Source: a virus | Length of the DNA: 64,000 bases | IMG/VR virus record: IMGVR_UViG_3300048815_000026 | Coordinates: 5,311 to 69,310 of that record | Reading direction: 5' to 3' (one strand) | Shown: one piece after another, positions 1 through 64,000 of the stretch | How positions within the stretch are numbered: the stretch's first letter is position 1 | How the letters are laid out: each line of letters begins with the position of its first letter | Notes under the pieces: model-generated | The model's database searches: none | Told to the model about the DNA's origin: nothing | Seen by the model: only the letters and a program-made list of their open reading frames with translations | Translations under genes and position numbers: made by a program

Positions 1-321
1 TGGCGCCCGCCTCTTGACCATCAAGCGACCCGCCCGCGCCCGGTCCCACACCGGCTTGAAGCGATCCAGCTCGGAACGAAACCACGCCGGATTCACCCCC
101 GGCGCCAAGCTCAACGCCCAGTCCAGCCGCTCCTGGGCCTCGGCCGTCAGCGGGTAAAGAAAATCCTGCGCGCTGGCATGCTCGTACGGATCCAGCGCCA
201 TGTAATCCTCAATCGCCGAACACAGCACCGCCGCGCCCAAGCTACGCTTCTCTGGCGTTGCCTGCGGTCCCATGCTCCGGTCTATGTCGATGGTCGAGCG
301 GTGATGTTGCAGGTCGAACAT
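1..321 (-). CDS. hypothetical phage protein, possible transcription regulator (runs off window edge)
   Basis: Open frame from ATG 321 (MFDLQHHRST...LGAAVLCSAIEDY...SAQDFL) to position 1; read by hand, absent from ORF track. Confidence 0.6.
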   Translation of the reverse strand, partial: MFDLQHHRSTIDIDRSMGPQATPEKRSLGAAVLCSAIEDYMALDPYEHASAQDFLYPLTAEAQERLDWALSLAPGVNPAWFRSELDRFKPVWDRARAGRLMVKRRAP

Positions 322-388
322 GGCGATTTCTCTAGAGACAGCCTGCCCCACTGGCTTTACTATGCTTCGAGGAAGGGAGGAAAAACCA

Positions 389-589
389 ATGACTAAGAAC
401 GACGACAACCCCAATCAAAACGACCTGTTCCAGCAGGCCTACGACGAAAACGTGCGCCAACTCAACGACGCCATCACTGCGCTTGCGAATGCGCCTCACT
501 CACTTGGCGTGCAGGACGCACAACAGAAACTGCGCGACCTGAAAGTGACCATGCAAAAGCAGCATGACCGCATACTCCAGGCTGCTTAA
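389..589 (+). CDS. small hypothetical protein
   Basis: GGAGG at 376-380 before ATG 389; helical 66 aa; followed by hairpin. Confidence 0.65.
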   Translation: MTKNDDNPNQNDLFQQAYDENVRQLNDAITALANAPHSLGVQDAQQKLRDLKVTMQKQHDRILQAA

Positions 590-625
590 ACCCACTTCTC
601 TGCTGCCCGCTGTGTGAGAGCAAAT

Positions 626-672
626 CGGGCCGGTCTTGATCCGGGGGGATAAGAGACCGGCCCGCTTTGTTT
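626..672 (+). terminator. intrinsic terminator, possibly bidirectional
   Basis: CGGGCCGGTCT...AGACCGGCCCG stem followed by CTTTGTTT between convergent genes. Confidence 0.6.
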
Positions 673-793
673 ACCTATTGCAACCGCCCGTCGTCATAAA
701 AAAACTTGTATTGAAACCCTTTGCGCCGGCGTGTTTCATGACCCCTTACCGGCGTTGCAGGATCTCCCTGCAAACCATGCACCAGCGCAAACC

Positions 794-1111
794 CTACTGC
801 AGCCCATGAATCATCTGCATCCCGGCGTGGATGACCTCGCCAAACCGATTCCGCCGGTAAACCTTGGCCCAGCTCATGTGATCCGCCCACGCCGCAATCT
901 TCGAATGCCGGCCCACCCACCACAGTTCGCCGCGGGCCACCATCCCCTGCACCCGGGCCGCTGTGAAATGCGCATGCCGGCTATCCCGGCAGCGATGGCT
1001 GATACCCACGTTAGCCAGCTTCTGCGCTTCATCCTGGCTCACAATGCACACCCACCGCGGCGCCGTTTTGGCCGGCGGCCTAACCACCTGAACCTGGCTC
1101 GTGGAACACAC
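794..1111 (-). CDS. hypothetical protein
   Basis: 105 aa ORF co-directional with replication genes. Confidence 0.5.
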   Translation of the reverse strand: MCSTSQVQVVRPPAKTAPRWVCIVSQDEAQKLANVGISHRCRDSRHAHFTAARVQGMVARGELWWVGRHSKIAAWADHMSWAKVYRRNRFGEVIHAGMQMIHGLQ

Positions 1112-1390
1112 GGGGACAGCTCCGCCGACAGGATTACTGCCAAGAATCGGTACTTAGGCCCCGTTTGGCATACGCGAGGTTTACTAACTCGACGCATCGT
1201 CAGCTAGGTTGTCGGACCGCGAAAGGCTGTGTGCAGTAAGTAATAAGCGCCTTGCGGTCGCAATTACCACACAATCCCGCTCGAGTGTACCCAGCTGGTA
1301 AACAAGAGTATCCCCAAATTGTGTAGCTTTTTCCATTTTTGGCGTGGACTTGCGCCACGGCAAGCGCCTTATTGCGCCACGGGCGCTTTT

Positions 1391-1717
1391 CTAGCCTTTG
1401 GCCGGCTCCAGCCATAGGGTCACGGCCCCGATCGACTCGTCCGTTCCCGCATCGAGCAGCGCATCGCGCATCGCCAACTCGGCCGGGCCGCCAGGGTCGA
1501 CCCGATGACACACCTCCGCCGCATCGGTGTATGTACGCAACACCGCAGCATGAACCCAGTCGTCGACGATGCGCGCTGCCATGTAGCGCAGAAAGCGCTC
1601 ATCGCCAGGCCCGCTCAGCGTAAGCGCGCGATAGCCAGGCCGCTCGCGAACATCCCCGCCCACCGGCCCACGATGCTGCCGGCTCCTCACTGCCGTCTTG
1701 TGCTCCCGCTGCCTCAT
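1391..1717 (-). CDS. hypothetical protein
   Basis: ATGA overlap with upstream stop at 1714-1717. Confidence 0.6.
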   Translation of the reverse strand: MRQREHKTAVRSRQHRGPVGGDVRERPGYRALTLSGPGDERFLRYMAARIVDDWVHAAVLRTYTDAAEVCHRVDPGGPAELAMRDALLDAGTDESIGAVTLWLEPAKG

Positions 1718-2211
1718 GACACCCCCGCCGCTCTCTTGGCCTCCCGATAGCGCTGCAGGCACACGCACGCCTTCATCGCCCGCTCGCCATTCAGGTGCAT
1801 CACCATGATCAACCCCTGGTTACCATGATCCGCGCATTCCGCGCATCCCACCTTGGGCAGATTCGCCCGCGCCTCCGCCTGCTTCTTTGCCTTCACCGCC
1901 TTAAGCTCCTTTTCCACCTCGGAAGGGTGGGGAAAAAACTTTTGTTTGCGCAAAAAGGCCAGCAGGACGTCCCGCAGTGGCTCCAGGCCGTATTCCATCG
2001 CCATGTCCGAATAGGCCAGCTGATACATGTCCCCCGTCTCCTCCGCTGTCTCCTGGTGGGGGAACGCCGCCGCCATCTGCATCAGCAGCAGCGCCGTTTG
2101 CCTCGCTGATTCGCGCCAACGCTCGCTCTCCTGCTGCACGGAAAGCTGCCTGGCTTCGCCGGACTCTGCCGACGGCGCCGCCCTCGCTGCGATTTGCCCC
2201 ACCCGGTCCAT
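1714..2211 (-). CDS. replication accessory protein (helicase loader/inhibitor-like) with C-terminal Zn finger
   Basis: Follows initiator; KFFPHPSEV motif; CAEC...CVC. Confidence 0.55.
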   Translation of the reverse strand: MDRVGQIAARAAPSAESGEARQLSVQQESERWRESARQTALLLMQMAAAFPHQETAEETGDMYQLAYSDMAMEYGLEPLRDVLLAFLRKQKFFPHPSEVEKELKAVKAKKQAEARANLPKVGCAECADHGNQGLIMVMHLNGERAMKACVCLQRYREAKRAAGVS

Positions 2212-2977
2212 TCCGTCCTCCCTTGTCCTGCTCCTTGCTCAGCCACTGGTTAAGAAACCGCGGCATGCCTTTGAACGTCTTCCGCCGCGTCGGATTGTCG
2301 ATCAGCCACTGCCGCGCCTTGCGCAGCTCGGCCATCACATCCACCCCCGGGTACGCCACTGTCCACTCGTCCACCTTGGCCTGGGTGAACCGCCAGCTCT
2401 TCTGGGCGCCCACACACGGGAGTGTGCCGAGAGGCGGAGCGGCGGCGCAGTGCTCGTCAGAGCTCTGCGCAATAGGTCTCCCTCTAACTACTCTCTCGGT
2501 TGTAACTACAGCCTCTTGTGTAACTGCTCTATATGCTTCTGCTTCTGCCTCTGCCTCTGATATGGGGTTATTTTGTGTGACTTCGTGTGACAAAGCGTTA
2601 CGTTTTGCGTTACGCACCCGCTCCCGGTGACGCGCCTGGCGGACGGCATTTCGTGCCCGCTGCGCCTCTTCGTCCTCCGTTTCCCGGTACTTGGTGTAAT
2701 TCAGCAACCGCCACCCGCCGTCCATCCTGGCGATCCGCCGGCCCTCGTTGTCTTCCGTGCGGCTGTACCGGTCTGGCGATTCCAACACCAGCAACGCCGC
2801 CTCGGTCTCCTCGATCGTCTTGCGCGCCTGATGCGCCAACCCGGGCACAGAAGCATGCACCCGGCCGTACGGATCCGCCAGGGCGAGCATCGTGATCCAC
2901 ACCAGACGCACCGAGTCCGGCTCGCTCCAAATAGTTGAGTTCAAGATGGTTGAGAACAGCTTCGTGTACCCAGGCAT
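1901..2977 (-). CDS. phage replication initiator / replisome organizer
   Basis: YTKLFSTILNSTIW...WRLLNYTKYR N-terminal domain, EAEAEA linker, YPGVDV...RKT...RFLNQWL C-terminal domain. Confidence 0.8.
   Translation of the reverse strand: MPGYTKLFSTILNSTIWSEPDSVRLVWITMLALADPYGRVHASVPGLAHQARKTIEETEAALLVLESPDRYSRTEDNEGRRIARMDGGWRLLNYTKYRETEDEEAQRARNAVRQARHRERVRNAKRNALSHEVTQNNPISEAEAEAEAYRAVTQEAVVTTERVVRGRPIAQSSDEHCAAAPPLGTLPCVGAQKSWRFTQAKVDEWTVAYPGVDVMAELRKARQWLIDNPTRRKTFKGMPRFLNQWLSKEQDKGGRNGPGGANRSEGGAVGRVRRSQAAFRAAGERALARISEANGAAADADGGGVPPPGDSGGDGGHVSAGLFGHGDGIRPGATAGRPAGLFAQTKVFSPPFRGGKGA
2470..2615. other. candidate replication origin inside initiator gene
   Basis: AT-richer patch with short repeats (GCGTTACG x2, TGTGAC x2, GTAACT x2), as in lambdoid initiator genes. 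Confidence 0.4.
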
Positions 2978-2980
2978 GGT

Positions 2981-3241
2981 TCAGACCGCCTTGTCTTTGA
3001 CCAAGTGCATCCCTTGGCGCTCGGCCACCAGCTTGTCCAGCCGCATTCGATACCGGCGGATGCCACGGCCGGCGAGGGAATCCAGACTATCCCTCTGCTC
3101 GCACAATAGCGACCAGACCAGGGCTTCCAGCTCGCTATGCCACAGTGGTTCACCCACCCCCAACAGGCGGACGATCAACTCGATCGCGCGCTCCTCGGAC
3201 TGCAGTGTTGGCTCCTCCACTCTCAATGCTTGTCCCTCCAT
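2981..3241 (-). CDS. hypothetical protein
   Basis: 86 aa ORF ending 3 nt before initiator start. Confidence 0.6.
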   Translation of the reverse strand: MEGQALRVEEPTLQSEERAIELIVRLLGVGEPLWHSELEALVWSLLCEQRDSLDSLAGRGIRRYRMRLDKLVAERQGMHLVKDKAV

Positions 3242-3411
3242 GAGTCAGCAAAGGGCAGAATAAATCCTGAAACTGACCTACCCAATTACTAACTTGGTTT
3301 GTGGAAGACCGGCACGGAACCAAAAACGCTGTAACTGGGTCACCAATGGACAACTTAGCGGCACTTACGACCCACGGCTGGGATGAAAAATAATTAATTT
3401 CCCACAGGCCG

Positions 3412-3439
3412 TTTACACGTTGTAGCAGCGTGCTATTAT
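3412..3439 (+). promoter_or_regulatory. sigma70-like early promoter
   Basis: TTTACA-16nt-TATTAT with extended TG and AT-rich UP-like element at 3386-3400. Confidence 0.6.
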
Positions 3440-3466
3440 TGAGCTGTAAGAGAAAGGAAAACGGAA

Positions 3467-3622
3467 ATGGAAAAGATCGAAGCCCTCCAAGCCGCCATCA
3501 TCGAGATCAACGAAGCCCAGAAGCAGGTAGCCAAGTTCCCGGCCATCTGGCAGAAACTGAAGCAGGTCGAAGACTATCTACAGGGCCAACTGAAACAAGC
3601 CGTCGACGCCATCGCCGCCTAA
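3467..3622 (+). CDS. small helical protein (51 aa, below ORF-track cutoff)
   Basis: AAGGA RBS; MEKIEALQAAIIEINEAQKQVAKFPAIWQKLKQVEDYLQGQLKQAVDAIAA. Confidence 0.7.
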   Translation: MEKIEALQAAIIEINEAQKQVAKFPAIWQKLKQVEDYLQGQLKQAVDAIAA

Positions 3623-3680
3623 GTCAACCCCGCCACCAACCTTCAAAAAAGCCACCCACCAAAGTGGCAGGAGAAAACCT

Positions 3681-3881
3681 GTGCCCAAAGCCAAGAAAAA
3701 GCTCTCCCTGAAAAAAGTGATGGCCGCCATCGAAGATGGTGGCTATCCCGGCTTCTGTATCGCCTGCGGCGCCCAGTCCGACGACAACTGCGAACCGGAC
3801 GCCCAGAACTACCCCTGCAGCAGTTGCGGCAAAAACAAAGTGTTCGGCGCCGAAGAAATCCTCTTCATGATGGTGCCCTGA
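3681..3881 (+). CDS. zinc-ribbon protein
   Basis: CIAC...CEPDA..YPCSSC; AGGAG RBS. Confidence 0.75.
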   Translation: MPKAKKKLSLKKVMAAIEDGGYPGFCIACGAQSDDNCEPDAQNYPCSSCGKNKVFGAEEILFMMVP

Positions 3882-3882
3882 G

Positions 3883-4143
3883 ATGAAAGCCCCGAAATGG
3901 AACGCCGCGGCAAGGAAACGGGTTCAAGACGCGATCGATCGGAACCACGGCGCCCGGCTAAAGTGCCTCCCCGGAATGGAATCTTCTGACAACGAACGGG
4001 AGGCAGCGGCCGCCATCGCCCAGGCCGCAGCACTCAGCGCCGAACTGCTCGAACCACTGAAAAGCATCAGCAAAAAATCCGGCGAAATGGAACGGGAAGC
4101 GCCCCTGTTCTTCGGCGTCGGCGACCACCCCTCACTCTTCTAA
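3883..4143 (+). CDS. hypothetical protein
   Basis: Tightly coupled 86 aa ORF. Confidence 0.6.
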   Translation: MKAPKWNAAARKRVQDAIDRNHGARLKCLPGMESSDNEREAAAAIAQAAALSAELLEPLKSISKKSGEMEREAPLFFGVGDHPSLF

Positions 4144-4157
4144 CAGGAGCAACGAAC

Positions 4158-4373
4158 ATGCATAGCTGGTACTCCCAACGCGCCGATGCGATCCGCGCCG
4201 CCTCCCACGCCGGATTGCTTCCGGTCATCGCGGTGAACCGGAGCGATGTCCGCGACAAACTGTTCGCGGTCATCGATCCCTCCCACTTCGCCTATGGCAG
4301 CTTCGAGAGCGGCTGGATCTACGGTTCCTACCACCTCATCGCCATCCGGCCCAGCAACTTCCACCGCGCCTGA
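4158..4373 (+). CDS. hypothetical protein
   Basis: AGGAG RBS, 71 aa. Confidence 0.65.
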   Translation: MHSWYSQRADAIRAASHAGLLPVIAVNRSDVRDKLFAVIDPSHFAYGSFESGWIYGSYHLIAIRPSNFHRA

Positions 4374-4413
4374 AAGGGAGAAAACAGATGACACCAAAAG
4401 AGGAAGACAAAAC

Positions 4414-4650
4414 ATGAGACCACGATTCCACTGCCCCCACTGCAAACAGCCCATCGCTCCCCGGCTGATCAAATCCGCGGCCGCCAGGATCAACCGCTCC
4501 CGCCAGGCGCCGCCGGTCCCCAAAGTGCTCACCCCATGCCCCCACTGCGGCCAGGAGAAGGGCGCCCGCGAGCTGCGCCTGCACAAACCGCGCTGCAAGA
4601 AAAACCCCCTGGTGATCGCGCGCAAAGCCGCCGCCGCAGATGAGAAATAA
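4414..4650 (+). CDS. double zinc-finger basic protein
   Basis: CPHC x2, H-x3-C; GAGG RBS. Confidence 0.65.
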   Translation: MRPRFHCPHCKQPIAPRLIKSAAARINRSRQAPPVPKVLTPCPHCGQEKGARELRLHKPRCKKNPLVIARKAAAADEK

Positions 4651-4718
4651 TTAATCTGCTCAGCCCTCCATCCCCGCCGATAAACCCCCTACAATGGCCA
4701 TCGGCAAGCCAGAGCAAC

Positions 4719-4904
4719 ATACCCCGAATCACGGAAGAAACTGTCAAGGCGATCTTTGGCTGGGTGTCGGAAAAAATGATCGCCGAATACTCCCACACGC
4801 GCATCGCGGCCAAGGTGGAAGCGCTCAAAGCGATTGAAAAGATAGGGCCTAAGCGGGCAGGTATCGAGAAAGACAAGAAGCTGATCATTTTTCCACAAAA
4901 ATAA
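4719..4904 (+). pseudogene. C-terminal remnant of tyrosine recombinase/integrase
   Basis: ITEETVKAIFGWVSEKMIAEYSHTRIAAKVEAL resembles integrase box II (G-H/W...Y); no upstream domain or standard start codon. Confidence 0.55.
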
Positions 4905-4908
4905 TTCC

Positions 4909-4937
4909 GTGCACGCCGTACCAACCTGCGTTAATCT
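4909..4937 (+). promoter_or_regulatory. candidate leaderless promoter of Cro-like gene
   Basis: GTGCAC-17nt-TAATCT, ATG 6 nt downstream, no RBS. Confidence 0.4.
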
Positions 4938-4943
4938 CTAGCT

Positions 4944-5156
4944 ATGGCCAGCAAAACTTACACCCAGCAACAAGTGCTCCGGATGGTCAAAGAACTCCAG
5001 GGCGCGCGCAACATAGCAGCGATGGCGCGGGAGTTTGGCGTGACCGACGCTTACATGGGCCGGTTGCTCCGAGGCATGGAACGGCCCGGCCCCAAAATTC
5101 TCGGCAAGCTCGGCCTGGTGGCCGAAAAGGTCTTCATCTACCGCAAAGTAGCTTAA
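4944..5156 (+). CDS. Cro/XRE-like HTH regulator
   Basis: NIAAMAREFGVTDAYMGRLLRGMERPGPKILGKLGL. Confidence 0.8.
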   Translation: MASKTYTQQQVLRMVKELQGARNIAAMAREFGVTDAYMGRLLRGMERPGPKILGKLGLVAEKVFIYRKVA

Positions 5157-5183
5157 CCCGTTCGGAAATCCTGCAGAGGTACC

Positions 5184-5654
5184 ATGGACATCAGGCCTTA
5201 CAAGCAGTCGCTCCAGCCCGCCGAATCGGATGCCCCATCCGGTGGTAGTTTCCCGGCACCTGAACCCGAGCCATCGGGCTTTCCGGCTTTGGAGCGCCCT
5301 GCAAACGGGCGGTTAGCTCAGCGGTTAGTCCCCCTGCTCGCCAGCCGCTACATCGGCCATGACCCCAGCTGCCATTGCGACGGCTGCGACGGCATGCGCG
5401 CCTTCCAAATCCTCGAAGACATGCACCGCGCTTTTGGCCTGAAAACCGTGGCCGAGGTGGTCGCCGAGTGCCGCACTATCACCGACGAACAGCGCTCGCT
5501 CGCATGGTCCCCAGAGCCGCCGTACACGTCCCTGGGCGCCGGCGACTGCCGCATAGGCGGAAACTCCAGCCTCGACTTCAACGCCGAAACCCCGCGCGCC
5601 AAGTGGATCCGCGCCCGCTTCCGCATGCGGCGCGAGCAAAGGCGGCCGCAATGA
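5184..5654 (+). CDS. hypothetical protein
   Basis: GAGG RBS; HxxxCxCxxC motif. Confidence 0.55.
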   Translation: MDIRPYKQSLQPAESDAPSGGSFPAPEPEPSGFPALERPANGRLAQRLVPLLASRYIGHDPSCHCDGCDGMRAFQILEDMHRAFGLKTVAEVVAECRTITDEQRSLAWSPEPPYTSLGAGDCRIGGNSSLDFNAETPRAKWIRARFRMRREQRRPQ

Positions 5655-5845
5655 CTCGCGCCGATGCCCACGCCAAAGCGGTCGAACGCTGGGGCACAGA
5701 AGTCTATACCAGCGTCGTCCGCGGCCGCAAAGACGGCCGCTGGACCGCACCGCGATACCAAATCCACACCGTGACTGCGACGTATCGCGGCGACTCCTGG
5801 GAAGCCTGCTTCGCCGCGGCCGGCGCTCAGGGGGTCAGGCTATGA
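5651..5845 (+). CDS. hypothetical protein
   Basis: ATGA overlaps at both ends. Confidence 0.6.
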   Translation: MTRADAHAKAVERWGTEVYTSVVRGRKDGRWTAPRYQIHTVTATYRGDSWEACFAAAGAQGVRL

Positions 5846-6105
5846 CCGCTCCCCCCGCTGTCGCCCCGTGGACTGACGAGGCCTTCCTGCGCAGCCAGTG
5901 GATCGTGCCTGACGCTGAGCCGGAGCGGGAACCGCTTGCGATCTACGACCGGGGGGCCGCGCTGGTGTTCGAGCCGCTGCCGCCTTTGACCTGGCGCGAT
6001 TGGCTGAAGCTCGCCGCCGGCGTGATGGCAGTGTTCCTGGTGATGGCGTCCGGCATCGCCGCGGTCCTCGCCCTCGGCGTCGCACTGGAAAGGATTTGCA
6101 GATGA
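5842..6105 (+). CDS. small membrane protein
   Basis: C-terminal hydrophobic segment. Confidence 0.6.
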   Translation: MTAPPAVAPWTDEAFLRSQWIVPDAEPEREPLAIYDRGAALVFEPLPPLTWRDWLKLAAGVMAVFLVMASGIAAVLALGVALERICR

Positions 6106-6109
6106 AAAG

Positions 6110-6230
6110 TTTCCCTGGCTACGAAGCACGCGAGGGCTTATGAGCTGGGGAAATGAAGAGCGGGCCCATGCCGTCGACATTGCAGACCGACTCATCCCGG
6201 TGATGCCGTCGAAAATGCGAGGCCCGCTCT
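6110..6230 (+). ncRNA. candidate structured RNA leader upstream of recT
   Basis: Stems 6110-6120/6143-6153 and 6157-6166/6221-6230. Confidence 0.4.
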
Positions 6231-6261
6231 CAAAAAGAATTTGTAACCGTGAAAGGAAACC

Positions 6262-7212
6262 ATGGCCACCACCGCACTAGAAGTCATGCCACCGCCGCAG
6301 CGCCATACCCTCGAGCCCAACACTCTGGCCGAGGCTAAGGAATTCGCCGAGCTCGCCTCGAAATCCGACCTGGTCCCCAAAGACTACAAGGGCAACGCCT
6401 TCAACGTGCTGATCGCCATCCAGTTTGGCAAAGAACTCGGCGTGCAGCCCATGCAGGCGCTGCAGGGGATCGCGGTCATCAACGGCCGCCCCTCGGTCTG
6501 GGGGGATCTCATGCTGGCCATCGTCATGGCCCACCCCGATTTCGAGGACATCGAAGAGGACGATCTGGCCGACATCAAGGCCAATAACAAGGCCGTTTGC
6601 ATCGTCCACCGCCGCGGCCGCAAGCCGGTCAAACGCACCTTCTCCATGGAAGACGCCAAGCTAGCCAAACTCTGGGACAAAGATGGCCCGTGGAAAAACT
6701 ACCCCTCGCGCATGATGCAAATGCGCGCCCGCGGCTTCGCCGTGCGTGACGCCTTCCCCGATGCCATGAGAGGCCTGGTGAGCGCCGAAGAGGCCGGCGA
6801 CTACGACGGGCCCACCATCGAAGGCCCCTACCACTCCATCGCCGAGCTGCCGCCCATCGACAACCCCATCACCCAGGATCAGGCGCGCGACTTTAGCAAA
6901 GCCTGGAAGGTCGCCGGCAAGACTCTCGACCAGGTGAAGGCCTACCTCAAAGAGCAGCTGGACACAGACTCCTCGCTCAAGATCAAGACCAGCCAGTACG
7001 AAAAAGCGCTGGCCTGGGCAAAAGGAACCGCCGCAGCGACAAATCAGCCGCGCGCGGACGAAAAGCCCCACCCGGACAAGGCCATCTGCTTCGAACTGTT
7101 CAAAATCCTCGGCTACGACGACGTGAAGCAGGCCAAGGCTATTCAGGAGCACGCGTCCAACTGGACCGCGCTGGCCGCGGCCCTCAACAAAGAATTGCCC
7201 GAGGAAAAGTAA
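6262..7212 (+). CDS. recT: RecT-family ssDNA annealing protein
   Basis: LVPKDY..NVLIAIQFGKELG..PMQALQGIAVINGRPSVWG..WKNYPSRMMQMRARGFAVRDAFPD. Confidence 0.9.
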   Translation: MATTALEVMPPPQRHTLEPNTLAEAKEFAELASKSDLVPKDYKGNAFNVLIAIQFGKELGVQPMQALQGIAVINGRPSVWGDLMLAIVMAHPDFEDIEEDDLADIKANNKAVCIVHRRGRKPVKRTFSMEDAKLAKLWDKDGPWKNYPSRMMQMRARGFAVRDAFPDAMRGLVSAEEAGDYDGPTIEGPYHSIAELPPIDNPITQDQARDFSKAWKVAGKTLDQVKAYLKEQLDTDSSLKIKTSQYEKALAWAKGTAAATNQPRADEKPHPDKAICFELFKILGYDDVKQAKAIQEHASNWTALAAALNKELPEEK

Positions 7213-7215
7213 AGG

Positions 7216-7369
7216 TCTCTGCCGCGAGCCGGTGCGCGTACCGGAGCTGAACTGCTAGTGGTGGCCCTGCGCGACGCAAGAGCACCTGTATTGGGTGTGA
7301 AGAAAGTAAGCAGGGACGGTCGGAACGTGCGGTGAGGGGCGCAAGCCACACCAATCCGGCCGGCAGAGA
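7216..7369 (+). ncRNA. candidate multi-stem structured RNA
   Basis: Closing stem TCTCTGCCG/CGGCAGAGA; nested CCCTGC/GCAGGG, GGTCGGA/TCCGGCC and GGC-GCAA-GCC. Confidence 0.55.
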
Positions 7370-7385
7370 AAGTTTGGAGGTAACC

Positions 7386-7595
7386 ATGGCTGACCTAAGT
7401 CAAATCGAACTCGATCACGCAATGGCCAGAGACATATTGAACGACAATGCCGAGGCGTGTGAAAAGCGCGGCAACATCTTCGGATACCGAAAACTCAAGA
7501 GCGCGGCCGGCCAGCTCTCCGGCGAACTATTCCGCACGGCGATGGATTACTGTGCCGACCCAGACCCAGAAGCGGAAGAGGATCTACCTTTCTAA
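7386..7595 (+). CDS. hypothetical protein with acidic DLPF tail
   Basis: GGAGG RBS; SSB-like C-terminal tip EEDLPF. Confidence 0.7.
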   Translation: MADLSQIELDHAMARDILNDNAEACEKRGNIFGYRKLKSAAGQLSGELFRTAMDYCADPDPEAEEDLPF

Positions 7596-8275
7596 TGGCT
7601 GACCTGGCATTCACTTTCGAGCAGGACCGGCACCTCTACCGCAATGCCGCCGGCCTGGTGCGGCCAGGGGTGACCTCATCCCTGACCGCACAAGGGGTCT
7701 TCGATTTCTCCATGGTGCCCCCCGACGTGCTCGAGCGCGCCCGGCTCCGCGGCAAGAACGTCCACCGCTGGTGCGCCGAGTACGACTGGTGCGGCTTCAT
7801 TGACGAGACCTGGATCGCCGTGGACGAAATGGGCTACTTCCAGGCCTGGCTAAACTTCCGGCGCGACATCAAGCCCATCATCCTGGCCGTCGAGCAACCC
7901 ATGCTGGGGCTGATCGGCGGCATCGAGGTGGGAGGAACCCCCGACGTCGTCGCCTGGATCGGCACCACGCGCTATGTCATCGACCGCAAGTGCTGCGCCT
8001 CCAGGCACCCCGGCTGGGCGCTGCAGACCGCGGACTACGAAATGCTTATAACCGGCCGAAAGCGCCTCGGCTACATGGGCCGCATGTCGGTGCAGCTGAT
8101 GCCCACCGGCAAGTACGCCATTACTCTCTACGGGGAAGATGAGAGCGACGCAGCCGCTGCCGCCGCCGCAGTGGTACTCACCGAATGGGATGGCCAAGCC
8201 AACGATTACAACGCCGACCACGCAAGAGAGACGCTGGCGGCATGGAAGCACAATCACCGCCTAAAAGCCGCATAA
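7595..8275 (+). CDS. PD-(D/E)XK exonuclease
   Basis: RGKNVH, E..GGTPD..VIDRK..ALQTADY motifs. Confidence 0.85.
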   Translation: MADLAFTFEQDRHLYRNAAGLVRPGVTSSLTAQGVFDFSMVPPDVLERARLRGKNVHRWCAEYDWCGFIDETWIAVDEMGYFQAWLNFRRDIKPIILAVEQPMLGLIGGIEVGGTPDVVAWIGTTRYVIDRKCCASRHPGWALQTADYEMLITGRKRLGYMGRMSVQLMPTGKYAITLYGEDESDAAAAAAAVVLTEWDGQANDYNADHARETLAAWKHNHRLKAA

Positions 8276-8288
8276 AGGAGAACCAAGG

Positions 8289-9422
8289 ATGAGCACAGCC
8301 ACCGTTACACAACTCACACCCGTCAAGTCGGAGATGTTTACCCACGCCGCTTACGATCCCGACACTTTCACCCTCACCGTCCGCTACCACCCCACCAAGA
8401 GCAATGCCGCCGGGGCCACCTTCCAACACCTCAACATCTCGGAAGAACTGGCCGATGATTTCTTCAAGGCCGCCTCGCTGGGCAAATTCTTTCTCCAGCA
8501 CATCAAGGGCAACCCCGACCACCCCAGCCACAAGATCCACGAAAGCGAACTGACGCCGGCCGCGGCGCTGCTCGACCAGCTGAAAGGCTCGCTCGCGGCG
8601 GCAAACCCGGAGCGTGCCGTCGTCAACCTCCAAGCAGTGAAGAAAGCAGTCGACCGCGCCCAGGAACAGGCTCGGGAAATTGCCGAAAACGACGGAAGAA
8701 CATTCGTCAACACCGCCGTCCCTGAAGTCTCCGCAGACCAGGACGAGATGAAGCTGCAGGCCCTCGAAGTGGCCACCCAGGTAAAAGCGCTGATCATCCA
8801 GACTGCCGATGACTACGCTATCGCCGGCAACGAACTGGTGCGCCTGCGCACTATGCGCAAACAGGCTCAGGAGCGCGTCAACCGCATCAAGCATCCTGCC
8901 TACGAAACCTACAAGGCGGCGCTGCAGCTGGAGCACGACGTCATGGAACCCTACCACCAGGCCGAGCAGTTCCTCGATGGCGGCATGGCCACCTACCGCC
9001 AGCACGAGCGCCAGCAGCGCCTGCTCGCCGAGCAGGAGGAGAACCGCAGACGCCTCGAGGCCGCGGAGGCCGAAGCCAGGCGCAAAGCCGAAGAAGCCCG
9101 CGCTGAAGACCTCAAGACCGCGAAAGCCCAGGGCAATCTGGTGCAAGTGGCCGAACTCCTGCAACAGCCGCTGGAGTTGACTCCCATGCCCGTGCAAAGG
9201 GCGGTCCTGCCCACAGCCGTGCCCGCAGTCAAAGGCATCATTCAGCGGCCGCCGGAATGGCACTGGCGCGTGAAGCAGGGCGCAGAGCACCTGATCCCCC
9301 GCGAGTACCTGGTGCTCAACGAGAAGGCCATCGGCGCCGCCGTGCGCACCCAGAAAGGCCTGACCAAAATCGCCGGCATTGAAGTCTGGTCCGAAGAGGC
9401 CAAGGTGGGAGTGAAAGCATGA
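8289..9422 (+). CDS. KTSC domain fused to recombination-associated coiled-coil protein
   Basis: VKSEMFTHAAYDPDTFTLTVRY...AASLGKFF (KTSC); coiled coil; IPREYL..KAI..IAGIEV end. Confidence 0.75.
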   Translation: MSTATVTQLTPVKSEMFTHAAYDPDTFTLTVRYHPTKSNAAGATFQHLNISEELADDFFKAASLGKFFLQHIKGNPDHPSHKIHESELTPAAALLDQLKGSLAAANPERAVVNLQAVKKAVDRAQEQAREIAENDGRTFVNTAVPEVSADQDEMKLQALEVATQVKALIIQTADDYAIAGNELVRLRTMRKQAQERVNRIKHPAYETYKAALQLEHDVMEPYHQAEQFLDGGMATYRQHERQQRLLAEQEENRRRLEAAEAEARRKAEEARAEDLKTAKAQGNLVQVAELLQQPLELTPMPVQRAVLPTAVPAVKGIIQRPPEWHWRVKQGAEHLIPREYLVLNEKAIGAAVRTQKGLTKIAGIEVWSEEAKVGVKA

Positions 9423-9799
9423 GCCGCAAAAAGACCATCCTGCTGTACTGCGAAGACGAGCAAGAGCGCGCCGTGCTCTCCACGCTGTTCTGGGTCCGCT
9501 ACTACAAGGTGATCGGCGGACTCTCGGCCGAGCCGCCCATCCCTGACCTGGCGGTGGTGGTCGATACCCGCTCCCACTCCACCGGCAAGATGGCCAAAGC
9601 TATCAAGGAATTTCTGCCGTCCATCCCCATGCTGGTCATCCTCGACGACAACCGCAACGCCCTGCCCGATGGCTATCCGCTGGACGTCGAACTGCTGCCC
9701 GCGAGAACTCTGCCCATCATGCTGCTGGAGCGCCTGCGCGTGCTCCTCAAGCGCAAGCATCACCCCCTGAAAGGCCTCCCCCGCGAGGTGGCCGCGTGA
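9419..9799 (+). CDS. degenerate stand-alone response-regulator receiver domain
   Basis: KKTILLYCEDEQ..DLAVVVD..IPMLVI..LLERLRVLLKRK. Confidence 0.6.
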   Translation: MSRKKTILLYCEDEQERAVLSTLFWVRYYKVIGGLSAEPPIPDLAVVVDTRSHSTGKMAKAIKEFLPSIPMLVILDDNRNALPDGYPLDVELLPARTLPIMLLERLRVLLKRKHHPLKGLPREVAA

Positions 9800-10914
9800 G
9801 CTTTAGGATCCTCCAGGGCGACGTGATCAAGCGGCTGCGCGATCTGCACGGCAGAAGCGTGGATTGCGTGGTCACGTCGCCCCCTTATTGGGGCTTGCGC
9901 GATTACGGCGTCCCGGGCCAGCTCGGCCTGGAGCCCACACCGGCGGAATACATCGCCAAGATGGTGGACGTGTTTCGCGAAGTGCGGCGGGTACTCCGCA
10001 AAGACGGCACCTGCTGGGTCAACATGGGGGACAGCTACGTTTCCACCGGCGGCGTCCGCGCCCATGGCTGGCAGCCGGAGACCAACGGCCGCGGCGAACC
10101 AAACACGTACCCCAAGCGGGACGGCGAGACGATTATGCCGATGGCGCGCAACCGCCAGCGCAAAGATGCCGACCCCAAGCGGCGCCATTCTGCGCAGACA
10201 TCCATCTACCGCGGCGCCTGCGCCTCCGGTTCGCTTAAAGCGAAAGACCTTTGCGGCATCCCCTGGCGCCTGGCGTTCGCTCTCCAGAATGACGGTTGGT
10301 GGTTGCGCCAAGACATCATCTGGCACAAGCCGAACCCGATTCCGGAGAGCATCACGGATCGTTGTACGAAGGCGCACGAATACATCTTCCTGTTGAGCAA
10401 GAGCGCCACTTACTACTTCGACGCCGACGCCATCAAAGAGCCAGCTTCCCTTAACACGCACGATCGCGGTTCCAACCCCGTAAATCCGAAAGCGAAATGG
10501 AAGACACCCGACGGCTGGGATACCAGCAAGGGTGAGGGCGGCCATGGTGCTTTTCATCGCAAAGGCCGCGAGGCCGGTAAAGTCAAACAGAACGAGAGTT
10601 TCTCGGCCGCGCTAGTCGGCAAACCCGATAACCGCAACAAGCGCTCCGTCTGGACCGTCGGCACCCAGGCCTTCCCTGAAGCACACTTCGCCACCTTCCC
10701 CGAGAAACTGATAGAGCCTTGCATCCTTGCCGGCTGCCCCGCCGGCGGAACAGTCCTCGATCCCTTCAGCGGATCGGGAACCACCGGCGTGGTCGCCCTG
10801 CGCTATCACCGCAACTACATCGGCATCGAGCTCTCGGCAGAGTATGCAGCCATGAGCGAGCGCCGCATCACGTCCGACTCACCCCTCTTCAATCAAGGAG
10901 AAATCACCGCATGA
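9796..10914 (+). CDS. N4-C/N6-A DNA methyltransferase (beta class)
   Basis: TSPPY; HFATFP; DPFSGSGTT. Confidence 0.95.
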   Translation: MSFRILQGDVIKRLRDLHGRSVDCVVTSPPYWGLRDYGVPGQLGLEPTPAEYIAKMVDVFREVRRVLRKDGTCWVNMGDSYVSTGGVRAHGWQPETNGRGEPNTYPKRDGETIMPMARNRQRKDADPKRRHSAQTSIYRGACASGSLKAKDLCGIPWRLAFALQNDGWWLRQDIIWHKPNPIPESITDRCTKAHEYIFLLSKSATYYFDADAIKEPASLNTHDRGSNPVNPKAKWKTPDGWDTSKGEGGHGAFHRKGREAGKVKQNESFSAALVGKPDNRNKRSVWTVGTQAFPEAHFATFPEKLIEPCILAGCPAGGTVLDPFSGSGTTGVVALRYHRNYIGIELSAEYAAMSERRITSDSPLFNQGEITA

Positions 10915-11096
10915 ACCGACCTCAGATCGTCGACCAAATCGACCACCGCATCAGCCAACTGCAACAGGCCAAGTGGCTATTAGGCGGAACGCCTATCACC
11001 AAGCCGGCCCGCGACCAGCGCACTATCAGCAAGGAAAGCCGCCTCAGAATGTCCGCTACACAACTCGCCCGCCGGGCCAGGGAGCGCAAAGGGTAG
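10911..11096 (+). CDS. small basic DNA-binding-like protein
   Basis: IDHRISQLQQAKWLL...RTISKESRLRMSATQLARR; AAGGAG RBS. Confidence 0.65.
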   Translation: MNRPQIVDQIDHRISQLQQAKWLLGGTPITKPARDQRTISKESRLRMSATQLARRARERKG

Positions 11097-11714
11097 ATGA
11101 AGGTGCTGGTAGCCTGCGAAGCATCTGGCGTGGTTCGCGAAGCCTTCCGCCGTCGAGGGCACGACGCCTGGTCCTGCGATATCGAGCCAGCTGAGGATGG
11201 GTCCATTTGGCACATCCGCGACGACGCGCGCTCAGTGCTCACAGTTCGTTCGATTTGCTGGGATCTCATGATCGCGCATCCGCCATGCCGATATCTAAGC
11301 CGCGCCGGCGCGGCCTGGACACACGTTGGCGACCGAATGGTGCAGCGAGAATTGGCCATGCAGTTCTTTATGGAAATCGTCCGGGCGCCGATCGGAAGGA
11401 TATGTGTCGAGAACTCCGAAGGCTATCCGCGGCACGCCTACCGGCCTCCCGATCAGGTGGTCAACCCTTTCGAGTTTGGCCACGATGAACGAAAGAAAAC
11501 GCTGCTGTGGTTGAAGAACCTGCCGCCTTTATTCGCCACCATGATCCACCAGCCAGAAAAACCGCGGTTCACGGATCGCGGCGGCAAGAGACGCTACTTT
11601 GTGGATGCGATGCCCGACAGCAAGAATCGCCGGCAACGCCGCAGCCGCACTTTCCACGGCATCGCTGAAGCCATGGCCGAACAATGGGGGACTCTATGCC
11701 CGACAAACCACTAG
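11097..11714 (+). CDS. phage C5-cytosine methyltransferase-like protein
   Basis: VLVACEASG, AHPPC, VEN, RSRTFHGIAEAMAEQW. Confidence 0.85.
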   Translation: MKVLVACEASGVVREAFRRRGHDAWSCDIEPAEDGSIWHIRDDARSVLTVRSICWDLMIAHPPCRYLSRAGAAWTHVGDRMVQRELAMQFFMEIVRAPIGRICVENSEGYPRHAYRPPDQVVNPFEFGHDERKKTLLWLKNLPPLFATMIHQPEKPRFTDRGGKRRYFVDAMPDSKNRRQRRSRTFHGIAEAMAEQWGTLCPTNH

Positions 11715-11884
11715 TCACCAAATGCGAAATGCCCGACTGCGACGGCTCGCTCGTCTATTCCTGCATAGACCACATCGGAGAGCCCACCTTCGCCATCGTC
11801 TCCGGCGATGTCCTCACCCTGGAATGCGCCGTCTGCGGTAACGTCGTCTGCTACCTGCGTGTCACCGGAGAAGTGGAACTATGA
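11684..11884 (+). CDS. small Cys-rich protein
   Basis: CxxxxC / CxxC. Confidence 0.55.
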   Translation: MGDSMPDKPLVTKCEMPDCDGSLVYSCIDHIGEPTFAIVSGDVLTLECAVCGNVVCYLRVTGEVEL

Positions 11885-12063
11885 AGATCCAAACCGTCAC
11901 CATCGGACGCCTGTGTTCCAACAAGGGGTGCAAGCGTGTTGCCCGGCAGGCTCGCTGGTTCAACAACTTCTGGATCTCCTACTGCGACGACTGCTGGGGA
12001 AAAGTCATCACGCTCGACATGGATAAGATCCCCACACCGCAGAAGGGAGCCGCAACCCTATGA
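11881..12063 (+). CDS. small Zn-finger protein
   Basis: CSNKGC...CDDC; ATGA overlaps. Confidence 0.6.
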   Translation: MKIQTVTIGRLCSNKGCKRVARQARWFNNFWISYCDDCWGKVITLDMDKIPTPQKGAATL

Positions 12064-12596
12064 ACGCACATCCGACCCTCTTTCCCAAAGAAGCGAAGTC
12101 ACGGTTCCTAACCATCACCGGCGATCGCTACCGCAACATGGTAGCGCGCCTGGCGAAAAAGCACATGGCGGTGCCCTTCAACGGCCGCGACCTCCGCGAG
12201 CATGTCCTCGATCACATGGGCGACCGCTACGACGGCGCCCTCAAGTGCCCTTACTGCCGGCGCGTCTGCGATATCTCCGAGGTGGAATTCGACCACGCTA
12301 CCCCGCTCAGCCGCGGCGGCTCCCCAGGCCTCGACAATATCGAGTACCCCTGCGCCGCCTGCAATGCGCAGAAAGGCGAAATGCTGCCCTGGGAATTCGT
12401 CAAGCTCTTGGATTTCCTCGAGCATGCCCTGCCCCTGGCGCGCACCAGCATCCTCAAGCGACTGCAGGAACACTCCAAGCTGCTGGCCACCAAGCGGCGC
12501 AGCGAAATGTTGATTCGTAACCACGGCGTACCGCCGGCCAAGCGACCGGCCCCCGGCAAACCACCCATGATCTCAGCCATCGAGGAGGCATTTTGA
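12060..12596 (+). CDS. HNH endonuclease
   Basis: CPYC..FDHATPLSRGG..NI..CAACNAQK. Confidence 0.9.
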   Translation: MNAHPTLFPKEAKSRFLTITGDRYRNMVARLAKKHMAVPFNGRDLREHVLDHMGDRYDGALKCPYCRRVCDISEVEFDHATPLSRGGSPGLDNIEYPCAACNAQKGEMLPWEFVKLLDFLEHALPLARTSILKRLQEHSKLLATKRRSEMLIRNHGVPPAKRPAPGKPPMISAIEEAF

Positions 12597-12835
12597 AAAT
12601 CACCATCGAAAACACCGACACCATCACCCTGCTCATCACTCCCGACGGCGGCAAGATGCCCGGCCGCCTTTGGGTTGGCACCACCGAAAGCGGCGTGCCT
12701 GTCCACTGCTTTATCACCCGCATCTCCCCGCAAACCCGAGAGCCGGAAAAGATCGTTCAATTCGAGAACGAACTGCAGGAGACCCCACCGCCCAGGGATG
12801 ACCTCGGCGCCATCCCGCTGCGCATGATCCTCTAA
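12593..12835 (+). CDS. hypothetical protein
   Basis: GAGGAGG RBS, TTG start. Confidence 0.7.
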   Translation: MKITIENTDTITLLITPDGGKMPGRLWVGTTESGVPVHCFITRISPQTREPEKIVQFENELQETPPPRDDLGAIPLRMIL

Positions 12836-12864
12836 ACGCACCACTCACCCTGAAAGGAGTCACA

Positions 12865-13473
12865 GTGTCCGATCAATACCTCAGCAAGACCTTCTTTCCC
12901 GGCACCCGCAAGCAGCTGCGCGTGCAAAACGTCCAACTGCTCACCGACAAAGCCGGCGTCAAGCGCATCAAGCTGGCACTGGATATGTCTCTGGCCGATG
13001 ACAAACTGGTGGGCATGCCCTCCTGGGTGGCCGAAGCCTACGACCACATGGCCGAAGAGGAGAGTCAGGAAGTCTCCACCAAATTCGCCGTCGACCTCGA
13101 CGAAATGACGCTGTACATCCACACCACAGAGGACGTCGACCACCACGCCATCACCGCCTTCTCTGTGAAGCTGAAAAATTTCAAACTCACCCGGGAAAAG
13201 ACCGATGAGGACGACGAAGAACAGCCCGACCTGGCGCTGTGCTTCGAGGCCTATCTACCCGACAATCGCAGCGCCTGGAACTGGCTCTACGACTACAGCA
13301 AAAAGTTCATCTTCGTTCGTTTCGACACCACCCAGCCCGACCTTGCGGCCGCAGCCAAGCCAGCAGACAAGCAAATGAAACTCGGAGAGCTAACTAAAGA
13401 GCAAATCGAAGCCGAACGCCGCGAGGCCTGCAGTCCGGAGCACGACGCCGAATTTGCAAGCGTAGGGAAGTGA
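12865..13473 (+). CDS. hypothetical acidic protein
   Basis: AAGGAG RBS, 202 aa, phage-like codon usage. Confidence 0.75.
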   Translation: MSDQYLSKTFFPGTRKQLRVQNVQLLTDKAGVKRIKLALDMSLADDKLVGMPSWVAEAYDHMAEEESQEVSTKFAVDLDEMTLYIHTTEDVDHHAITAFSVKLKNFKLTREKTDEDDEEQPDLALCFEAYLPDNRSAWNWLYDYSKKFIFVRFDTTQPDLAAAAKPADKQMKLGELTKEQIEAERREACSPEHDAEFASVGK

Positions 13474-13476
13474 GAA

Positions 13477-13983
13477 ATGGAATACGGCGCGCGGTGCCAC
13501 CTCCAGCTCTATCGACTCATTCCCCTCACTCAGGGGAAGTGGGCTACTGTTGACGCCACGGATTACGCGTGGCTGTCGCAATGGAAGTGGCACGCAAGCT
13601 ACAGGCCTGAGAGAGACTGCTATTACGCTATTCGCCGTGGCGCGCACCCGGTTTATATGCACCGAGCCATTCTGGGGCTCGAACACGGTGATCCGCGGTG
13701 GGGAGACCACATCGAACCACCTAAAACCCTAGATAACAGACGGCTCAACCTGCGAGTCGGCAGCGCAGAACAAGGCATTTGGAATAGAAGAAGGTCGCGA
13801 AACAACACCAGCGGATTCAAGGGAGTTTACTGGCGCAAAGACTTAGGCTTGTGGCGCTCCCAAATCTGCGCTGCAGGGGTGCGAATCCACCTCGGATACC
13901 GCACCACTGCAGAGGCGGCATATACAGAACTCTACGTGCCCGCGTGCCTGCGGTACCACGGAGAGTTTGCGAGGATCGCCTGA
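13477..13983 (+). mobile_element. HNH-AP2 homing endonuclease gene
   Basis: IPLTQGK, MHRAI, DH..LDNRRLNLR, SGFKGV..W..I..HLG. Confidence 0.9.
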
Positions 13984-14174
13984 TGGCGCCAGAGCATTTT
14001 ACAAAGGCAACAGTGGCCGCGTCTTTTTGGTGTGCGAAGTGCGCCAAGCCCACCTTCCACCGCGTCGACAACGGCCGCCGCGGCCCCTGCCACGAGTGCA
14101 TGCAGAAGCTCGAGGCCGAACGATTGAAGCCCAAGCCGCCCCCGCCGGCGCAACAAGAGGACTTGTTCTCATGA
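13983..14174 (+). CDS. small Zn-finger protein
   Basis: CAKC..H..CHEC. Confidence 0.65.
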   Translation: MAPEHFTKATVAASFWCAKCAKPTFHRVDNGRRGPCHECMQKLEAERLKPKPPPPAQQEDLFS

Positions 14175-14791
14175 GCGAAACCCGCTACCCCCTGCTGTGG
14201 CCCAGCTACGTCCCCCGCACCAACGACCACGCGCGTAAACGCGCCGCCTTCAAATCGCCTCGCCAGGGCACTTATCCCGGCCCGAAGACCATGGCCGCCG
14301 CACTCAGCTCTCTGCAGGCGCAGATGGACAACCTCGCCGGCGCATCGCAAATGGTTCTGTCCAGCAACGTGGTCCTCCGCCTCGACGGCTTCCCCCGCAG
14401 CGACCAGGCCAAGCCCAAAGACCCCGGCGCCGCGCTCTACTTAAACCGCAATGGCAAACGCCTCTGCTTTCCCTGCGATAAGTGGGAGCGCGTGGAAGAC
14501 AACATCTACGCCATCGCCATGCACCTCGATGCCATGCGCGGCATGGAGCGCTGGGGAGTGGGCACCACCGAGCAAGCCTTCGCCGGCTACAAGGCCCTGA
14601 GCGCCGGCGAGGACTGGTGGGACGTGCTGGGCTGCAGTGAACACTCAGAGGTTGAGCAAATCAACTCTGCCTATTGGAAGCTGGCCCAGATCGCCCACCC
14701 CGACAAACCCGGCGGCTCGAGCGACGCCATGGCCCGGCTCAACAAAGCCCGCGAAGAAGCCTTCGCCGCACTGAAAGCAACGGTGGCATGA
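14171..14791 (+). CDS. DnaJ-domain protein
   Basis: YPLLWP..CDKW..RWGV; C-terminal J domain with HPD. Confidence 0.9.
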   Translation: MSETRYPLLWPSYVPRTNDHARKRAAFKSPRQGTYPGPKTMAAALSSLQAQMDNLAGASQMVLSSNVVLRLDGFPRSDQAKPKDPGAALYLNRNGKRLCFPCDKWERVEDNIYAIAMHLDAMRGMERWGVGTTEQAFAGYKALSAGEDWWDVLGCSEHSEVEQINSAYWKLAQIAHPDKPGGSSDAMARLNKAREEAFAALKATVA

Positions 14792-15030
14792 CGGGCCTGG
14801 TCAACATCTCCGGCGGCGACATCATCCGCGTGTTCCCCGTGCGCACGCACTGGACGCCGACTGATCTAAGAGACGTTTTTGACCTGGGCTTCATGCCCTA
14901 CTGCCAGCTGTACCAACCGCCGACCGCCGACCGGCCGACGAAAATCTATTCCGCTGAGTGGAAAGCAGTGATGCGTAAGTGGTGCCGCCCAGCCGCATAC
15001 ATGGGAAGGGAGCCCCATGGGACTCTATAA
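14788..15030 (+). pseudogene. internally deleted radical-SAM-like phage gene
   Basis: IIRVFPVRTHWTPTD joined directly to VFDLGFMPYCQLYQ..EWK..RKWCRPA. Confidence 0.45.
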
Positions 15031-15367
15031 CTTCAAATCGCAATTCGTGCCTAAGATCCTCGCCGGCGAGAAGACGCACACCATCCGCGCGGTCAGGGCC
15101 AACCCCGACAAACCCGGTAACACGCTGCATCTCTACACCGGCCTGCGCCATAAGGGCGCCCAGCTGCTGATGCGCGCCCAGTGCAGCAAGGTCGAGGCGA
15201 TCGAGATCAGTCCCGAGGGCGACATCCTGATCGATGGGACCGAACTGGGCGAAGACGAAATCGAACAGCTCGCCCGCCGCGACGGCTTCGAGAGCCACGC
15301 CGAAATGATGAGGTTCTGGGAGGGCCGGCTCCCCTTTACCGGCCACATCATCCACTGGAGAAAATAA
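15017..15367 (+). CDS. ASCH/PUA-like domain protein
   Basis: FVPKILAGEKTHTIR..PGNTLHLYTGLR..LARRDGF. Confidence 0.85.
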   Translation: MGLYNFKSQFVPKILAGEKTHTIRAVRANPDKPGNTLHLYTGLRHKGAQLLMRAQCSKVEAIEISPEGDILIDGTELGEDEIEQLARRDGFESHAEMMRFWEGRLPFTGHIIHWRK

Positions 15368-15907
15368 ATGTCCGTCGGCCTAATGGAATGGCGAACCATC
15401 CCGGGGTTTCCCGATTACGAAGTCTCCAGTGATGGCCAAGTAAAGCGAATCGCCGCCGATAAGTCCGGACGCTTCGCTGGCCACATTATGTCCCAATGTT
15501 TATCGACAAAGGGTTGCTACCGGATCGTCAGCTTGCGAGACCGCTGCGGTAAGAGATCGACGCGTACAGTTCATTCGCTCGTTGCCGTTGCGTTCCATGG
15601 ACCGTACCCGCCAGGCAAGGAAGTGCGCCATGAGGACGGCATCGGGATGCATAACCACGCGGCCAACCTCCTCTACGGCACAAGAAAAGAAAATGCTGAG
15701 GACAGGATACGCCACGGGAACAGCCGACGTGGACCGCTGGCAAGAGATGCCAAGCTGTCATGGGATGCCGTGCGGCGCATCCGGTCAACGCCATTTACGC
15801 GAGGGACAGCGACTCGCTTCGCAGAGGAATTCGGCACCGCCGCCGGATCAATCATTAAGGTCAAGCGCGGGGTCACATGGAGGGAAGAAACATGTCAGTT
15901 GGGTTGA
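15368..15907 (+). mobile_element. NUMOD4-HNH homing endonuclease gene
   Basis: EWRTIPGFPDYEVSSDGQV; VHSLVAVAF..VRHEDG..NH..NL. Confidence 0.9.
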
Positions 15908-17319
15908 TCAACTGGGTGCGCAGTTTCACCTACGACCAAAACGGGGCCATCATTCGTAACCAGAACGGGCCCGTATTCGCCGCCCACCCGCAACCCAACC
16001 TCTGGTCGCTGATCGCCGCCAACGCAAAAAGCCTGGCAGAGTCCTTCGACCTGATCCAGCTGCCCCCGGCTTCCCACGGCTACGGAGAAGGCTATTCCCC
16101 CTTCGAATTACGCGACCTCAACTCCAATTGGGGAGCCGTTGAGGAACTGATCGCCGCCGTCACCACCTGCCACGCCGCCGGCATGCTGGTCTCGACCGAT
16201 CTCCCGTTTCGCCAGATGAGCGGCGCCAATGGCGGACCAGGCGTCTTTCTCTACGACGGCCGGCCGGGGGAAACCACCGCGTCCTGGTTTCAGTTCTTCA
16301 ACAACCCGGGCGAAACCCTGCCGCCCTTTGTCCCCCAGGACAGCGTGCCCAACGCGCAAGGGAATTACGCCTTCGGGACCGTGCGCAGCTACGAAAACTG
16401 CATCCCCGCCGGCGTGGTCGAAGCCGACACCACAGACGTGCTGGCCACCATGATAAACACGCTGGGCTTGATTCCCGGCAAAGACATTCCCCGCTGGGAT
16501 GACGGCAAGGGCATGCACGCGCCCAGCTGCCTGCGCATCATGAACTCGCAACCGTCGCTGGATTTCTATGTCGAATACTTCTCCGGCAACCCAGCCGAGC
16601 TCGACTGGTACGTCCGCGATGTGATGCAGAACCGCTGCGCGGTCGAAGACTACGCCCAGTATTGGCACACCCAAAACGCCTGCAATGGCTATGACGCGCG
16701 GCAATTCGACGCCGGCGGCGGTGGCTACTGGCGATGGAACTCCGCCGCCTCGATCGGCTTCGTCAACAACCCTGATGTGGCCACGAGCTGGTCGGCCACC
16801 GGCGGCATCTCGCAGCAGATTGCGTTTAATTTGCTGCTCGCCTATGCCCATGGCATGTGTCTGCCGTACAAGGAATTTCTGGTCTATGCCGAAGACTACT
16901 TCCCATCAAGCCCTGACTACCCCACCGGTCGCGGGCTTAAAGTTTGGATCGACAACCTATGCTGGTTTAGCCGCACATTTGCATTCGGAAACTTTGAGAA
17001 GCGCTGGGAGGATAAAGATGTCTACGCATACACTCGCGACGGCAATGGAGGATCGGTTGGCTGGAGCGGCGGCTGCCTGGTCGCTATCAACTTCAACACT
17101 CTCAACCCCAGAACCATCACGGTCCAAACCCCCTGGCCCGAAGGCGAGCAAGTCCACAACTACTCCGCCACCGGCCACAATGAGGACTACACCGTCGGCC
17201 CCGGCGGCCGGCTCACCGTCACCGTCCAATCGAACTACTTCTCCGGCGGCCAGTCCTACCTGCTGATCGCCCCCGGAGGAGTCAACCACCCTGTAAAGAT
17301 GCACCCAATCGCCGCCTAA
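15892..17319 (+). CDS. GH13 alpha-amylase-like glycoside hydrolase
   Basis: IQLPP..GYSP..WG..EL; RWD, VEYF and FVNNPD catalytic regions; C-terminal beta domain. Confidence 0.8.
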   Translation: MSVGLINWVRSFTYDQNGAIIRNQNGPVFAAHPQPNLWSLIAANAKSLAESFDLIQLPPASHGYGEGYSPFELRDLNSNWGAVEELIAAVTTCHAAGMLVSTDLPFRQMSGANGGPGVFLYDGRPGETTASWFQFFNNPGETLPPFVPQDSVPNAQGNYAFGTVRSYENCIPAGVVEADTTDVLATMINTLGLIPGKDIPRWDDGKGMHAPSCLRIMNSQPSLDFYVEYFSGNPAELDWYVRDVMQNRCAVEDYAQYWHTQNACNGYDARQFDAGGGGYWRWNSAASIGFVNNPDVATSWSATGGISQQIAFNLLLAYAHGMCLPYKEFLVYAEDYFPSSPDYPTGRGLKVWIDNLCWFSRTFAFGNFEKRWEDKDVYAYTRDGNGGSVGWSGGCLVAINFNTLNPRTITVQTPWPEGEQVHNYSATGHNEDYTVGPGGRLTVTVQSNYFSGGQSYLLIAPGGVNHPVKMHPIAA

Positions 17320-17337
17320 CCGAAAGGAGCAACATCT

Positions 17338-17565
17338 ATGACCACCGATCCCAACGAAGCCATCGCGGAAGAACTGCTCACCGCAGTAGTCAGCGCAGAT
17401 GAAGAGATCCTGCAGGCTGACCCCCTGCCCAAGCTCCCCGTAACCTACGAGGAAAAGGAAGCGCTCGCCAACAAAATCTGGAGAGACAATGGCGCCGTCG
17501 AAAACGACCCGCGCACCCTCAACAACTGGCTCGACGCCGAGATCATCCTCGAGACCAAGAGCTAA
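17338..17565 (+). CDS. DUF2934-like protein
   Basis: LANKIWRDNG...NWLDAE; AAGGAG RBS. Confidence 0.6.
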   Translation: MTTDPNEAIAEELLTAVVSADEEILQADPLPKLPVTYEEKEALANKIWRDNGAVENDPRTLNNWLDAEIILETKS

Positions 17566-17620
17566 AAAGGAAACCGGCCTGCCGTTCGCAAGGGCGGCAG
17601 CGGCCAGAGGGCGGTTAAAA

Positions 17621-18412
17621 ATGGCTGAGATACCAGAGCGCATTTGGATTGCAGCATACACGGCGGGCGATGGGTCTTCCATCTTGGGCAACGGGGTATT
17701 ATTCCGCTCCATCCATGATTCGCGGGAGGATGCTGAGGGCGCAGCCCAGCGCTACCACCCAGATCCGAATGGCATCACTATCGGCGAGTACGTCGCCGAG
17801 GCACGCATCAGGGAATTAGAGCAGGCGCTGCGGAAAATCCACCAAGAGCCGGATGGATTGAATGCGTGGCATATCGCAGATAAGGTTTTGGGCTCCCTCG
17901 AGGCAGATAACCTCCGGCTGTTTACGGCCCTCATGAGAACACGCGAAGTGTGCGGGCGGATCCCGGTTGGCTCTCCCGCCAGCAAGGAACTGCTCGAAGA
18001 GGCGGTCGAAGCGGTCAAGCATGCCAACGAGGCGATCGGGATCTATCAACCGAAAGGATCAGCGGGCAGTGGCTCCTTGCCTGACCATGGGTCACTCCAG
18101 GCCCAGCTCCAGGCAGTCACCCAGACCGCATTCGCTGATATCAATCGCATGACGGTCGAATTGCAGGCAGTCACCCAGGAGCGGGACACGGCCAACGAAC
18201 TATCTGTAAAGGTCGAGAATGCTGCGGTAATTCAAGCACGGGAAATGACCCAGCTTCAGGCCCGCAACAAAGCGCTGAGAGATGCGCTGCGGACCTACAG
18301 GTACGAGCACTCGAAAAACAACTGCTATTTTTCTGGCCCTACGGGCGCCATTTGCGATGAGTGCTGCAGGGTCGATAAGTTGCTCGCCCAAGCCGCCGAG
18401 GTAAAGCCATGA
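17621..18412 (+). CDS. hypothetical coiled-coil protein
   Basis: Long ORF, ATGA-coupled to next gene. Confidence 0.65.
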   Translation: MAEIPERIWIAAYTAGDGSSILGNGVLFRSIHDSREDAEGAAQRYHPDPNGITIGEYVAEARIRELEQALRKIHQEPDGLNAWHIADKVLGSLEADNLRLFTALMRTREVCGRIPVGSPASKELLEEAVEAVKHANEAIGIYQPKGSAGSGSLPDHGSLQAQLQAVTQTAFADINRMTVELQAVTQERDTANELSVKVENAAVIQAREMTQLQARNKALRDALRTYRYEHSKNNCYFSGPTGAICDECCRVDKLLAQAAEVKP

Positions 18413-20328
18413 GACCGCGCAAAAACTCCCACGTCATCGCCATCGGCCTGACTCTCTCCGTGGGCATACTCCTGCTGCTGGTGCACGCCTGCAACGCGCA
18501 GACGATGGCCCCCTGGCTCACCCGGTCACACGACAACCAGCGCTCGGGCTGGAACAACCAGGAAACCCTGCTCACCCAGGCAAACGTAACCGCCAAAGGT
18601 CTCGTTCGCCAAACCATCATCCCGGTCACCGGTGACGCCCGCGGCATGGAGGCTCAGCCGCTCATCCTGCCCGGCGTCACCACCCCTCTCGGCGTCCACG
18701 ATGTGATGGTCCTTCCCTCGATGGCTAACGTCGTCCGCGGCGTCGACGCCCACACCGGCGCCGGCATCTGGACCACTATGCTGGACGTGCCGATTACCGG
18801 CTCCGCCGCGATCGACGGCCACCTCATCAACCAGCACTGGGGCTGCCTCTCGACCGGCGTCATCGATGCCGCCCTGCAACGGCTGTACCAGGTGTGCTGG
18901 ATGTCGCCCGACGCGACAGGCAATCCGCAGACCGGGCTCTACTACATGTACGTGCTTAACGTGGCCACCGGCGCCCAGGTGGTCCCGCCCGTCCTCCTAC
19001 AGGGCGGCACGCCGGCCTTCAGCGCCCAGATGCGCAAGCAGCGCAGCTCCCTGGTCGAAACCAACGTCAACGGCCTCAAAACCGTCTTCGGCTGTTCGGG
19101 GACCATCTACGAAACCGCCGCCGGCGCCGCGGGCTACTGCTTCGCCTTCGATGTCGCCAGCAACACTCTCACCACCATGCAGGCGCTCACTGATGGTGAA
19201 GGCGCCGGCGTCTGGATGGGCGGCCAAGGCCCCGCGGCCGACGCGCAAGGCTACCTTTACCTGCTTACCGGAAATGGAGATTTCGACGGGATCACCCAAT
19301 GGGGCGAGTCCCTGCTAAAGCTGCGCTACAGGGCCGAAAAGATCACGCAAGTAAGTCCCAACCAATCCACGTATATCCAGGCATCTCTGGCCGTCATCGA
19401 CAACTGGACCCCATGGACCGACCTCCAGCGCGCCGGCAACACCGCAGCGCCCGCCGCCAAACTCGCCGGCATGAGCGCGCCCTCGGAAGCAGCACGGCCA
19501 GTCAACAGCGGCATGAAGCCGGCGGTCAAGTCCCGCACCGTAATAAGCGCCAACGGCACGCCCCTGGTCTATCCGCAGATGGCCACCGGCGCCTGGAGCG
19601 ATGAGGATTGGGGATCCGCCGGCCCCGCCTGCCTATTTCAGATCAACATCTGCATAGCAACCGGCAAAGACGGCATAGGCTACCCAGTCAAGTCTCCGCA
19701 CCTCGGGCAGACGCGACCGGCCGACCTGGCGAATCCCGCGGCCAACTGCGCCAAACTCGCCGGCGCGCCCGCCTGGCTCACCATGGATCCGGGGCCCGTC
19801 AACCCGTGCCCGACGAACCCGGCAACCTTGAATTTCTTTCCGTGGGGCGACACCGCGCACTTACACGCCACCCCAGTGCAGATGTACGACCCGCTCTTAA
19901 AAAGCTGGACGATCTTTGTGTGGGGAGAAAACGCCCAGCTGCACAAGTGGGCAGTCAACTCCGCCGGCAAACTGACCTACATAGCGCAAAGCCACGAATA
20001 CGCCAGTGCAAATGTTCGGGGAACCCCACCAGGCGGAATGCCCGGGGGCTTTTGCTCAGGCTCGAGCAACGGAGGGAATGCCAACACCGCGCTGCTGGTC
20101 TGCAGCGTGCCCTATGGCGACGCCAACACCGCCGTGGTCGCCGGCCGGCTCCTGGTCTACGACCCGGTACACCTGACCGCGGATGGATCGCTCAAGGTGC
20201 TCTGGGATTCCCAACAGTGGGGGATCACTTACCTCTTCAACAAATTCGACCCGCCGGTGATCGACGGCGGAGAGATACTAAATCCGAATTACAATGGAGG
20301 AGTAGACGTTTATACCTTAGCCCCATGA
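18409..20328 (+). CDS. secreted PQQ-like beta-propeller protein
   Basis: Signal peptide; LTRSHDNQRSGWNNQETLLT..EAQPL..STGVID..GVWMGG..KFDPPV. Confidence 0.8.
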   Translation: MRPRKNSHVIAIGLTLSVGILLLLVHACNAQTMAPWLTRSHDNQRSGWNNQETLLTQANVTAKGLVRQTIIPVTGDARGMEAQPLILPGVTTPLGVHDVMVLPSMANVVRGVDAHTGAGIWTTMLDVPITGSAAIDGHLINQHWGCLSTGVIDAALQRLYQVCWMSPDATGNPQTGLYYMYVLNVATGAQVVPPVLLQGGTPAFSAQMRKQRSSLVETNVNGLKTVFGCSGTIYETAAGAAGYCFAFDVASNTLTTMQALTDGEGAGVWMGGQGPAADAQGYLYLLTGNGDFDGITQWGESLLKLRYRAEKITQVSPNQSTYIQASLAVIDNWTPWTDLQRAGNTAAPAAKLAGMSAPSEAARPVNSGMKPAVKSRTVISANGTPLVYPQMATGAWSDEDWGSAGPACLFQINICIATGKDGIGYPVKSPHLGQTRPADLANPAANCAKLAGAPAWLTMDPGPVNPCPTNPATLNFFPWGDTAHLHATPVQMYDPLLKSWTIFVWGENAQLHKWAVNSAGKLTYIAQSHEYASANVRGTPPGGMPGGFCSGSSNGGNANTALLVCSVPYGDANTAVVAGRLLVYDPVHLTADGSLKVLWDSQQWGITYLFNKFDPPVIDGGEILNPNYNGGVDVYTLAP

Positions 20329-20876
20329 AAACACTTATACCTTCGACGCGCCGGGAGAACCTCGCTGGCAAGCAATTCTTTCGACTTACAGCTCTGGAAT
20401 ATGCGGGAGACTCGCACTGGACCTGCTCCTGCGAATGTGGCCGTATCGTCACGGTCGATGCTTACAAGCTGAAGACCGGGCGCACTGTTAGCTGCGGTTG
20501 CTTTCGCAACGAATGTTCAAGGAATCGAGCCACGATCCACGGGCAAAGCAACACCCCGACCTGGCGAGTCTGGAATGGCATGCTGCGCAGATGCTACGAC
20601 CATAAGTTCCACGCCTACGACCGGTACGGTGGTCGTGGGATTGGTGTCGTTGATCGGTGGCGTGGCGAATCCGGATTCGCAAACTTTCTGCATGACATGG
20701 GAGAGCGTCCGGCGGGCAAGTCGTTGGATAGGTTTCCGGATAACTCGGCTGGGTACGGACCGGATAACTGCCGGTGGGCGACACCTAAAGAGCAATCTAA
20801 TAACAGACGGCCACGGCGCGACAGCAGAAAAACCAACTACAACGGCGGCGTGGACGTATATGGGCTAACGGAGTGA
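20325..20876 (+). mobile_element. HNH-type homing endonuclease gene
   Basis: GKQFFRLT..CSCECG..SCGC..HG..MLRRC..YGGRGI..SLDR..NCRWAT. Confidence 0.9.
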
Positions 20877-21163
20877 CCTACCATCCACGGCTAACCAAAT
20901 GCCCCGTCTGCGGAACAATGAAAAGTCCGCTGGCAACACTCTGCCACGGGTGCTATCGCATAGCGAGAAAAGCCGGTTGCAAAAACACCGGCGATATCCT
21001 GGCATTTGTCCGTTGGTTAGGAAGTTGGGAAAATACACTCGAGAGGAATCCATTCCTCAGTGCCGCCGAGGCCCCATCCCCATCCCCATCCGCCGCCGCC
21101 GGCCCAGCTGAATCGGTGCCTCTTCCTGGTCAATGCGGTCCTCCATCTGCTGCCAGCGAATAG
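20873..21163 (+). CDS. small Zn-finger protein overlapping terL 3' end
   Basis: CPVC..CHGC; GTGA overlap. Confidence 0.5.
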   Translation: MTYHPRLTKCPVCGTMKSPLATLCHGCYRIARKAGCKNTGDILAFVRWLGSWENTLERNPFLSAAEAPSPSPSAAAGPAESVPLPGQCGPPSAASE

Positions 21164-22622
21164 CCGCCGACCCCAGGTCCAGCCCGCGCACCGCATCCTG
21201 CAGCCGCATCTCCCGCGGCTTGGTCGCAAACTGCACAAACGTGTACAGCGCATAGCGCGTCTCGTCCGACACGTCGTCCAGCGGATCCCCGGCCACCTTC
21301 TTGATGTCTCCAGGCTTCACATCGTCGTGCATCCGGGTGCGCAGCGCCTCAAACGTCCGCGGGCACACATCGGTAATCTCAAACTCCCCCGAGCGCAGCA
21401 TCCGGTACAACAGCTGCCAGCCGCCCAGCCGGTCATTCGAAGCCCGCTCAAAGTGGATATCCCACGGCTCGAATATCTCGTTCACCTGGTCCGCAATCGT
21501 GTGCCCGTCGCCAATTTCCTTGAAGTTCGATGGATCCAGAAACCCGGCAATGATCCGCCGCCGCTCCCCACCCTCGGCCGGCTTCACAAAAGCCTCGATC
21601 GCCATCTGCGCCAACTCGTACGCCGGCACATGCGGCACCACCAACTCCCCAATCTTGCGGATCCGTCCTTCTGGAAAATACACCGCGTTGGTGTCCGGCA
21701 GCATTTCCCGGCGCACCCCGGGAATATGTAACTCCGGCGGCGCCGCTTCCCCCGGCCCGCGCACGTACAGCCCCACCGACGACGACGACTTGCCGTACCC
21801 AAAGTCCATCGATAGGAAATGGTTGTGCCACCACTCCACCCCGGCCTCGGCCAGCGGCTTGATCATCCCCCGGTGGAGAAAGGGAAAATACGCGCCCTCG
21901 AGCGTACACCAGCAGCCCTTCTCCATCGCGGCTGCGGCGCCCCCAGACATCATGTGCAGACGCTTGGAGTAATTCGCATCCAGCAAATTGTGGTCGGAAA
22001 GTTTGCCTGGAATGAAGGCCACGGAGAAGGGAATCGCCTCCCCATCGGAAGGCCAGAAGCGGTTCCAGTAGAGCTTGCCCGGCTGGGCGCACTCCTTCGG
22101 CGTATGCACCGGGCAGAACCCATGCAGGAACAGCGTCATGTGCCACGCCGCCCCGATGTTGCCCGGGTTCGACGTCAGCCGCATGCGCAGCCGCAGCGTC
22201 GAATCAGTCGAGCTCAAACGCCCCAGAATGTTGCGTACCTGCTTCTCCGAGTGCAGCGTAGACTCGTCAAAGCCGATGAACGAATAGCGCGGACCCAGGT
22301 ACTTCCACACGTCATCATCCGTCTTCATGTACGCAAACTGGATGGTGGCGCCGGAGGGAAACGTCCAGGTCCACTTCGGCGAGCCCACAAACACCCCGCC
22401 GAAGGGGGAATACAGCCGCTTGGTCTTATCGATGATGTCCGTCATCTCGACGAACGATGACCGGAAAACGATCCCCCGCAGGTTAGGGTTGTCGTACTCC
22501 TGCACCGCGTCCATGAGCATGGTCTCGGTCTTGAGCGACCCCGCGGACCCTCCAAACAGAAGAATATCGGCGCGGGAATCGAGCGCGTCCTTCTGGGCAG
22601 GTGTAGCCGGCTTCCAATCCAT
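21057..22622 (-). CDS. terL: terminase large subunit
   Basis: GGSAGSLKT Walker A, IGFDE Walker B, TSNPG motif III, MDFG...DDVSDETRY nuclease. Confidence 0.95.
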   Translation of the reverse strand: MDWKPATPAQKDALDSRADILLFGGSAGSLKTETMLMDAVQEYDNPNLRGIVFRSSFVEMTDIIDKTKRLYSPFGGVFVGSPKWTWTFPSGATIQFAYMKTDDDVWKYLGPRYSFIGFDESTLHSEKQVRNILGRLSSTDSTLRLRMRLTSNPGNIGAAWHMTLFLHGFCPVHTPKECAQPGKLYWNRFWPSDGEAIPFSVAFIPGKLSDHNLLDANYSKRLHMMSGGAAAAMEKGCWCTLEGAYFPFLHRGMIKPLAEAGVEWWHNHFLSMDFGYGKSSSSVGLYVRGPGEAAPPELHIPGVRREMLPDTNAVYFPEGRIRKIGELVVPHVPAYELAQMAIEAFVKPAEGGERRRIIAGFLDPSNFKEIGDGHTIADQVNEIFEPWDIHFERASNDRLGGWQLLYRMLRSGEFEITDVCPRTFEALRTRMHDDVKPGDIKKVAGDPLDDVSDETRYALYTFVQFATKPREMRLQDAVRGLDLGSAAIRWQQMEDRIDQEEAPIQLGRRRRMGMGMGPRRH

Positions 22623-22630
22623 TCAGCGAT

Positions 22631-23089
22631 TCACTGCACCGGGTCATCCCGCCAGGCCGAGCGGTAGAACGACGGCTTAGCCTTATCCGCCGGCGTCTCC
22701 TTGTACCCATCAATGCCCGGGTCCAGCACCTGCTCCGGCATCCATCCCAGGATCTTCGCCAGCACTTCAATCGCCCGGATCTGGCCCGCCACCGTGGGCT
22801 GGCCCCCATCCGCCTGGATGATCTTTACCAACGCCTCGACCGCGTCCGGCTTATCGAACTTGATCTTCTTGAGCGCGGCCGCGGACTCCTTCTTGAGCGC
22901 AGCATCGATCTCCGCCCGCAGCTTTTCCTGGTACTCCTTGAATTGCGGCTTCGCTATGTGCCGGCACAGCGTTCGCGGATCCATGCCCAGCTTGAGCGCC
23001 ACCGAGCGCCCCGAGGCCTTGCTATCCTCCACCAGCATGCGCGCCGCCACCATCTCCTGTGCGCTTAATGTCACCTTTTTTTTGTTCAC
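22631..23089 (-). CDS. terS: terminase small subunit
   Basis: HTH N-terminus, RAIEVLAKILG, directly upstream of terL; GTG 23089 preferred as start. Confidence 0.75.
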   Translation of the reverse strand: MNKKKVTLSAQEMVAARMLVEDSKASGRSVALKLGMDPRTLCRHIAKPQFKEYQEKLRAEIDAALKKESAAALKKIKFDKPDAVEALVKIIQADGGQPTVAGQIRAIEVLAKILGWMPEQVLDPGIDGYKETPADKAKPSFYRSAWRDDPVQ

Positions 23090-23110
23090 GCCCTGAAAGA
23101 CCTTTCCCTC

Positions 23111-23145
23111 AAATAGAAACGGCAGACCGAAGCCTGCCGTTTCTA
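23111..23145 (-). terminator. hairpin/terminator closing the pentamer array
   Basis: TAGAAACGGCAGGC-TTCG-GTCTGCCGTTTCTA-TTT. Confidence 0.8.
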
Positions 23146-23295
23146 CCATGCCAAACCAAACCAAGCCAAGCCACGCCGAGCCCTAACAGACCGTGCCCAG
23201 CCGAACCATGCCACGTGCCCTGCCAAGCCTTCACCTGGCCGCACCTGACCATAACTCGCCGGACCGTGCCACGGCATACCTCACCGGACCACACC
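23143..23295 (-). repeat. GGY-NN pentamer array (candidate non-contiguous guide RNA)
   Basis: 30 five-nt units, 27 starting GGT/GGC, variable dinucleotides; blocks of 13, 3 and 14 units. Confidence 0.9.
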
Positions 23296-23297
23296 TC

Positions 23298-23345
23298 TTA
23301 AAACTGCTGCACCTCGAAGTGGGTCTGCTGCAGCCGTAGCATCAT
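23298..23345 (-). pseudogene. 15-aa mini-ORF, possible remnant of array effector gene
   Basis: MMLRLQQTHFEVQQF; ATGA-coupled to upstream gene; stop 2 nt before array. Confidence 0.4.
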
Positions 23346-26300
23346 CTCTTCGCGACCGCTTCCTCCTCCAGTTCCTTGAGCTCGCTCTGCTTCACGGTGA
23401 TGTTCCGCCCGTCGTCAGTCTTGATGCGCGCAATCCGCTGCTCCGGATCCTGCCACGCAATCCGGCCTCGGGTGCCGTCCCGCAACCGCACCGCTACCCC
23501 ATTTTTGGAAGATTGAATGGTGCCTGGGCTTACTTCTGCCGGCCGGAGGGTTGCTCCAGCCGCTTCACTTCCCCGCTCAGCCGGTCCAGCTGCTCCTCCG
23601 AGAGTTTTGGATAAAGCCGCCCTGGCTTGCTCATAGGCTGCGGATTTGACTCCGTTTGCGTCTTTGCCGGCTGCAAGGTCGGCCGCGCCCCGGTTGAGGA
23701 TGTCATCGAGCGGTCCCGCTCGCGTACTGAGTCGGTCATAGAGCTCCTGTGCCTGCGCCGCACCCGCGGCGATCTTTGCATTCTCGGTTGTGTTGATTGT
23801 ATTGCCCGCCTGCGCCAGCGGAGCCACTTTATTTTCTTTAGAAACCCCCGCAAACAGGCGCCGCTCCTGCGAGATCCGCCGGCGGATGTACTGCGAAACC
23901 TCCGCCTTCTCCAGCATCAGGTTGCGCTTCATCTCCTGCGTGCCGAAAAGGCTCACCTGCGTGTCTGTGTGCTCGCCGGCGCCACGCGCCATGCGCGCCA
24001 TTTCGTCGACCACGTCGTCGGGAACCCGGCCGCCTTTGGCCTCCCGCGCCTCGATCGTTTTTAGAATCGCTTCCTGCTCGGCTGGGTTCTCGGTCGCCCT
24101 GCCAATCGCCACCGCACGGCTCTCCGGTATCTTGCCGGCGACCACGTCGTCAAAGATAGGACCGCTCAGCTTCGAGAGCGCCATCCCTTCCGACGCCAGC
24201 TTTTCCTTCAACGTAATCCCGCGCTTGGCCAGCGTTTCCGGCGTCGCCTCGGTGTCACGGAAGAATTTCGCCGCATCCACTGCGGTCCCTTTGCCCTGGG
24301 CAATATTCTGCATCGCCCCCACCACGCGCGCTTCGCCGGCGTCCTTCGCGCTCAGGATCGGCTTAGTGTCGATGTCCTCCACCCCGTTAGCTTTGGCCAG
24401 GTCGATGCGATGGTGACCGTTCACTACATACGTCTTTCCGTCCGCCGGATCCTGCCAGGTGGCGATCGCGTCCGCCAGGTCTTCGTTCCACTTCCGACCC
24501 TTGAGCGCATCGGTAACGCCGGCTTTGTCTGTCTTCAGCTTGAACTGGAAACGCTTCGGGTCGACCGCGATGTCAGACACACGCATGCGCTTGACTGTCG
24601 TGGCCGCGCCTGAATCTTTTGGGGGTGCGGAATTTTTAACAGGCGTTGTCGCGGCTGCGGGCGCAGCCGGCTTTTCTAGTACGGTACTTCGAAGTCCGCC
24701 GGCAGGTTGTTCATTCCGTCCACTGTTGCCTGGCCGATCCGATCCGCTACCTGAGCGTGCGTTAACTTCTCCGGTGGCATCTGTGGCTTTGGCTGCGGCA
24801 TAGATGTCGCTGGGGATCGGCTTTTCTCGATTGATCTGCTCGAGTCGCTCATTCATTGCCTCCGTGGTTCGCTCAGGCGTCCACTGCTGCTGAACCTTGC
24901 TGATGAACTCCGGGGTCCTGTCTTGATTATATAGTAGTTTTGCGCTGCCCCGTTCACCAGAGTTATCGATCGTTTGCACCTCCAGCTGGTCCCCAAAGTG
25001 CTGCATTAAGTGCTCTAAAACGTTGGGGATCTCACTATAGGCGTGCGCCATGTAGCTCAGCTGCACGGTGCGCCCGATGCGCCGCGCCCGGTCGATCATG
25101 CGCCCCACCGTCTTTGCCGGATCGTCCACGTAAGACCATAGAATGGTCGGCCGCCGCCCCGAATCGATGATTTGCTGCACCTTCTTCACCGCATCGGCCT
25201 GGTTGTCGAGAATGCTCTCCATGTCCAGGCCCACATGCCCCTCTCCCGGCGTGGTCAACCCCGTCGTCTTACCCGACCCTGGAGAGGCCGTCATAATACG
25301 CACGTCGGCTTTGCCCGGAGCCGGCGGCTTCTTCAACACCGTACGCAGCGAAGCATCCGCCACCTGGCTGGCCGCTGAGGCGACCAAGCGATCCTGGTTG
25401 GTCCGATCCTTCACATACTCAGGAAACTGCTCCTTGGCCGCGTCCGTGGCAATGTTAGGCACCCCATTCTTGGTGTTGGCCTTCAGGTAGTCCGCCACCA
25501 TCTGCGGGCCGTTCTCCTGCACACGCTGCTGGAACGCAGCCTCTTGGGCGGTTCCCGTATTGGAACGTTTGGCCTTGATCGGTGCAACATCCTCGGCCGT
25601 GTATCCCGGTGCAACCTCCACCCGCGCAGGCGCAGCTGGACTAGTTTCCGCGGGCTGAGCCGCTTCTGTCGCCGGCCTGCGCACTGGCTGCACGACCGGC
25701 CTCGGGCCGACTGGTTCCACAGCTGTGCCCGGATTCAGTTGCGGATAAGGCGCCCGCACTGCTGCGGGTCCAGGCCTCACTGGCACCAGAGGCGCATTAG
25801 CCCCTGCCCCGACAGCCCCCGCATTCCCCGTGGTGCCTACCTGCGTCCGCGCCGTCCTCGGCGTCACCGGCTGCACGTACTGCCCTGACAACCGCGTCGG
25901 CGAGGGCTCCGGCAAATTCGAAAAGAAATGCTGCAGCCCCTCTTGGATCGGCGTCATCGGCGTCGAGCCAAGGACTTTGTTGGCCACCAGTTTGGCTGCG
26001 CCCTTCATGAAGCCGCCGTCGACGCCCTTCAGCGCCTGCGCCGCCGTCTCCCGTGCGCTTAGCGGCTGTTCCGCGATCGCCTGCTGCTTGGCCATCCGCG
26101 GCGCCGCGTTCTGCAAGGCCTCCTGCGCCTTCAGCACGCTCGATTCCTGCCGCTTCAGCCACTGGAAATTCTGCCCCGTCGCCTGCTCCAGCTTCTGGTA
26201 GTACAAATCCCTGGTCGCTCCCAGCGCGTCCTCGAGGCCTTTAGTCACCGCGCCGGCGCGCCCAGCCGCCACAGTGTTCTTGGGAAACTGGTTGGCCAGC

Positions 26301-27451
26301 TCGCGGTTCAGCCACTGCCGCAAGTCGTTCAATCCCCCCAGCGTCTTCACTGTCCCCAGGCGCCGTTGCAGTTCCTTGATCTCCGCCGCATCCTCCGGCG
26401 CAAACTCCTCCAACGTCTCTGGGAACTTCACCGCGCTCTGCAACGGCGTGGGATCGACCGGCAAATCCTTCACCGGAGCCAACGTCTGCGCATGCGCCAC
26501 GTCGGTCTGCTCCTGCATCTTCTCGAGCACTGCCTGTGTCCGCGCTACCGCATCTTCCGGCGTCGCTGCCGTCGCCGGATTCAGTTCGGGATTGTCTGCC
26601 ACCACCTGGCGCAGACCACTCCCAATGTCCGTGGCAATTTCCTTGGGAAAGAAGCTGGTATCCCGAATAGTCCCGCGCGCCAAAACGCCCGCTAAAGACG
26701 CGTGCTGCGTAGCCGTATAGTTCTGCCCTACGATCTTCGGCTGCGGCTTAGCCCATGCCACCGCCGGCTCGACCACCTTGCCCAGCAGATAGCCGCCCAG
26801 CATTTGCCCGGCAGTGTTGGCCGGGTTGGCGGCCATCGCTACACCCTGCTCGCCGGCCTCCTGGCGCACGTCAGCGACCGCCTCAGCGTTCTGCGCGTCG
26901 ATCGTGGGGTTTCCCGTCACTGCCATCGCAGGGACGCCCAAGGCCGACCCTGAAGCCCCTCCAGCCATCAGTCCCTTGCCGGCTGCCTGCAGCGCCTCCC
27001 ACGGGTGCAGGACGGGGTTAACCAAGCCCTGCGCCGTACCTTGCCCAAACCGCTCCACCTGCCCACGCCAACCCGTGTCCGGAGTCGTGCCCGGCGCGGC
27101 CAGCTCCTCCGTGATCCGGTCGCGCCAGTTCTGCGGCGGAGTGGCCGCGGCAGGCTGCGAAGGGAGTCCGTCGGGGGCCTGGGCCGGCAGCACCGGAGCC
27201 GGCTGCAATCCGCCCGAGCCAAAATCAATCTGCCCCGACCGGTTCATCCCCGTACCCGGCACCGGAGGCGGATGCAGTTGGTCTCCGCCATACGCCGCGA
27301 ACGGGTTGACCGCCCCTGCCGCCGCCGGCGCAGGCAGGTCTGAAGTGCCCGTCACCGCCGTGTTATCGGGAGTCAGTACCCCGCCGCCATAACCCGCGAG
27401 TGGATCTTGATCCTGGGTCGTCTGGTCTGTCTGGTCTACCGTGGTGGTCAT
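23342..27451 (-). CDS. large ejection/polyvalent protein with zeta-toxin-like P-loop and ParB-like domains
   Basis: MTASPGSGKTT..MESIL; IAVDPKRFQFK..YVVNGHHR; located after other ejection genes. Confidence 0.75.
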   Translation of the reverse strand: MTTTVDQTDQTTQDQDPLAGYGGGVLTPDNTAVTGTSDLPAPAAAGAVNPFAAYGGDQLHPPPVPGTGMNRSGQIDFGSGGLQPAPVLPAQAPDGLPSQPAAATPPQNWRDRITEELAAPGTTPDTGWRGQVERFGQGTAQGLVNPVLHPWEALQAAGKGLMAGGASGSALGVPAMAVTGNPTIDAQNAEAVADVRQEAGEQGVAMAANPANTAGQMLGGYLLGKVVEPAVAWAKPQPKIVGQNYTATQHASLAGVLARGTIRDTSFFPKEIATDIGSGLRQVVADNPELNPATAATPEDAVARTQAVLEKMQEQTDVAHAQTLAPVKDLPVDPTPLQSAVKFPETLEEFAPEDAAEIKELQRRLGTVKTLGGLNDLRQWLNRELANQFPKNTVAAGRAGAVTKGLEDALGATRDLYYQKLEQATGQNFQWLKRQESSVLKAQEALQNAAPRMAKQQAIAEQPLSARETAAQALKGVDGGFMKGAAKLVANKVLGSTPMTPIQEGLQHFFSNLPEPSPTRLSGQYVQPVTPRTARTQVGTTGNAGAVGAGANAPLVPVRPGPAAVRAPYPQLNPGTAVEPVGPRPVVQPVRRPATEAAQPAETSPAAPARVEVAPGYTAEDVAPIKAKRSNTGTAQEAAFQQRVQENGPQMVADYLKANTKNGVPNIATDAAKEQFPEYVKDRTNQDRLVASAASQVADASLRTVLKKPPAPGKADVRIMTASPGSGKTTGLTTPGEGHVGLDMESILDNQADAVKKVQQIIDSGRRPTILWSYVDDPAKTVGRMIDRARRIGRTVQLSYMAHAYSEIPNVLEHLMQHFGDQLEVQTIDNSGERGSAKLLYNQDRTPEFISKVQQQWTPERTTEAMNERLEQINREKPIPSDIYAAAKATDATGEVNARSGSGSDRPGNSGRNEQPAGGLRSTVLEKPAAPAAATTPVKNSAPPKDSGAATTVKRMRVSDIAVDPKRFQFKLKTDKAGVTDALKGRKWNEDLADAIATWQDPADGKTYVVNGHHRIDLAKANGVEDIDTKPILSAKDAGEARVVGAMQNIAQGKGTAVDAAKFFRDTEATPETLAKRGITLKEKLASEGMALSKLSGPIFDDVVAGKIPESRAVAIGRATENPAEQEAILKTIEAREAKGGRVPDDVVDEMARMARGAGEHTDTQVSLFGTQEMKRNLMLEKAEVSQYIRRRISQERRLFAGVSKENKVAPLAQAGNTINTTENAKIAAGAAQAQELYDRLSTRAGPLDDILNRGAADLAAGKDANGVKSAAYEQARAALSKTLGGAAGPAERGSEAAGATLRPAEVSPGTIQSSKNGVAVRLRDGTRGRIAWQDPEQRIARIKTDDGRNITVKQSELKELEEEAVAKR

Positions 27452-27452
27452 C

Positions 27453-29288
27453 CTAGAAAACCTTCGCCCCCGGGTTGTCCTTCAAAAACCGTTCCTTCTG
27501 CTTTGGGTCGATGTGCCCATACCGCCCATCCTTCAGCTGCACCCCAACCTGCCCCGCCGGAATCTTGATGTTCTCCGGCCACCCATTCGGCTGATGTCTG
27601 CCGCCGCCTGTGGTATGCACCTGGTGCCCACCCTGCACCCCGGGAATGCCCTCCGCCAGCCGCCGCGTGGTCGCGTGAATCTGGTTGGTCTGCCGCAGAA
27701 AGTAATCCAGGTCCGGCGTCGAAGCATTCGGCAGCATATCCAACAGCCGGTTGACCTGAGATTCGGTCGCCCCCGGCAGCCCGCCCGCCTTGCGCATCGC
27801 CTGCAAATTCTCCCGCGCCGAAACCAGGCCGATTACATAGTTCCTCTGCTCCGGCGAAAGATTCGATTTCGCCAACTGCCCCTGAACCCACTGCGTTGCC
27901 GTCCCCTCCGGCTGCGCCAGCGCCGCGGCCACCAGCGTGTTGTCGATCCGCTGACCCTTGGCGGACATAGCCCTGGCCGCCTGCTCCAGAGTGTCGAGCG
28001 ATCCGCTCACATCGTTGAACTGCGCCACCTGCGCCTGGTTCTTTGAGGCCTGCGATTGGAACGCCGTGCCCACCCCCGTCGTGTTCCCCTGGTCATCGGT
28101 CAACTCCGTCCGCCCAGGCAAACCATGGCCCTGCAGATCCGTGCCCTTGGCCGCCAGCAAATAGCGCCCATAGTAGGCCTGCGCCCGCTCGCCCTCGACC
28201 GCAATCTGCTGCTGCCGCTGGTTCCATGCCGGCGTCCCCGGAGTGATCTTCTCCTGCTCGATCTCGGTCTTCCATTTGGCGATCTTGGCCATCGAATCGC
28301 GGTACTGGTTCAGCGCCACCCGTGACTGCGTGACCACCGAATCGGGATCCTCGACAATCGATTTCTCTCCCGTGGCCGGGTCCGTAACCACCTTCATCCC
28401 CTTGGAAGGGGCCTCGTCAATATCCTTCTGCTGGATGCCCTGAATCCGCAGATGCCCCGTCGTCGCCGCCCTGGTGATGCCGCCCAGGTCCGCCGGCCGG
28501 TACGTCGCGCCCACGATCAAATCGGGATTCTGCGCATGCATCTCCGGGGTGACAATCTCCGGCTCCATACCCTGCGCCTTGGCCGCATCCAGCGCGGTCT
28601 TCTGCTGCGTCTCCGCCAGGTTCGCCGAGGCCGCCTGCTGCGCCTGCTCGTTGCCGATCAGTTGTTGCTCCCGGCCCACCAACAGTTGATGGTGCCCCTC
28701 GGTCCCACCCACCAACGGCTCAATCCCCGGGAGTATCGCGGCCAGCGTGTCGTCGCCAATCCGCGCCAGCACCCGCTTTACCGGGCTCTTGATCTGCGAA
28801 ATCCCGCTCCCTGTCGAGGTCAGCCGCGCCAGCTCTGCCTGCTCCCGGTCCAACGTGGACGGCCCCTGCACTGGCTGCACTCCGCCCTGAGGAATCGCCG
28901 GCATCACCGGCGTTGTCCCACCCGGCCGCGCAAAACCGCCCGGATCCGGATTCGCCGGATCGGCCGCCGGAGCCAGCTGCGAAGCCGCGTACGCCGCTGG
29001 GCCACCTGATGCGTTGTAGTCAGCCGTCCTTTGCTGAAACGCCCCCGCCAGGCCAGCCCGCTTCGGCTCTGCCTGCGATGGCGGCGTCTTGATAGATCCG
29101 CTCTGCGGCGTCGTCTGCCCGGCCGAGGTCTGCGGCGCCGTGTTGGGCGGCGGCATCACCAAAGCCTGCGCCGGCGCAGGGCTGGCAAACCCGGCAATCT
29201 GCCGGTCTACATCATCGGCGTCGTCGTCCTGGCCCGGCCAATACGACGGGTTCGTCAGCATCTGCGTTCCGCCCATTAGTTCGTCCAC
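27453..29288 (-). CDS. putative DNA ejection / internal virion protein
   Basis: Q/A/G-rich helical 611 aa protein in podovirus ejection slot. Confidence 0.65.
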   Translation of the reverse strand: MDELMGGTQMLTNPSYWPGQDDDADDVDRQIAGFASPAPAQALVMPPPNTAPQTSAGQTTPQSGSIKTPPSQAEPKRAGLAGAFQQRTADYNASGGPAAYAASQLAPAADPANPDPGGFARPGGTTPVMPAIPQGGVQPVQGPSTLDREQAELARLTSTGSGISQIKSPVKRVLARIGDDTLAAILPGIEPLVGGTEGHHQLLVGREQQLIGNEQAQQAASANLAETQQKTALDAAKAQGMEPEIVTPEMHAQNPDLIVGATYRPADLGGITRAATTGHLRIQGIQQKDIDEAPSKGMKVVTDPATGEKSIVEDPDSVVTQSRVALNQYRDSMAKIAKWKTEIEQEKITPGTPAWNQRQQQIAVEGERAQAYYGRYLLAAKGTDLQGHGLPGRTELTDDQGNTTGVGTAFQSQASKNQAQVAQFNDVSGSLDTLEQAARAMSAKGQRIDNTLVAAALAQPEGTATQWVQGQLAKSNLSPEQRNYVIGLVSARENLQAMRKAGGLPGATESQVNRLLDMLPNASTPDLDYFLRQTNQIHATTRRLAEGIPGVQGGHQVHTTGGGRHQPNGWPENIKIPAGQVGVQLKDGRYGHIDPKQKERFLKDNPGAKVF

Positions 29289-30100
29289 CTCTCGGCCCGC
29301 ACCAGTGCCCGGTCAAAGATCAGCTTGAACACCTTGCGCACAATACGACTGCGGCGTACCCAGCCCGACGCCCGCAGCCCGTATTGGCTGTACATCCCGG
29401 CCCAAAAGCCGCCCCACCAGGTGCTCGAGAACGGTCCCCAGATCCAGGCCCGCAGCAGTTTCACCCGGTAGTCGTCCCACCCGCCATACAGCTCGACCGC
29501 AATCCAGCAACCCACCGAAACGCCGCCACCGCCGCCCGGGCTGTATCCCACCCGGCCCAGCTCTCCGGCCACGGTGTTGCCCACCTCATCCCAGAAGCTG
29601 GGCGTCTTCGCCGCGCCCTCTTCCGTCGACAACGCGCTGTCCCCAGCGCCCGTGGACGTCGAATACAAGCTCTGGTTGGCCGTGATCGGCTCCGCCGTGG
29701 CCTGCAGCGCCTGCTGGTTGTAGCCAGCCTCGCCAGCGATCCGCTGCTGCTGCGCACCTGCCTCCGCCGCCATAAGACTGCGCGTGTTCTCAGCCGCCGA
29801 AGATGCCACCGTGGCCGCATCTGCCGCCGAATTCTGCCCCGTGCGCAACGCCTGCGACTGCAGCGCCCCGGCAAGGGAATTGGCGCCGGCGTCCGAAGTG
29901 TTCGCCAGTCCGGTGTTGATGGTCTGGTCGTACTCCCCACCCTTGGTGTACGGGTTGCCGGAAACGAATTTCGCCAACTGGTTGTTGTAATTGCCGACGG
30001 CGTCCTCGGTCGAGCCGAAGGCCTTCTGTGCATTACTGAAGTCCGTCGCGTTCTCGTTCGACGCCGTGTTGAATGTCTGCGTGGATTGTCCGCGTGACAT
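29276..30100 (-). CDS. putative DNA ejection/pilot protein
   Basis: A/S/Q-rich with C-terminal GCWIAVELYG domain. Confidence 0.65.
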   Translation of the reverse strand: MSRGQSTQTFNTASNENATDFSNAQKAFGSTEDAVGNYNNQLAKFVSGNPYTKGGEYDQTINTGLANTSDAGANSLAGALQSQALRTGQNSAADAATVASSAAENTRSLMAAEAGAQQQRIAGEAGYNQQALQATAEPITANQSLYSTSTGAGDSALSTEEGAAKTPSFWDEVGNTVAGELGRVGYSPGGGGGVSVGCWIAVELYGGWDDYRVKLLRAWIWGPFSSTWWGGFWAGMYSQYGLRASGWVRRSRIVRKVFKLIFDRALVRAERWTN

Positions 30101-30136
30101 TAGTCGGGCACCCCACTTAGTAAGTTAAAATAGCTC

Positions 30137-30628
30137 ATGAGACTGATACCTCTAACTCGCGGTAAGTTTGCTAAGGTCGATGACTCTGATTACGAAGAGA
30201 TGTCCAAGTACTCATGGCAAGCAGAGCTTAAGGGGAACATGACTTATGCTGGACGCGCCCTGCCTCGGGTAAAAGGGGAACCTCGTCGCCGCATCTACAT
30301 GCATGTGCAAATCCTCGGAACTCCCAAGGGAAAGCGCTCGGACCATCACGACGGAGACGGACTGAACAATCAGCGCTACAATCTTCGGCCAGCCACTGCA
30401 TCGCAAAATGCTGCCAACTCTGAAGGCCATAAAGACCGGACCTCCCCGTTAAAGGGCGTTATCTGGGACAAGAACCGAAACGCCTGGGCCGCTCGCATCG
30501 GATTTAACAAGAGAACCATAAACCTCGGCAGGTATCGCACCAAGGAGGAGGCGGCTACCGCGTACGGGGCAGCCGCCGCGAGGTACTTTGGCGAATTTGC
30601 AAAATTGCCTAACGTAAGTCCCTCGTGA
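30137..30628 (+). mobile_element. HNH-AP2 homing endonuclease gene (antisense to late operon)
   Basis: IPLTRGK..MH..DHHDGDGLNNQRYNLR..KGV..W..LG. Confidence 0.9.
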
Positions 30629-31013
30629 AGTGAGCAAGGTCTTGATCCACACACTCAAAGCCGGCCCGCCGCAGCGGCTTGCCAATCATCTTCACCAGTT
30701 TTCTCGGGACGAACACCTCCAGCCAGCGAAGCCCCTTGCTCCTGAGCCTTTCGGCCAACCGTTCCACTTCCCGCTGCGCGGCGGCGGTGAACCTTGGATC
30801 GATCGCGACAAAGCGCAATTCCGCAACCGCCTCGCAGTAGTAGAGCCCCACGATTTGCCCGTCCGATTCGCCCACCACCGCGTCAATGATGCAGCTGCCA
30901 TCAAATGGCGGACCCTCGAAGTTTGTTCCCTGGATTCTGGATTGTTCCACGTGCAACGCATTGATAGCCGCCACATCGGCGCGCGTGGCCTCGCGGAAGC
31001 TAATCTTCGTCAT
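30609..31013 (-). CDS. GNAT-fold virion-associated protein
   Basis: FREATRADVAAINAL..DGQIVG..RRAGF. Confidence 0.6.
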   Translation of the reverse strand: MTKISFREATRADVAAINALHVEQSRIQGTNFEGPPFDGSCIIDAVVGESDGQIVGLYYCEAVAELRFVAIDPRFTAAAQREVERLAERLRSKGLRWLEVFVPRKLVKMIGKPLRRAGFECVDQDLAHFTRDLR

Positions 31014-31218
31014 GGTCGTACAATTCGCGGCGCAAATGCTCGGCCGCCGCCACCCGGACAAACTCGATCATCCCCAACGTGTCCGCGGCGATCTGCCCGC
31101 AGGAGTCATAGCTGATCTCTCCGTCTATGGTCCGGGTGACAATGAGCACCTGGACCACGTCGTCCATCCCCTCCATCTTCGAAATCAGGAAATCGCTGGG
31201 GCTCAGATCGTCGTTCAT
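31000..31218 (-). CDS. hypothetical protein
   Basis: Coupled small ORF MNDDLSPSDF... Confidence 0.55.
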   Translation of the reverse strand: MNDDLSPSDFLISKMEGMDDVVQVLIVTRTIDGEISYDSCGQIAADTLGMIEFVRVAAAEHLRRELYDHDED

Positions 31219-31478
31219 TTCACCGTCAACCCGTGCTTGCCGGCGTAGGCCAGCATGTTTTCCTGCGAAGTGTTCAGCGCCCCATTGTGCTTGGCGATCG
31301 CCGCCGCTGGATCCAGTTCGCCCAGGTTCGTCTTCAGATGAACTGCTCCACATGCCGGGCAGGCATCGTGCCCCACCCCAAGCTGCAACACGTGCTGATG
31401 CCCCCGCTCATCGCGCAGTTCGATCACATGAAATCCGCTCGCCAGGTCGAGATATTGCTGGTGCAGGTGAAAAGGCAT
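31215..31478 (-). CDS. hypothetical protein
   Basis: GAGGAG RBS; CPAC. Confidence 0.65.
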   Translation of the reverse strand: MPFHLHQQYLDLASGFHVIELRDERGHQHVLQLGVGHDACPACGAVHLKTNLGELDPAAAIAKHNGALNTSQENMLAYAGKHGLTVK

Positions 31479-31561
31479 GCGCTATTCTCTCCTCAGTCCT
31501 TGGGCTGGGGGGACGGATGGGGAGCCCACCACGATAGTTGTGGACACGCCGGTCCCGTTTA

Positions 31562-32659
31562 TCACGTAGTGCCCCCATAGAACCTGCCCGTGTTCTGCCC
31601 CGTAGGTCCGCCGCCGCCCACCGCGCCACCACTCACTCCGCCACTCACATTCACCGTGTCCCCGCCGGCATAATTCGCCCCCGGGTTCCCTGGAGCAATC
31701 GACTGCAGCACGCCGCCCGAAATCACCTGCGCGCCTGGCGCCGCCCCGCTGCCCGTGCTGGTGACAATGGCCAGCGAAACATCCGCCGTCAGATCGTTCC
31801 CACCGCTGACGACGTTCCACGCGATCACCGCGCCCCCGGCCCCCAGCACCAGGTGGATCACCGGCAGCACCAGCCCTGACCCGTTCGAAATCACCGAGAC
31901 CTTGCCCACCGGGATCCACGTATCGGGAAACGTCTGCGTCAAACTCGGCTTCAGCTGATACTTCGAGCCGTCCCACACCACAAACCCTGTGGTCCCATAC
32001 GCCACATTCAAGATGGTCCCCGCAGGGATCACCTTCGAGCTATTGCCCAGGATCGACGTCCAGGCCGTGTTCACCCCACCCGAGCCGTAAATGCGAACCG
32101 TCGCCGTCCCACCGGCCGCCACCGAATCCACCGTGGCAAAATTGCTCTGGTTGAGGCTCACATTCGGCTGCGTTGCCGCCGACGTCTGCAGCCCCGCCGC
32201 CACCGCGCCCGGCAGCACCACGTAGTTGTTCCAGTTCTGCTGGTTGTAGCTCGAGCGCAGCCGCCAGTAGAGCGTCGCCCCCGGGTTGGGAAACACATAG
32301 CTGGTCCCGGTCCCCACCGGATACTTCACCAACCCGGTTGCAAAATTGGCCGCCGGCGAACTGGAAAGCTCCTGATAAATCGGCGCATTCATCGGGTTGC
32401 CCGGCGCCGCCGATCCCGAGGCCTGCTGCGGAAGCGTGATCGTCACCGTGAAGCTGCCATTCGCCCCCACCACGGAAAGCCCGCACTGCGCCGGCGGCCC
32501 CAGGTTGGGCGTCGGCTTCGCATCCACCTTCTGCAGCGGCGCCGTAGCCCCCGCATAAAGCGACTGCACCGCCAGGTGCAAGCTGGTCAACGTCTCCCGC
32601 AAATCGCTGTTGCCCTTGGCCGCGGAATTGATCTGCGCCAGGTTGACCTGCAGCGCCAT
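31562..32659 (-). CDS. virion structural protein
   Basis: Beta-rich G/S/T protein in tail cluster. Confidence 0.7.
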   Translation of the reverse strand: MALQVNLAQINSAAKGNSDLRETLTSLHLAVQSLYAGATAPLQKVDAKPTPNLGPPAQCGLSVVGANGSFTVTITLPQQASGSAAPGNPMNAPIYQELSSSPAANFATGLVKYPVGTGTSYVFPNPGATLYWRLRSSYNQQNWNNYVVLPGAVAAGLQTSAATQPNVSLNQSNFATVDSVAAGGTATVRIYGSGGVNTAWTSILGNSSKVIPAGTILNVAYGTTGFVVWDGSKYQLKPSLTQTFPDTWIPVGKVSVISNGSGLVLPVIHLVLGAGGAVIAWNVVSGGNDLTADVSLAIVTSTGSGAAPGAQVISGGVLQSIAPGNPGANYAGGDTVNVSGGVSGGAVGGGGPTGQNTGRFYGGTT

Positions 32660-32695
32660 TAACCATCTCTCCCTAAAAACACGCCGCCCTCCCTC

Positions 32696-32770
32696 TTGTC
32701 ATCCCGAGCGTAGCCGAGGGACCTGCTATGCGCCTCAACCCCTCCCGAATGCCGCCAGGCGCAAGTAGCG
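32696..32770. repeat. REP-like element copy 1
   Basis: TTGTCATCCCGAGCGTAGCCGAGGGACCTGCT...GGCGCAAGTAGC; similar to 45961-46035. Confidence 0.65.
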
Positions 32771-32774
32771 AACC

Positions 32775-35700
32775 TCATCGCCCACTCCCCGAACGTCCGC
32801 TAAATAGCGGCCGCGACCACAGCGCCGCATACTTTACGCTGGCCCACGCATCCGCCTTCTTCCGGTTCGTGAACCGCAGCCGAAACCACTCATCCACCGG
32901 CCCCCGCGCGCCGGCGTCATATGCGTTCCACTGCTCCGGCGTGAGCACAAAATCCGGCAGCGGAATCTCCCTGACCGCCATCGGCCCCTGGTTGCCCACA
33001 CCAGGCGATGTCACCCCGCTCCGCGCCACCAGCACCGAGACCGATAACGCCCCCGATCCCACCGCGCTCACACTCGCCCCGCCCAGCATGTTCACCGCCG
33101 CACCCTGCGAAATCGCGGCCGTCTCATACTGCATATCGATCCCCTGGCCGTTGTCGTTGTACACGCCCATGGTGATCATCTGCACCGTGCCATCGGGAGA
33201 CGACGAACCAAACAGCACCTGCGATTGCCGCATGGTCCCAAAGATCGAAGCGTTCGCCGGCAACTTGCGCTCCATCTTCACGCACACGTTGGCCGCAATG
33301 TCGTCCAGCGACCACTGCCGCGCGCCGGCCAGGTACCGCTCGTTCCCATCCTGCGAAGTGAAATGGATCGGCCCCCCAAGGCCCCCCGAGTAGTTCAGGG
33401 TCAACACCTGGTTGGGCACCGTCGCATTGCCCAGCGGTACCCCGATGCGCAGCTCCTTCTTCTCCTCGTCTGCCTCGCACCAGATCGTCTGCTGCGCATC
33501 CCAGTTGATCCGCGACCACACCGTCTCCGGCTGATCCGGCGACTCCTTGGTCATCAGAAAGGGGGAGTCGCCCGAGGTGTACGCGTACCCACCGCTGCGA
33601 TGCACAAAGAACAGAAAATCATTGGTGACGCACACCGCCCGCGGCCCGCATGGCCCTATACCCGTCCAGCGCTGCAGCACCTGCCAGGTCGAAGGATCGC
33701 TCGGCCCAGGCACGATATTGAAGCCGCCCCGCTCCTTCAGCGAATACGTGGTCCCCTGGAAATCCCGCGCGCAGATGCACGCCTGCCCATCCCCATTGGC
33801 TACCTGGATCGGCGACGTGTCGCCATAGTAAGACTCCGAGTCCGCCGCCAGCGAAATGTAATGCCCGCTGGCGTACCCAGGAACCCCGGTCAAAATGATC
33901 CGGTTGAGCGTCTTCGAAAAATACACATCCACCGCCCACGGCGCCCAGATGCAGCGCAGCCGGTCCGTCATGTCCGTCGACGTCTCCGCCTGCAAAAACT
34001 CATCGGTGAAGTTGAAGAAGGCCGTGGTGGTGGTGTTGTCTGGGATGACCGTGGCCGTCTGCAAAACCCCGGCGCTCACCGCGGCTGAGGGAATGTAGAA
34101 AAACGGACCCACGTTGGTTCCATCGGCCACGCAGAAGCCGATTGTCCGATTGAGAGTGTTGGACGGTCCAACGGGGATATTTGCCATGTACAGCTCGTAC
34201 CCGGGGACGTCGACGAAGATCGACGTAAAAGCAGGGACTGTCCCTGAGAGATTGCCGTTTCGGTTAGTGAAACCAATTGATGCATATCTCAGTCCTTGCA
34301 CTCCGGTGTCGTTGACGTCTGCGGAGTCAGGCGCGATATTGCCCGCAGCGCCAGAAGTGTTGGCCACTGGAGGAGCCGGCCCGGTTGCGCTGGCAGTGAT
34401 GGTGCCGGTAGATAAGGGCTGAAAGGTTCCAACCAGCGCATACGCGCTAGTCGCTGGTGCTGGTGCCCCAGTTGCAACGTCACACTCATAAAGATTCACT
34501 CCCGTGATCTGGTAAAGGGTGGAAGGGATCGGCACCTGCGCCGCATCGTCAAGCACCGTGTCCACCAAAACTCCGGCCACCGACGGCAGCGTCTCTCCGC
34601 TAGAATTGGTGAATGTCGCTATCACGTAGACGTCTCGTCCCGCTGGGAAACTACCCGCCCCTGATGCGCGTTCCACTGTGGGCGCGCTTGGCGGTTGCAA
34701 GCCTCCCGGGGTTACTCGCGCTGTGTTTGCTGTTGGTGGTGCTGCTCCTGAAGCTGTAGCAGTCACCGTAACCACCGCCCCTAATCCGTAGCTCCCGACC
34801 AAAGCAAAGGATGCGCTGGCAGGGGCTGGCCCTCCAGTGGCCACATCGGCCTCGTAGAGCTTGCACCCGGTAGGAATAAAGCTCCCTCCGAGTCCACGAA
34901 TCCAACCAGCCAGGCTCGCGAGCGTGGGCATGGTCGTTTGCGCCGCATCGTTGAGTACCGTGTCCACCAGGACCGCCGGACCACTGGGGACCGACTCACC
35001 CTGAGCGTTGACGAAGGTGATCGCAAGATAAACGTCTCGCCCGGCTGCAAAAGTCCCCCCTCCCGAATCCCGTACGATAGAAGGTGTATTAGGCGCAGGC
35101 AGCCTATTGACCAAAACAGGAGTCGATTCCGTCCATGTCACCCCGCCGTCCGTCACCGTCCCGCCCTCAGTCAGTGGCCAGCTTGGCTGATTTGCCGAAG
35201 TTGTTCCCGCAACTGTACAGCGATACAAATGACCATTCCCGCCCGCTGCCGTTGGTTGAACGTACTCCCCCACCAGATACGCGGTCGATGCTAACCAACT
35301 TCCCCCCAAAGGCTTCTGCCCATAAGGATCGAGCGCCCCAGTGGACAAACCGTAAACGTTCATCGGCCCCGAAGCCGTCAACAGATTCGAGTAAGCGATG
35401 AACCCGCGGTTATACGCCTCGGTGATGATGGCGTGGGCATTGGCCGGCGGATACACCAGCGGCCCCTGCACCCGCACAAACCGGCCCGTGCCCACCGGCT
35501 TCTCGATCAGCAGATACCCATCGGTATCGAAGGCCATGGGCACCTGGAAGAACGACTCGCCCACATTCTCCGGGGTGTAGATCAGCGAAGCCAGGCCGCT
35601 GATCTGCGCTCCCTTGTTAGGCGACTGCATCGCCGTCTGCAGCCCGTACCGGCAAGCAAAGGTGGTCAGGTGAAAGCGGCAGTTTTTGGCTACCGCCGCT

Positions 35701-35789
35701 ACCCCCATGGGCAAAACAGTCGGATCGTCCTCGTCCACAAACCCACCGAAACGCGTGAATTCGTGCGGCGTGAAGCCGTCAAAATTCAA
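32775..35789 (-). CDS. tail nozzle/stabilization-like protein with inserted repeats
   Basis: GGFVDEDDP start; GIGPCGPRAV..FFVHRSG..WSRIN propeller-like C-terminal half; two GTFAAGRDVY repeats. Confidence 0.7.
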   Translation of the reverse strand: MNFDGFTPHEFTRFGGFVDEDDPTVLPMGVAAVAKNCRFHLTTFACRYGLQTAMQSPNKGAQISGLASLIYTPENVGESFFQVPMAFDTDGYLLIEKPVGTGRFVRVQGPLVYPPANAHAIITEAYNRGFIAYSNLLTASGPMNVYGLSTGALDPYGQKPLGGSWLASTAYLVGEYVQPTAAGGNGHLYRCTVAGTTSANQPSWPLTEGGTVTDGGVTWTESTPVLVNRLPAPNTPSIVRDSGGGTFAAGRDVYLAITFVNAQGESVPSGPAVLVDTVLNDAAQTTMPTLASLAGWIRGLGGSFIPTGCKLYEADVATGGPAPASASFALVGSYGLGAVVTVTATASGAAPPTANTARVTPGGLQPPSAPTVERASGAGSFPAGRDVYVIATFTNSSGETLPSVAGVLVDTVLDDAAQVPIPSTLYQITGVNLYECDVATGAPAPATSAYALVGTFQPLSTGTITASATGPAPPVANTSGAAGNIAPDSADVNDTGVQGLRYASIGFTNRNGNLSGTVPAFTSIFVDVPGYELYMANIPVGPSNTLNRTIGFCVADGTNVGPFFYIPSAAVSAGVLQTATVIPDNTTTTAFFNFTDEFLQAETSTDMTDRLRCIWAPWAVDVYFSKTLNRIILTGVPGYASGHYISLAADSESYYGDTSPIQVANGDGQACICARDFQGTTYSLKERGGFNIVPGPSDPSTWQVLQRWTGIGPCGPRAVCVTNDFLFFVHRSGGYAYTSGDSPFLMTKESPDQPETVWSRINWDAQQTIWCEADEEKKELRIGVPLGNATVPNQVLTLNYSGGLGGPIHFTSQDGNERYLAGARQWSLDDIAANVCVKMERKLPANASIFGTMRQSQVLFGSSSPDGTVQMITMGVYNDNGQGIDMQYETAAISQGAAVNMLGGASVSAVGSGALSVSVLVARSGVTSPGVGNQGPMAVREIPLPDFVLTPEQWNAYDAGARGPVDEWFRLRFTNRKKADAWASVKYAALWSRPLFSGRSGSGR

Positions 35790-35796
35790 GCGGCTC

Positions 35797-36189
35797 TTAT
35801 CCCTGGTTGTCTACCGTCGCGATCCACACCGCGCCGTAGTTGCTCCCGTTGGCCGGAAAGCCCGCGCCGCTGTACGTGCCAGCGGCTAGCTGTGAACCCC
35901 CTGAATAAAAGTTGATCCCGCACTCCCCTGCGGTGCCGTTGCCGCCGATCTGCAGCTCAGGGACGTTCCCCCCTGTGGTTGATCCCAAGGTCATCGGCCG
36001 GGCAAACGGGCCGGTAAAGTCCGGCACCTGGAAATCCTCGAGCCCGTTAGGATTGCCCGCCGTGTTGAAGTTGAGTACCTCGGCATAGTTTTGCGCATAG
36101 CTGCCGCTAAATACAGCCAGCCAGAGGCGGAAGTTTGGGCTGCGGCCCTTGCCCCGAAGGTATGCCTGATAAGTCAGCGTGTTTGCCAT
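35797..36189 (-). CDS. virion protein
   Basis: AAGGAG RBS. Confidence 0.7.
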   Translation of the reverse strand: MANTLTYQAYLRGKGRSPNFRLWLAVFSGSYAQNYAEVLNFNTAGNPNGLEDFQVPDFTGPFARPMTLGSTTGGNVPELQIGGNGTAGECGINFYSGGSQLAAGTYSGAGFPANGSNYGAVWIATVDNQG

Positions 36190-36202
36190 GTTTGCTTCTC
36201 CT

Positions 36203-36529
36203 TTAAAGTGCTTCGATTGAGTAGTAGAGGCTCCAGGTTCCGGTGCCAGACTGAGTAACGGAGAGGCTGATGGCATCTCCAGATGCGGCGTAAATCACCA
36301 TCGCCCCAGGTCCAGTAAAGGACAGGTTCTCGGAGCGGGCCGCCGAACTGTCATTCCAATAGACCGTTGAGGATGCGCTGAATCCATCGGTTATCAGAAC
36401 GGTCCCAACGTTGACCCGATAGAGTCCAGAGACTGTGGGCGTAAAAACAGCAGTTTCGGCGAGCGATTCGGTTTGACTAAGGAAGCTCCCACTCGCCACG
36501 GTCTGAGGTAACGTAATACAGTTCGACAT
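36203..36529 (-). CDS. small beta-rich hypothetical protein
   Basis: AGGAG RBS; lower GC than flanks. Confidence 0.6.
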   Translation of the reverse strand: MSNCITLPQTVASGSFLSQTESLAETAVFTPTVSGLYRVNVGTVLITDGFSASSTVYWNDSSAARSENLSFTGPGAMVIYAASGDAISLSVTQSGTGTWSLYYSIEAL

Positions 36530-36555
36530 TGCCGCTGTTTTCTCCTGTGAAGAAA

Positions 36556-37245
36556 TTAAGTGCCGTACTGCCTGCCGCCGCGGCCCCGCCGCGTCATTCG
36601 CGCCACCCTGCGCACCTGGCCCTGCTCCGCCTTCACCAGCTGCTCCATGATTTCGTCCATGCCCTCGAGCGCCTTCTGCTCGTACTGCTGCGTCCACGCT
36701 TCATTGCCGCGCACCGTGGCAATCAGCGCCGCCGTCCCATAAGCCACCACGTAGCCAATCCGCGGATGCGAAATGAGCACTGAGTCATTGCTGGTCAACA
36801 CCGGCGGCCCAAACTCCCCGCGAATGCGCAGATCGACCGCGAACGTTGCTGGCCCCAGCCAGATCACATCTGAGCGAAACTCCCACCCGGGTATGCCTTG
36901 CTGGGGCAGAAAGTCCGGCAGCACCTCGTAGTTATGCACCAGTTGGTAATTCTGTGGGGGATTGCCCGCCGGCTTCCAGTCGATGCGTAGCGGCTGGTCG
37001 GTCAGCGTGCCCAGCAGCTGGCCAGGCTGCTGCTGCGGCGCCAGGTTGGGCGTCCCCGCCGCGATGTTAGGACACTCCACAGTCGAGATATCCCACGAGG
37101 TGCCGGTGTTCGCCAACTGCGAATTGGCGTCGTCGTACACCTCGTTAATCAGCGGCTCGATGAACGCATCCGTAAGATACGATCCCTGGGGATCGTCCAA
37201 CAAATTGCGCACCCGAGCCTTGACCTGTCCCAGCGTCCAACTCAT
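36556..37245 (-). CDS. head-tail adaptor
   Basis: TLGQVKARVRNLLDD..LINEVY..VVAYGTAA typical of adaptors. Confidence 0.7.
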   Translation of the reverse strand: MSWTLGQVKARVRNLLDDPQGSYLTDAFIEPLINEVYDDANSQLANTGTSWDISTVECPNIAAGTPNLAPQQQPGQLLGTLTDQPLRIDWKPAGNPPQNYQLVHNYEVLPDFLPQQGIPGWEFRSDVIWLGPATFAVDLRIRGEFGPPVLTSNDSVLISHPRIGYVVAYGTAALIATVRGNEAWTQQYEQKALEGMDEIMEQLVKAEQGQVRRVARMTRRGRGGRQYGT

Positions 37246-37325
37246 TTGCTTGCCCCTTCTCGACAGGATGGAGTCAAAGCGCGCCCTCCTCCGATGCCAT
37301 CGCCACTCATAAAGCCACTGCCGGA

Positions 37326-38306
37326 TCATTCAACCTTTGCCGCCGGAGGGTCGACCATGCGGAATTTCTTCAGCTTGTCCCGCTCCAGCTTGATCGCGTT
37401 GACCTCTTTCCACTCCTCCGCGCTCAGCCGGTCAAACTCCTGCGCCCCGTAAGCGATGCGCGCGTTCTTGTAGGCCGCCACCACGTTGAAGATGTGGCCG
37501 CAGTTGGTGCACAGCACCGCACCCTCCTTGGGCATCGACATGCAGCTGGGGCAGGGATCCGGCTGCTTGGTCATCAGCGTGTTCTGCTGCATCACCCACC
37601 GCGGCAGCTCAGGAATCAGCCCCTCAGCCACCGCCATGCGCGCCATCTCGCGGTGCACGTCGTTCACGTTCATGCGCTGGAATTCGTTCTCGTACCACAT
37701 GTTGGCTGATTGCAGCCGGTTCATCAGCGAGTTGTTCCGCTTCAGCCGCACCCGGGCCAGAATCTCGTCAAAGACGCGGTCGACGACGTTGATGTAAAAC
37801 TCGCCCGTCTCGTCATAAGCGATCTCCGGCACCCTCACCCGCTGGCCCTTCTTGATGGTCGCCGGATCCTGGTCGCCCACGTAGCACAGCACGCCGCCGA
37901 AGCCGCCGTCCTGCTGCACATACTCGCGGATGTATTCGGAAGCCAGCACCAGGGGGATGCAGGGTACCGGCTCCATCTGCATCATGTTCTGCGCATCGCA
38001 CCCCAGGTCTTTGTGTCCCCAGCGCACGTCCCGGATCACATGCACCGTGTACGGCTTGTCCTGCGGGCAGGCCGCAATCTGCTCTCCCGAGAAATAGACA
38101 CCGCCATTGATCTCGAGGAAAAACGGGTTCAGGTTAAGAATGGTGACCGGCCTGTCCGTCTCGTTCTGACGAATGGTGCGCAGCATGTCGTTGTACCGCT
38201 TCTGCGACCACCGCATCCCGGGATCCTTGAACTTCCCTGGATCCTTGCCAATCAAAGCCTCTGCATTCGCCCGCTGCATCTCAGGCGTAATCACTACCGT
38301 TGCCAT
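37326..38306 (-). CDS. hypothetical protein with C-terminal zinc ribbon
   Basis: CPSC..CTNC. Confidence 0.75.
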   Translation of the reverse strand: MATVVITPEMQRANAEALIGKDPGKFKDPGMRWSQKRYNDMLRTIRQNETDRPVTILNLNPFFLEINGGVYFSGEQIAACPQDKPYTVHVIRDVRWGHKDLGCDAQNMMQMEPVPCIPLVLASEYIREYVQQDGGFGGVLCYVGDQDPATIKKGQRVRVPEIAYDETGEFYINVVDRVFDEILARVRLKRNNSLMNRLQSANMWYENEFQRMNVNDVHREMARMAVAEGLIPELPRWVMQQNTLMTKQPDPCPSCMSMPKEGAVLCTNCGHIFNVVAAYKNARIAYGAQEFDRLSAEEWKEVNAIKLERDKLKKFRMVDPPAAKVE

Positions 38307-38319
38307 TGCTCTCTCCTTT

Positions 38320-38634
38320 TTAGAAAAGCGTGTATTTGCTGAGCCGCTTCTTTAGCCGCTCAATCTCGCCCCGCAGCTGATCGTTCTCCCTCTTGAGTTC
38401 GATCAGCATATCCACCGGGATCACCGCGTTGCTGCTGGGTTGTGGCCTTGTCCAGCGCGCTGGGAAAACGGCGTCCACCGTGACCTTTAGCGCATACTCC
38501 AGAACAAAAATACTCTCCTCCGCCGTCTGCGCCGAAATCCTGTTGCCCGGCGTGAATATCTCCAACCCTGTCGGAGGCGGATCCGCGATGACTGGCTTTA
38601 CCGCGGCCTTGCGTGTTGGCTTTTTCTTTTCCAC
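38320..38634 (-). CDS. hypothetical protein
   Basis: GGAGAGG RBS; C-terminal coiled coil. Confidence 0.6.
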   Translation of the reverse strand: MEKKKPTRKAAVKPVIADPPPTGLEIFTPGNRISAQTAEESIFVLEYALKVTVDAVFPARWTRPQPSSNAVIPVDMLIELKRENDQLRGEIERLKKRLSKYTLF

Positions 38635-38739
38635 ATCTTTCCTCTCCTGTTAAGCTGGTGCCTTAACGGCGGATCGCAAAGAGCTATCGGGACCAGAAAT
38701 CCCGTGCGCTGAGGTCGTCCGCAGCTTTCCGCCGTTCCC

Positions 38740-39447
38740 TTACAAAATTCCAATGTGCTCGTTGCTGTTGCCCGTCCGCCGAGCCAAATCCTGCCGCCAC
38801 CGGCTCGCCGCCAGGCTGGTCGAAGACAAGGGCGAAAGATGGTCAGCCATCAGGGCCTCGTACTCCACCTTGCGCTTCGCCTCCGCCTGCTCCTCCTCGT
38901 ACTGATACCGCAGCAGATACTCTTCCGCCCGCGACTGCGCCGTGCCCCGCCGGCTGTTGATCTTATGGCAATACTGCGAAATCAGCCCCTGCAGCACGTC
39001 CGTGGTCGGCACCTTCGCCCAGGGACCAAAGATCATCTCGTAGTCGCCACACTCCGGGTAAGGTCCCAGGCACGGCGTCACCCCATCGATCGCCACAAAG
39101 CTGTACCAATCCGCCTGCGTCCCATAGCTCGATGCCGGAAACCACTTCTCCAGAATCCAGCCCGCGGCATGCGGATACTTCACCACCTCGCGCTTCTCTG
39201 TGACCACGCGCAGCGGCTTGTTATCGTGGCGCGTGAAATTGCAGCCCGGCGCGTTGGGGTTAGGCGAAAAATTCAGCCCGCCCTTCTCCGCCGTCGACAA
39301 TCCCGGCGCCCAGTCGCGGTACACCCCGGCCTCTTTCACCATCCGCTCCGTGCCCACCACCATCCGCCACTGCGGGCCGCCAAACGGATTCTTGCCTCCA
39401 TACGTCACCAGAAAACGCTCGGTTGCCCGAGGAACCTTGTGGATCAA
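38740..39447 (-). CDS. hypothetical phage protein
   Basis: TTG start after GAGGAGG, overlapping upstream stop. Confidence 0.7.
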   Translation of the reverse strand: MIHKVPRATERFLVTYGGKNPFGGPQWRMVVGTERMVKEAGVYRDWAPGLSTAEKGGLNFSPNPNAPGCNFTRHDNKPLRVVTEKREVVKYPHAAGWILEKWFPASSYGTQADWYSFVAIDGVTPCLGPYPECGDYEMIFGPWAKVPTTDVLQGLISQYCHKINSRRGTAQSRAEEYLLRYQYEEEQAEAKRKVEYEALMADHLSPLSSTSLAASRWRQDLARRTGNSNEHIGIL

Positions 39448-39698
39448 TGCAACCTCCTCTGCCAAGCAATCAGCGAGGTCTCCGCCAGAAGCCAGTCGCG
39501 CTCCGCGGTCCCCGCCGGCCGCCCGCTCCCTACCCAAATCTTTTCTGCCAGCGGCGCAATCAACCCCTGCGACGGCAAACACCACCAAACCGCCGTGGTC
39601 GCCCCGCCAGGTGACGCCGGAGGAATCACCTCTCGCCGGCAATCCCACAACGGAATCGGCTGGTAGCTCTCTACTGCGGCTCCCGCGCGTAACAACAT
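39444..39698 (-). CDS. DUF2934-like protein
   Basis: LAEKIWVGSGRPAGTAERDWLLAE; GGAGG RBS inside 45-nt motif. Confidence 0.55.
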   Translation of the reverse strand: MLLRAGAAVESYQPIPLWDCRREVIPPASPGGATTAVWWCLPSQGLIAPLAEKIWVGSGRPAGTAERDWLLAETSLIAWQRRLH

Positions 39699-39720
39699 CT
39701 GTTCCTCCCTCGGTATCCGC
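39676..39720 (-). promoter_or_regulatory. 45-nt conserved hairpin motif copy 1
   Basis: GCGGATACCGAGGG...TTACGCGCGGGAGCCGC. Confidence 0.65.
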
Positions 39721-39721
39721 T

Positions 39722-42661
39722 CTACTGCGTGCATGAGTACCCCCAGATGTAAAGCGTCGAGGACGCCAGCGCCGACGACCCCGAAGTGATCGCAAACGCC
39801 GTGTTCGAACCCACCGGCACATACGCCTGCCCGGCCCCGCTAAGCGCCGAAGCCGCGGCATTCGCCGGCCACAGCGAACACTTCGCCAGGGTCGCGTACG
39901 CCGTCCCAAACGTCCCCGTCGCAATGGTCGAGGACGCCGCCGGCGAACTCCCCGTGGTCACACTCAGATAGCCGGACACATCATTCGAATTGGCATTCGC
40001 CGCCAGCGTGGGACCGGTCCCCGCACCGCTCCCCGCCGCCCAGGTGGGCACCGAAGCATACGTCCCCGCAGCCATGCCTCCAAGATGCTTGGCCTGCACC
40101 AGGCCCGTCACCGTGCTCTGCGGCTCCAGCACGCTCGACGCCTGCGTCATGTCGATGGTGATCGGGAACCCGCACCCGCCGTACTGGTTGAATGAAAAGC
40201 TCTCCGTCGACAGCGTCGGATACTGGTCCAGCCAGCCCACAGATTCCGTCTGCTGCGCCCCCGAAGCCCAGCATTTCGATTGGTAATAAAGCACCGCACC
40301 ATTCACGTAACTGCCGCTGGTCGCCCCGGCGGTGGGCAGAAAGTAGTAGTTGGGCGGCACAAAGCTCTGGATCATGCCCCCATTGCGGAACACCATCGAG
40401 TGCCCGGGATCGGTGTACGTGTAGGTGGTCGCCGCATTGGCCGCCGTCGGCCCCAGGTAGCCGGTCGCCGTCGCATAAGTGATCGCGATGTTCCACATCG
40501 AATGCGATCCGCTGGTCGACGCATCGTAAATCTGGCCGGTGAAGCTGGTGGCGTTGGTGTCATTCACATTGATATTCGTGAGGTTCACGAAGCCCACGGC
40601 TGTGTTGGCCAGGTAAACCGCGTCAATGCCCGTCGAAACCTGATTGACCGCATTGAAGGCGAGCCCGGTGCCTGTCAGCCGGTTGGTGTTCTGGTCATAG
40701 AGGCCATAGGTGCCCACGTCCGTGCATTTAATGGCATCCAGGTTGACCTCGTTGCCTTCGGTCTGCAAGCAGCCGGTGGTGTTGCCATTGCCCACGTCGT
40801 AGAAGACCAGGTTCGAGGCCTGGACGTCGTCATTCTGGTACTCCGCCATCTGCAGGCCCCAGCTGGAGACGTGGGTGGCTTCGATGTTCGAAAAGGCGAT
40901 ATGCGAAATCGGCCCCGATGGGTTGGTCCCCACATTGACGTAGAGAGCCTGGGCCGTGGCCACGTTGAGCGGATTGCTCCCGTATCCGGTGCCGTAGATG
41001 GCGCCGTTCGAAATGGCGACGCGATCAGGCCAGTGGGCAGTAGTGGTGCTGGGATCTTGCCCAACAAAAACGCTCTCCTTGGCGCTGCCCACAATCGAGA
41101 AGCCGTCCACCGCCACGTTGCGGCAGGAATTCACCAGGATCCCTTCCAGGTCATTCGAACTGGTGATGTTCGCGGCCGTGATCTGCTCGCAGGGAATGGA
41201 GTGCGCGGTGTACTCGGAATCGAACCAGCTCACCTCGAAGCAGGCATCCTGGTTGTTCTGGCACGCCAGGCCATCGACCCGCAGATCCTGATTGTTGATC
41301 ATGAACGTGCCGTTAGCGTAGAAGTTCGAAACCTTCAGGTTCTTGATAGAGGTGTGAACTGAGCTCGCCAGCCGAAGTCCTGATAAGTCACCGTTGTTGA
41401 GCGAGACATTCTCGATCCGGCAATTAGTGCAAGTCTCGATGTCGACCGCATAGCCGCTGGAACGGGTGGTGGCCGTAGGGGTAAAGGAGACCGATAAATT
41501 TGCCAGCCCGAAGCCAGTCGCACCGGTCGACTGTAAGCAGTCCGCTGCGCCGACCGTGTTACAAGCCAGGCTCGAAGCAGGACCATCTCCCCAAATGAGT
41601 ACATTGTTTGCGCCAGTAAGCACAGGGCCCGAGCTGTTGTTAAGCAGATAGTTTCCCGCAGGTACATAAACGCTCTTTCCCGTGGCGCTGGCCGCGGCCA
41701 CCGCATTCTGCAACCCTGCGGTGTCCAGTGACAGATTCCCCCCGGTCGCCCCGAAATCTAGAATGGAAATCGAATCCTGCAGCTTGGAAGTGACCGTCCG
41801 CGTCACCGCCCCGCTGCCACCTTGGTTGTAATTCGCGCTGGCTGCATTATTCGCCACAAACTGATCAGTGGCCACATCGGTCGAGGTGTCTCCATTGCTC
41901 TGCGTCGTCGCCGTGGTGCTGTTCGGCAGCGCCGACGCCGCAGAAAGTGACCCGGCCGATCCGCTGGTGTTCGCGTTGGGCAGCGCGTAATCCGTCCCAG
42001 GAGTCGCCGCCACTGACAGACCAGGCGACCCGCCGCCCTTCAGCACTAGCGTGGTGTTGGGAATCGTCGCCCCGCTCACATTCACCTGCTGGTACTGCGA
42101 ACCGTTCCACGCATACGACGTGTACGGCGTCGTCGTGATATCGATCAGCCCCAGCGAACTGATCCCATGCACCGAAGCGATCACCGTCGCCGGGTTGCCC
42201 GGCTGCACCAGCCGATACCACTCCCAGTTGAGGATGATCGTATTGACGCCATTGTTCGTCTGGTTGGCCGTGATGGCCTCTTGCAGCCCGCCAGTGCCCG
42301 AGGTCAGGTAATAAGGGGGGACATGGGTATAGGTGGTGCTCATGTTCACGACGCAAGCCGTGATGTACACCGAACTGGGCGTGGCGATCTCCGTGTGCGC
42401 GGGGTTGCCATCGACAATCTTGATCGGGCGCCCCGCAGCAAACGCCGCAAAATTCTTGCCTCCACCGCTCACCTGGCAAGTGCCGGCAGGAAACTGAAAG
42501 CTCCCGATGTTCTGCCCCGGCACTTGAAACTCGCCATACTCCGCGGCAATCGGCTGCCCTTCGACATTCTGCGCCTGACAGCTGATCGCGAGCACAAACC
42601 CCGCCAGCACCAGCAACACTGCGAAAATCATGGCCCTGCGATGAAGTCTTTTCATTTTCAC
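39722..42661 (-). CDS. tailspike-like beta-helix protein with signal peptide
   Basis: ISILDFGATG..DTAGLQNA..VYVPAGNY pectate-lyase-3-like start; SCQAQ cleavage site. Confidence 0.75.
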   Translation of the reverse strand: MKMKRLHRRAMIFAVLLVLAGFVLAISCQAQNVEGQPIAAEYGEFQVPGQNIGSFQFPAGTCQVSGGGKNFAAFAAGRPIKIVDGNPAHTEIATPSSVYITACVVNMSTTYTHVPPYYLTSGTGGLQEAITANQTNNGVNTIILNWEWYRLVQPGNPATVIASVHGISSLGLIDITTTPYTSYAWNGSQYQQVNVSGATIPNTTLVLKGGGSPGLSVAATPGTDYALPNANTSGSAGSLSAASALPNSTTATTQSNGDTSTDVATDQFVANNAASANYNQGGSGAVTRTVTSKLQDSISILDFGATGGNLSLDTAGLQNAVAAASATGKSVYVPAGNYLLNNSSGPVLTGANNVLIWGDGPASSLACNTVGAADCLQSTGATGFGLANLSVSFTPTATTRSSGYAVDIETCTNCRIENVSLNNGDLSGLRLASSVHTSIKNLKVSNFYANGTFMINNQDLRVDGLACQNNQDACFEVSWFDSEYTAHSIPCEQITAANITSSNDLEGILVNSCRNVAVDGFSIVGSAKESVFVGQDPSTTTAHWPDRVAISNGAIYGTGYGSNPLNVATAQALYVNVGTNPSGPISHIAFSNIEATHVSSWGLQMAEYQNDDVQASNLVFYDVGNGNTTGCLQTEGNEVNLDAIKCTDVGTYGLYDQNTNRLTGTGLAFNAVNQVSTGIDAVYLANTAVGFVNLTNINVNDTNATSFTGQIYDASTSGSHSMWNIAITYATATGYLGPTAANAATTYTYTDPGHSMVFRNGGMIQSFVPPNYYFLPTAGATSGSYVNGAVLYYQSKCWASGAQQTESVGWLDQYPTLSTESFSFNQYGGCGFPITIDMTQASSVLEPQSTVTGLVQAKHLGGMAAGTYASVPTWAAGSGAGTGPTLAANANSNDVSGYLSVTTGSSPAASSTIATGTFGTAYATLAKCSLWPANAAASALSGAGQAYVPVGSNTAFAITSGSSALASSTLYIWGYSCTQ

Positions 42662-42663
42662 TC

Positions 42664-42696
42664 AAAAAGAAGGGCCGGAGCCTTCGCTCCGACCCC
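42664..42696 (-). terminator. intrinsic terminator after capsid gene
   Basis: GGGGTCGGAGC-GAAG-GCTCCGGCCCT-TCTTTTT. Confidence 0.8.
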
Positions 42697-42717
42697 GCCA
42701 AAGCAACTGCTTCACGA

Positions 42718-44004
42718 CTAGTTAAACGCCGGCACCTTCAACCCGGTGACCGAGGAAATCGCCTGTGGATTGTCGACCGCGTACTGCCGCGCATCCACGT
42801 AGTAGCATCCCTCGTTCGCCGTCGGATTGCCCGAGCTCGGATCATAGATTTGGAACACCCACTGTCCCGCCCGGTTCTTGAACCAGAACGGCGCCTTGCC
42901 CCAAACCACCTTCAACCACGAACCGAACTCCATGAAGTCGATCCTGGTCTGGTCGGCGTGAATGTTCCTCACCACCTCGCGGCCGGCAATCTTGAACATG
43001 TTCTGGTTGGCTGCCACACCGTCATAGTTGCCGGTGAAGTTGCCGCTCCCAGACGTCCATTCCTGCCTGGCAAAGCCCATCTCCTCGTACGCCTGGATCT
43101 GAGAAGGATGTGCATGCCATACCTGCGACTTCAGCGCGTCGGTGCCCAGCGACTGCTCTACGCGGGAAAGCGCAGCGCGAATCATCGGCAGCGACAACGG
43201 AGCGCCGCCCGCGGCCACACCGTTCGCCACTACATAGTTCTGCGTCCGGTTGATGCCCAGGTACGTGCCCGTGGTCGAGGTGTTGTGAAAGTATGGAATC
43301 CCGTACCAGAACACAGGAGTCGTCGCCGCCACGCCGGCCACCATGATGAAGTCCCCGGCCACCGTGCCCGAAGGAACCGCGTCTACCGTGATCGACTGCG
43401 CCGAACCCAGCTTGTTGTTGACGTTGTTGACGTAGCAGGTGCCCCGCAGTGCGTAGGTGTTCGACATCACCTGCAGCTGCTGGCCCTGTCCGATCAGCCT
43501 GGCGCCCCACGGCGTCGACGTCAGGATGATCGGGTTGGCCCCGCCGCCGGCATAGCTGGCGTCCACCTGGGCAATCTTTCCATCGCCGGCTTGCTGCAGG
43601 AACTGATCGCGATTCTTTGCCATCTGCACTGCAACATCGGCCAGGGTCTTGGTCACCGGGTTTTCGGAAACTACCTTCGGCCCACCCTCACCAATGATGT
43701 CCACCAGGCGCGAATACTCCACCGGGATGCAAATCGCCAGCGGCGTCAGCGTGCCCTGATCCCACTGCGAAAAGCTGCCCGTGGGAAGAATGCCGCCATC
43801 CAGGTTGAACATGGCGACGTTGCCCGGGAAAGAGGTTTGGAAGCGCACACGAAAACTGCGCAAAGAAACCGGGGTGATCGAACCGCGCTCGGAAATCTTC
43901 GCATCCAAACGCGCTTCTTTTTCAATAAGCAGCTTGATGACCTCGTTCAAGGCCTCAAGCTGCAGCTGCTGTGTCGTTGACGCTGCACCAGTCACTGCGG
44001 CCAT
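42718..44004 (-). CDS. major capsid protein
   Basis: 428 aa after portal and scaffold, followed by terminator; TYLGINR and DNPQAISSVTGL motifs. Confidence 0.8.
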   Translation of the reverse strand: MAAVTGAASTTQQLQLEALNEVIKLLIEKEARLDAKISERGSITPVSLRSFRVRFQTSFPGNVAMFNLDGGILPTGSFSQWDQGTLTPLAICIPVEYSRLVDIIGEGGPKVVSENPVTKTLADVAVQMAKNRDQFLQQAGDGKIAQVDASYAGGGANPIILTSTPWGARLIGQGQQLQVMSNTYALRGTCYVNNVNNKLGSAQSITVDAVPSGTVAGDFIMVAGVAATTPVFWYGIPYFHNTSTTGTYLGINRTQNYVVANGVAAGGAPLSLPMIRAALSRVEQSLGTDALKSQVWHAHPSQIQAYEEMGFARQEWTSGSGNFTGNYDGVAANQNMFKIAGREVVRNIHADQTRIDFMEFGSWLKVVWGKAPFWFKNRAGQWVFQIYDPSSGNPTANEGCYYVDARQYAVDNPQAISSVTGLKVPAFN

Positions 44005-44038
44005 GCATTTGTCCTCGACCCACCCAAGGGTCTGCTAA

Positions 44039-44083
44039 GCGGCTCCCGCGGTAAAGACTTCTGTCTTTCCCCTCGGTATCCGC
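44039..44083 (-). promoter_or_regulatory. 45-nt conserved hairpin motif copy 2
   Basis: GCGGATACCGAGGG-GAAAGAC-AGAA-GTCTTT-ACCGCGGGAGCCGC upstream of capsid gene. Confidence 0.65.
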
Positions 44084-44240
44084 GCTAGAGGGCTGTCTCA
44101 CCCCTTAAAACCCCCCTTTAAAAGGGTATTTAATGGGCGGCACACTGCTGCGACTGCGCTCTCATTCGCCTTTCGTTGCCCTATCGCCGGGAGGTTGCGG
44201 CGCGTACCATCCTGAGCCAAGCGAACTCAACCGCAAAACT

Positions 44241-45899
44241 TTAACGGCCACCGGATGTCAAAAGCTGCAACACCCGCGGCAAAATCAATTCCCGCGCCAC
44301 CTTGTCAAACGGCTTGCCGGGATTAGCCCGCTGCCACTCCGCCTGGGCCGTATCGAACGCCGTCGACGCACCCACCGGCTGCCCCGCCGTCGAACCCGCC
44401 GGCGCCGTCGATCCCCGCGGCTCCGTCTGCCGGGTAGCCTCAGCCTGGCTGGCCTCTTTGGCCTGCTTCGCCTTGGCCCCGGTCACAATCTGCACTCCGG
44501 CCGCCTCCAGATCGTCCATCGCAATATCCGGCAAATACAACTGGATCGCCCGATCGACGACTGCCAACCGCCGCCCCCGCGACTTATCTCCGACCGGCAG
44601 CCGCTGCAGTTGCAGCATTTGCCTCTTGAACCCGGGATTATCGCCGATCTTCTTCCATAGTTTTTCCTGAATCCCCTTCGGCAGCGTCTCCTCGAGATAG
44701 GGGCTGATCGCGCTGCCCTGCGCCTTCACCCGCGCGATGATCTTGCCAATCTCGCTGTCTGCCCGCGTCCGCGCATCCTTGATCAAGCTCGTTTCGAACT
44801 GCTGCCGCGTCTGCACCTGCGAGCCGTGCTCCCGCTCTCGCAGCTTGGCCTCCCGCCGCTCGATGTCCTCCACCTTGCGCCGCAGGTTCTCCGGCAGCGC
44901 CTGCGAGTCCTCTTTCTTCGGATCCCGCATCTCCGCCAACATCTCGTCATATTGCTTCTTCAGCCGGAAATCTTTGTCGTAAGCCGCCTGCGCCTGCTCT
45001 GTGGTCTCTATCTCCGGCGCCTTGTGATACTGGTTGGCCTCCAGCCGATCGGAAACGTCCGCTAGGCGGTGCTCGATGTCCATCGCCACCACGTTGTCGA
45101 CGAACCCATAGAAGTCGTCGCCAATCACCGGGCGGCCGTTCTGCATCAGAACATTTCCGTCGTCGTCCCGCTCATAGCAGAGCTCTGCCATCTTCCCCAG
45201 GGCCTTCATGGTGCCCTCTTTGGTGGTCGAGGACATGAAGACTTCAGACATCTCGTTGAACGCCGTGGCCGACGTCACCGCTTCCTTGGCCGACTCCAGG
45301 TCAGGGAAAATTTCCCGGTAAGGCTTCAGCTCCGCAGCTTCCCGCGTCGTCTTGTATAGCTGCCCCTTCAGCTTCGGATCGCTCTCCAGCAGCTTCCCAA
45401 ACTCCGGGTTGTCGGTCACCATCTTGGTGAGCGCTTCCGGGGTGATGATCGGCTCCCGCATCAGGGGAGGCTGTTCCTCCGTGGCCGGCTTCTCCTCTGC
45501 TTTTTCTGCGGGGGTTTCAGGAGCCGCCACCGGCGCGGCCTCCGTCGCAGCCGCCGCCGGATCCACGGCCGGCAGTTCCACCGCCACCGTCGGCTCCTCG
45601 GAAACTTCTGGCTCAGGCGGAGCCGTCTTGGCCTTCTCGGCCGCCACCGCCAGGCGCTCCTGCACCAGAGCCTGCAGATATTCATCGCTGCCCGGCTTGA
45701 ACCGGCTGTCATTGGGGTCAATGTGCGACTCGACGCCGCTGCTTGCCCCAAACGTCTTCCCCGGCTGCGCAACTGGAGCCGCCGCCGCTGGAGCGGAAAC
45801 AGGGGCTGCTGGCGCTGCCGCAGGGGCTGCCGCGGGTGCGGGTGCTGCTGCTGGCGCCGCTGCCGGCGCGGGTGCTGCTACTGCTGCTTCTGGTGCCAT
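44241..45899 (-). CDS. scaffolding protein
   Basis: PA-rich N-terminus and coiled coils, between portal and capsid. Confidence 0.7.
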   Translation of the reverse strand: MAPEAAVAAPAPAAAPAAAPAPAAAPAAAPAAPVSAPAAAAPVAQPGKTFGASSGVESHIDPNDSRFKPGSDEYLQALVQERLAVAAEKAKTAPPEPEVSEEPTVAVELPAVDPAAAATEAAPVAAPETPAEKAEEKPATEEQPPLMREPIITPEALTKMVTDNPEFGKLLESDPKLKGQLYKTTREAAELKPYREIFPDLESAKEAVTSATAFNEMSEVFMSSTTKEGTMKALGKMAELCYERDDDGNVLMQNGRPVIGDDFYGFVDNVVAMDIEHRLADVSDRLEANQYHKAPEIETTEQAQAAYDKDFRLKKQYDEMLAEMRDPKKEDSQALPENLRRKVEDIERREAKLREREHGSQVQTRQQFETSLIKDARTRADSEIGKIIARVKAQGSAISPYLEETLPKGIQEKLWKKIGDNPGFKRQMLQLQRLPVGDKSRGRRLAVVDRAIQLYLPDIAMDDLEAAGVQIVTGAKAKQAKEASQAEATRQTEPRGSTAPAGSTAGQPVGASTAFDTAQAEWQRANPGKPFDKVARELILPRVLQLLTSGGR

Positions 45900-45960
45900 G
45901 ATCTCTTCCTCACTTTTTCATCCCACTGGCAGCGCTCGATAAAACCGCGCCACCCTAAAC

Positions 45961-46035
45961 TTGTCATCCTGAGCGCAGCGAACGGACCTGCTGTGCGCCC
46001 TTCGGCCTTCCCGAATTTCAACCGGCGCAAGTAGC
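45961..46035. repeat. REP-like element copy 2
   Basis: TTGTCATCCTGAGCGCAGCGAACGGACCTGCT...GGCGCAAGTAGC. Confidence 0.65.
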
Positions 46036-46045
46036 CGCGAAGCGC

Positions 46046-48658
46046 CTACTGCACACTCGTGGCATTGGCGGCAATCTCTTCCGCCTTGGCTCCCAAATTC
46101 GCTACTTCCGTCAACGCCGCTACTTGCCCCTGCACGCTCTCCCCAGGAGGCAACGCCGGCATCGCCCCAATCTGCATCAACTGCGCAATCGCTGGACCAC
46201 TGGCCCGCCGAATCATCGCCAACTCGTTCGCCTGATCCGGCGACAACTGCGGCGGAGGCGGTGGCGGAGGCGTCGCCGCCACCTTCCCCGCACCCACAGC
46301 CGTGCCCTGCTGCTGCGCCTGCTGCGCCAGGTCCGCCGTCTGCATGGCCACCAGCTGCGTGTAGTAGGCCATCATGTTCGCCCAGCCATCCGGCACCTCG
46401 TCCTCCAGGTCGAAATTCTTCTGCGCGTACTGCTTCACCGTCTTCCTGGCTACATCGAAGTCGTCCGTCTGCTTGGGCATGATCGACGGCAGCATCACTC
46501 CAGTCGGCTGGCCGGTCTGCGGATCCATCTGCGGAATCGGCTCCGCCTGCAGCAGCTGCGCAATAATCTGCCGCACCTTCACTCGCATCGCCTGGCCCGG
46601 AACCACCATCCCAGGAACCCCAATCGATGCCGCCGCCTGCTCCATGTTTTCGGGATCGTCAAACACCGCCTGCGCCACGGGATTCTTCTCCGCCGCGTTC
46701 AGCAGATCCATCCACCGCTGCCGCAACTCCGCCGCCGTGACCGGTAAACCCTGGTCAGTGTCCGAGTAAGCACGCACGCTGCCCTGCAAATCATCCAACT
46801 TGACATACTCGTTCCTAAACTCCGACCCCTGGTCCTCCACTACCTTGCGCATGTCCTCCGTCAAGTTGTCCTTGGCGCAGTTCACCGCCAGCATGTCCGC
46901 CTCGGCATGCTCATCCTTCAGGTTTTCCCAGTAGATATTCAGCTTGCCCAGCGCCGTGTTCAGCTGCTGCTGCTGCCCGCCAAAGGTCTCGATCGACGGA
47001 TCGCCCTCGCCTCCATACAGCTGCGGTGGCACCCCGGCAAACATCTGCGCATTGAAGGCCTGGTTCTTCTGGTACTCCATCGCCTCCTGAATCTTCAGCT
47101 CGATCTCGAACTGCCACAGCGCATCCTGCAGCCGCTGCGAACCCGGAGGCCCCGTCTTCTTCAACTTCACCGGGTTCAGAATCCCCGGCAGCAACGGCTT
47201 GCCTTGAAACGCCTTCGACCCGATCAGATCCTCGTTGGCCAGCAACAGCCCGCAGAACCCGCGGTCAATGCCCTCCTGCAAGATGTTCGACAGGTCGTTG
47301 TACTTCTTCTGGAACGGCACCACCACGTCACCCGGGGTCGGCGGATACATGCCAAACTTCTCGTGCGTCCCCGCCCATGTCCACTCCTTCGTCAGCGACG
47401 CTTCGCGCGCATTCAGGAACGTCTGCCCCGTCGAAACCAGCAACATCCCCGAAGGGAACATTGCCCGCATCCGGTCCCCAAACGCCTTGTCGTTCTCGAT
47501 ATCCCACGCCCAAGGCTGAATCCAGGTCCGCGACAGCGTCGGCTTCTGGTCGTTCAGAATCGAAATCTGCCCGTCCGTCTGCGAGTACGTTTGCTGCCGC
47601 GCAATCCGATCAATGGTTCCGTTGGCCGAGAGCTCCGACGTTGCCGAAGCCTGGATCTGGTCATACATCCCCGGGTAAGCCGCTCGTAGCGCCCCAACAT
47701 GCACCTCCACCTCGAGATTTAGGATGGGCGTCTGCCGCAGCTTCTGCGCCGTGGGATCCACATCGATCTCCAGCGGCGAATACAAATCCTGCGCCACCAT
47801 CCCCTGCGGCACTTCCTGCGTGCCCACCTGGCGCACCACCGGCCCACTCACCGCTGGATAGAACGAATCCTCGCCCATCCCGGCGCCGCAGTTAGGGCAA
47901 GCCAGGTTGCCTACCGCCGGCGTGATTCCGGTCGCATCGGGAGAACTATCCGTCCCGCAACCATGGCAATGCATCCGCGCCGGCATGATCTCCGTCTCGG
48001 TAGCATTGAAGATCGGCTCCGGCTTGGTCCCCCAGCGCTCCTCGCTCACCAGGTAGCGCGTGTGCCGAAACGCCGCGCCCATGGCCCAGAAGTAAAGCAG
48101 CTGCGCCTTCAACAGCGACGCCTCGCCGTTCTGCTGCTCCACAATGTCGATCAGCGTTTGCGCCGCCTTGGCCGTGGTCGTATCAGCCAGCTGGTCGGCA
48201 TCCCGCGGCATCCACTTCGATTTCGGCACCTGCGGACACAACGCGGCCACAAACCCCGTGGCCAGCATCTGGTAAAAGTTGTTGCAGTAGCGATAGAGGT
48301 CAGTGTCGTCGGCGTCCTCCGCATGCCCATTCCCACCGCCAAAGCCCACCCAGTCGAAGGCATCGGAGAACTGCGCCGTCCCCGGCCCAAAGCTGATGTA
48401 CTGGTTGCCCTTGAAGAACTCCATGTTCTCCGAGCACCGCTGCATCAAAATCAGCCGGTTTTGCGACCACTGATCTTTGTACTGGCGCACCACTCCGATG
48501 CACCGCTGCTGATCCTCTTCGCTCAGCTGCCCGCTATTCTGCGGCTCGTTCGCCGTGCCCACCATGGGATCGGAGGGAGTATGCTCCTGGCCCTGCTGCG
48601 GAGGCGTCTGTGGGAACAATTGCGATGTCTGGGTCAGATCAAGTCCGGCTGTCGCCAA
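46046..48658 (-). CDS. portal protein
   Basis: 870 aa; FFKGNQY, SPLEIDVDP, PFQKKYN; Q/P-rich C-terminus. Confidence 0.8.
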   Translation of the reverse strand: MATAGLDLTQTSQLFPQTPPQQGQEHTPSDPMVGTANEPQNSGQLSEEDQQRCIGVVRQYKDQWSQNRLILMQRCSENMEFFKGNQYISFGPGTAQFSDAFDWVGFGGGNGHAEDADDTDLYRYCNNFYQMLATGFVAALCPQVPKSKWMPRDADQLADTTTAKAAQTLIDIVEQQNGEASLLKAQLLYFWAMGAAFRHTRYLVSEERWGTKPEPIFNATETEIMPARMHCHGCGTDSSPDATGITPAVGNLACPNCGAGMGEDSFYPAVSGPVVRQVGTQEVPQGMVAQDLYSPLEIDVDPTAQKLRQTPILNLEVEVHVGALRAAYPGMYDQIQASATSELSANGTIDRIARQQTYSQTDGQISILNDQKPTLSRTWIQPWAWDIENDKAFGDRMRAMFPSGMLLVSTGQTFLNAREASLTKEWTWAGTHEKFGMYPPTPGDVVVPFQKKYNDLSNILQEGIDRGFCGLLLANEDLIGSKAFQGKPLLPGILNPVKLKKTGPPGSQRLQDALWQFEIELKIQEAMEYQKNQAFNAQMFAGVPPQLYGGEGDPSIETFGGQQQQLNTALGKLNIYWENLKDEHAEADMLAVNCAKDNLTEDMRKVVEDQGSEFRNEYVKLDDLQGSVRAYSDTDQGLPVTAAELRQRWMDLLNAAEKNPVAQAVFDDPENMEQAAASIGVPGMVVPGQAMRVKVRQIIAQLLQAEPIPQMDPQTGQPTGVMLPSIMPKQTDDFDVARKTVKQYAQKNFDLEDEVPDGWANMMAYYTQLVAMQTADLAQQAQQQGTAVGAGKVAATPPPPPPPQLSPDQANELAMIRRASGPAIAQLMQIGAMPALPPGESVQGQVAALTEVANLGAKAEEIAANATSVQ

Positions 48659-48659
48659 G

Positions 48660-49085
48660 CTATGCCTGTTTCCTTCCCTGTTTCACGCCGTTTTCCTCAG
48701 CTTCTGCAAACATCGCAGCAAGTTTAGGGTTTTCCGGCTCGCCCTCGGCCACCCACTTCACCGTCGGACCCACCTTCGCCTTGTTGTGCTCCCGCCAATT
48801 CCGCCGCGTGAGCGCTTCGGCCAGCTTCGACGGCCGCCGCTTCAACGCCAGCAACCGCTGAATCACCGACTCCGCATCCTTCTCCGGATCCGGCTCCGGC
48901 TCCTGTTCCGCTACCTCGATCTCTGCCGGCGGCTGATGAAACAGCGGCCCGCCCAGGCCAATCGCGCCCAGGCGGTCATAGACCACCTTCCGCTCCTCCC
49001 GCATCTCGGCAATCTGCGCCTGCAACAGCGACACAATCACCTCGTGCATGGATCGCGAAACCCAAGGCCACTTCACTAGTTGCAA
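48660..49085 (-). CDS. hypothetical protein
   Basis: Coupled to portal gene. Confidence 0.65.
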   Translation of the reverse strand: MQLVKWPWVSRSMHEVIVSLLQAQIAEMREERKVVYDRLGAIGLGGPLFHQPPAEIEVAEQEPEPDPEKDAESVIQRLLALKRRPSKLAEALTRRNWREHNKAKVGPTVKWVAEGEPENPKLAAMFAEAEENGVKQGRKQA

Positions 49086-49984
49086 GTCACCGAGAACACG
49101 TAAGCGGTCGAAGCCGTCGGCGCGGCCGCCACGGCAAAGGTCGCAACCCCGCCCGAGGAGCTAAAGGTGATCGCGCCGGTGAATGCGTTCGCCCCAATGC
49201 TCTGCGGAAGCGTGCAGTTCACCGCCCGGCTCAACGCCGGCGCCGTCACCGTCTCCGTGAACAGCGTCCCCGTGGTGGTCGCCGTCCCCGTGGTCACATT
49301 CGCAACCATCACGTTTCCATTGGACCCGGAAGCATTCGACACCGTCGGCGACGTGCCCGCGGCCGCGCCTGCGGCGATCGTCGGCACCGCCGTGCCCAGA
49401 ATCGAGTAGCTCGAGACGTAGTGCGTCCCATTCCACCCATAAGCCACCTCCGGCGCGAAGTTCACCGCCGAGATATCGGTGTTGGCGTTGCCGGCCGCGG
49501 AGTAGATGATCGTCGACGTCCCACCCGCCTGGAACCAATTCGTGTCCAGAAGCACGGTGTTGATCTGGTTGCTCAGCACCGAGGCATTGAGCGCCTCCTG
49601 CAGCCCATAGGTGCCCGACTGGAAGAAATAGGGCGAGGTGTGCGCATTGCTGGTGGTCAGCGTGGCCGTGCAGCCGCCGTTGGTGATGCTGGTCGGCGTG
49701 ATGATCTCATCCACCGCCGCATTGCCCGGGTCGACAACCTTGATCGGCGTCGAGGCCACAAACACCGGGATGTTCGGCGCCCCGCCAGCCGCATAGCTGC
49801 AAGGGTTGACCGAAACCACGTTCGCGCCGGCCACCAGGTTGGTGTTGCTGTACGGCCCCGACTGCGGCAAGGCGTGCCAGTTGTTGAACTGCGAAGCCAC
49901 AAACTGGTGCGTGATCGACTGCGCATGACCGGCCGCGGCCGCCACGCACAGAGCTGCGAGAACAATCTTCCGAATCATGTGCAT
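49076..49984 (-). CDS. signal-peptide fibre-like protein (short paralog)
   Basis: GHAQ signal; SGTYGLQEAL motif shared with 39722 and 51119 proteins. Confidence 0.7.
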   Translation of the reverse strand: MHMIRKIVLAALCVAAAAGHAQSITHQFVASQFNNWHALPQSGPYSNTNLVAGANVVSVNPCSYAAGGAPNIPVFVASTPIKVVDPGNAAVDEIITPTSITNGGCTATLTTSNAHTSPYFFQSGTYGLQEALNASVLSNQINTVLLDTNWFQAGGTSTIIYSAAGNANTDISAVNFAPEVAYGWNGTHYVSSYSILGTAVPTIAAGAAAGTSPTVSNASGSNGNVMVANVTTGTATTTGTLFTETVTAPALSRAVNCTLPQSIGANAFTGAITFSSSGGVATFAVAAAPTASTAYVFSVTCN

Positions 49985-50021
49985 TCTCCTATTTTGGATT
50001 TCTGCTGAAGCTACTACTTTG

Positions 50022-51143
50022 TTACCGAGTGACGTTCATCTGCCAATTGACATAGTCGACGTACATGAGGTTGCTCGAAGCGGTGCCCCCGGTCGCGCTC
50101 CAGGACATCAGCATCGCTGAGCTGGTGATGCTCGCAAGCGCCGTCTTGCACGCAGTCGCCTCCGTCCCGTTGATGTACCAGTGAACATAGGTGCCATCGT
50201 TGTGCAGAGACAGGCGGACGAAGGTCGCGGCAGTGGCTCCGATCGTCGAGTCAGTCAAGGTGCCGGCATTGTTGCAATACCAGTCGTTCGGCGTGCCGTT
50301 GGCCGAGGAAAGATCGAAGCTGACGGTAGCCACCCATGGGCTGGCTGCCTCCTGCAAAACCAATCCCGCCTGATACTGGCCCGCAGTCGTGCCGGGGAGC
50401 ACCACCACGTCAACATCCGTCTCATAGGTCCAGAGCGGCGTCGCGCCGTTGCCAATGATGGACCTCTGCAGGGTGTTGCTGATCGAACAAGCCTCGCCCG
50501 TGTTTGAACTCGCTGTCCCGGAGGCCACCGATAAGAGCCCCGGGTGATTCGCATTCGTGTTTGGGGTCAAAATTGAACATCCAGCGGCCGTGGGAGAGCC
50601 GATAGCATTGCCGCTGATGTCTGCAGTGGAGTAAAAGTCGTTCCAGTAGGTGCTGTAGGGTCCGGCCGAAATCGACTGCGAGTAAAACGCCGGCGCCGTC
50701 TGCGCCGCGGTGAACGCCGTGGTATTTGCCGGGATGCTCGCGACCACATTCGCCGTCGTCGCCACCTGCGTCGTATTGGTCCCTGCGCTCGCGGTCGGCG
50801 CCGTGGGCGTCCCGGTCAGCGCCGGCGAAGCCAGAGGCGCCGCCCCTGTCACCTCCCCCACCGAATAATCTCCCGAGTTCGCCACCACATCGCCGGTGCG
50901 CGTAAACACTGAAGTTACCGGAGCCGACGCGCTGCACGACGCCGGTGCCCATGCCGTGCCGTTATAAACCAGGCAGTAGTTCGTGGTGGGCAGGGTGGCC
51001 GACACGGGCACACTCTGCAGTGCCGTCGCGTTGCCCGTAGATACCCCCGGCACACCCCCAGGCCCCGTCTGCTGGCCAAACGCCATCGCGCCGCTCAGCA
51101 CCGCCATCAGAACGCAAATTACTGCGTACATCCGTACCCCCAT
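50022..51143 (-). CDS. signal-peptide fibre/lectin-like protein
   Basis: AFGQ signal; VTSVFTRTGDVVA and APLASPALTGTPTAPT fibre repeats. Confidence 0.7.
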   Translation of the reverse strand: MGVRMYAVICVLMAVLSGAMAFGQQTGPGGVPGVSTGNATALQSVPVSATLPTTNYCLVYNGTAWAPASCSASAPVTSVFTRTGDVVANSGDYSVGEVTGAAPLASPALTGTPTAPTASAGTNTTQVATTANVVASIPANTTAFTAAQTAPAFYSQSISAGPYSTYWNDFYSTADISGNAIGSPTAAGCSILTPNTNANHPGLLSVASGTASSNTGEACSISNTLQRSIIGNGATPLWTYETDVDVVVLPGTTAGQYQAGLVLQEAASPWVATVSFDLSSANGTPNDWYCNNAGTLTDSTIGATAATFVRLSLHNDGTYVHWYINGTEATACKTALASITSSAMLMSWSATGGTASSNLMYVDYVNWQMNVTR

Positions 51144-54127
51144 TCGTAAGCCGTTGCCCCCGCGAGCGCGGTCGCTCCCGCGCGGGCCGCGGCGGTGGTT
51201 CCCCCGGTGTCGATGTCAGCGGGAAAGATCTGCACCCCGGCCGTTCCCGTCAGAGCCTGCGTCGCGGCGTTGGCCGGCCACAGCCAGCACTTCGGCCCAG
51301 GGAAGCTGTACGGCTGGTTGAAGGTGATGGTGAAGACGATGGCCGAAGCGGTCGGACTCGCTCCGGTGGTGAGCGTGATGTATCCGGTTAGATCGCTCCC
51401 AAACGCGACAACCGCAGGACCGGTGGGGCTGGTGCCCGCGCCTGTCCCGGCAGCCGCCGTGGGTCCGCTTGGTACGCTCGAGCCGATGTGATACCCGCTC
51501 AGTAGAGCGCTCACTGACACCTGCTGCTGGAAGCTGAAGATGCATTGACTTGGGCAGGGGTAGATGAGGAAGTTGTCGGCAATGGCCGGGTTCGAGCCGG
51601 TGCCGACAGTCGTCCAGTTGAAGGCGGTCGAGAGCTGGTGCGTGCTCCCATTCCAATAGCTGACTTGAGGCCCGAAGCTGTTGGCGGGGGTGCCGAAGTT
51701 CGCCCCGCTGGTCGCGGTCCCGGTCGGAGGGATGAACAGCGTCGAGGGAGTGAAGTTGGTGACGTTGAGCGTGCCCACGTTGAGCGTCGAGGAAACGTAA
51801 TCGCCCATCGTCTCCCCGCATGTCACGTCATTGCCCAGCACGGAAAGCCCCGCCGGCACCTTGGCCGCGTAGTCGGACGGGGACACAATCGGACCCGTGG
51901 GCGTCAGAAACTCATGCCAGTCGACCGGTTCGCCCCCGCCCGGATTGGCCGAGCACAGCGATCCGGACGCTCCGATGGTGACCGCCCGCAGCACGGTCGG
52001 CGCCGGAGTGAAGCAGTACGTCGACGATCCCGGCAGCAGGCGATCCCCGCCGATATAGGCGTTGGTGCCCTCAAACGACGTGCCCTCCGCGTCGAATGGC
52101 TGGGTAACGATGAACCCGCATCCCCCAACATCGTCAATCTCCGTGGCCACCAGGTGTATGCCGCCAGTGGTGACGACGCCGTTGAACACTACGGAGGGAT
52201 GGAAATGGATAAACGTATCGTTGCCCCCGCCCCCCTGGAATGCGGCGATGCTGCCGTCGTAGGAGACGACGTCTTTCGCCGTCGAGTCCGAAGCGTTCAT
52301 GATCATGCCGTAGTTCACATTCGGCGTCTGGTAAACCTGTACGCCGATGACCCCGCTGCAGGTGGCTCCCGTGCCTGCCCCGGGCGTGATCGCCGTGACC
52401 GCATGGCCTACGATGGTCACTGTCGGGGGATCCGGCATCGTTCCGCAGGGCGTATTGTGCGCGCCCCCACGGCTGCCCTGCAGCGCGACCACGGTCAACT
52501 CCACGCTGCCGGCGTAGGTGTTGTAGCAATCGCCACCGCTGTTGACGGTGTACGACGTGATTGCCCCGCCCACCACGTTCGCGGTGAAGGTTCCGCAATT
52601 CTGAGTGCCAGAGTCGGGGTATACCCCGATGTTGATGTCGGTGGGGAAGACCTGGAAAGCGTCACCGCCGAAGTGGCCAAACTCCAGGACGTGGTCCGCG
52701 CCTGGCTGCACATGGCCCACGGCTAGCTGGCGAAAATAACTCTGCCCCAGGGTGCCCAACTCGATGATCGCGGACGCCACTCCCCCACCATCGAGCGTCA
52801 TGTTGTCGATGTCCATCGACGTGAAGTTCGCGCCCCCGGTCGGCCGGTTGAAGAGGGGGATGTTCGCCGTCCCGCCGTAGACGATATACGTGCAGCCCGA
52901 CCCGCAGCCGCGCGCGCTCACCGAAAATTCGTCATCGAAACTGTTGCCGTCGACCGGCTGCCAGAAGCTGAGGTTCGACGTATAGTGCCCCGCCCCGAAC
53001 TCGATCATCGCACTCTGGTGGTTCTCCGACATGTACGCGACGGCGAAGTACCACGCGCAGTCGGCATTGGTCGAGGCCAGCGCGTGCGCGGTGTTCACCG
53101 GCAGGGGATACCAGACCCCCGAAAACGTGCCCGGGATGGTGGTGTGGTTGGTTGCGTTGAGCGCGATGTATGCGTTGCCGCTGTACGTCACCACCTGGCA
53201 CTCCGGGAAGTCGGTCGACGGGCTGCTGAAGGCGATGGGCGCGACGCCTACCCCGCCGTACGAGCTGAAGCCATCGACAAAGAAAACCTTGTTCGCGAAG
53301 TTGGTGTTGAAGGACGTGAAGAACGTGTTGTCGAGCGGCTGCTGCACATACTGTGTCGCCGGCGGGAACTGGTTCACGCTGTTCTGTGCGTGCACGTAGG
53401 CGTCGGTGGCCACCTTGGTCGAGGCGTCGCTGGGCGTCTGACTCACTGCCGCCGTGTTCGCGGGCAGATTGAGGGTGGCCGCCGCCTGGCCGGCGTTCCC
53501 GCTGGTCACCAACACGCCGCCCGTCGCCGGGATCGCCGCGCCCGTCCCCTGAGAAACATACTGCGAACCATTCCACCCGTACGCCGTATATGGCGTCGTG
53601 GTCACATCCACCAGCCCTAGACTCGTGCTGCCATGCACCGAGGCAATCACCGTCGCCGCCGACTGCGGAGCGATCAGCCCATACCACTCACTATTCAAAA
53701 TCACCGTGTTCGGGCCGCCGGCCTTCACCTGCCCATTGTTCAGCGCTTCCTGCAAACCGCCCGTGCCCGACGTTAGATAGAAGGGCAGCGCATGAATGTA
53801 CGTGGTCGCCATCGACACTGCGCACTGGCTGATGAACACCGCGGAAGGCGTCTGAAACTCGTTCAACGCTGGATTCGAATCGACAATCTTGACCGGCACG
53901 CCGGCCGTGAAGGCCGCAAAGTTCTTCCCCCCACCCACCACCTGGCACGTCGACGGCTCAAACTGCAGGCTCCCCACCGCAATGCCCGGTACCTGGAACT
54001 CGCCAAACTGGCTGGCAACAATCTGGCCCTCGACATTCTGCGCCTGCAGATGCGAAGCGCAAAACACGAGGGCCAGTCCCACCAGCAAGCGACGCAGCAA
54101 CCTAGTCGAACTCCGTGACGCGCACAA
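51119..54127 (-). CDS. signal-peptide tailspike-like protein
   Basis: HLQAQNVEGQ N-terminus and WGYGCTQ C-terminus paralogous to 39722 protein. Confidence 0.75.
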   Translation of the reverse strand: MCASRSSTRLLRRLLVGLALVFCASHLQAQNVEGQIVASQFGEFQVPGIAVGSLQFEPSTCQVVGGGKNFAAFTAGVPVKIVDSNPALNEFQTPSAVFISQCAVSMATTYIHALPFYLTSGTGGLQEALNNGQVKAGGPNTVILNSEWYGLIAPQSAATVIASVHGSTSLGLVDVTTTPYTAYGWNGSQYVSQGTGAAIPATGGVLVTSGNAGQAAATLNLPANTAAVSQTPSDASTKVATDAYVHAQNSVNQFPPATQYVQQPLDNTFFTSFNTNFANKVFFVDGFSSYGGVGVAPIAFSSPSTDFPECQVVTYSGNAYIALNATNHTTIPGTFSGVWYPLPVNTAHALASTNADCAWYFAVAYMSENHQSAMIEFGAGHYTSNLSFWQPVDGNSFDDEFSVSARGCGSGCTYIVYGGTANIPLFNRPTGGANFTSMDIDNMTLDGGGVASAIIELGTLGQSYFRQLAVGHVQPGADHVLEFGHFGGDAFQVFPTDINIGVYPDSGTQNCGTFTANVVGGAITSYTVNSGGDCYNTYAGSVELTVVALQGSRGGAHNTPCGTMPDPPTVTIVGHAVTAITPGAGTGATCSGVIGVQVYQTPNVNYGMIMNASDSTAKDVVSYDGSIAAFQGGGGNDTFIHFHPSVVFNGVVTTGGIHLVATEIDDVGGCGFIVTQPFDAEGTSFEGTNAYIGGDRLLPGSSTYCFTPAPTVLRAVTIGASGSLCSANPGGGEPVDWHEFLTPTGPIVSPSDYAAKVPAGLSVLGNDVTCGETMGDYVSSTLNVGTLNVTNFTPSTLFIPPTGTATSGANFGTPANSFGPQVSYWNGSTHQLSTAFNWTTVGTGSNPAIADNFLIYPCPSQCIFSFQQQVSVSALLSGYHIGSSVPSGPTAAAGTGAGTSPTGPAVVAFGSDLTGYITLTTGASPTASAIVFTITFNQPYSFPGPKCWLWPANAATQALTGTAGVQIFPADIDTGGTTAAARAGATALAGATAYEWGYGCTQ

Positions 54128-54467
54128 TCGTCGTCAGCGCCGACGCCGAGCGCAAATTGATCAGCAGCGTGGCCGCAATCGCGTACCCGCCAGAGTTATC
54201 CGGCGGCGTGCCAATCACCATGCCGTATCCCTCGCCCTGCGGAATCGGCGTGCCCAGGATGATCGGCTCCGACTGCGGCTCGATGGTGTACGTGGTGGTA
54301 AAGGGCGTTGCCGAGCCATCGGCGAACTGATACGCCAGCCCCTGGCCAACGCCCCCGTTCGCGCTCCCGTCCTCGATCACCTCGACCCGCCGCGTTACCT
54401 GCGTCGCCGAAACCGCGACGAAGGCCCCGCCAGAGCCGTTCAAATTGATTAGTCGTGTGTGCGCCAT
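54102..54467 (-). CDS. hypothetical virion protein
   Basis: 121 aa beta-rich ORF. Confidence 0.65.
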   Translation of the reverse strand: MAHTRLINLNGSGGAFVAVSATQVTRRVEVIEDGSANGGVGQGLAYQFADGSATPFTTTYTIEPQSEPIILGTPIPQGEGYGMVIGTPPDNSGGYAIAATLLINLRSASALTTIVRVTEFD

Positions 54468-54471
54468 CTAA

Positions 54472-54516
54472 GCGGCCCCCGCGCGTAAAAGCATTTGTTT
54501 TTCCCTCGGTATCCGC
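54472..54516 (-). promoter_or_regulatory. 45-nt conserved hairpin motif copy 3
   Basis: Contains mini-ORF MLLRAGAA* whose TAG abuts ATG 54467. Confidence 0.65.
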
Positions 54517-54518
54517 AT

Positions 54519-54704
54519 CTACTTCCCGCCTTTGTTCATGCTCATCAGCGTCTGCGCCAGGCGCGCCCGCCGGCCCATCTTGCCGCCGGCCGACGCCTTC
54601 TCGTCCGCATACTCCGCCGTCGACTCGCCCGCCTTCTTGGCCGCGGCCGAGAAACTGCCCTTATTCTTCGAGGTCGCCTTCTCGATCCAGTCCTTGCTTC
54701 CCAT
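54519..54704 (-). CDS. small basic conserved phage protein
   Basis: WIEKA..KGSF..GRRARLAQTL. Confidence 0.7.
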   Translation of the reverse strand: MGSKDWIEKATSKNKGSFSAAAKKAGESTAEYADEKASAGGKMGRRARLAQTLMSMNKGGK

Positions 54705-54717
54705 CTGCCCCTCCGCG

Positions 54718-55041
54718 TTACAGCACGTAACTCTTCTTCAACTGCTCATCGAGCGCCACCAGCGCATCCCAATCCGCATGCAACTTTTCCACATAGGAGA
54801 AGAAATCCTCCCCCTGCGCCCGCCGGGCCATCGCGATATCCGCCTTCACGGTGGCGATCTCTGCCCGCTCATAGACGGCGTAGTCAACATCCGCGTCCCA
54901 CATCGGCATCTTGTCTGCGACCGCAGCCACGAATTGCTTGCCCTCGATCGTCGGATCCGCGACTATGTAAAAATGCGAGCGCACGTGTACCGCGCACCCC
55001 GTCAGCAACAGCGATGCGGCGAACGCCAGGCGCTTGGTCAT
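54718..55041 (-). CDS. lipoprotein (spanin-like)
   Basis: LLLTGC lipobox in lysis cluster. Confidence 0.6.
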   Translation of the reverse strand: MTKRLAFAASLLLTGCAVHVRSHFYIVADPTIEGKQFVAAVADKMPMWDADVDYAVYERAEIATVKADIAMARRAQGEDFFSYVEKLHADWDALVALDEQLKKSYVL

Positions 55042-55044
55042 TTT

Positions 55045-55419
55045 TCAGATCGCGCCAAACGCCTTCAGGATGATCACCGAGCCATCGATCCACGTTTGCA
55101 TCTGCGCCGTGGTCGGCGGGAGGATCCCCAGCTTCTGCGCGTCCTGCACCGCATAGGGCAGCAGCGAAGCCATCACCAGGGCCGCTTTCTGCTTCCCGGC
55201 CTTCTGCGCCCCGGCCGCGCCCGCCGACGCTTCCGCCGTCTTGATCAGCGTCTCTGTCATGTTCCACAAGGGTCCAAGCACGGGGAACATGATCGCCAGA
55301 CCAGGCTCGGCGACCTCCGCCACCTCTTCCGCCACCGGCGCGGCCTTCTCGGCCACCTTCCAGATGTCTTTGCCGAGCGCGCCGATCTTATCCAATACAG
55401 AAACAAACTTGCTGGTCAC
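55045..55419 (-). CDS. holin-like / lysis-cluster protein
   Basis: GTGA overlap; AEASAGAAGAQKAGKQKAALV. Confidence 0.55.
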   Translation of the reverse strand: MTSKFVSVLDKIGALGKDIWKVAEKAAPVAEEVAEVAEPGLAIMFPVLGPLWNMTETLIKTAEASAGAAGAQKAGKQKAALVMASLLPYAVQDAQKLGILPPTTAQMQTWIDGSVIILKAFGAI

Positions 55420-55622
55420 TGTTTTTTTTCCTCCGGATCCTGCTGGATCACGCCGATCCAAGCGCGGCAGAGGCTCGAAACCAGCGTCATCGCACCCGGC
55501 ACAGCCGCCTGCCACGCCTTCGGACTCTTGATGATGGCGAAGTAAGCCGAAACCGGCCCTGCCGTCGCCATCGTCGCGCTTAGAATCCCCGCTGTGGTTG
55601 TCTTCCAACCCTTAACGCTCAT
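55416..55622 (-). CDS. holin
   Basis: GWKTTTAGIL, two hydrophobic segments, charged tail. Confidence 0.6.
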   Translation of the reverse strand: MSVKGWKTTTAGILSATMATAGPVSAYFAIIKSPKAWQAAVPGAMTLVSSLCRAWIGVIQQDPEEKKQ

Positions 55623-55637
55623 GCTGCCGCCCTCCGC

Positions 55638-55790
55638 TCAAGAGTTATTTTGCTGGGTCAGATATTGCTTTGCTTCAAACCAGTTGATGATGGCCGTGTT
55701 CTCATCCGGCGGACACCAGCTGGAATTGAGCTTCATCTCGTAAATTTCGAACGCCTTGACCGCAATCTGCTCGTGCGTGGGTTCCCTCAT
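55638..55790 (-). CDS. DUF2934-like protein (50 aa)
   Basis: PTHEQIAVKAFEIYE...NWFEAK; read by hand. Confidence 0.65.
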   Translation of the reverse strand: MREPTHEQIAVKAFEIYEMKLNSSWCPPDENTAIINWFEAKQYLTQQNNS

Positions 55791-56329
55791 GCTGCCGCTC
55801 TCCTTAACCACCCCGCCTTGTAAACCTCTAGGCCAGGATTCCGCTCGATTAGCGCTTCATAGTAGTTCTCCGCCTCGGTGCGCAAATTCTCCAGCACCTG
55901 CGCCGGCTCCGCCAGGTCCAGCGCATGCAAGGTCAGCGGACCAATCCGCCCATCGCCCACCACGCACAGCGCGTCCTGCAGCATCCGCGCCCCGTTCGTC
56001 ACTCCAACATTCACGCCCAGAGACAACAGCTTGTTGGCAATCTCCTGGTTGGCAATCTCCGCAATGCACAGCGGCTGCGCGTAACTCACGTCATAAATCG
56101 AGCGCGCAATCTGCAACGCCGCCAGGGTGCCCCATCCTTTGCGTTCTTGGCAAAGGGTGGGCACCTGGCCCATCGAACTGTAATAGAGACAGTTCGTCAG
56201 CTCCGGATGAAAATGCTCGTCGATCCCGAACCTGGTCCGCTTGCCATCCGGCGCCGTCGTCACCACCCCCGAGAGCGTCGAATCTTCCCACCCCAGCACG
56301 TAATCGATCGCCGCGTTTACGTCAGCCAT
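55787..56329 (-). CDS. endolysin, GH108 family with PG-binding domain
   Basis: WE..TRFGI..GVNVG..LQDAL..DGRIGPLT..GWLRRA. Confidence 0.85.
   Translation of the reverse strand: MADVNAAIDYVLGWEDSTLSGVVTTAPDGKRTRFGIDEHFHPELTNCLYYSSMGQVPTLCQERKGWGTLAALQIARSIYDVSYAQPLCIAEIANQEIANKLLSLGVNVGVTNGARMLQDALCVVGDGRIGPLTLHALDLAEPAQVLENLRTEAENYYEALIERNPGLEVYKAGWLRRAAA
56122..56168. repeat. REP-like palindrome inserted in endolysin
   Basis: CCAGGGTGCCCCATCCTTTGC-GTTCTTG-GCAAAGGGTGGGCACCTGG. Confidence 0.7.
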
Positions 56330-56332
56330 GCA

Positions 56333-56818
56333 TCAGTGCCCCACACCGCTATGCTTCGCCAACAGGTTGGCCAGAATCGTGATAATTGCCGCCCCACCAG
56401 CTCCGCCAATAAACCCGGTTACCGCGCTCATCAGTTCCCGCCGCCCTTTCGACTGCTGCCGGGACTCCTTCAGTTCGTCCAAGGTGGTCTCCATCTTCTC
56501 CAGCCGCACATCCAGGTTCTTGCCCTTGTTCTGGTAATCACCCTTCTGCAGCTCCTCCACCGCTTTGAGAATGTCGTCCAGCCGCCGGTTGATCCGGGGG
56601 ATCTCAATCTCCACCTGCGGCAACCTCCCGTGTGGGCCATCCAGTCCCAGCTCCCGGCGAAGCAATGCCAGCTGCTGGCCGGTCTCCCGGCCCTGGGTGG
56701 AAATCTCTTTTACTTCGCTGGATAGCGCTCTCAGTTGCATCAAAATGTCTGCATTCGTCGCTGCCACTAGGCCCCCAATCACATAGCGTTTCCGAAACGT
56801 TTCCATGGAGAATCGCAC
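56333..56818 (-). CDS. coiled-coil protein with C-terminal TM segment
   Basis: Upstream of endolysin; start uncertain. Confidence 0.65.
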   Translation of the reverse strand: MRFSMETFRKRYVIGGLVAATNADILMQLRALSSEVKEISTQGRETGQQLALLRRELGLDGPHGRLPQVEIEIPRINRRLDDILKAVEELQKGDYQNKGKNLDVRLEKMETTLDELKESRQQSKGRRELMSAVTGFIGGAGGAAIITILANLLAKHSGVGH

Positions 56819-56843
56819 CTCTCCACGAGTATGAAGGCTTTGC

Positions 56844-59800
56844 TCAAAACTTCACCGTCCCCGAGAACGACACCGGCCCGCTGATCGTGATCTGGTACAC
56901 CCCCGAGGGCACCGCCACCACCGTCAGCGGCAGATTGGGGCTGGTGAAGGTACCCGCATGCGCCGTCAAATTCGTGGTCCCCGCCGCCACCCCCGTGACC
57001 AGGCCCGTCGTCGCGTTCACCGTCGCGTGCCCCGTGCTCGAGCTGGCATACGTCCCCGCCACGTTGCCATGGCTGTCTGTCGTCGTGCAGTTGGTGGTCG
57101 AGCTATCCGAGTAACTGCAGGTGGCAATCAGCTGGTTGGTGGACCCCACAAACAGCCCCGTCACCCCGCCCGTGGTCGCAAGCGAAACCCCGGTTAAGGT
57201 CACCGTCGGCGCGCTCACCGTAAGGTCCCACTGGTTCAGCCCCACCGTCCCCACGTAGGCCTTGATGTACGGCGTTCCCGCCGCAACCGCGCTCGCCAGC
57301 CCTGGATTCGCCGATCCCACCGCGCCAATCGTCACCGACCCTGTATTCGAACTCGTCCAGCTGGTGACCGCGTTGCCGTAAATATCGGCCACACTGCAAT
57401 TCGTAGTGGTCGAATTCGAGTAGTTGCAGTAGGCCGAGAACTGCAGCGTCCCCCCCACCACCATGGTGTTGGCGCTCCCCGGAGTCCCCAGGTACCCACC
57501 GGTCAGCGTGGGCGGTGCCGCCGTCACCGTGATGGTCAGCGCAGGACTCGAGGTGATCCCCGCCACCACCGCCGTCAAATTCGTCGAACCCGCGGCCACT
57601 CCGCTCACCAGGCCGCTGCTGCTCACCGTGGCAATCGTCGTTGCGGTACTCGTCCAGGCCGTGACCTTATTGCCGTGCGAGTCCGTCGTCGCGCAGCTGG
57701 TGGTTGAGCTATCCGAATAGTGGCAGGTAGCGACCAACTGGTTAGTACCGCCCACGACCAGAGTTGTGATCCCACCCGTGGTGGCGAGAGAGACCGAACT
57801 CAGCGTCACGCTGGCCGCGGTAACACTGAGCGTGAAGGGGGGGCTGGTCACACCGGCAACGGTGGCCGTCAGGTTGGCCGAGCCGACCGCAACGCCCCCC
57901 GCCAGACCCGACGAGTTGAGGCTCACGATACCGGCGTTGCTGGTGTTCCAGTTGGAGACAGAATTGCCATACGCATCGGGCGTATTGCAGCCCGTCGTCG
58001 TGCCATTCGCGTAGTGGCAGGCGGCATTTATCTGCACGCTGGTGCCCACCTGGATTGAGGTTACAGGGCCCGCTGCCGTCAGGCTTACGCTGTTGAGCGT
58101 CGGCGGGCTGCCGGCTGTGTAGGTCGCCGAGACCACCGCGCTTGGCCCGTAGCCGTACCCGGAAGCGTACGAGGAGGGCTGATTCTGCGCCCCCCACATG
58201 CCCACTGCTTTTACCGTGGTGGTGGTGGAGACGGCGATCGTCCCTCCGCTCGCGATGTACCTCGCGGTCCCCGAGCCAGGCACAGGAGTCGATCCATCCG
58301 TCGTGTACCAGATGCCGGTGTTCGTGTCTCGGTTGGTGCCTGAGTTGGTGAAGGTCACCGTCTGCGAGGTCGTGAAGCTTCCGCTCGCCGGTGAGATCGT
58401 TGGGGCGATGCTGGTCTGCGTCGAACCATTGAAAAAATCACACTGGTTGCCGCTGCCGCTGGGGGTGTTGGCTGGGCCATCCTCCACGCCCCACCAGCCA
58501 AAGGCCCCCGCATAGCCGGGGTAGCAGTCGGCCGGAGTGTTGTTCCCGCCCGCCCCAAAGGAGCTCTGGATGTGATTGTTGCTGTCGGAGAAGGCCCCGT
58601 CCTGGGCGAGCATCATAGAGTTGGACCACTCGCCCTGCACCAGGTTGTAGTTGGCAGTTGTGCCTGTCGAGCCCCACTGCTCAATCCCATCTCCGTAATA
58701 GCAGTTGGCTGAACAGGGCGTGGCCAGTGCCGTATTGGCCATGAGAACGTTGTAATCAGTGTTTGTTACACAACCAGAGGAGGAGGGATTATTGTTACTG
58801 CATCCATTCGCGACGGAAAGTCCAAAAGTGCCCGCTTCCGGGAAAAAGGGGTCATGGATGGAGTTGTATCGAACCTGCATGTTGGTGGTGCTTCCGGGGT
58901 AAAGGTTCGCTTGCGTTTCAAAGCTGATGCGGTGGATGTTCGACCAGTCGTTATACTCGATGACACAGTTGAGACACTTGCCCTGGCTTTCGAAAACCTT
59001 TAGCCCCTCCTCTTGGTAGTAAGTGTCATTGTTCTCGAAAGTGAAGCCGTTCATCCCGGTGTGGACCCCGGTCCCATTGCAGAAGCCGCCATTGCCGCCA
59101 AAGCCGGGATAGGTGATATTGCTCATGATGTTCGAGCAGTCGCCGGTCGCGCCCAGCCGGTTCCAGGTCACCACGATATTCGAGTCTGGAGTTGCGCTTG
59201 AATTGCCGTCGAAATAGATCAGCCCATCGTAGGTGTTGGTGCTGGCCGTGCCCCCCTGGTTCCCGTGCGCGTAGTCATATTTGACGGTGTAGTTGCTGAC
59301 GTTCGAACCCACATAGAGACACTGCCCTCCGTCTGGGGACGGATGGTTCATGTTGCATTCCAGGTTCTCAAAGCTTGCCGCCGCGGAGCAGTTAGGCCCG
59401 TAACTAAACTCCGGGCTGCTGTTCGCCCCCGACCAGTTGACAGTTGCGGATGGCGTGTAGACAACCGGCCCCGAAGTGGAAGGCGTCAACGCCGGACCCG
59501 CAACCGATACGCCGCAGGGGATGCTCAGCGTTGCGTTAACCGAAAATGTTCCCGCTGGAAACTCAGCCGTGCCTCCCGCGGAGCAGCTGTTGATCGCCGC
59601 CTGGATCTGCGAGGTGGTCATGCCGGTCGTGATCGGTGTCCCACATGCCGGGGTGATGGTGTATGTGCCCGCCACCAGCGTGCTCATGGGACCGGCGCCC
59701 GTGGGACTGGTATTCGCAGGCCCAAACGCTACAATGTTTGACCCGGCAACCGCATAGAGGGTCGTGGAGCTGGCAATGGACACCGGCCCCGTGTAGAGCG

Positions 59801-61004
59801 TGCCATTGACGCACCCCCCGGCCTGATCCGGCCAAGGATAAAGCGCGGGCGGCGAGGCAGACAGCGCGTAGCAGATATAACTATTGGGAGTAGTCGAAGT
59901 CGTCAGAGAGACAGACTGGGTCCCGGTATATGTTCCTGGTGCCTCAGAATAGACCGGGCTGGCGACGGAAACCGTCCCGTTGTTATAGGTTGATCCCGCG
60001 TTCCAAGCTGTATACGACGGGGTGCCGGTAGGGGTGTTGATCGTATAGCTCCAATTTCCCACTAGCAGGTCGTAAGCCGATGATTCTCCAGTACTCTCGA
60101 TGATTTCGAGGCTACCGGACGTTCCTCCGACGATGGTCGGGATGAGCACGTTCGTCCAAGTATGCTGAAAATACGTGCCTGTTCCAGACGTTCCCGATGA
60201 GCAGGAGCCATTGGCTGCCGTGACATCGTAAAGACAGAGACTGAAATTGCTGCCATCGTAAGTGACCGTCGCGGAATAAGTATGCTGCGTGCTTGTCCCC
60301 GCCGACGTCGCCGGAGAATTCAGCGCCACAGGGGAGGTACTTATTTTGTTGGTCGGGTAATAGGTATAGTTGCCGCTGTTGCTCGACACTGGAAGAAATG
60401 GGGGCTGCAACGATTCTGCATCATAAAGCTGCACAGAGGAATAAGTGAAAGACCCGGCGCTCTGCGTCAGAGGGTTGTACTGATCGAACATCAAAGCGAT
60501 CGTTTTGTTGGGGTAAGAGTAAGTACTACAGGTTGATCCGCACTCGCCTTGATAGAAGCCGCCTTCCGCGCTCGCTCCCGCTGGAAGACCAGGATTTGAG
60601 TTATCCCAAACAAGAGAGATGTACTGGCCGTTGGGAACAAAGGTCACCACCTCAGTAAATGCCTGGACATTCACCGTTGTTGGATTTGAGCCCGTGTTGC
60701 CCATATACGCGAAGCTCATGCCGGTGTGGGTAGACCCAAGGGGGGCGATATTCACCCAGGGGCTGTCAAGATACGGAGTCGAACCGTTCGTTGTGCCCCG
60801 CGCATAAGCAAATGCCGATCCAGCCCCAAAAATGGTGTAACAGGTTCCCGTGTTTCCTATGCCTGAGGCCGCTACCCATGCGGTGCCGCCCGGCCCGCAA
60901 TTAAACACGTTCTGGGCCTGAGCGCGGCTGATCGCCAACCCGGACCCGAAGACCGCCAGCAGCAGAACTAGCCAGTCGAGAGGGTTCTTCCCGTTGAATT
61001 TCAT
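56844..61004 (-). CDS. large secreted lectin/beta-helix/Ig-like repeat protein
   Basis: AQAQ signal; YTTDGSTP FN3-associated modules; four C-terminal Ig (Big_2-like) repeats. Confidence 0.8.
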   Translation of the reverse strand: MKFNGKNPLDWLVLLLAVFGSGLAISRAQAQNVFNCGPGGTAWVAASGIGNTGTCYTIFGAGSAFAYARGTTNGSTPYLDSPWVNIAPLGSTHTGMSFAYMGNTGSNPTTVNVQAFTEVVTFVPNGQYISLVWDNSNPGLPAGASAEGGFYQGECGSTCSTYSYPNKTIALMFDQYNPLTQSAGSFTYSSVQLYDAESLQPPFLPVSSNSGNYTYYPTNKISTSPVALNSPATSAGTSTQHTYSATVTYDGSNFSLCLYDVTAANGSCSSGTSGTGTYFQHTWTNVLIPTIVGGTSGSLEIIESTGESSAYDLLVGNWSYTINTPTGTPSYTAWNAGSTYNNGTVSVASPVYSEAPGTYTGTQSVSLTTSTTPNSYICYALSASPPALYPWPDQAGGCVNGTLYTGPVSIASSTTLYAVAGSNIVAFGPANTSPTGAGPMSTLVAGTYTITPACGTPITTGMTTSQIQAAINSCSAGGTAEFPAGTFSVNATLSIPCGVSVAGPALTPSTSGPVVYTPSATVNWSGANSSPEFSYGPNCSAAASFENLECNMNHPSPDGGQCLYVGSNVSNYTVKYDYAHGNQGGTASTNTYDGLIYFDGNSSATPDSNIVVTWNRLGATGDCSNIMSNITYPGFGGNGGFCNGTGVHTGMNGFTFENNDTYYQEEGLKVFESQGKCLNCVIEYNDWSNIHRISFETQANLYPGSTTNMQVRYNSIHDPFFPEAGTFGLSVANGCSNNNPSSSGCVTNTDYNVLMANTALATPCSANCYYGDGIEQWGSTGTTANYNLVQGEWSNSMMLAQDGAFSDSNNHIQSSFGAGGNNTPADCYPGYAGAFGWWGVEDGPANTPSGSGNQCDFFNGSTQTSIAPTISPASGSFTTSQTVTFTNSGTNRDTNTGIWYTTDGSTPVPGSGTARYIASGGTIAVSTTTTVKAVGMWGAQNQPSSYASGYGYGPSAVVSATYTAGSPPTLNSVSLTAAGPVTSIQVGTSVQINAACHYANGTTTGCNTPDAYGNSVSNWNTSNAGIVSLNSSGLAGGVAVGSANLTATVAGVTSPPFTLSVTAASVTLSSVSLATTGGITTLVVGGTNQLVATCHYSDSSTTSCATTDSHGNKVTAWTSTATTIATVSSSGLVSGVAAGSTNLTAVVAGITSSPALTITVTAAPPTLTGGYLGTPGSANTMVVGGTLQFSAYCNYSNSTTTNCSVADIYGNAVTSWTSSNTGSVTIGAVGSANPGLASAVAAGTPYIKAYVGTVGLNQWDLTVSAPTVTLTGVSLATTGGVTGLFVGSTNQLIATCSYSDSSTTNCTTTDSHGNVAGTYASSSTGHATVNATTGLVTGVAAGTTNLTAHAGTFTSPNLPLTVVAVPSGVYQITISGPVSFSGTVKF

Positions 61005-64000
61005 GGGATGGTCACCGCCGTCCAGGTAGTCCCGGCGCAGGAATAGACCGACGTGCTTGCTCCGCCGTCCTGCCGCAACCAGAGCGAGCCGGAACCCACG
61101 GGCGCAGTCCCGCAAGTGCTTGTCGGCGCCCCGGTGCCGCTGCAAATTTGCGTTGCTCCCAGCCCGATGCACGGGTTCCCCGTCCCGGCAATCGAGAGGT
61201 GCGGATTGGAGCCGTTCGAACTGGGCGGTGCTCCCGCGCTGGCCGAGCCGTCGAAGTCATAGATTCCGAAGCCGGGTCCGGTCCCGCTCCCGATCAGGCC
61301 TTGATTCTGCCCTCCCACCGTGCGGTAAATCTGGTAAGTGTCCACCCCCGCGGTCCAGGGGCAGCCGATCTCGAAGAACTGCGGAAACGCCCAGGTGGCT
61401 GGGGCATTGGTGACCGTGGCCGTGGTGCCGTTGATCAGATTGCCGTCGAAGTCCGTCCCCGAACACACCCAGCTCACGGTGGACGAACCGGTACTGGCAA
61501 AATTGGCGATGTACGCTGCCCCGATTGTAGGCGTGGTGATCACGTTTAGGCTGCCCGCATGGCCTCCGCCCAGCGTCATGGGCGAATAAGCGGTGTTGGG
61601 TCCAGTCGTCTGCCACAAGTAACCCGAGTTGGTGACCGCGGGCTGATTGGGCATGACGCCGAAGGTCGTGGTCCCCTGAAGAGCGTTGAAGCTGCTGGTG
61701 TTCAGCTGATGGATGCCGCCGCCGGTGTCGACCCAGGTCTCATTGTTTTGGCTGTTGATGCTGAACACGCTCGCGCCGCCGTGGTTGAACGGTGTCGGGT
61801 TATTGATTCCCAGCACGGGTGCTTCAGAGCCGCCATACGCGATCACATCCGAAGGTGTCTGTTGAATGCTGCCCAGCACCAGGTTGATCGAGATCGCCGC
61901 GGTCCCGCTATTGTGCGTAGTGGCGGTGGTGGTATAGGCCCCGCGCATCAGCCCGGTCAGCGAGTTCCCGCTGATCGAGGCGTAACACTCGTATTCACTA
62001 TCCACGTAAAAGCAACCCGAGGGAGAAAGCCCCGATGTCGAGGAGAGGGCAATGGTGGTATCGGTCGTCCCCTGGTTCGCCGTGAGCGTCGTGGACCAGC
62101 CCTTGGTGGGGCAAGTGTAACCGCCGTTGATGCCGGTCACCGGCGATTGGATGCAGCCGTTGCCGGTCCCCCCGGTCGAGCCCGGGGGAAGGTTGAGGGT
62201 GGTGACGTTGATGATCTGCGCGTTTAGCTGCTGGGCGACCGGCGCGAAGTCCACATACCCCACCTGGATCTGGTCGGCCGTCGTCGCTCCCCAGAACTTG
62301 AATCCGAGCGTGCAGCCTGGTCCGGCTGCCGGCGTAAGGTCGATCGCTGTCGTGAACACCTGGGCCGCGGTGGAGGGCCAGGTGTTGGTGATCGGGATGT
62401 TGTAGCTTTCAGAGAAGCCGCCGCAGCCGGAGAACACGCTTAGGGTCTCCGTGTTCGTCGCCGTGGCGGCATCCTTCATCGAGATGTAAAGCGTGTATTT
62501 GCCGCCCACCAGGCGCTGGCCGGGTCCGATCGAAATGTTTTCCAGGTTAAATTGCGCGGTTGAGCAATAGACGGAGCCTGGATTATTTCCCACATTGCAC
62601 GCCGTGTAGGCATTGGTAATGGGTGAGGTCGAGTCGTAAGTCCAGCCTACCGACATGGCCTGCGCCTCAAAGGCAAAGCTTGAATTGAATTCTTCCGGCG
62701 TGATGAAGCCGCCTTCTGAGCTGGTGTAGGGCGCGGTCAGGTTGCCGGTGTTGAACGTCTCGCTGGTCTGCGCCCGGATGGGTTCGCGGCTGTTGCCCAC
62801 CTGCAGTGCGCCATAGGGGCCGGTTGGGCTGCTGAAGCGCTGTGACGTAGTTCCCGAGAACCTGTTGAGGGGCGCGAAGTTGATCAGCGAGTTCGTCCCG
62901 TAAATATTCCCTTTCGGTTCGCTCCCCAGGTTAGTGACAAAATCGGACGTGTTGCCCGACCCCCAGACGATGGTTGGGGTGGTAATCGCATTGTTGAAGT
63001 TGCCCCCGAACCAATGCTGCTGTGAGCCTCCGATGTAGACCTCGCCCCCGCCGCCCATATGCTGGTCTTCGATTTCTGAGTTCAGCGTGTCCCATTCCCA
63101 CTCCGGCATCTGCAACGCGTGCGCCCCGCCTTCAGGTTCGCAGTACATGTTCTTGAAGTGATCGAGCGAGCCGACATCGAGGTACCCGCCCGTCTGGTCG
63201 TTCCATTCCGCGCTGAAGTACATGCAGGTGTCGGCCCCGATGCCGCCCCCGGCCACAGTGCTTTCTTGTGAGTAGACGTTGAAATTCGCGTACGAGTTCT
63301 GGTTCCCCAGCGGGATGTTGACCGGGTTGGCCGCGTAGATGGTAATTCCATCCCAGTGTGTGCCATCGGCGGTCGGTTGGGATCTGCCATAGTTACCGTT
63401 TTCGATGGACGGTGGCCCGATGGCTATCCCGTAGAACAGATACAGCGTGTACAAATTGGAGAAGGTGGTCGCGTACGAAGGCGAGACCATGTAGATCATC
63501 GCAGTGTGGTTGACTTCTCCCCACGACTCTCCGTTGATCTCGTTCGGCCACTGGTAGAACGACAGGTTTTCGATCCTGGCGTTGGCGCTCCATGAGCCGG
63601 TAGCCCCGGACCCGGAGCTGATTCCGGTAGCGATCGGGAAGGCAAAGGCTGCGTTGCCCACGTTCCAGCCCGGGAAAAACCCTGCCGTCCCGCTGGGCGT
63701 GGTGTCGTTTGCATTGACAGTGGGCGTCACCGGCCAGGGATAGCTGGGCTTGAACTGGTTCAGCGGTACGACGGTTGCCCCAACTGAGTGTGCAGCCCTG
63801 GAAGTTCCATTCTGCGCACACTGGACGCCATAGAGCGTGTTCGCCGGGGTGGGGTTAGCGGCGTTTGACTTGCCGAAATAAGTGAACTGTTCACCATCGA
63901 TCTGCACCATCCCGAAGGGAGCGACGTTCGATTCGTAGTAAGGCACAGGGTTGATGGAATTGGCCAGCGTGATGCTCGAGGGGCACGAGCTGGCACTGAT
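61001..64000 (-). CDS. tail fibre/receptor-binding-like protein (5' end outside window)
   Basis: Frame open to 64000; IDGEQFTY..RAAH and GSLWLRQDGG fibre motifs. Confidence 0.7.
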   Translation of the reverse strand: MSASSCPSSITLANSINPVPYYESNVAPFGMVQIDGEQFTYFGKSNAANPTPANTLYGVQCAQNGTSRAAHSVGATVVPLNQFKPSYPWPVTPTVNANDTTPSGTAGFFPGWNVGNAAFAFPIATGISSGSGATGSWSANARIENLSFYQWPNEINGESWGEVNHTAMIYMVSPSYATTFSNLYTLYLFYGIAIGPPSIENGNYGRSQPTADGTHWDGITIYAANPVNIPLGNQNSYANFNVYSQESTVAGGGIGADTCMYFSAEWNDQTGGYLDVGSLDHFKNMYCEPEGGAHALQMPEWEWDTLNSEIEDQHMGGGGEVYIGGSQQHWFGGNFNNAITTPTIVWGSGNTSDFVTNLGSEPKGNIYGTNSLINFAPLNRFSGTTSQRFSSPTGPYGALQVGNSREPIRAQTSETFNTGNLTAPYTSSEGGFITPEEFNSSFAFEAQAMSVGWTYDSTSPITNAYTACNVGNNPGSVYCSTAQFNLENISIGPGQRLVGGKYTLYISMKDAATATNTETLSVFSGCGGFSESYNIPITNTWPSTAAQVFTTAIDLTPAAGPGCTLGFKFWGATTADQIQVGYVDFAPVAQQLNAQIINVTTLNLPPGSTGGTGNGCIQSPVTGINGGYTCPTKGWSTTLTANQGTTDTTIALSSTSGLSPSGCFYVDSEYECYASISGNSLTGLMRGAYTTTATTHNSGTAAISINLVLGSIQQTPSDVIAYGGSEAPVLGINNPTPFNHGGASVFSINSQNNETWVDTGGGIHQLNTSSFNALQGTTTFGVMPNQPAVTNSGYLWQTTGPNTAYSPMTLGGGHAGSLNVITTPTIGAAYIANFASTGSSTVSWVCSGTDFDGNLINGTTATVTNAPATWAFPQFFEIGCPWTAGVDTYQIYRTVGGQNQGLIGSGTGPGFGIYDFDGSASAGAPPSSNGSNPHLSIAGTGNPCIGLGATQICSGTGAPTSTCGTAPVGSGSLWLRQDGGASTSVYSCAGTTWTAVTIP

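Follow-up and report, generated by a model that had tools for sequence, protein, structure and literature searches.

A solo VIPR guide-RNA array next to the small terminase gene of a peat phage: a plausible but unproven guide against a rival terS start

Virus-borne orphan CRISPR mini-arrays aim at related viruses and rely on an effector that comes from another genome; they consist of contiguous spacers between repeats, are served by host Cas effectors, and have no dinucleotide code. The VIPR system, first described in 2026, has natural targets established in a handful of enterobacterial and Pseudomonas clades and uses as guide the vrRNA, a distinct RNA species ~100 nt long that copurifies with Vipr. 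A complete system comprises a vipr gene, encoding a small RAMP with G-loop and thumb, near the array, and a vap gene adjoining vipr. The bioRxiv report of this CRISPR-like system (10.64898/2026.04.26.720920) gives each vrRNA 9-16 YNNGG units and a structured 3' tail; two bases are paired and one is skipped on the wobble base, on either strand, and a target is called when at least 80% of the NN positions are matched. Filament growth on dsDNA begins at the tail end, according to the companion report (10.64898/2026.04.26.720927). The type II system of Escherichia phage SUSP1 (KT454805.2) carries vipr at 28474-29061, vap1, and four vrRNAs, and its Vipr is represented by chain PDB 36pp_D. Solo vrRNAs, for which a Vipr match is absent from the contig or the nearest one lies >20 kb away, are reported from 346 VIPR-null phages, in which self-match scores are lower than non-self scores (10.64898/2026.10.15.759431).

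The window analyzed here, 64,000 nucleotides in length, belongs to a complete phage record of 69,310 bp with 127-bp terminal repeats (IMG/VR record IMGVR_UViG_3300048815_000026). The minus-strand element at 23112-23297, flanked by a gene encoding 1369 residues and by terS, is best read as a VIPR guide-RNA array of the solo, vipr-less kind, the only one of its form in the genome. It consists of about 30 GGY-NN pentamers (23143-23297) followed by a 16-bp UUCG hairpin. Block 1 (23231..23297, minus strand) comprises 14 NN-GGY units with the dinucleotides GA GT CC GA AT GT AC CC GA AT CA GC CA GA in RNA sense; two of its triplets are non-GGY (GCC and GTT), and it ends in an irregular junction. This junction (23213..23230, minus strand) exhibits a +1-nt register shift, three units (TT AG AC), and two extra nucleotides (GT), and a 1-nt-skip scan of the window reports that adding its units to the guide lengthens neither block's target match. 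Block 2 (23148..23212, minus strand) comprises 13 free GGY-NN units (AT TC TG AC CT AG TC GT TT TT TT TT AT), with GGY as the scaffold triplet in 12 of them (13/14 including the tail unit), the exception being GTT. The tail (23112..23147, minus strand) forms a 16-bp stem closed by a UUCG loop, the 5' arm of which starts with the 14th unit, GGT-AG; since this last unit is inside the stem, the free guide counts 13 units. With this unit included, 23212..23143 of the minus strand reads as 14 GGY-NN units, with the sequence, coordinates, and dinucleotides given in a preliminary description of this DNA, and its NN pairs, reverse-complemented, are CT AT AA AA AA AA AC GA CT AG GT CA GA AT. Both blocks, at 14 units each, follow the published pentamer grammar, in which GGY is conserved, NN varies freely, and a guide has 9-16 units. 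The tail hairpin folds at -25.9 kcal/mol (z = -5.29), and none of 200 shuffled sequences folds equally well. There is no U-tract 3' of the stem and the terminator scan made no call. Rfam and tRNA scans returned no hit. Searching IMG/VR with the stem arms reports one other match, an unrelated AT-rich palindrome, and no other element with this tail was found there.

The array shares several traits with the SUSP1 vrRNAs, namely the pentamer grammar, a similar guide length (12-15 units per guide in SUSP1), a tail directly 3' of the last unit, and the 1-nt skip on the wobble base (10.64898/2026.04.26.720920, 10.64898/2026.04.26.720927). In contrast with the hairpin-plus-pseudoknot tail of SUSP1, the tail here is a plain 16-bp UUCG hairpin, and whereas each SUSP1 guide possesses its own tail, the two blocks abut with register shifts. 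The junction recalls the staggered arrays of other VIPR types, in which tail-less guides follow head to tail with register-offset boundaries, as the legend of fig. S18 describes them (10.64898/2026.04.26.720920); those arrays, however, lie in vipr-bearing loci. The array also resembles the solo vrRNAs found in F5 satellites and in SUSP1-family phages that are VIPR-null (10.64898/2026.10.15.759431). These likewise join a structured tail to a GGY-NN array, likewise have neither vipr nor vap on the element, presumably borrow Vipr in trans, and likewise exhibit self-matches under the presumed targeting level. The solo guides described there target vipr genes, other vrRNAs, satellites, and host REP decoys, while the candidate target here is the start of terS. 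The locus also differs from them by its two guide blocks on one tail and by its carrier, a peat phage of 62% GC for which no VIPR-positive partner sharing its tail is known.

The assignment as a solo vrRNA relies on a GGY-NN array in a complete record that returns no Vipr match. A profile of 32 Vipr homologues, which detects SUSP1 vipr as a positive control (E 1.2e-83), finds no vipr among the 608 ORFs of the complete genome (best E 0.33); the profile is type-II-based, and the absence hence holds for SUSP1-type vipr and not for distant types. Comparing Vipr by hhalign with 40 called ORFs reports probabilities of at most 2.4%. Pfam and PHROGs leave at least seven Vipr-sized ORFs without annotation, in which no C-terminal glycine-loop motif was seen by eye. 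The idea of an RNA-guided homing cassette, put forward in the preliminary description, gains no support; neither a vipr nor a nuclease gene was found beside the array.

The neighboring terS gene (22631..23089, minus strand) encodes a protein of 152 residues with an N-terminal HTH and ends 8 nt before terL (21057-22622); its small size, its HTH, and its place immediately upstream of terL assign it as the small terminase. Its GTG start (23089..23087) was chosen by alignment with 14 homologues. Pfam analysis of TerS reports HTH_Tnp_1_2 under threshold (E 1.1e-05; 26.0 bits vs a cut-off of 27.9), and TerL returns a weak Terminase_6N match and is 80% identical to the TerL of two IMG/VR phages. A protein search with TerS yields 28 matches at E <= 0.001, about 20 of which are of TerS size, and all homologues retrieved in protein searches are 46% identical or less.

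On both strands of the window, the best site of block 2 in a 1-nt-skip scan is the terS start (23051..23092, minus strand), covering the 3 nt before the start codon and codons 1-13 through Met13. The match called by the scan runs over 23052..23092; 19/28 bases agree there and 8/14 units are exact, whereas the next-best sites reach 17/28 (three sites). This is also its best site genome-wide, 51 nt from the array. The codon frame is kept, the skipped bases being wobble positions and unit 2 (AT) lying on the GTG start, and the 13 free units span exactly terS codons 1-13 (19/26). The match claimed in the preliminary description is in this respect confirmed. The guide reads ATx AAx AAx AAx AAx ACx GAx CTx AGx GTx CAx GAx AT, which translates to M-(K/N)4-T-(D/E)-L-(S/R)-V-(Q/H)-(D/E)-(M/I), as compared with V-N-K-K-K-V-T-L-S-A-Q-E-M in the phage's own TerS. 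The five free tail-proximal units match the own gene at 9/10 bases, and two central units are full mismatches (0/4). Taken alone, the score of 19/28 has no genome-wide significance, as shuffled guides score at least as high somewhere in the 69.3-kb genome in 105/600 unit shuffles (0.175) and 67/600 base shuffles (0.112). The A-run does not explain the match by itself, an objection foreseen from the outset: the part of the guide pairing with it is matched at 7/8 or better at 21 genome sites, the terS start being the sole 8/8, and the ten other units match 11/20 bases there against 8/20 at the next best of these sites. The background probability of at least 11/20 is 0.0026 per site, or ~0.055 when allowing for the 21 sites. 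At 68% of the NN bases, or 73% without the tail unit, the self match falls below the published 80% cut-off; it does not qualify as a target, and this would be compatible with immunity of the own terS.

Block 1 behaves differently with respect to that cut-off. Under the 1-nt-skip rule, it matches best a gene of the phage itself (28528..28568, plus strand), inside a 611-residue ORF (27453-29288) from codon Met241, with 24/28 bases and 11 consecutive perfect units, and none of 300 shuffles of block 1 reaches 24. By the 80% rule, this site in the phage's own genome would count as a target. The two blocks pair with opposite DNA strands, as the preliminary description had noted in favor of dsDNA over RNA targeting, and either-strand targets fit the dsDNA recognition of published VIPR. 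The further proposal of that description, that the self copy is immune, fails for block 1, and a 24/28 match to the own genome does not agree with a simple picture of a weapon with an immune self.

The units in which block 2 departs from the own terS were compared with the TerS family. Among 15 homologue N-termini, the best non-self matches (the distant homologues P0005 and P0015) score 20-21/26 against 19/26 for self, these scores being inferred from protein sequences and not from DNA; of 5000 shuffled guides, none reaches 21 and four reach 20. When the eight self-identical units are fixed and all 759,375 alternatives for the five differing units are enumerated, 0.25% (most favorable codon choice) to 0.54% (least favorable) do as well, and P is 0.023-0.047 without the start-codon unit, values that depend partly on terS having been picked after the match was seen. 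At the level of residue classes, self and P0015 each match 9/13 and P0004, P0005, and P0024 8/13 each, so no homologue beats self. Judged from these protein alignments, the guide units that differ from the own terS appear mostly to spell residues of TerS homologues (conditional P 0.0025-0.047). On protein-derived scores, P0005 and P0015 match only marginally better than self, and the expectation that a relative carries the predicted allele gains no support.

That allele was sought in several ways. Five guide-derived patterns run across IMG/VR, JGI metagenome contigs, and GTDB genomes report no predicted allele at a terS start; two of these scans return no match at all, and another yields 22 loci, of which none falls on the start of a terS. 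Hits at 80% or more are limited to L032 and L011. The highest-scoring one (L032, 25/28) lies inside a 744-residue ORF of an unrelated phage contig of 34% GC; it is not a terS and is indistinguishable from chance, indicating that an A-rich guide reaches high chance scores in large collections. A hit of 23/28 (L011), for which the pattern itself fixes 20 of the 28 bases, is antisense in a small membrane-protein gene with the skip off the wobble base and was judged a chance match, and one of 21/28 (L024) falls in the C-terminus of a 125-residue ORF, LuxR-type-HTH-like by eye, and not at a terS start. Further scans add one and six loci of 28-50% GC, with 20-22/28 of which 20 bases are again pattern-forced, and a motif pattern built on the homologue N-terminus returns nine loci, all internal motifs of other proteins (14-18/26). 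TBLASTN of TerS against 50,697 phage records gives no match, a single-protein search of IMG/VR confirms none of 28 candidate stretches, and a two-sequence alignment run against metagenome contigs confirms none of 592; a 15-sequence alignment run against IMG/VR retrieves one locus (L012), which has a short N-terminus and is devoid of the array. The two phages with the closest TerL (L044 and L045) possess a different small-terminase N-terminus, match the guide at 15/28 or less, and carry neither the array nor a Vipr nor a site that the guide matches; their flanking genes are partly syntenic, and the array is missing at the syntenic junction. In the collections searched, no relative carrying the allele predicted in the preliminary description was found.

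A solo vrRNA whose block 2 aims at the terS start of a rival sibling phage is plausible but unproven, a reading on which we are about evenly divided. If we assume that the array is expressed and processed, its NN pairs would read dsDNA two bases at a time, each third base being skipped. Block 2 would correspond to codons 1-13 of another small terminase in this HTH-TerS family, not to those of the own allele. With Vipr supplied in trans, the most likely role of the guide would be to sit on the 5' end of a sibling's terS and block its transcription and hence DNA packaging, while the resident terS (19/26-19/28) would stay below the degree of match with which vrRNAs are reported to act. In favor of a guide against the terS of a competing phage, as first proposed, stand its non-contiguous nature, the codon-frame rule, and the family-like differences; the targeted allele, presumed to exist, is absent from the searches. 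It is conceivable, if rather unlikely, that the element is a true solo vrRNA whose resemblance to terS is a coincidence, helped by the U-run of the guide meeting a Lys-rich, A-rich gene start, the real target being in an unsampled element or host. This would agree with a score that 11-18% of shuffled guides reach and that is under the 80% cut-off of the VIPR papers, with the higher score of an unrelated 34%-GC contig (L032), and with pattern scans in which a better-matching terS allele was not found. Against it stand the position of the genome's best site, which lies 51 nt from the array, keeps the codon frame, and is aligned on the start codon, the 11/20 outside the A-run (P = 0.0026 per site), and the differing units, which give family-typical residues (P = 0.0025-0.047).

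Less likely still, the lineage of this phage may itself be the target or the source of the guide, either for self-regulation, by weak binding at the start of the resident terS, as block 1 may likewise do at its self site, or because the array was recombined in from a VIPR-positive enemy of this lineage, after which terS escaped and vipr was lost. The 24/28 match of block 1 with its 11 perfect consecutive units, the 9/10 match of the tail-proximal units, at the end where filaments start (10.64898/2026.04.26.720927), the genome without a detected vipr gene, and the empty syntenic junction of the relatives all point in this direction. On the other hand, the two central units fully mismatch self, the published guide sets are without any self match of at least 80%, family-like differing units would not result from a self match that decayed at random, and self-regulation is impossible without an own Vipr. 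Very improbable, and dropped in view of the VIPR papers and of the 11-unit perfect match of block 1, is the view that there is no guide RNA and that a protein binds the 5-bp repeat as DNA or RNA, for instance TerS at a pac recognition array, or in the manner of a TRAP-like attenuator within the leader of terS. Its position directly upstream of terS, with a hairpin between array and gene, would suit such a site, but the grammar (fixed GGY, free NN, 13-14 units per block, structured tail) is that of the published vrRNAs, block 1 decodes to a coding-frame match (0/300 shuffles), relatives with an 80%-identical TerL are devoid of such a repeat, and no Rfam family matches.

An extension of the sibling-targeting reading, which we hold as tentative and on the whole doubtful, is that the array and the adjacent terS allele form a linked weapon-and-immunity pair, in which borrowed Vipr would silence the HTH end of a sibling's terS and thereby stop the rival's packaging, while the own terS, distinct in its N-terminal codons, would be the resistant allele that accompanies the guide. 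If so, RNA-guided conflict between phages would act directly on the packaging specificity module, and would do so in a habitat and host range remote from the enterobacterial systems examined so far. A foreign terS as target would add a new class, DNA packaging, and would suggest that guides and resistant alleles are inherited together, and a peat-phage guide against a foreign terminase allele would widen the "guns for hire" to new hosts. For the present, the locus is well formed as an example, but its target is suggestive and not proven; it provides a search pattern for peat viromes.

A 15-residue mini-ORF (MMLRLQQTHFEVQQF; 23298..23345, minus strand) overlaps the stop of the 1369-residue gene and ends just before the array. 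Contigs of one RNA library span 23005-23161 and 23265-23471 with no differences, a sign of presence only and not of transcription; the gap in contig cover between them, 23162-23264, carries no meaning. The RNA-library contigs X3 and X5 have loose ends at 22751.

The interval between the stop of the gene encoding a 1369-aa protein (23342) and the terS GTG start (23089) measures 250 nt on the minus strand and holds four elements. Behind a 15-aa mini-ORF, which lies between that stop and the array on the same strand, block 1 comprises 14 NN-GGY pentamers (23297-23231, minus strand). Next come an irregular junction, where the register moves by +1 nt and three units and 2 surplus nt are inserted (23230-23213, minus strand), and block 2 with 14 units (23212-23143, minus strand). 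Since the 14th unit of block 2, GGT-AG, forms the 5' start of a 16-bp stem with a UUCG loop (23147-23112, minus strand; -25.9 kcal/mol, z = -5.29), block 2 retains 13 free dinucleotides. One tail serves about 30 units across both blocks; together with the register shift, this may represent the layout that the discovery preprint (10.64898/2026.04.26.720920) terms 'staggered array' in the legend to one of its figures. The array region returns neither an Rfam family nor a tRNA, and the array is present as a single copy in the carrier genome, a complete IMG/VR virus record of 69,310 bp whose terminal repeats are 127 bp long and whose G+C content is 62%.

The repeat, initially read as a protein-binding site, was reassigned to the guide RNAs (vrRNAs) of the CRISPR-like VIPR system after comparison with their published grammar. 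According to the discovery preprint (10.64898/2026.04.26.720920), the effector Vipr is a small, phage-borne RAMP, and a vrRNA consists of 9-16 YNNGG repeats and then a structured tail, its NN pairs reading double-stranded DNA on either strand with one base skipped in each unit, mostly the codon wobble position. A second report (10.64898/2026.04.26.720927) has each repeat bound by one protomer, the filament on DNA extending from the tail end to the 5' end. Solo vrRNAs, devoid of vipr, occur in satellites and 346 phages, need a Vipr borrowed in trans, and score lower on self than on rivals, according to a third report (10.64898/2026.10.15.759431). The arrays of Escherichia phage SUSP1 (KT454805.2), which carries a type II VIPR, share the grammar of the present array, whereas their tail is of the pseudoknot type instead of a plain hairpin. 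The array is a solo vrRNA under the published definition and adds a member to a known, very recently described kind; of some interest are its habitat and G+C content, its simple hairpin tail, which is shared by two blocks that abut, and the candidate status of terS as a class of target.

Searches of the genome with the SUSP1 Vipr and with a profile built from 32 homologues recovered no Vipr. The first row of the profile is the Vipr of a SUSP1-like phage, nearly identical to that of SUSP1; the homologues share 37-91% identity with this row and include members from Gordonia, Rhodococcus, Streptomyces, and Xanthomonadaceae. The best E-value of hmmsearch at full sensitivity over 608 ORFs is 0.33, and hhalign probability is at most 2.4% over 40 called ORFs; as a positive control, the profile retrieves the SUSP1 vipr with an E-value of 1.2e-83. 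Pfam lacks a family for Vipr, which is represented in the PDB by entry 36pp_D. Since several ORFs of 150-260 aa are without annotation, the genome may encode a distant Vipr type.

TerS (152 aa) is encoded directly upstream of terL and possesses an N-terminal HTH (HTH_Tnp_1_2, scoring 26.0 bits where the cut-off is 27.9). A 5.8-billion-protein index contains one relative (46% identity), and a search of 1.84 billion representatives gives 28 proteins with E <= 0.001, some 20 of which are TerS-sized. The N-termini of the homologues, such as MTTEKTELTAQEM (P0005), MKKKMGDLTAQEM (P0015), MSPKKLELTAQEM (P0024), and MKAVKKEMSTQDM (P0004), align to the terS GTG start. The recorded terS protein (P0003, 172 aa; 22631-23164, minus strand) starts at an ATG within the array and hairpin; as an alignment of 14 homologues places the start at GTG 23089, this public call is probably over-extended by 20 codons.

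Scored under the 1-nt-skip rule at every position of both strands, block 2 has its best site at the adjacent terS start (23052-23092, minus strand), with 19/28 bases and 8/14 units exact, in agreement with the preliminary description; three runner-up sites reach 17/28. The match is also in codon frame, as had been claimed: the skipped bases are the terS wobble positions, and the 13 free units fall exactly on terS codons 1-13, the start codon and Met13 included (19/26). Block 2 decodes as M-(K/N)4-T-(D/E)-L-(S/R)-V-(Q/H)-(D/E)-(M/I). The most likely reading, in which belief and doubt are about balanced, is a guide directed at the terS 5' end of a sibling phage, the resident allele lying below the acting threshold; the self match falls under the published 80% NN cut-off for natural targets. 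A chance resemblance, with the target elsewhere, is a lesser but real possibility. A score of 19/28 is reached somewhere in the whole genome by 17.5% of 600 unit-shuffled and 11.2% of 600 base-shuffled guides, and alone proves nothing; because they were spotted post hoc, the 51-nt proximity, the codon frame, and the alignment of the start codon are left out of the probability. The A-run alone fails as an explanation: of 21 genome sites with at least 7/8 matching bases in the four AA units, only the terS start is perfect, and outside these units it also matches 11/20, against 8/20 for the next best (background chance 0.0026 per site). Whether relatives fit the guide better than self depends on the measure. 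By residue class none does (9/13 for self and P0015, 8/13 for three others), while by protein-implied bases, the first two of each codon, P0005 and P0015 come out at 20-21/26, above the 19/26 of the phage's real sequence. Among shuffled guides compared with 15 homologues, self excluded, in all registers within the first 25 residues, 0/5000 reach 21 and 4/5000 reach 20. As this test depends on the self match, the eight self-equal units were fixed and the five differing ones enumerated: 0.25-0.54% of all 759,375 alternatives score as well, and leaving out the start-codon unit raises this share to 2.3-4.7%. Block 2 thus differs from self towards what the family carries (ATG for GTG, T-E-L for V-T-L), a shift that random decay of a self-guide would not produce.

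An improbable alternative ties the guide to the phage's own lineage, either through self-regulation or because an enemy's array was captured, with subsequent escape and vipr loss. It draws some support from the strong self match of block 1, whose best site (28528-28568, plus strand) scores 24/28 with 11 consecutive perfect units, a score attained by 0/300 shuffled guides. This exceeds the 80% threshold; the guide sets of the discovery preprint (10.64898/2026.04.26.720920) contain no own-contig matches of that strength. The block 1 site begins at an in-frame internal ATG (Met241) of the gene for a 611-aa protein (27453-29288, minus strand). Since the best site of block 1 is on the plus strand and that of block 2 on the minus strand, they differ in which strand they pair with relative to the mRNAs, as first proposed. 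The suggested homing cassette is without evidence; no nuclease or vipr gene adjoins the array, and the block 1 self site is unprotected.

Regarding the sibling allele that block 2 would target, scans with five different guide parts as exact patterns, zero mismatches permitted, return nothing in IMG/VR or GTDB genomes and one chance-like match in metagenome contigs. A further IMG/VR scan yields 22 loci with no terS start among them, an additional one yields 1 + 6 low-GC loci (20-22/28), and a scan for the homologue N-terminus motif returns internal motifs only. The top foreign site (25/28) lies on the minus strand of an IMG/VR contig (L032, 34% G+C), within a 744-aa ORF (1340-3574); by a rough estimate this score is within chance, given that the guide target comprises 15/28 adenines and the collection is large. 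The ORF encodes the peptide MKKKVTELSVHEM at the match, which resembles a TerS-family HTH start. Two IMG/VR phages (L044 and L045), whose TerL is 80% identical to that of the phage, share partial synteny. Their homologue of a 274-aa protein is 77% identical, parts of the 611-aa protein and the C-terminal 38 aa of the one with 1369 aa are retained, and a small terminase and terL come next. Neither an array nor a Vipr was found within the 36-45 kb of each (51-63% of the genome). The expectation that such array-less relatives carry the guide-spelled allele is not borne out, their small terminase scoring at most 15/28 with block 2. It starts with MNKQPMPPG..., unlike that of the phage, so that terS N-terminal alleles vary among siblings and the sampled variant is not the guide-spelled one. 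The L044 (6347-6740) and L045 small terminases share a C-terminal YxSAWM motif with TerS and have an unrelated N-terminus without the HTH start. This pattern suggests that the DNA-recognition end of TerS is exchanged modularly among sibling phages.

The 1369-aa protein (23342-27451, minus strand) gives only a weak, sub-threshold Zeta_toxin hit (P-loop kinase; 16.5 bits, cut-off 22.3) over residues 744-844; relatives encode far shorter proteins in this position, in which the last 38 residues of the 1369-aa protein are conserved. Assembly of a peat RNA library gave contigs that span 22808-23161 and 23265-23471 with zero differences, and a DNA run of a separate study covers 23056-23206, both indicating presence only. 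Lastly, a long minus-strand block (21057-64000) of large, mostly structural-looking genes has terS and terL at its 3' end, where they converge with plus-strand early genes, an unusual location for packaging genes.

Follow-up and report, generated by a model that had tools for sequence, protein, structure and literature searches.

We describe a tandem array of GGYNN pentamers that is probably a solo (orphan) VIPR guide-RNA array, carried by a peat phage whose complete genome has no recognizable Vipr. Judged by sequence, the best match of its first guide among all sequences searched is the carrier's own allele of a 611-amino-acid (611-aa) gene.

VIPR pairs guide RNAs, termed vrRNAs, with a minimal RAMP protein named Vipr, which has an RRM core, a G-loop and a thumb; in most cases there is also an accessory gene, vap (bioRxiv 10.64898/2026.04.26.720920). 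The same preprint defines a vrRNA by at least four YNNGG repeats, typically 9 to 16, followed by a structured tail. Its NN pairs read double-stranded DNA while skipping one base, mostly the codon wobble, and the outcome is transcriptional silencing of rival mobile elements (bioRxiv 10.64898/2026.04.26.720920). One Vipr protomer is assigned to each repeat in the companion structure paper (bioRxiv 10.64898/2026.04.26.720927). Solo vrRNAs have been described on satellites and on 346 VIPR-null phages (Lopez et al. preprint, bioRxiv 10.64898/2026.10.15.759431). That preprint predicts that they act on vipr genes, other vrRNAs, satellites or host REP decoys, and it reports that the guides match self less well than non-self (bioRxiv 10.64898/2026.10.15.759431). 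An earlier note, made from the letters of the DNA alone, had likened the array to such systems. Its account of them was sound: GGY/NN vrRNAs, the one-base skip and the RAMP protein Vipr are all described in the first preprint (bioRxiv 10.64898/2026.04.26.720920).

The array lies in a single virus record of 69,310 bases (G000). Our window, meaning the whole 64,000-base stretch of DNA that was analyzed, corresponds to bases 5311-69310 of this record. The record has exact direct terminal repeats of 127 bases (its bases 1-127 and 69184-69310), consistent with a circularly closed assembly, and CheckV gives a completeness of 100%. Sequencing runs that contain the phage are labelled peat metagenomes. 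On the minus strand, the gene order is the 611-aa gene, the 1369-aa gene, the array, a helix-turn-helix (HTH) gene at the terS position and TerL (Table 1). The array thus sits at the end of the virion-gene block, between the 1369-aa gene and terS/terL. Most proteins of the phage match no Pfam or PHROG family, and the identity of its TerL with that of the closest cultured phages is below 30%. The 611-aa protein could be placed in neither a Pfam nor a PHROG family; among named ESM Atlas clusters, the one closest to it is "phage DNA ejection protein" (score 0.91), a lead only. In the early region, PHROG matches at 12060-12596 and 9796-10914, both on the plus strand, point to an HNH endonuclease and a DNA methyltransferase. 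Modification of the phage DNA might be relevant to self-protection.

Table 1. Features of the array and its surroundings, in window coordinates
Feature	Position	Strand	Remarks
611-aa gene, viral hypothetical protein; carries the guide 1 match	27453..29288	-	13 homologues
Guide 1 self-match, codons 242-254 (EPEIVTPEMHAQN) of the 611-aa gene	28528..28565	-	One-base-skip read
1369-aa polyvalent protein gene, directly upstream of array	23342..27451	-	Weak Zeta-toxin-like P-loop match; C-terminus matches phrog_21
Leader, from stop of 1369-aa gene to array	23296..23345	-	15-codon mini-ORF, tail-like stretch
GGYNN pentamer array, 30 units	23295-23143	-	Read from sequence
Block A = guide 1, 13 GGYNN units	23231..23295	-	11 GGY plus deviants GCCGT, GTTAT
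Junction: extra A (23230), three units, extra GT (23214-23213)	23213..23230	-	
Block B = junction units GGCTT GGCAG GGCAC	23229-23215	-	
Block C = guide 2, 14 units	23143..23212	-	13 GGY plus deviant GTTAG
3' hairpin with UUCG loop, candidate vrRNA tail	23114..23145	-	Fold prediction
HTH protein, terS-like, directly downstream of array	22631..23089	-	HTH_Tnp_1_2, E 1.7e-05, below Pfam cut-off; precedes TerL
Terminase large subunit (TerL)	21057..22622	-	phrog_979, E 3.6e-41

The pentamers listed in the earlier note are correct letter for letter. GGY starts 27 of the 30 units, the deviants being GCCGT, GTTAT and GTTAG. By phase, the array divides into three blocks of 13, 3 and 14 units, and at the junction the phase shifts by 1 base and then by 2 bases. 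The NN positions are variable, with 7 distinct pairs among the 13 units of block A and 8 among the 14 of block C, where TT occurs four times in succession. With a constant GGY and variable NN, the array agrees with the sequence definition of vrRNA repeats (at least four tandem YNNGG/GGYNN units), and its blocks of 13 and 14 units fall within about 9-16 units per guide. When both strands of the 64-kb window were scanned, this was the one cluster with at least 7 of 10 units beginning with GGY in phase. The array itself reaches 9/10 and 12/13; when the full 69,310-base genome was shuffled 100 times with dinucleotides preserved, the maximum was 7. On this sequence evidence, we regard it as a candidate member of the VIPR vrRNA class.

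We then consider what the guides read. When the NN pairs of block A are compared with the genome using a one-base skip, 24 of 26 informative bases (92%) match at 28565-28528. The match comprises 11 consecutive perfect units, the next best run being 5, and in each of the two terminal units one of the two bases is matched. Both terminal mismatches change amino acids. The degenerate units of block A, GCCGT and GTTAT, keep matching NN pairs. In frame 0 of the gene, the first two positions of each codon are read and the wobble position is skipped. Skips of 0 and 2 gave a best score of 17; a skip of 3 returned the array itself (26) and then 17. A score of 24 was reached by none of 1,000 base-shuffled guides (maximum, 20) and by none of 1,000 unit-shuffled guides (maximum, 21). 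The site shares the strand of the array and precedes it by 5.2 kb. Since guide 1 has the sequence of the coding strand, it would pair with the template DNA strand and not with mRNA, and such pairing fits DNA targeting. For comparison, 275 arrays of 10-20 units from IMG/VR loci were each scored against the locus fetched with them, of median length 8.4 kb: none reached 0.9 and one reached 0.8.

Guide 2 behaves differently. The best genome match of block C is 19/28 at the start of terS, on the plus strand, at 23052, and this score of 19 was reached by 81 of 1,000 base-shuffled and 166 of 1,000 unit-shuffled guides. A natural target read with a one-base skip and aligned with the wobble position was found for block A and not for block C. 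The earlier note held that both long blocks decode to phage genes, with NN pairs reading DNA past a skipped third base; this is borne out for block A, whose match lies beyond all shuffles, and fails for block C, which has no target above chance. The associated proposal that block C is a guide against a diverged terS allele is likewise unsupported, its match being at shuffle level; a search of metagenome_contigs found no relative of terS. The pattern of the first 12 units of block C had no exact match in viral_contigs or genome_contigs. A genome search with the three units of block B gave no target, and reading the guides in reverse (parallel) orientation gave no match.

The two guides end in one hairpin, and block A has no tail of its own. 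The stem includes the final three letters of the last array unit. The structure had been described in the earlier note as a UUCG hairpin terminator; folding confirms a hairpin at 23145-23114, whereas a consensus scan for intrinsic terminators passed it over, since a proper T run is missing. Rfam returned a single spurious match at the array and hairpin, 28 bits against a gathering score of 218. We also compared it with vrRNA tails at three loci, L031, L065 and L045. In these tails, the last unit and an A-rich linker are base-paired to a GUUU stretch, enclosing an inner hairpin, and compensatory changes occur in the inner stem. The hairpin of the window is arranged likewise. When six tails of these loci were used to build a covariance model, the window hairpin scored 13 bits (E 0.28), third of 21 matches and not significant. 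The two better matches, at 50677-50730 and 57387-57439, fall within coding sequence, are not preceded by pentamers and are attributed to chance. A combined pattern of units and hairpin had 0 matches in viral_contigs. Plain-hairpin vrRNA ends, some with a UUCG loop, also occur beside Vipr genes, in L100, L045 and L108.

The leader between the 1369-aa gene and the array contains a mini-ORF that overlaps the stop of that gene. These 50 bases resemble the 3' half of the vrRNA tails of L031 and L065, and an exact 13-mer is common to the leader and an L065 tail; a shared stretch of at least 13 was reached by 3 of 300 leader shuffles. The leader may therefore, judging by this likeness, be the remnant of an upstream vrRNA tail, and the resemblance hints that the array derived from a multi-vrRNA locus of the L031/L065 kind. 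L065 parallels the window in two further ways: it has two guides in one tail-terminated array, and its second array opens with a short out-of-phase piece, like the junction described here. The unit composition differs, however. L031, L065 and L045 (L031 and L045 are Vipr-positive) use GGC units almost exclusively, whereas the window array mixes GGT and GGC.

A VIPR vrRNA is expected to be expressed as a discrete RNA of about 100 nt that is recovered together with Vipr. A peat metatranscriptome library (X2) contains contigs that agree fully with the phage sequence at 23005-23161 and 23265-23471; their strand and RNA ends are unreadable, and DNA carry-over is possible, so we do not count them as evidence of transcription. 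They match only the two ends of the array and leave its middle uncovered, and parts of the 1369-aa gene are identical as well. Across 22400-25600 of the window, eight pieces are identical in X2 contigs. One DNA run, X3, holds variants that are 88-95% alike, so related strains co-occur. Coverage in DNA runs X3 and X4 excludes the array.

A vrRNA requires an effector, and we searched the genome for one. The Vipr of SUSP1 is encoded by a 195-aa gene flanked by arrays in KT454805; it carries the residues named in the structure paper and belongs to phrog_4652. This family had 0 matches to the six frames of G000. A generic GGYNN pattern yielded 120 IMG/VR loci, and iterated searches were run on them with the SUSP1 Vipr as the seed. 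A Vipr homologue was found in 84 of the 120. Its distance to the array at these 84 loci has a median of 15.5 nt, is at most 500 nt in 75 and never exceeds 730 nt. When an HMM of the 84 homologues was run against 811 ORFs of the genome, the best E value was 0.7 (SUSP1 Vipr, 1.8e-51), and hhalign of the Vipr profile against 256 ORFs gave a best probability of 9.4% (SUSP1 seed, 100%); in both cases SUSP1 Vipr is the seed of the profile and so is not an independent control. Eight divergent Viprs searched singly in the genome gave a best E value of 0.066, phmmer with SUSP1 vap1 found nothing in the genome (best E, 0.44), and a G-loop motif search of all ORFs produced nothing convincing. The profile includes clades that have staggered "GGCAG" arrays and plain hairpin tails, so the miss does not come from a narrow profile. 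The complete genome appears to contain no Vipr detectable by sequence; a highly divergent Vipr is possible. The RAMP-fold gene that the earlier note had expected in linkage with the array was not found by these searches, either beside the array or anywhere in the complete genome. Since no Vipr was found in a complete genome, we class the array as solo (orphan): it is present in a carrier in which sequence searches detect neither vipr nor vap, as in the published solo vrRNAs.

Arrays of this type are not rare in viral contigs, as 9 of the 36 Vipr-less IMG/VR loci have a diverse array together with at least 2.5 kb on both sides. These candidate solo vrRNAs are L019, L026, L027, L046, L066, L070, L082, L099 and L116, and several of the arrays end in terminator-like hairpins (L027, L046). 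Among the 36 Vipr-less loci, no alternative effector family occurred in more than 3, and the families seen were generic only (ATPases, portals, radical SAM). Some loci carry very long tracts. There are 130 in-phase GGYNN units beside a Vipr gene at L016:6301-7010 and 47-56 units in L055, L108 and L112. These tracts far exceed the 9-16 units given for single vrRNAs.

We looked for the array and its target in relatives of the phage. The earlier note had suggested searching related phages for (GGYNN)n arrays at this locus. In the five related loci examined, L001 and L002 (TerL 80% identical) and L124-L126 (611-aa homologues), the array was found in 0/5 and the target in 0/5. The distance from the homologue of a 274-aa gene to TerL is 6.9 kb here versus 2.9 kb in L001 and L002. 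At L001:9150-9240, and at the same place in L002, there are scattered GGCTT/GGTTT-like pentamers that form no regular array. They lie between the homologue of the 1369-aa C-terminus and terS, on the opposite strand to a possible small lysine-rich ORF.

Targets elsewhere were sought in several ways. The pattern of the inner 11 units of guide 1 had 0 exact matches in viral_contigs, metagenome_contigs and genome_contigs, in scans that require all specified bases, let near-matches escape and possibly exclude the window's own record. Among 10 aligned homologues of the 611-aa protein, P0010 allows at most 22/26 and the rest no more than 18, these scores being ceilings calculated from the residues. 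When the window guides were run over 126 fetched loci (1.19 Mb), their best scores were 19/26 and 19/28. Conversely, 319 IMG/VR guides were compared with the phage genome, and the best match was 15/18 by a 9-unit guide, which is at chance level.

Taken together, these data suggest that the array most likely is a guide that is loaded in trans and directed against close relatives. Transcription of the array would accompany that of the upstream genes or follow closely after it. The array would act only if Vipr came in trans, from a co-infecting phage, a prophage or the host, and any such activity is conjecture. The loaded filament would then settle on the 28565-28528 site of close relatives and block downstream transcription. 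This would affect what remains of the 611-aa gene together with the 1369-aa gene, the array, terS and terL. Unless the two terminal mismatches or something else protects it, the carrier's own site would be struck as well, and, with Vipr present, a self-match at 92% would be self-harming to the carrier.

The array could instead be a decaying relic that has no function here, which recombination brought in from a multi-vrRNA VIPR locus or which stayed on when vipr was lost; the self-match would then mean that it formerly belonged to a rival targeting this lineage. We consider this unlikely. It would account for the failure of sequence searches to find Vipr in the genome, for the tail-like fragment upstream of the array with no repeats before it, for the lack of the array in all five related loci and for the longer stretch between the 274-aa homologue and TerL (6.9 kb against 2.9 kb in L001/L002). 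The two phase shifts and three degenerate units could also reflect decay. However, GGY is intact in 27 of 30 units, 11 consecutive guide units are still perfect, and both deviant units of block A have kept their matching NN. Moreover, working vrRNAs are reported to contain degenerate units frequently (bioRxiv 10.64898/2026.04.26.720920). Another explanation takes the self-match at face value. An unrecognized effector of the phage or host would load the RNA, and guide 1 would repress the virion and packaging genes of the phage itself, serving as a timer or as a dormancy/immunity switch that also strikes superinfecting relatives. The position of the site is suggestive, given that guide 1 best fits a gene of its own phage that lies on the strand of the array and 5.2 kb upstream of it; blocking transcription at this site would shut off the array too, a feedback layout. 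That none of the 275 comparison arrays reaches 0.9 against the locus fetched with it sets this array apart in the same direction, and VIPR is described as able to repress or induce phages through their regulators (bioRxiv 10.64898/2026.04.26.720920). Against this, three sequence methods found no Vipr-like protein, no alternative effector family recurs in more than 3 of the 36 Vipr-less loci, and no lysogeny genes are seen in the annotated parts of an incompletely annotated genome. We regard self-regulation as improbable.

There is hardly any room for the view that the array is no guide RNA and arose as a repeat within a coding sequence or as a simple repeat by chance. Two ORFs do span it, one of 80 aa on the plus strand and one of 61 aa on the minus strand, but the period is five bases, GGY is kept in all three codon phases and two insertions break the frame, a pattern that coding constraint cannot produce. 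Chance does no better: the 100 shuffles never exceeded 7 in-phase GGY, and a wobble-aligned match of 24/26 is not expected of a simple repeat. The solo guide array, loaded in trans, stays the preferred reading.

VIPR was first described in 2026, and the solo guides in print, as far as the available text of the preprints goes, come from enterobacterial SUSP1-like phages and satellites. With the present array, the range of solo vrRNAs would widen to an unrelated, high-GC phage from the environment. The array also offers a statistically solid example of a guide, guide 1, whose only known match is the carrier's own gene. The case bears on self/non-self discrimination by VIPR, that is, on the number and place of tolerated mismatches, as well as on the origin of guides and on their use in kin exclusion or self-regulation. 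Guide 1 and the 28565-28528 site form a ready substrate for examining mismatch tolerance. A bolder proposal, which we offer tentatively and think doubtful, is that a VIPR guide has been turned on a virion gene of its own lineage, for RNA-guided kin exclusion or self-regulation. If true, a solo vrRNA loaded on a Vipr that the host or a co-resident element provides would be a repressor with its operator inside the phage's own virion/packaging block. Superinfecting relatives would be silenced, the carrier's own late genes would possibly be restrained, and the two terminal mismatches of the carrier allele would tune or prevent self-silencing. Such a kin or self class of targets is absent from the descriptions of solo vrRNAs in the available part of the preprint, whose supplementary target tables may hold such cases (bioRxiv 10.64898/2026.10.15.759431).

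How does the array compare with known systems? It resembles complete VIPR systems in the GGY scaffold with NN as guide, in guides of 13 and 14 units, in the structured 3' end, in the one-base-skip code and in a target inside coding sequence. Unlike them, it has no vipr or vap by sequence searches, its neighbours being the 1369-aa polyvalent protein gene and terS. It also matches its own genome at 92% (24/26), whereas the published VIPR sets, in the part of the preprint available, contain no self-target at an NN match of at least 80% (bioRxiv 10.64898/2026.04.26.720920).

A different guide system provides a parallel. Some archaeal viruses lack cas genes but carry mini-CRISPR arrays, and the spacers of these arrays match close relatives. 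Like them, the window array is an effector-less viral guide cassette aimed at genes of relatives, which implies a borrowed effector. The differences are that mini-CRISPR uses another repeat system and a contiguous pairing code. To our knowledge, mini-CRISPR spacers of viruses do not match the carrier itself.

The closest counterparts are the solo vrRNAs of VIPR-null SUSP1-family phages and F5 satellites (bioRxiv 10.64898/2026.10.15.759431). Unlike those, the array has its best target in the carrier's own 611-aa gene (24/26), its carrier is the unrelated high-GC peat phage, and its two guides share one plain hairpin, whereas each published solo vrRNA has a pseudoknot tail. Pattern and covariance searches identified no VIPR-positive partner with a matching tail. 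The likeness lies in the design: both have a GGYNN array with a 3' tail in a carrier without vipr or vap, both are read with a one-base skip in wobble alignment, and for both Vipr is presumed to come from another element.

Follow-up and report, generated by a model that had tools for sequence, protein, structure and literature searches.

A solo VIPR-type guide array in a complete peat phage genome matches a gene of its own carrier

Why should a phage carry an RNA guide whose only known match lies in one of its own genes, in a genome that encodes no detectable effector for it? This question is raised by a repeat array in the window, i.e., the whole analysed stretch of 64,000 nucleotides (positions 5,311 to 69,310 of the IMG/VR record IMGVR_UViG_3300048815_000026). 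The phage genome of 69 kb is complete, with a terminal repeat of 127 nt and a CheckV completeness of 100, it holds 69 ORFs and a whole-genome scan revealed one array region only. The whole stretch was recovered in an independent assembly of a peat run and identical short contigs were found in other peat and in permafrost runs, which supports its natural origin. The habitat is peat and the host phylum is likely Acidobacteriota. No close relative of the phage was found in any collection searched: blastn and tblastn against INPHARED returned no relatives, and neither terS alone nor the 611-aa protein discussed below alone retrieved any from viral contigs. The array is lineage-specific: eight related loci contain neither arrays nor the effector Vipr, and the corresponding junction in the syntenic relative L121 is without a gap.

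Arrays of GGY/NN units were described as the vrRNAs of VIPR systems, for which Escherichia phage SUSP1 provides the type II reference; each guide comprises 9-16 repeats and reads DNA by a 1-nt-skip rule that falls on wobble bases (bioRxiv 10.64898/2026.04.26.720920, 10.64898/2026.04.26.720927). A vrRNA is characterised as a small RNA of approximately 100 nt that binds Vipr, with a conserved structured 3' tail that caps its repeats. According to the text of these preprints, the small RAMP protein Vipr polymerises along this RNA, each GGY-NN unit being occupied by one protomer that hides GGY and presents NN. During pairing of the NN dinucleotides with dsDNA, each third base of the target flips out, and the resulting R-loop triplex blocks transcription; intragenic targets are silenced on either strand. 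Natural targets were called at a score of 0.80 in both preprints, the self-searches reported there returned nothing at or above 0.80, and their text contains no data on mismatch tolerance. A further preprint describes, in its text, solo vrRNAs by which vipr-null phages take advantage of a rival's Vipr, a documented vipr-vap1 deletion leaving solo guides in SUSP1-like phages, and solo vrRNAs of satellites that park a rival Vipr on multi-copy host REP elements (10.64898/2026.10.15.759431). The gapped recognition code, published in 2026, is thus not new, and the present locus is a new example of a known mechanism in which the self-directed target is unusual.

The array extends over positions 23143-23295 on the minus strand and consists of two long blocks. 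Guide block 1 (23231..23295) is of the vrRNA type and has 13 GGY-NN units, eleven with GGY, one with GCC and one with GTT; its NN string, read from 23295 to 23231 in 13 five-base units, is exactly the one written down in the sequence-only reading. It is followed by a junction (23213..23230, minus strand) composed of an extra A, three register-shifted GGC-NN units (TT, AG, AC) and a GT, and then by guide block 2 (23143..23212, minus strand) with 14 units, 13 of them with GGY. Across both blocks GGY is kept in 24 of the 27 triplets, while the NN dinucleotides are diverse. Directly after the last unit, folding predicts a hairpin of 13 bp with a UUCG loop (23115..23144, minus strand) followed by CUAUUU, which is a candidate for the 3' tail and/or the terminator of the guide transcript. 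The terminator rule does not call this hairpin, and a promoter and terminator scan of 22900-23700 calls nothing. No structured tail was found between the two long blocks, where nothing resembles the UUCG hairpin. An Rfam match of the hairpin to a Brucella sRNA model was rejected as spurious (28 bits versus a gathering score of 218). In two RNA libraries, contigs identical to the phage span 23050-23161 and 23265-23471; they touch the edges of the array only and may be DNA-derived. Across four runs, no sequence piece of good similarity lay over the matched site or over the central part of the array. The exact array sequence had no match in viral contigs.

To place this array among similar ones, 368 blocks from 120 IMG/VR loci found by the GGYNN pattern were used as comparison set. 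These blocks have a median of 12 units (interquartile range 10-14), so that block 1 with its 13 units is of typical length, and 7.9% of their triplets are non-GGY; with 3/27 the present array is no more decayed than arrays beside an intact vipr. In 74 of the 120 loci a protein of approximately 211 aa, belonging to one family, is encoded within 1.2 kb, and all six tested members of this family matched phrog_4652. This spread of GGYNN beside one protein family, together with the preprints, superseded three other identities considered for the array, namely a binding site for a TRAP-like, ring-shaped RNA-binding protein, a G-quadruplex tract and a pac site recognised by the small terminase encoded next to it. 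An ORF of 61 aa running across the array (23109-23294) had no family match and was likewise superseded by the VIPR identity. Similarly arranged arrays are the staggered, tail-less ones (legend of fig. S18 in 10.64898/2026.04.26.720920; our loci L010, L012, L019 and L130), which share abutting blocks, register shifts and the lack of long conserved tails. However, in these four loci the blocks either overlap by 1 nt after GGCAG or are separated by GGAACnn, whereas here shifts of +1 (A) and +2 (GT) surround a mini-block of three units.

Under the 1-nt-skip rule, block 1 would read a 13-codon stretch of one of the phage's own genes. The site at 28528..28565 on the minus strand covers approximately codons 242-254 of a 611-aa ORF (27453..29288, minus strand), corresponding to the peptide EPEIVTPEMHAQN, which is present in the translation of this ORF. 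With a period of 3, 24 of the 26 read positions are identical to the guide NN (0.92), eleven consecutive units are perfect and the two mismatches are read positions of the outermost units (GT versus GA and GA versus AA). All skipped bases are third codon positions and the site is in frame. The sequence-only reading had described eleven perfect dinucleotides with one of two nucleotides matching at each end unit and the third codon position always skipped, and both the reverse complement of 28527-28565 and the frame of the ORF agree with that description. The score lies above the 0.80 used for natural targets in the preprints and is reached with period 3 only, which supports block 1 as a non-contiguous guide that reads codon positions 1 and 2 and skips the wobble base.

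The match stands apart from its background in every control. Scanning both strands of the window with period 3 gave 24/26 as best and 17/26 as next best score, and scanning the whole genome (138,292 positions) gave one site at 24, one at 17 and thirteen at 16. Permuting the units of block 1 (n = 300) yielded at most 20/26 with a run of 7, random strings drawn from codon positions 1 and 2 of the same gene (n = 300) at most 21/26 with a run of 7, and skip periods of 2, 4 and 6 at most 17/26. None of the 600 shuffled or random guides thus exceeded 21/26, and the match survives the shuffle test that had been proposed for it. By a Poisson-binomial calculation with the genome's own codon-position composition, approximately 1.6e-7 in-frame sites scoring at least 24 are expected by chance. 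The earlier rough value was 1e-8; the match lies far beyond chance.

The expectation that full matches would be found in related phages did not hold. The 11-unit core of block 1 had no match in viral, genome or metagenome contigs, and the eight related loci reached at most 18/26; as no close relative is present in the collections searched, this test for a better-matching non-self allele has little power. Block 2 has no significant target. Its best self site, at the start of terS, scores 19/28, a value reached by 62 of 300 permutations, and its 10-unit core had no match in viral contigs. The sole metagenome match of this core (L124, 12700-12728, in frame in a 110-aa ORF) was dismissed as chance: it scores 22/28, its four flanking units are at chance level and approximately one random match is expected from a rough estimate of the collection size. 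Among the surveyed arrays, period-3 seeds were compared all-versus-all for 369 blocks on 121 sequences, and the real guides did not generally match more often than permuted ones (k = 8: 22 versus 20). When blocks were scored against the partial locus that carries each of them, a raw count of 8 out of 344 reached at least 0.8, all eight being just 8-10 units long.

The 611-aa ORF has no family assignment, with no match in Pfam or PHROG. Its homologues, with 29-45% identity, are found in phage contigs and in contigs of Acidobacteriota MAGs. By language-model features its nearest named cluster is Inj_translocase (0.91, 144 shared features), a kind of assignment that the tool flags as often due to chance; the label of an ejection gene given to it earlier therefore survives as a weak lead only. 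Between this ORF and the array lies a 1369-aa gene of the virion module (23342..27451, minus strand), of which residues 932-1284 match phrog_21. The same gene has a weak match to Zeta_toxin below the cut-off. Its stop is overlapped by a mini-ORF of 15 codons ending in HFEVQQF (23298..23345, minus strand), with 2 nt between the end of this mini-ORF and the array. The array with its hairpin leads directly into a small terminase-like HTH gene (22631..23089, minus strand) and then into the large terminase (21057-22622). Both terminase genes share their orientation with the target and the array, and the array lies 5.2 kb downstream of the matched site.

The effector was reported as missing in the sequence-only reading, and the complete genome indeed contains no detectable vipr. 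Eight HMMs built from array-adjacent proteins found no Vipr in the complete genome (best E-value of the main family 2.9), and phrog_4652 had no match at E<=10 when searched against the genome in six frames. Three of four patterns for the Vipr-type G-loop motif were unmatched, with two single matches to the loosest partial patterns lacking a glycine-rich context. Comparison of 42 ORFs by hhalign gave probabilities of at most 1.8%, and no RAMP candidate emerged from the PHROG annotation of 20 further ORFs and the inspection of the unannotated ones. As no vipr match was obtained in the complete genome, the array is filed as a solo guide and not as a full VIPR locus, an assignment judged from HMM, motif and profile searches that has to be read against the great diversity of the Vipr families. 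This corresponds to the published solo vrRNAs in that a guide is kept in a complete genome while vipr and apparently also vap are absent.

Compared to the type II system of SUSP1, the locus shares the tandem GGY/NN units, the one skipped base per unit aligned to the wobble position, the location on a phage and a target in coding sequence. It differs in the absence of vipr from a complete genome, in a block 1 without structured 3' tail and a plain hairpin after block 2 for which no pseudoknot is shown, in a sole match to its own genome where the paper reports no self match of at least 80%, and in a peat habitat with Acidobacteriota as likely host phylum. With the solo vrRNAs of F5 satellites and vipr-null SUSP1-like phages it has in common that wobble-aligned guides without vipr/vap are carried on a mobile element and that Vipr is presumably supplied by another element. 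In contrast, the guides of F5 satellites and SUSP1-like phages target vipr genes, vrRNAs, satellites or host REP elements and score lower on self than on non-self, whereas here a structural-module gene of the same genome is matched at 0.92 and self is the only match found. The present phage also belongs to an unrelated lineage with another junction and tail, and a deletion scar is unproven.

From these features, positions 23143-23295 could well be a stand-alone pair of VIPR guides in a vipr-less phage, serving as a weapon against the 611-aa gene in close kin; this is our preferred reading, held tentatively. The target would be the copies of this gene within the close lineage of the phage itself. 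As the guide has coding-strand sense, its partner would be the DNA template strand rather than the mRNA, and as no Vipr is encoded, it would act only with Vipr in trans, provided by a co-infecting or resident VIPR-positive element. Skipping the wobble base would make the guide immune to synonymous escape, and the own copy, which differs from the guide at one read base in each outermost unit, may be protected by these end mismatches. The anatomy of the array, the significant code match, the lack of vipr and the completeness of the genome are observed, whereas we infer that the guide is expressed, that another element provides Vipr, that silencing follows and that the end mismatches shield the own copy. 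The reading is favoured by the form of the blocks, with 24/27 GGY and lengths within the published 9-16 repeats, by the precedent of solo vrRNAs on vipr-null phages that exploit rivals' Vipr and by the occurrence of Vipr in the likely host phylum, albeit in just 1 of 301 genomes sampled. However, no better-matching non-self allele was found in viral, genome and metagenome contigs or in the eight related loci, self being the only match here, unlike in the published solo guides. Furthermore, the uninterrupted run of eleven perfect units equals a complete guide in length, and the own gene may therefore be unprotected; the conserved Asn codon under the 3' mismatch, described below, speaks against an escaped own copy; block 1, having no structured tail of its own, is a putative guide; and the RNA-library contigs, which touch just the array edges and may stem from DNA, are no sign of its expression. 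Finally, the diversity of Vipr families weighs on the solo status itself.

Almost as likely as use against kin, though by itself a possible rather than a probable history, is that the guides are an inert relic of self-targeting. A cassette of vipr and guides would have entered a genome that it recognised, or a guide against the own lineage would have arisen, and with its late gene silenced the phage would have been under selection to lose vipr. Such a course, for which the vipr-vap1 deletion of SUSP1-like phages is a precedent, agrees with the absence of vipr from a complete genome, with the lineage-specific array and with the run of eleven perfect units against the own gene. The Asn codon under the 3' mismatch is common to the three homologues that keep the motif, which argues against an escape mutation in the target and suggests that the mismatch arose in the guide. 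The mini-ORF ends where a vipr stop would usually be found, as in 22 of 64 loci the distance from vipr to the array is at most 10 nt, and 48 of 74 Viprs have F.V among their last 16 residues. Judged from its sequence, the mini-ORF may thus be a weak candidate for a vestige of the vipr 3' end; however, just 3 of the 74 Viprs contain the strict form of its motif, and the shortness of the peptide precludes a test. Also against a relic, the guide scaffold shows no more decay than arrays with intact vipr, and no donor or sister genome exhibiting the deletion was found.

Self-targeting spacers together with degraded cas loci are known from CRISPR autoimmunity. The present array resembles them in matching its own genome while the effector is absent, but differs in the system and in the pairing code. 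VIPR is not known to possess acquisition machinery. Natural self-recognition by VIPR, with the guide and a slightly changed, resistant own allele forming a weapon-antidote pair directed at close kin or with true self-targeting that drove the loss of vipr, is conceivable but doubtful. If it were true, either form would be the first documented VIPR autoimmunity or self-avoidance rule, and the two end-unit mismatches would mark the tolerance limit of VIPR. The guide is statistically unambiguous and has its sole known match, at 0.92, in the carrier genome, a situation that the preprints explicitly did not find, and solo VIPR guides are extended by this locus from enterobacterial phages to a complete peat phage with relatives in Acidobacteriota MAGs. 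The own allele (24/26) and an ideal one (26/26) constitute a substrate pair for measuring the mismatch tolerance of VIPR by number and place, which would show how phages avoid self-silencing.

It is improbable that the array serves autoregulation, in which Vipr, supplied in trans or encoded in a divergent form that escaped detection, would throttle the late operon of the phage itself. With a roadblock at codons 242-254, transcription would no longer reach the 1369-aa gene, the array or the terminase genes, which would amount to negative feedback. The co-orientation of these genes, the downstream position of the array, the absence of terminator-like calls in 22900-23700 and the published intragenic silencing on either strand fit this idea. 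However, no Vipr is encoded, a foreign protein as rare as Vipr in the likely host phylum would be a poor basis for controlling essential packaging genes, and published precedent is lacking, the self-searches in the preprints having found no self matches.

Even less credit can be given to a decoy function, by which the solo guides would sponge a rival's Vipr away from its targets and the identity of the site would matter little. Satellite solo vrRNAs have such a published function and block 2 lacks an identifiable target, but the published sites are multi-copy host repeats and not a single site in an own essential operon, and an in-frame match of this quality to a single-copy own gene would be unexpected for a mere sponge. 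Coincidental similarity of a simple repeat to coding sequence has nothing in its favour except that only one of the two blocks is matched; it is practically negligible, being refuted by the distance of the match to the next best site, by all permuted and random guides, by the calculated expectation and by its restriction to the published skip period and the codon frame.

The GGY/NN tract of this phage is a guide of the VIPR type, a published CRISPR-like system. In the available parts of the preprints, the VIPR guide RNA (vrRNA) is described as a tract of 9-16 GGY/NN repeats that ends in a 3' tail (bioRxiv 10.64898/2026.04.26.720920,.720927, 10.64898/2026.10.15.759431), to which the small RAMP protein Vipr contributes one protomer per repeat, the GGY bases being hidden (10.64898/2026.04.26.720920,.720927). 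The NN dinucleotides pair with double-stranded DNA and skip one target base per unit, which is mostly the codon wobble position. Targeting occurs on either strand and without a PAM, the R-loop grows along the guide in the 3'-to-5' direction and binding represses transcription (10.64898/2026.04.26.720920,.720927). Rival phages and satellites are reported as the natural targets (10.64898/2026.04.26.720920,.720927, 10.64898/2026.10.15.759431). In IMG/VR, at least 120 contigs contain eight GGYNN units in succession. Among the matches listed (120 loci), the blocks have a median of 12 units and are often parted by conserved structured spacers or register shifts, and 74 of the 120 loci encode within 1.2 kb a protein of one family of about 211 amino acids, in 71 of these 74 on the strand of the array. 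All six members tested match phrog_4652, listed in PHROGs as "unknown function", and four tested members gave no match to Pfam families.

Some of the database contigs compared show other architectures. L010 (880-1400), L019 (1880-2300) and L012 (minus strand, 7360-8000) carry long tail-less arrays with blocks joined by a recurrent GGCAG and a 4-base unit, so that neighbours overlap by 1 nt, apparently the architecture called 'staggered' in the legend of fig. S18 (10.64898/2026.04.26.720920). In L003 (minus strand, 3040-3720) a conserved structured spacer of about 54 nt comes after every one of five guide blocks (11-15 units), and a candidate RuvC-type resolvase gene (first residues only) lies just downstream of the final block. 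In L038 (1119-1157) the GGYNN pattern occurs on both strands at the same place, i.e., in a palindromic GC-rich tract, so that self-match scores are spuriously high there.

In the phage itself all elements of the array region are on the minus strand. The stop of a 1369-aa virion-module gene (23342) is overlapped by a 15-codon mini-ORF (23345-23298) ending 2 nt before the array, which consists of block 1 (23295-23231, 13 units), a junction (23230-23213) in which three shifted units stand between an additional A and GT, and the second block (23212-23143, 14 units). A UUCG hairpin of 13 bp (23144-23115) and the annotated small and large terminase genes follow. The record carries a 127-nt direct terminal repeat (record positions 1-127 and 69184-69310), which marks it as a complete, circularly closed assembly, and its CheckV completeness is 100. 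No second array region was found anywhere in the complete genome, and the first 5310 bases of the record, upstream of the window, contain neither an array nor a Vipr. The genome also encodes an HNH endonuclease (phrog_99, 2.6e-31), which lies with two doubtful ORFs in a plus-strand island (30137-31537) within the minus-strand late region, a second HNH endonuclease (13477-13983) and, among the plus-strand early genes, a DNA methyltransferase (phrog_757, 1.2e-52; 11097-11714, plus strand).

Block 1, read from 23295 to 23231, comprises thirteen five-base units. Their triplets are of the GGY type (GGY in eleven, GCC in one, GTT in one), and the variable dinucleotides that close the units form, on re-reading, the very string given by the sequence-only reading. 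That reading had matched the string to codon positions 1 and 2 of a gene of the phage, and this self-match is real. When the string was placed on positions 1-2 of successive triplets on both strands of the window, the site 28528-28565 agreed at 24 of 26 positions, with eleven perfect units in a row, and the runner-up at 17. Read on the minus strand, 28527-28565 falls in the frame of a 611-aa ORF (27453-29288, minus strand) and translates to EPEIVTPEMHAQN. Across 138,292 positions of the whole 69-kb genome, a score of 24 was reached once, 17 once and 16 thirteen times. The maximum was 20 among 300 unit permutations of block 1 and 21 among 300 random strings from codon positions 1-2 of the 611-aa gene, other skip periods (2, 4, 6) reached 17 at best, and a calculation with the base composition of this genome at the first and second codon positions predicts 1.6e-7 in-frame sites with a score of at least 24. 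These controls exclude a chance resemblance, and the skipped wobble base is the published 1-nt-skip rule: the match obeys the VIPR code. The site lies 5.2 kb upstream of the array in the same transcriptional direction. Block 1 is sense with respect to the matched gene; pairing would therefore be possible with the template strand of the DNA alone, the mRNA being excluded as a partner.

The absence of an effector, implied by the sequence-only reading, was borne out at the sequence level. In the six-frame translation of the genome, no Vipr was picked up by profiles of the array-adjacent proteins (eight clusters; best E-value for the main family 2.9). When 42 ORFs were compared with the main profile by hhalign, no probability exceeded 1.8%, and phrog_4652 had no match at E<=10. 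No Vipr-type C-terminal glycine loop was detected; three of four patterns remained unmatched, and the loosest partial patterns gave two single matches, both outside a glycine-rich context. PHROG annotation of 20 further ORFs and inspection of the rest yielded no candidate. As judged by these searches, the genome encodes no recognisable Vipr, and by its sequence the array is a solo VIPR guide locus. This verdict is limited by the diversity of Vipr families, which the VIPR preprints, as far as available, report to be too great for sequence search. Solo guides as a kind are already known, from F5 satellites and 346 vipr-null enterobacterial phages in the available part of one preprint (10.64898/2026.10.15.759431); unusual and testable here is the match of 0.92 to the own genome. 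It departs from the available text, in which self-searches gave no self match of at least 0.80 (10.64898/2026.04.26.720920) and solo guides score lower against self than against non-self (10.64898/2026.10.15.759431).

The reading we tentatively favor, at somewhat less than even chances, is that block 1 is directed at kin and needs a foreign Vipr. The guide would then act on the 611-aa gene of close relatives, and the phage's own allele would escape through the two end mismatches. Solo guides of vipr-null phages, called "guns for hire", provide the precedent, as described in the accessible part of the preprint (10.64898/2026.10.15.759431). The expectation of a full match in related phages did not hold among the eight related loci examined (three viral contigs and five contigs labelled Acidobacteriota or Acidobacteriaceae MAGs), which reach 18/26 at most. 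No close relative, in which an allele matching all 13 units might be sought, is present in the collections searched. All eight loci lack both an array and a Vipr, and the syntenic L121 shows its genes directly adjoining at the position of the array in this phage; the array was therefore acquired specifically in the lineage of the phage.

Less probably, block 1 is a relic of self-targeting left after loss of vipr. The eleven contiguous perfect units amount to a full guide's worth, and the 3' mismatch sits over a conserved codon. The 611-aa protein has 13 homologues in a large protein collection (ten aligned, 29-45% identity); conservation around the matched peptide is partial, with VTPEMHAQNP identical in one homologue, and the Asn below the 3' mismatch is common to the three that keep the motif. 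A vestige of vipr may also exist. Among the matches listed, 22 of 64 loci have their array start no more than 10 nt beyond the stop codon of vipr, and 48 of 74 Viprs have F.V within the last 16 residues, commonly ending ...G-R/K-F-x-V... The mini-ORF upstream of block 1 (23298-23345) ends in ...HFEVQQF, resembling these C-termini in a peptide too short for testing, while the strict form of the motif occurs in only 3 of the 74 Viprs listed. This hints at a deletion of most of vipr and thus at a possible remnant. Autoregulation is improbable beside the kin-directed guide and the relic, and a pure decoy still more so.

For the second block, the best site in the genome (23052-23092, plus strand) covers the opening codons of terS, the neighbouring gene, at 50 nt from the guide, in frame and in an orientation opposite to that of the match of block 1. 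Its score of 19/28 was equalled by 62 of 300 permutations and is not significant. The 10-unit core of this block found nothing in viral contigs and one match in metagenome contigs, which behaves like chance.

In the phylum of one of the MAGs, the probable host phylum, a Vipr was found in one of 301 sampled genomes (L130, G267:C7:156295-159522). This locus has its own compact array (minus strand, about 760-1015), with blocks of 8-10 units separated by GGAACnn, directly upstream of the vipr start. Among sequencing runs, one from peat, possibly the source of the DNA itself, contains all sampled words of a 6.2-kb stretch, and two RNA libraries as well as peat and permafrost DNA runs include short contigs identical to the phage. 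The matched site and the central part of the array are covered by no well-matching piece, so these runs show neither alleles nor transcription. Over 26073-26279, within the 1369-aa gene, a permafrost RNA library yielded a contig of about 91% identity (18 differences in 207), which indicates that diverged relatives of the phage exist in nature, though they are absent from the contig collections.
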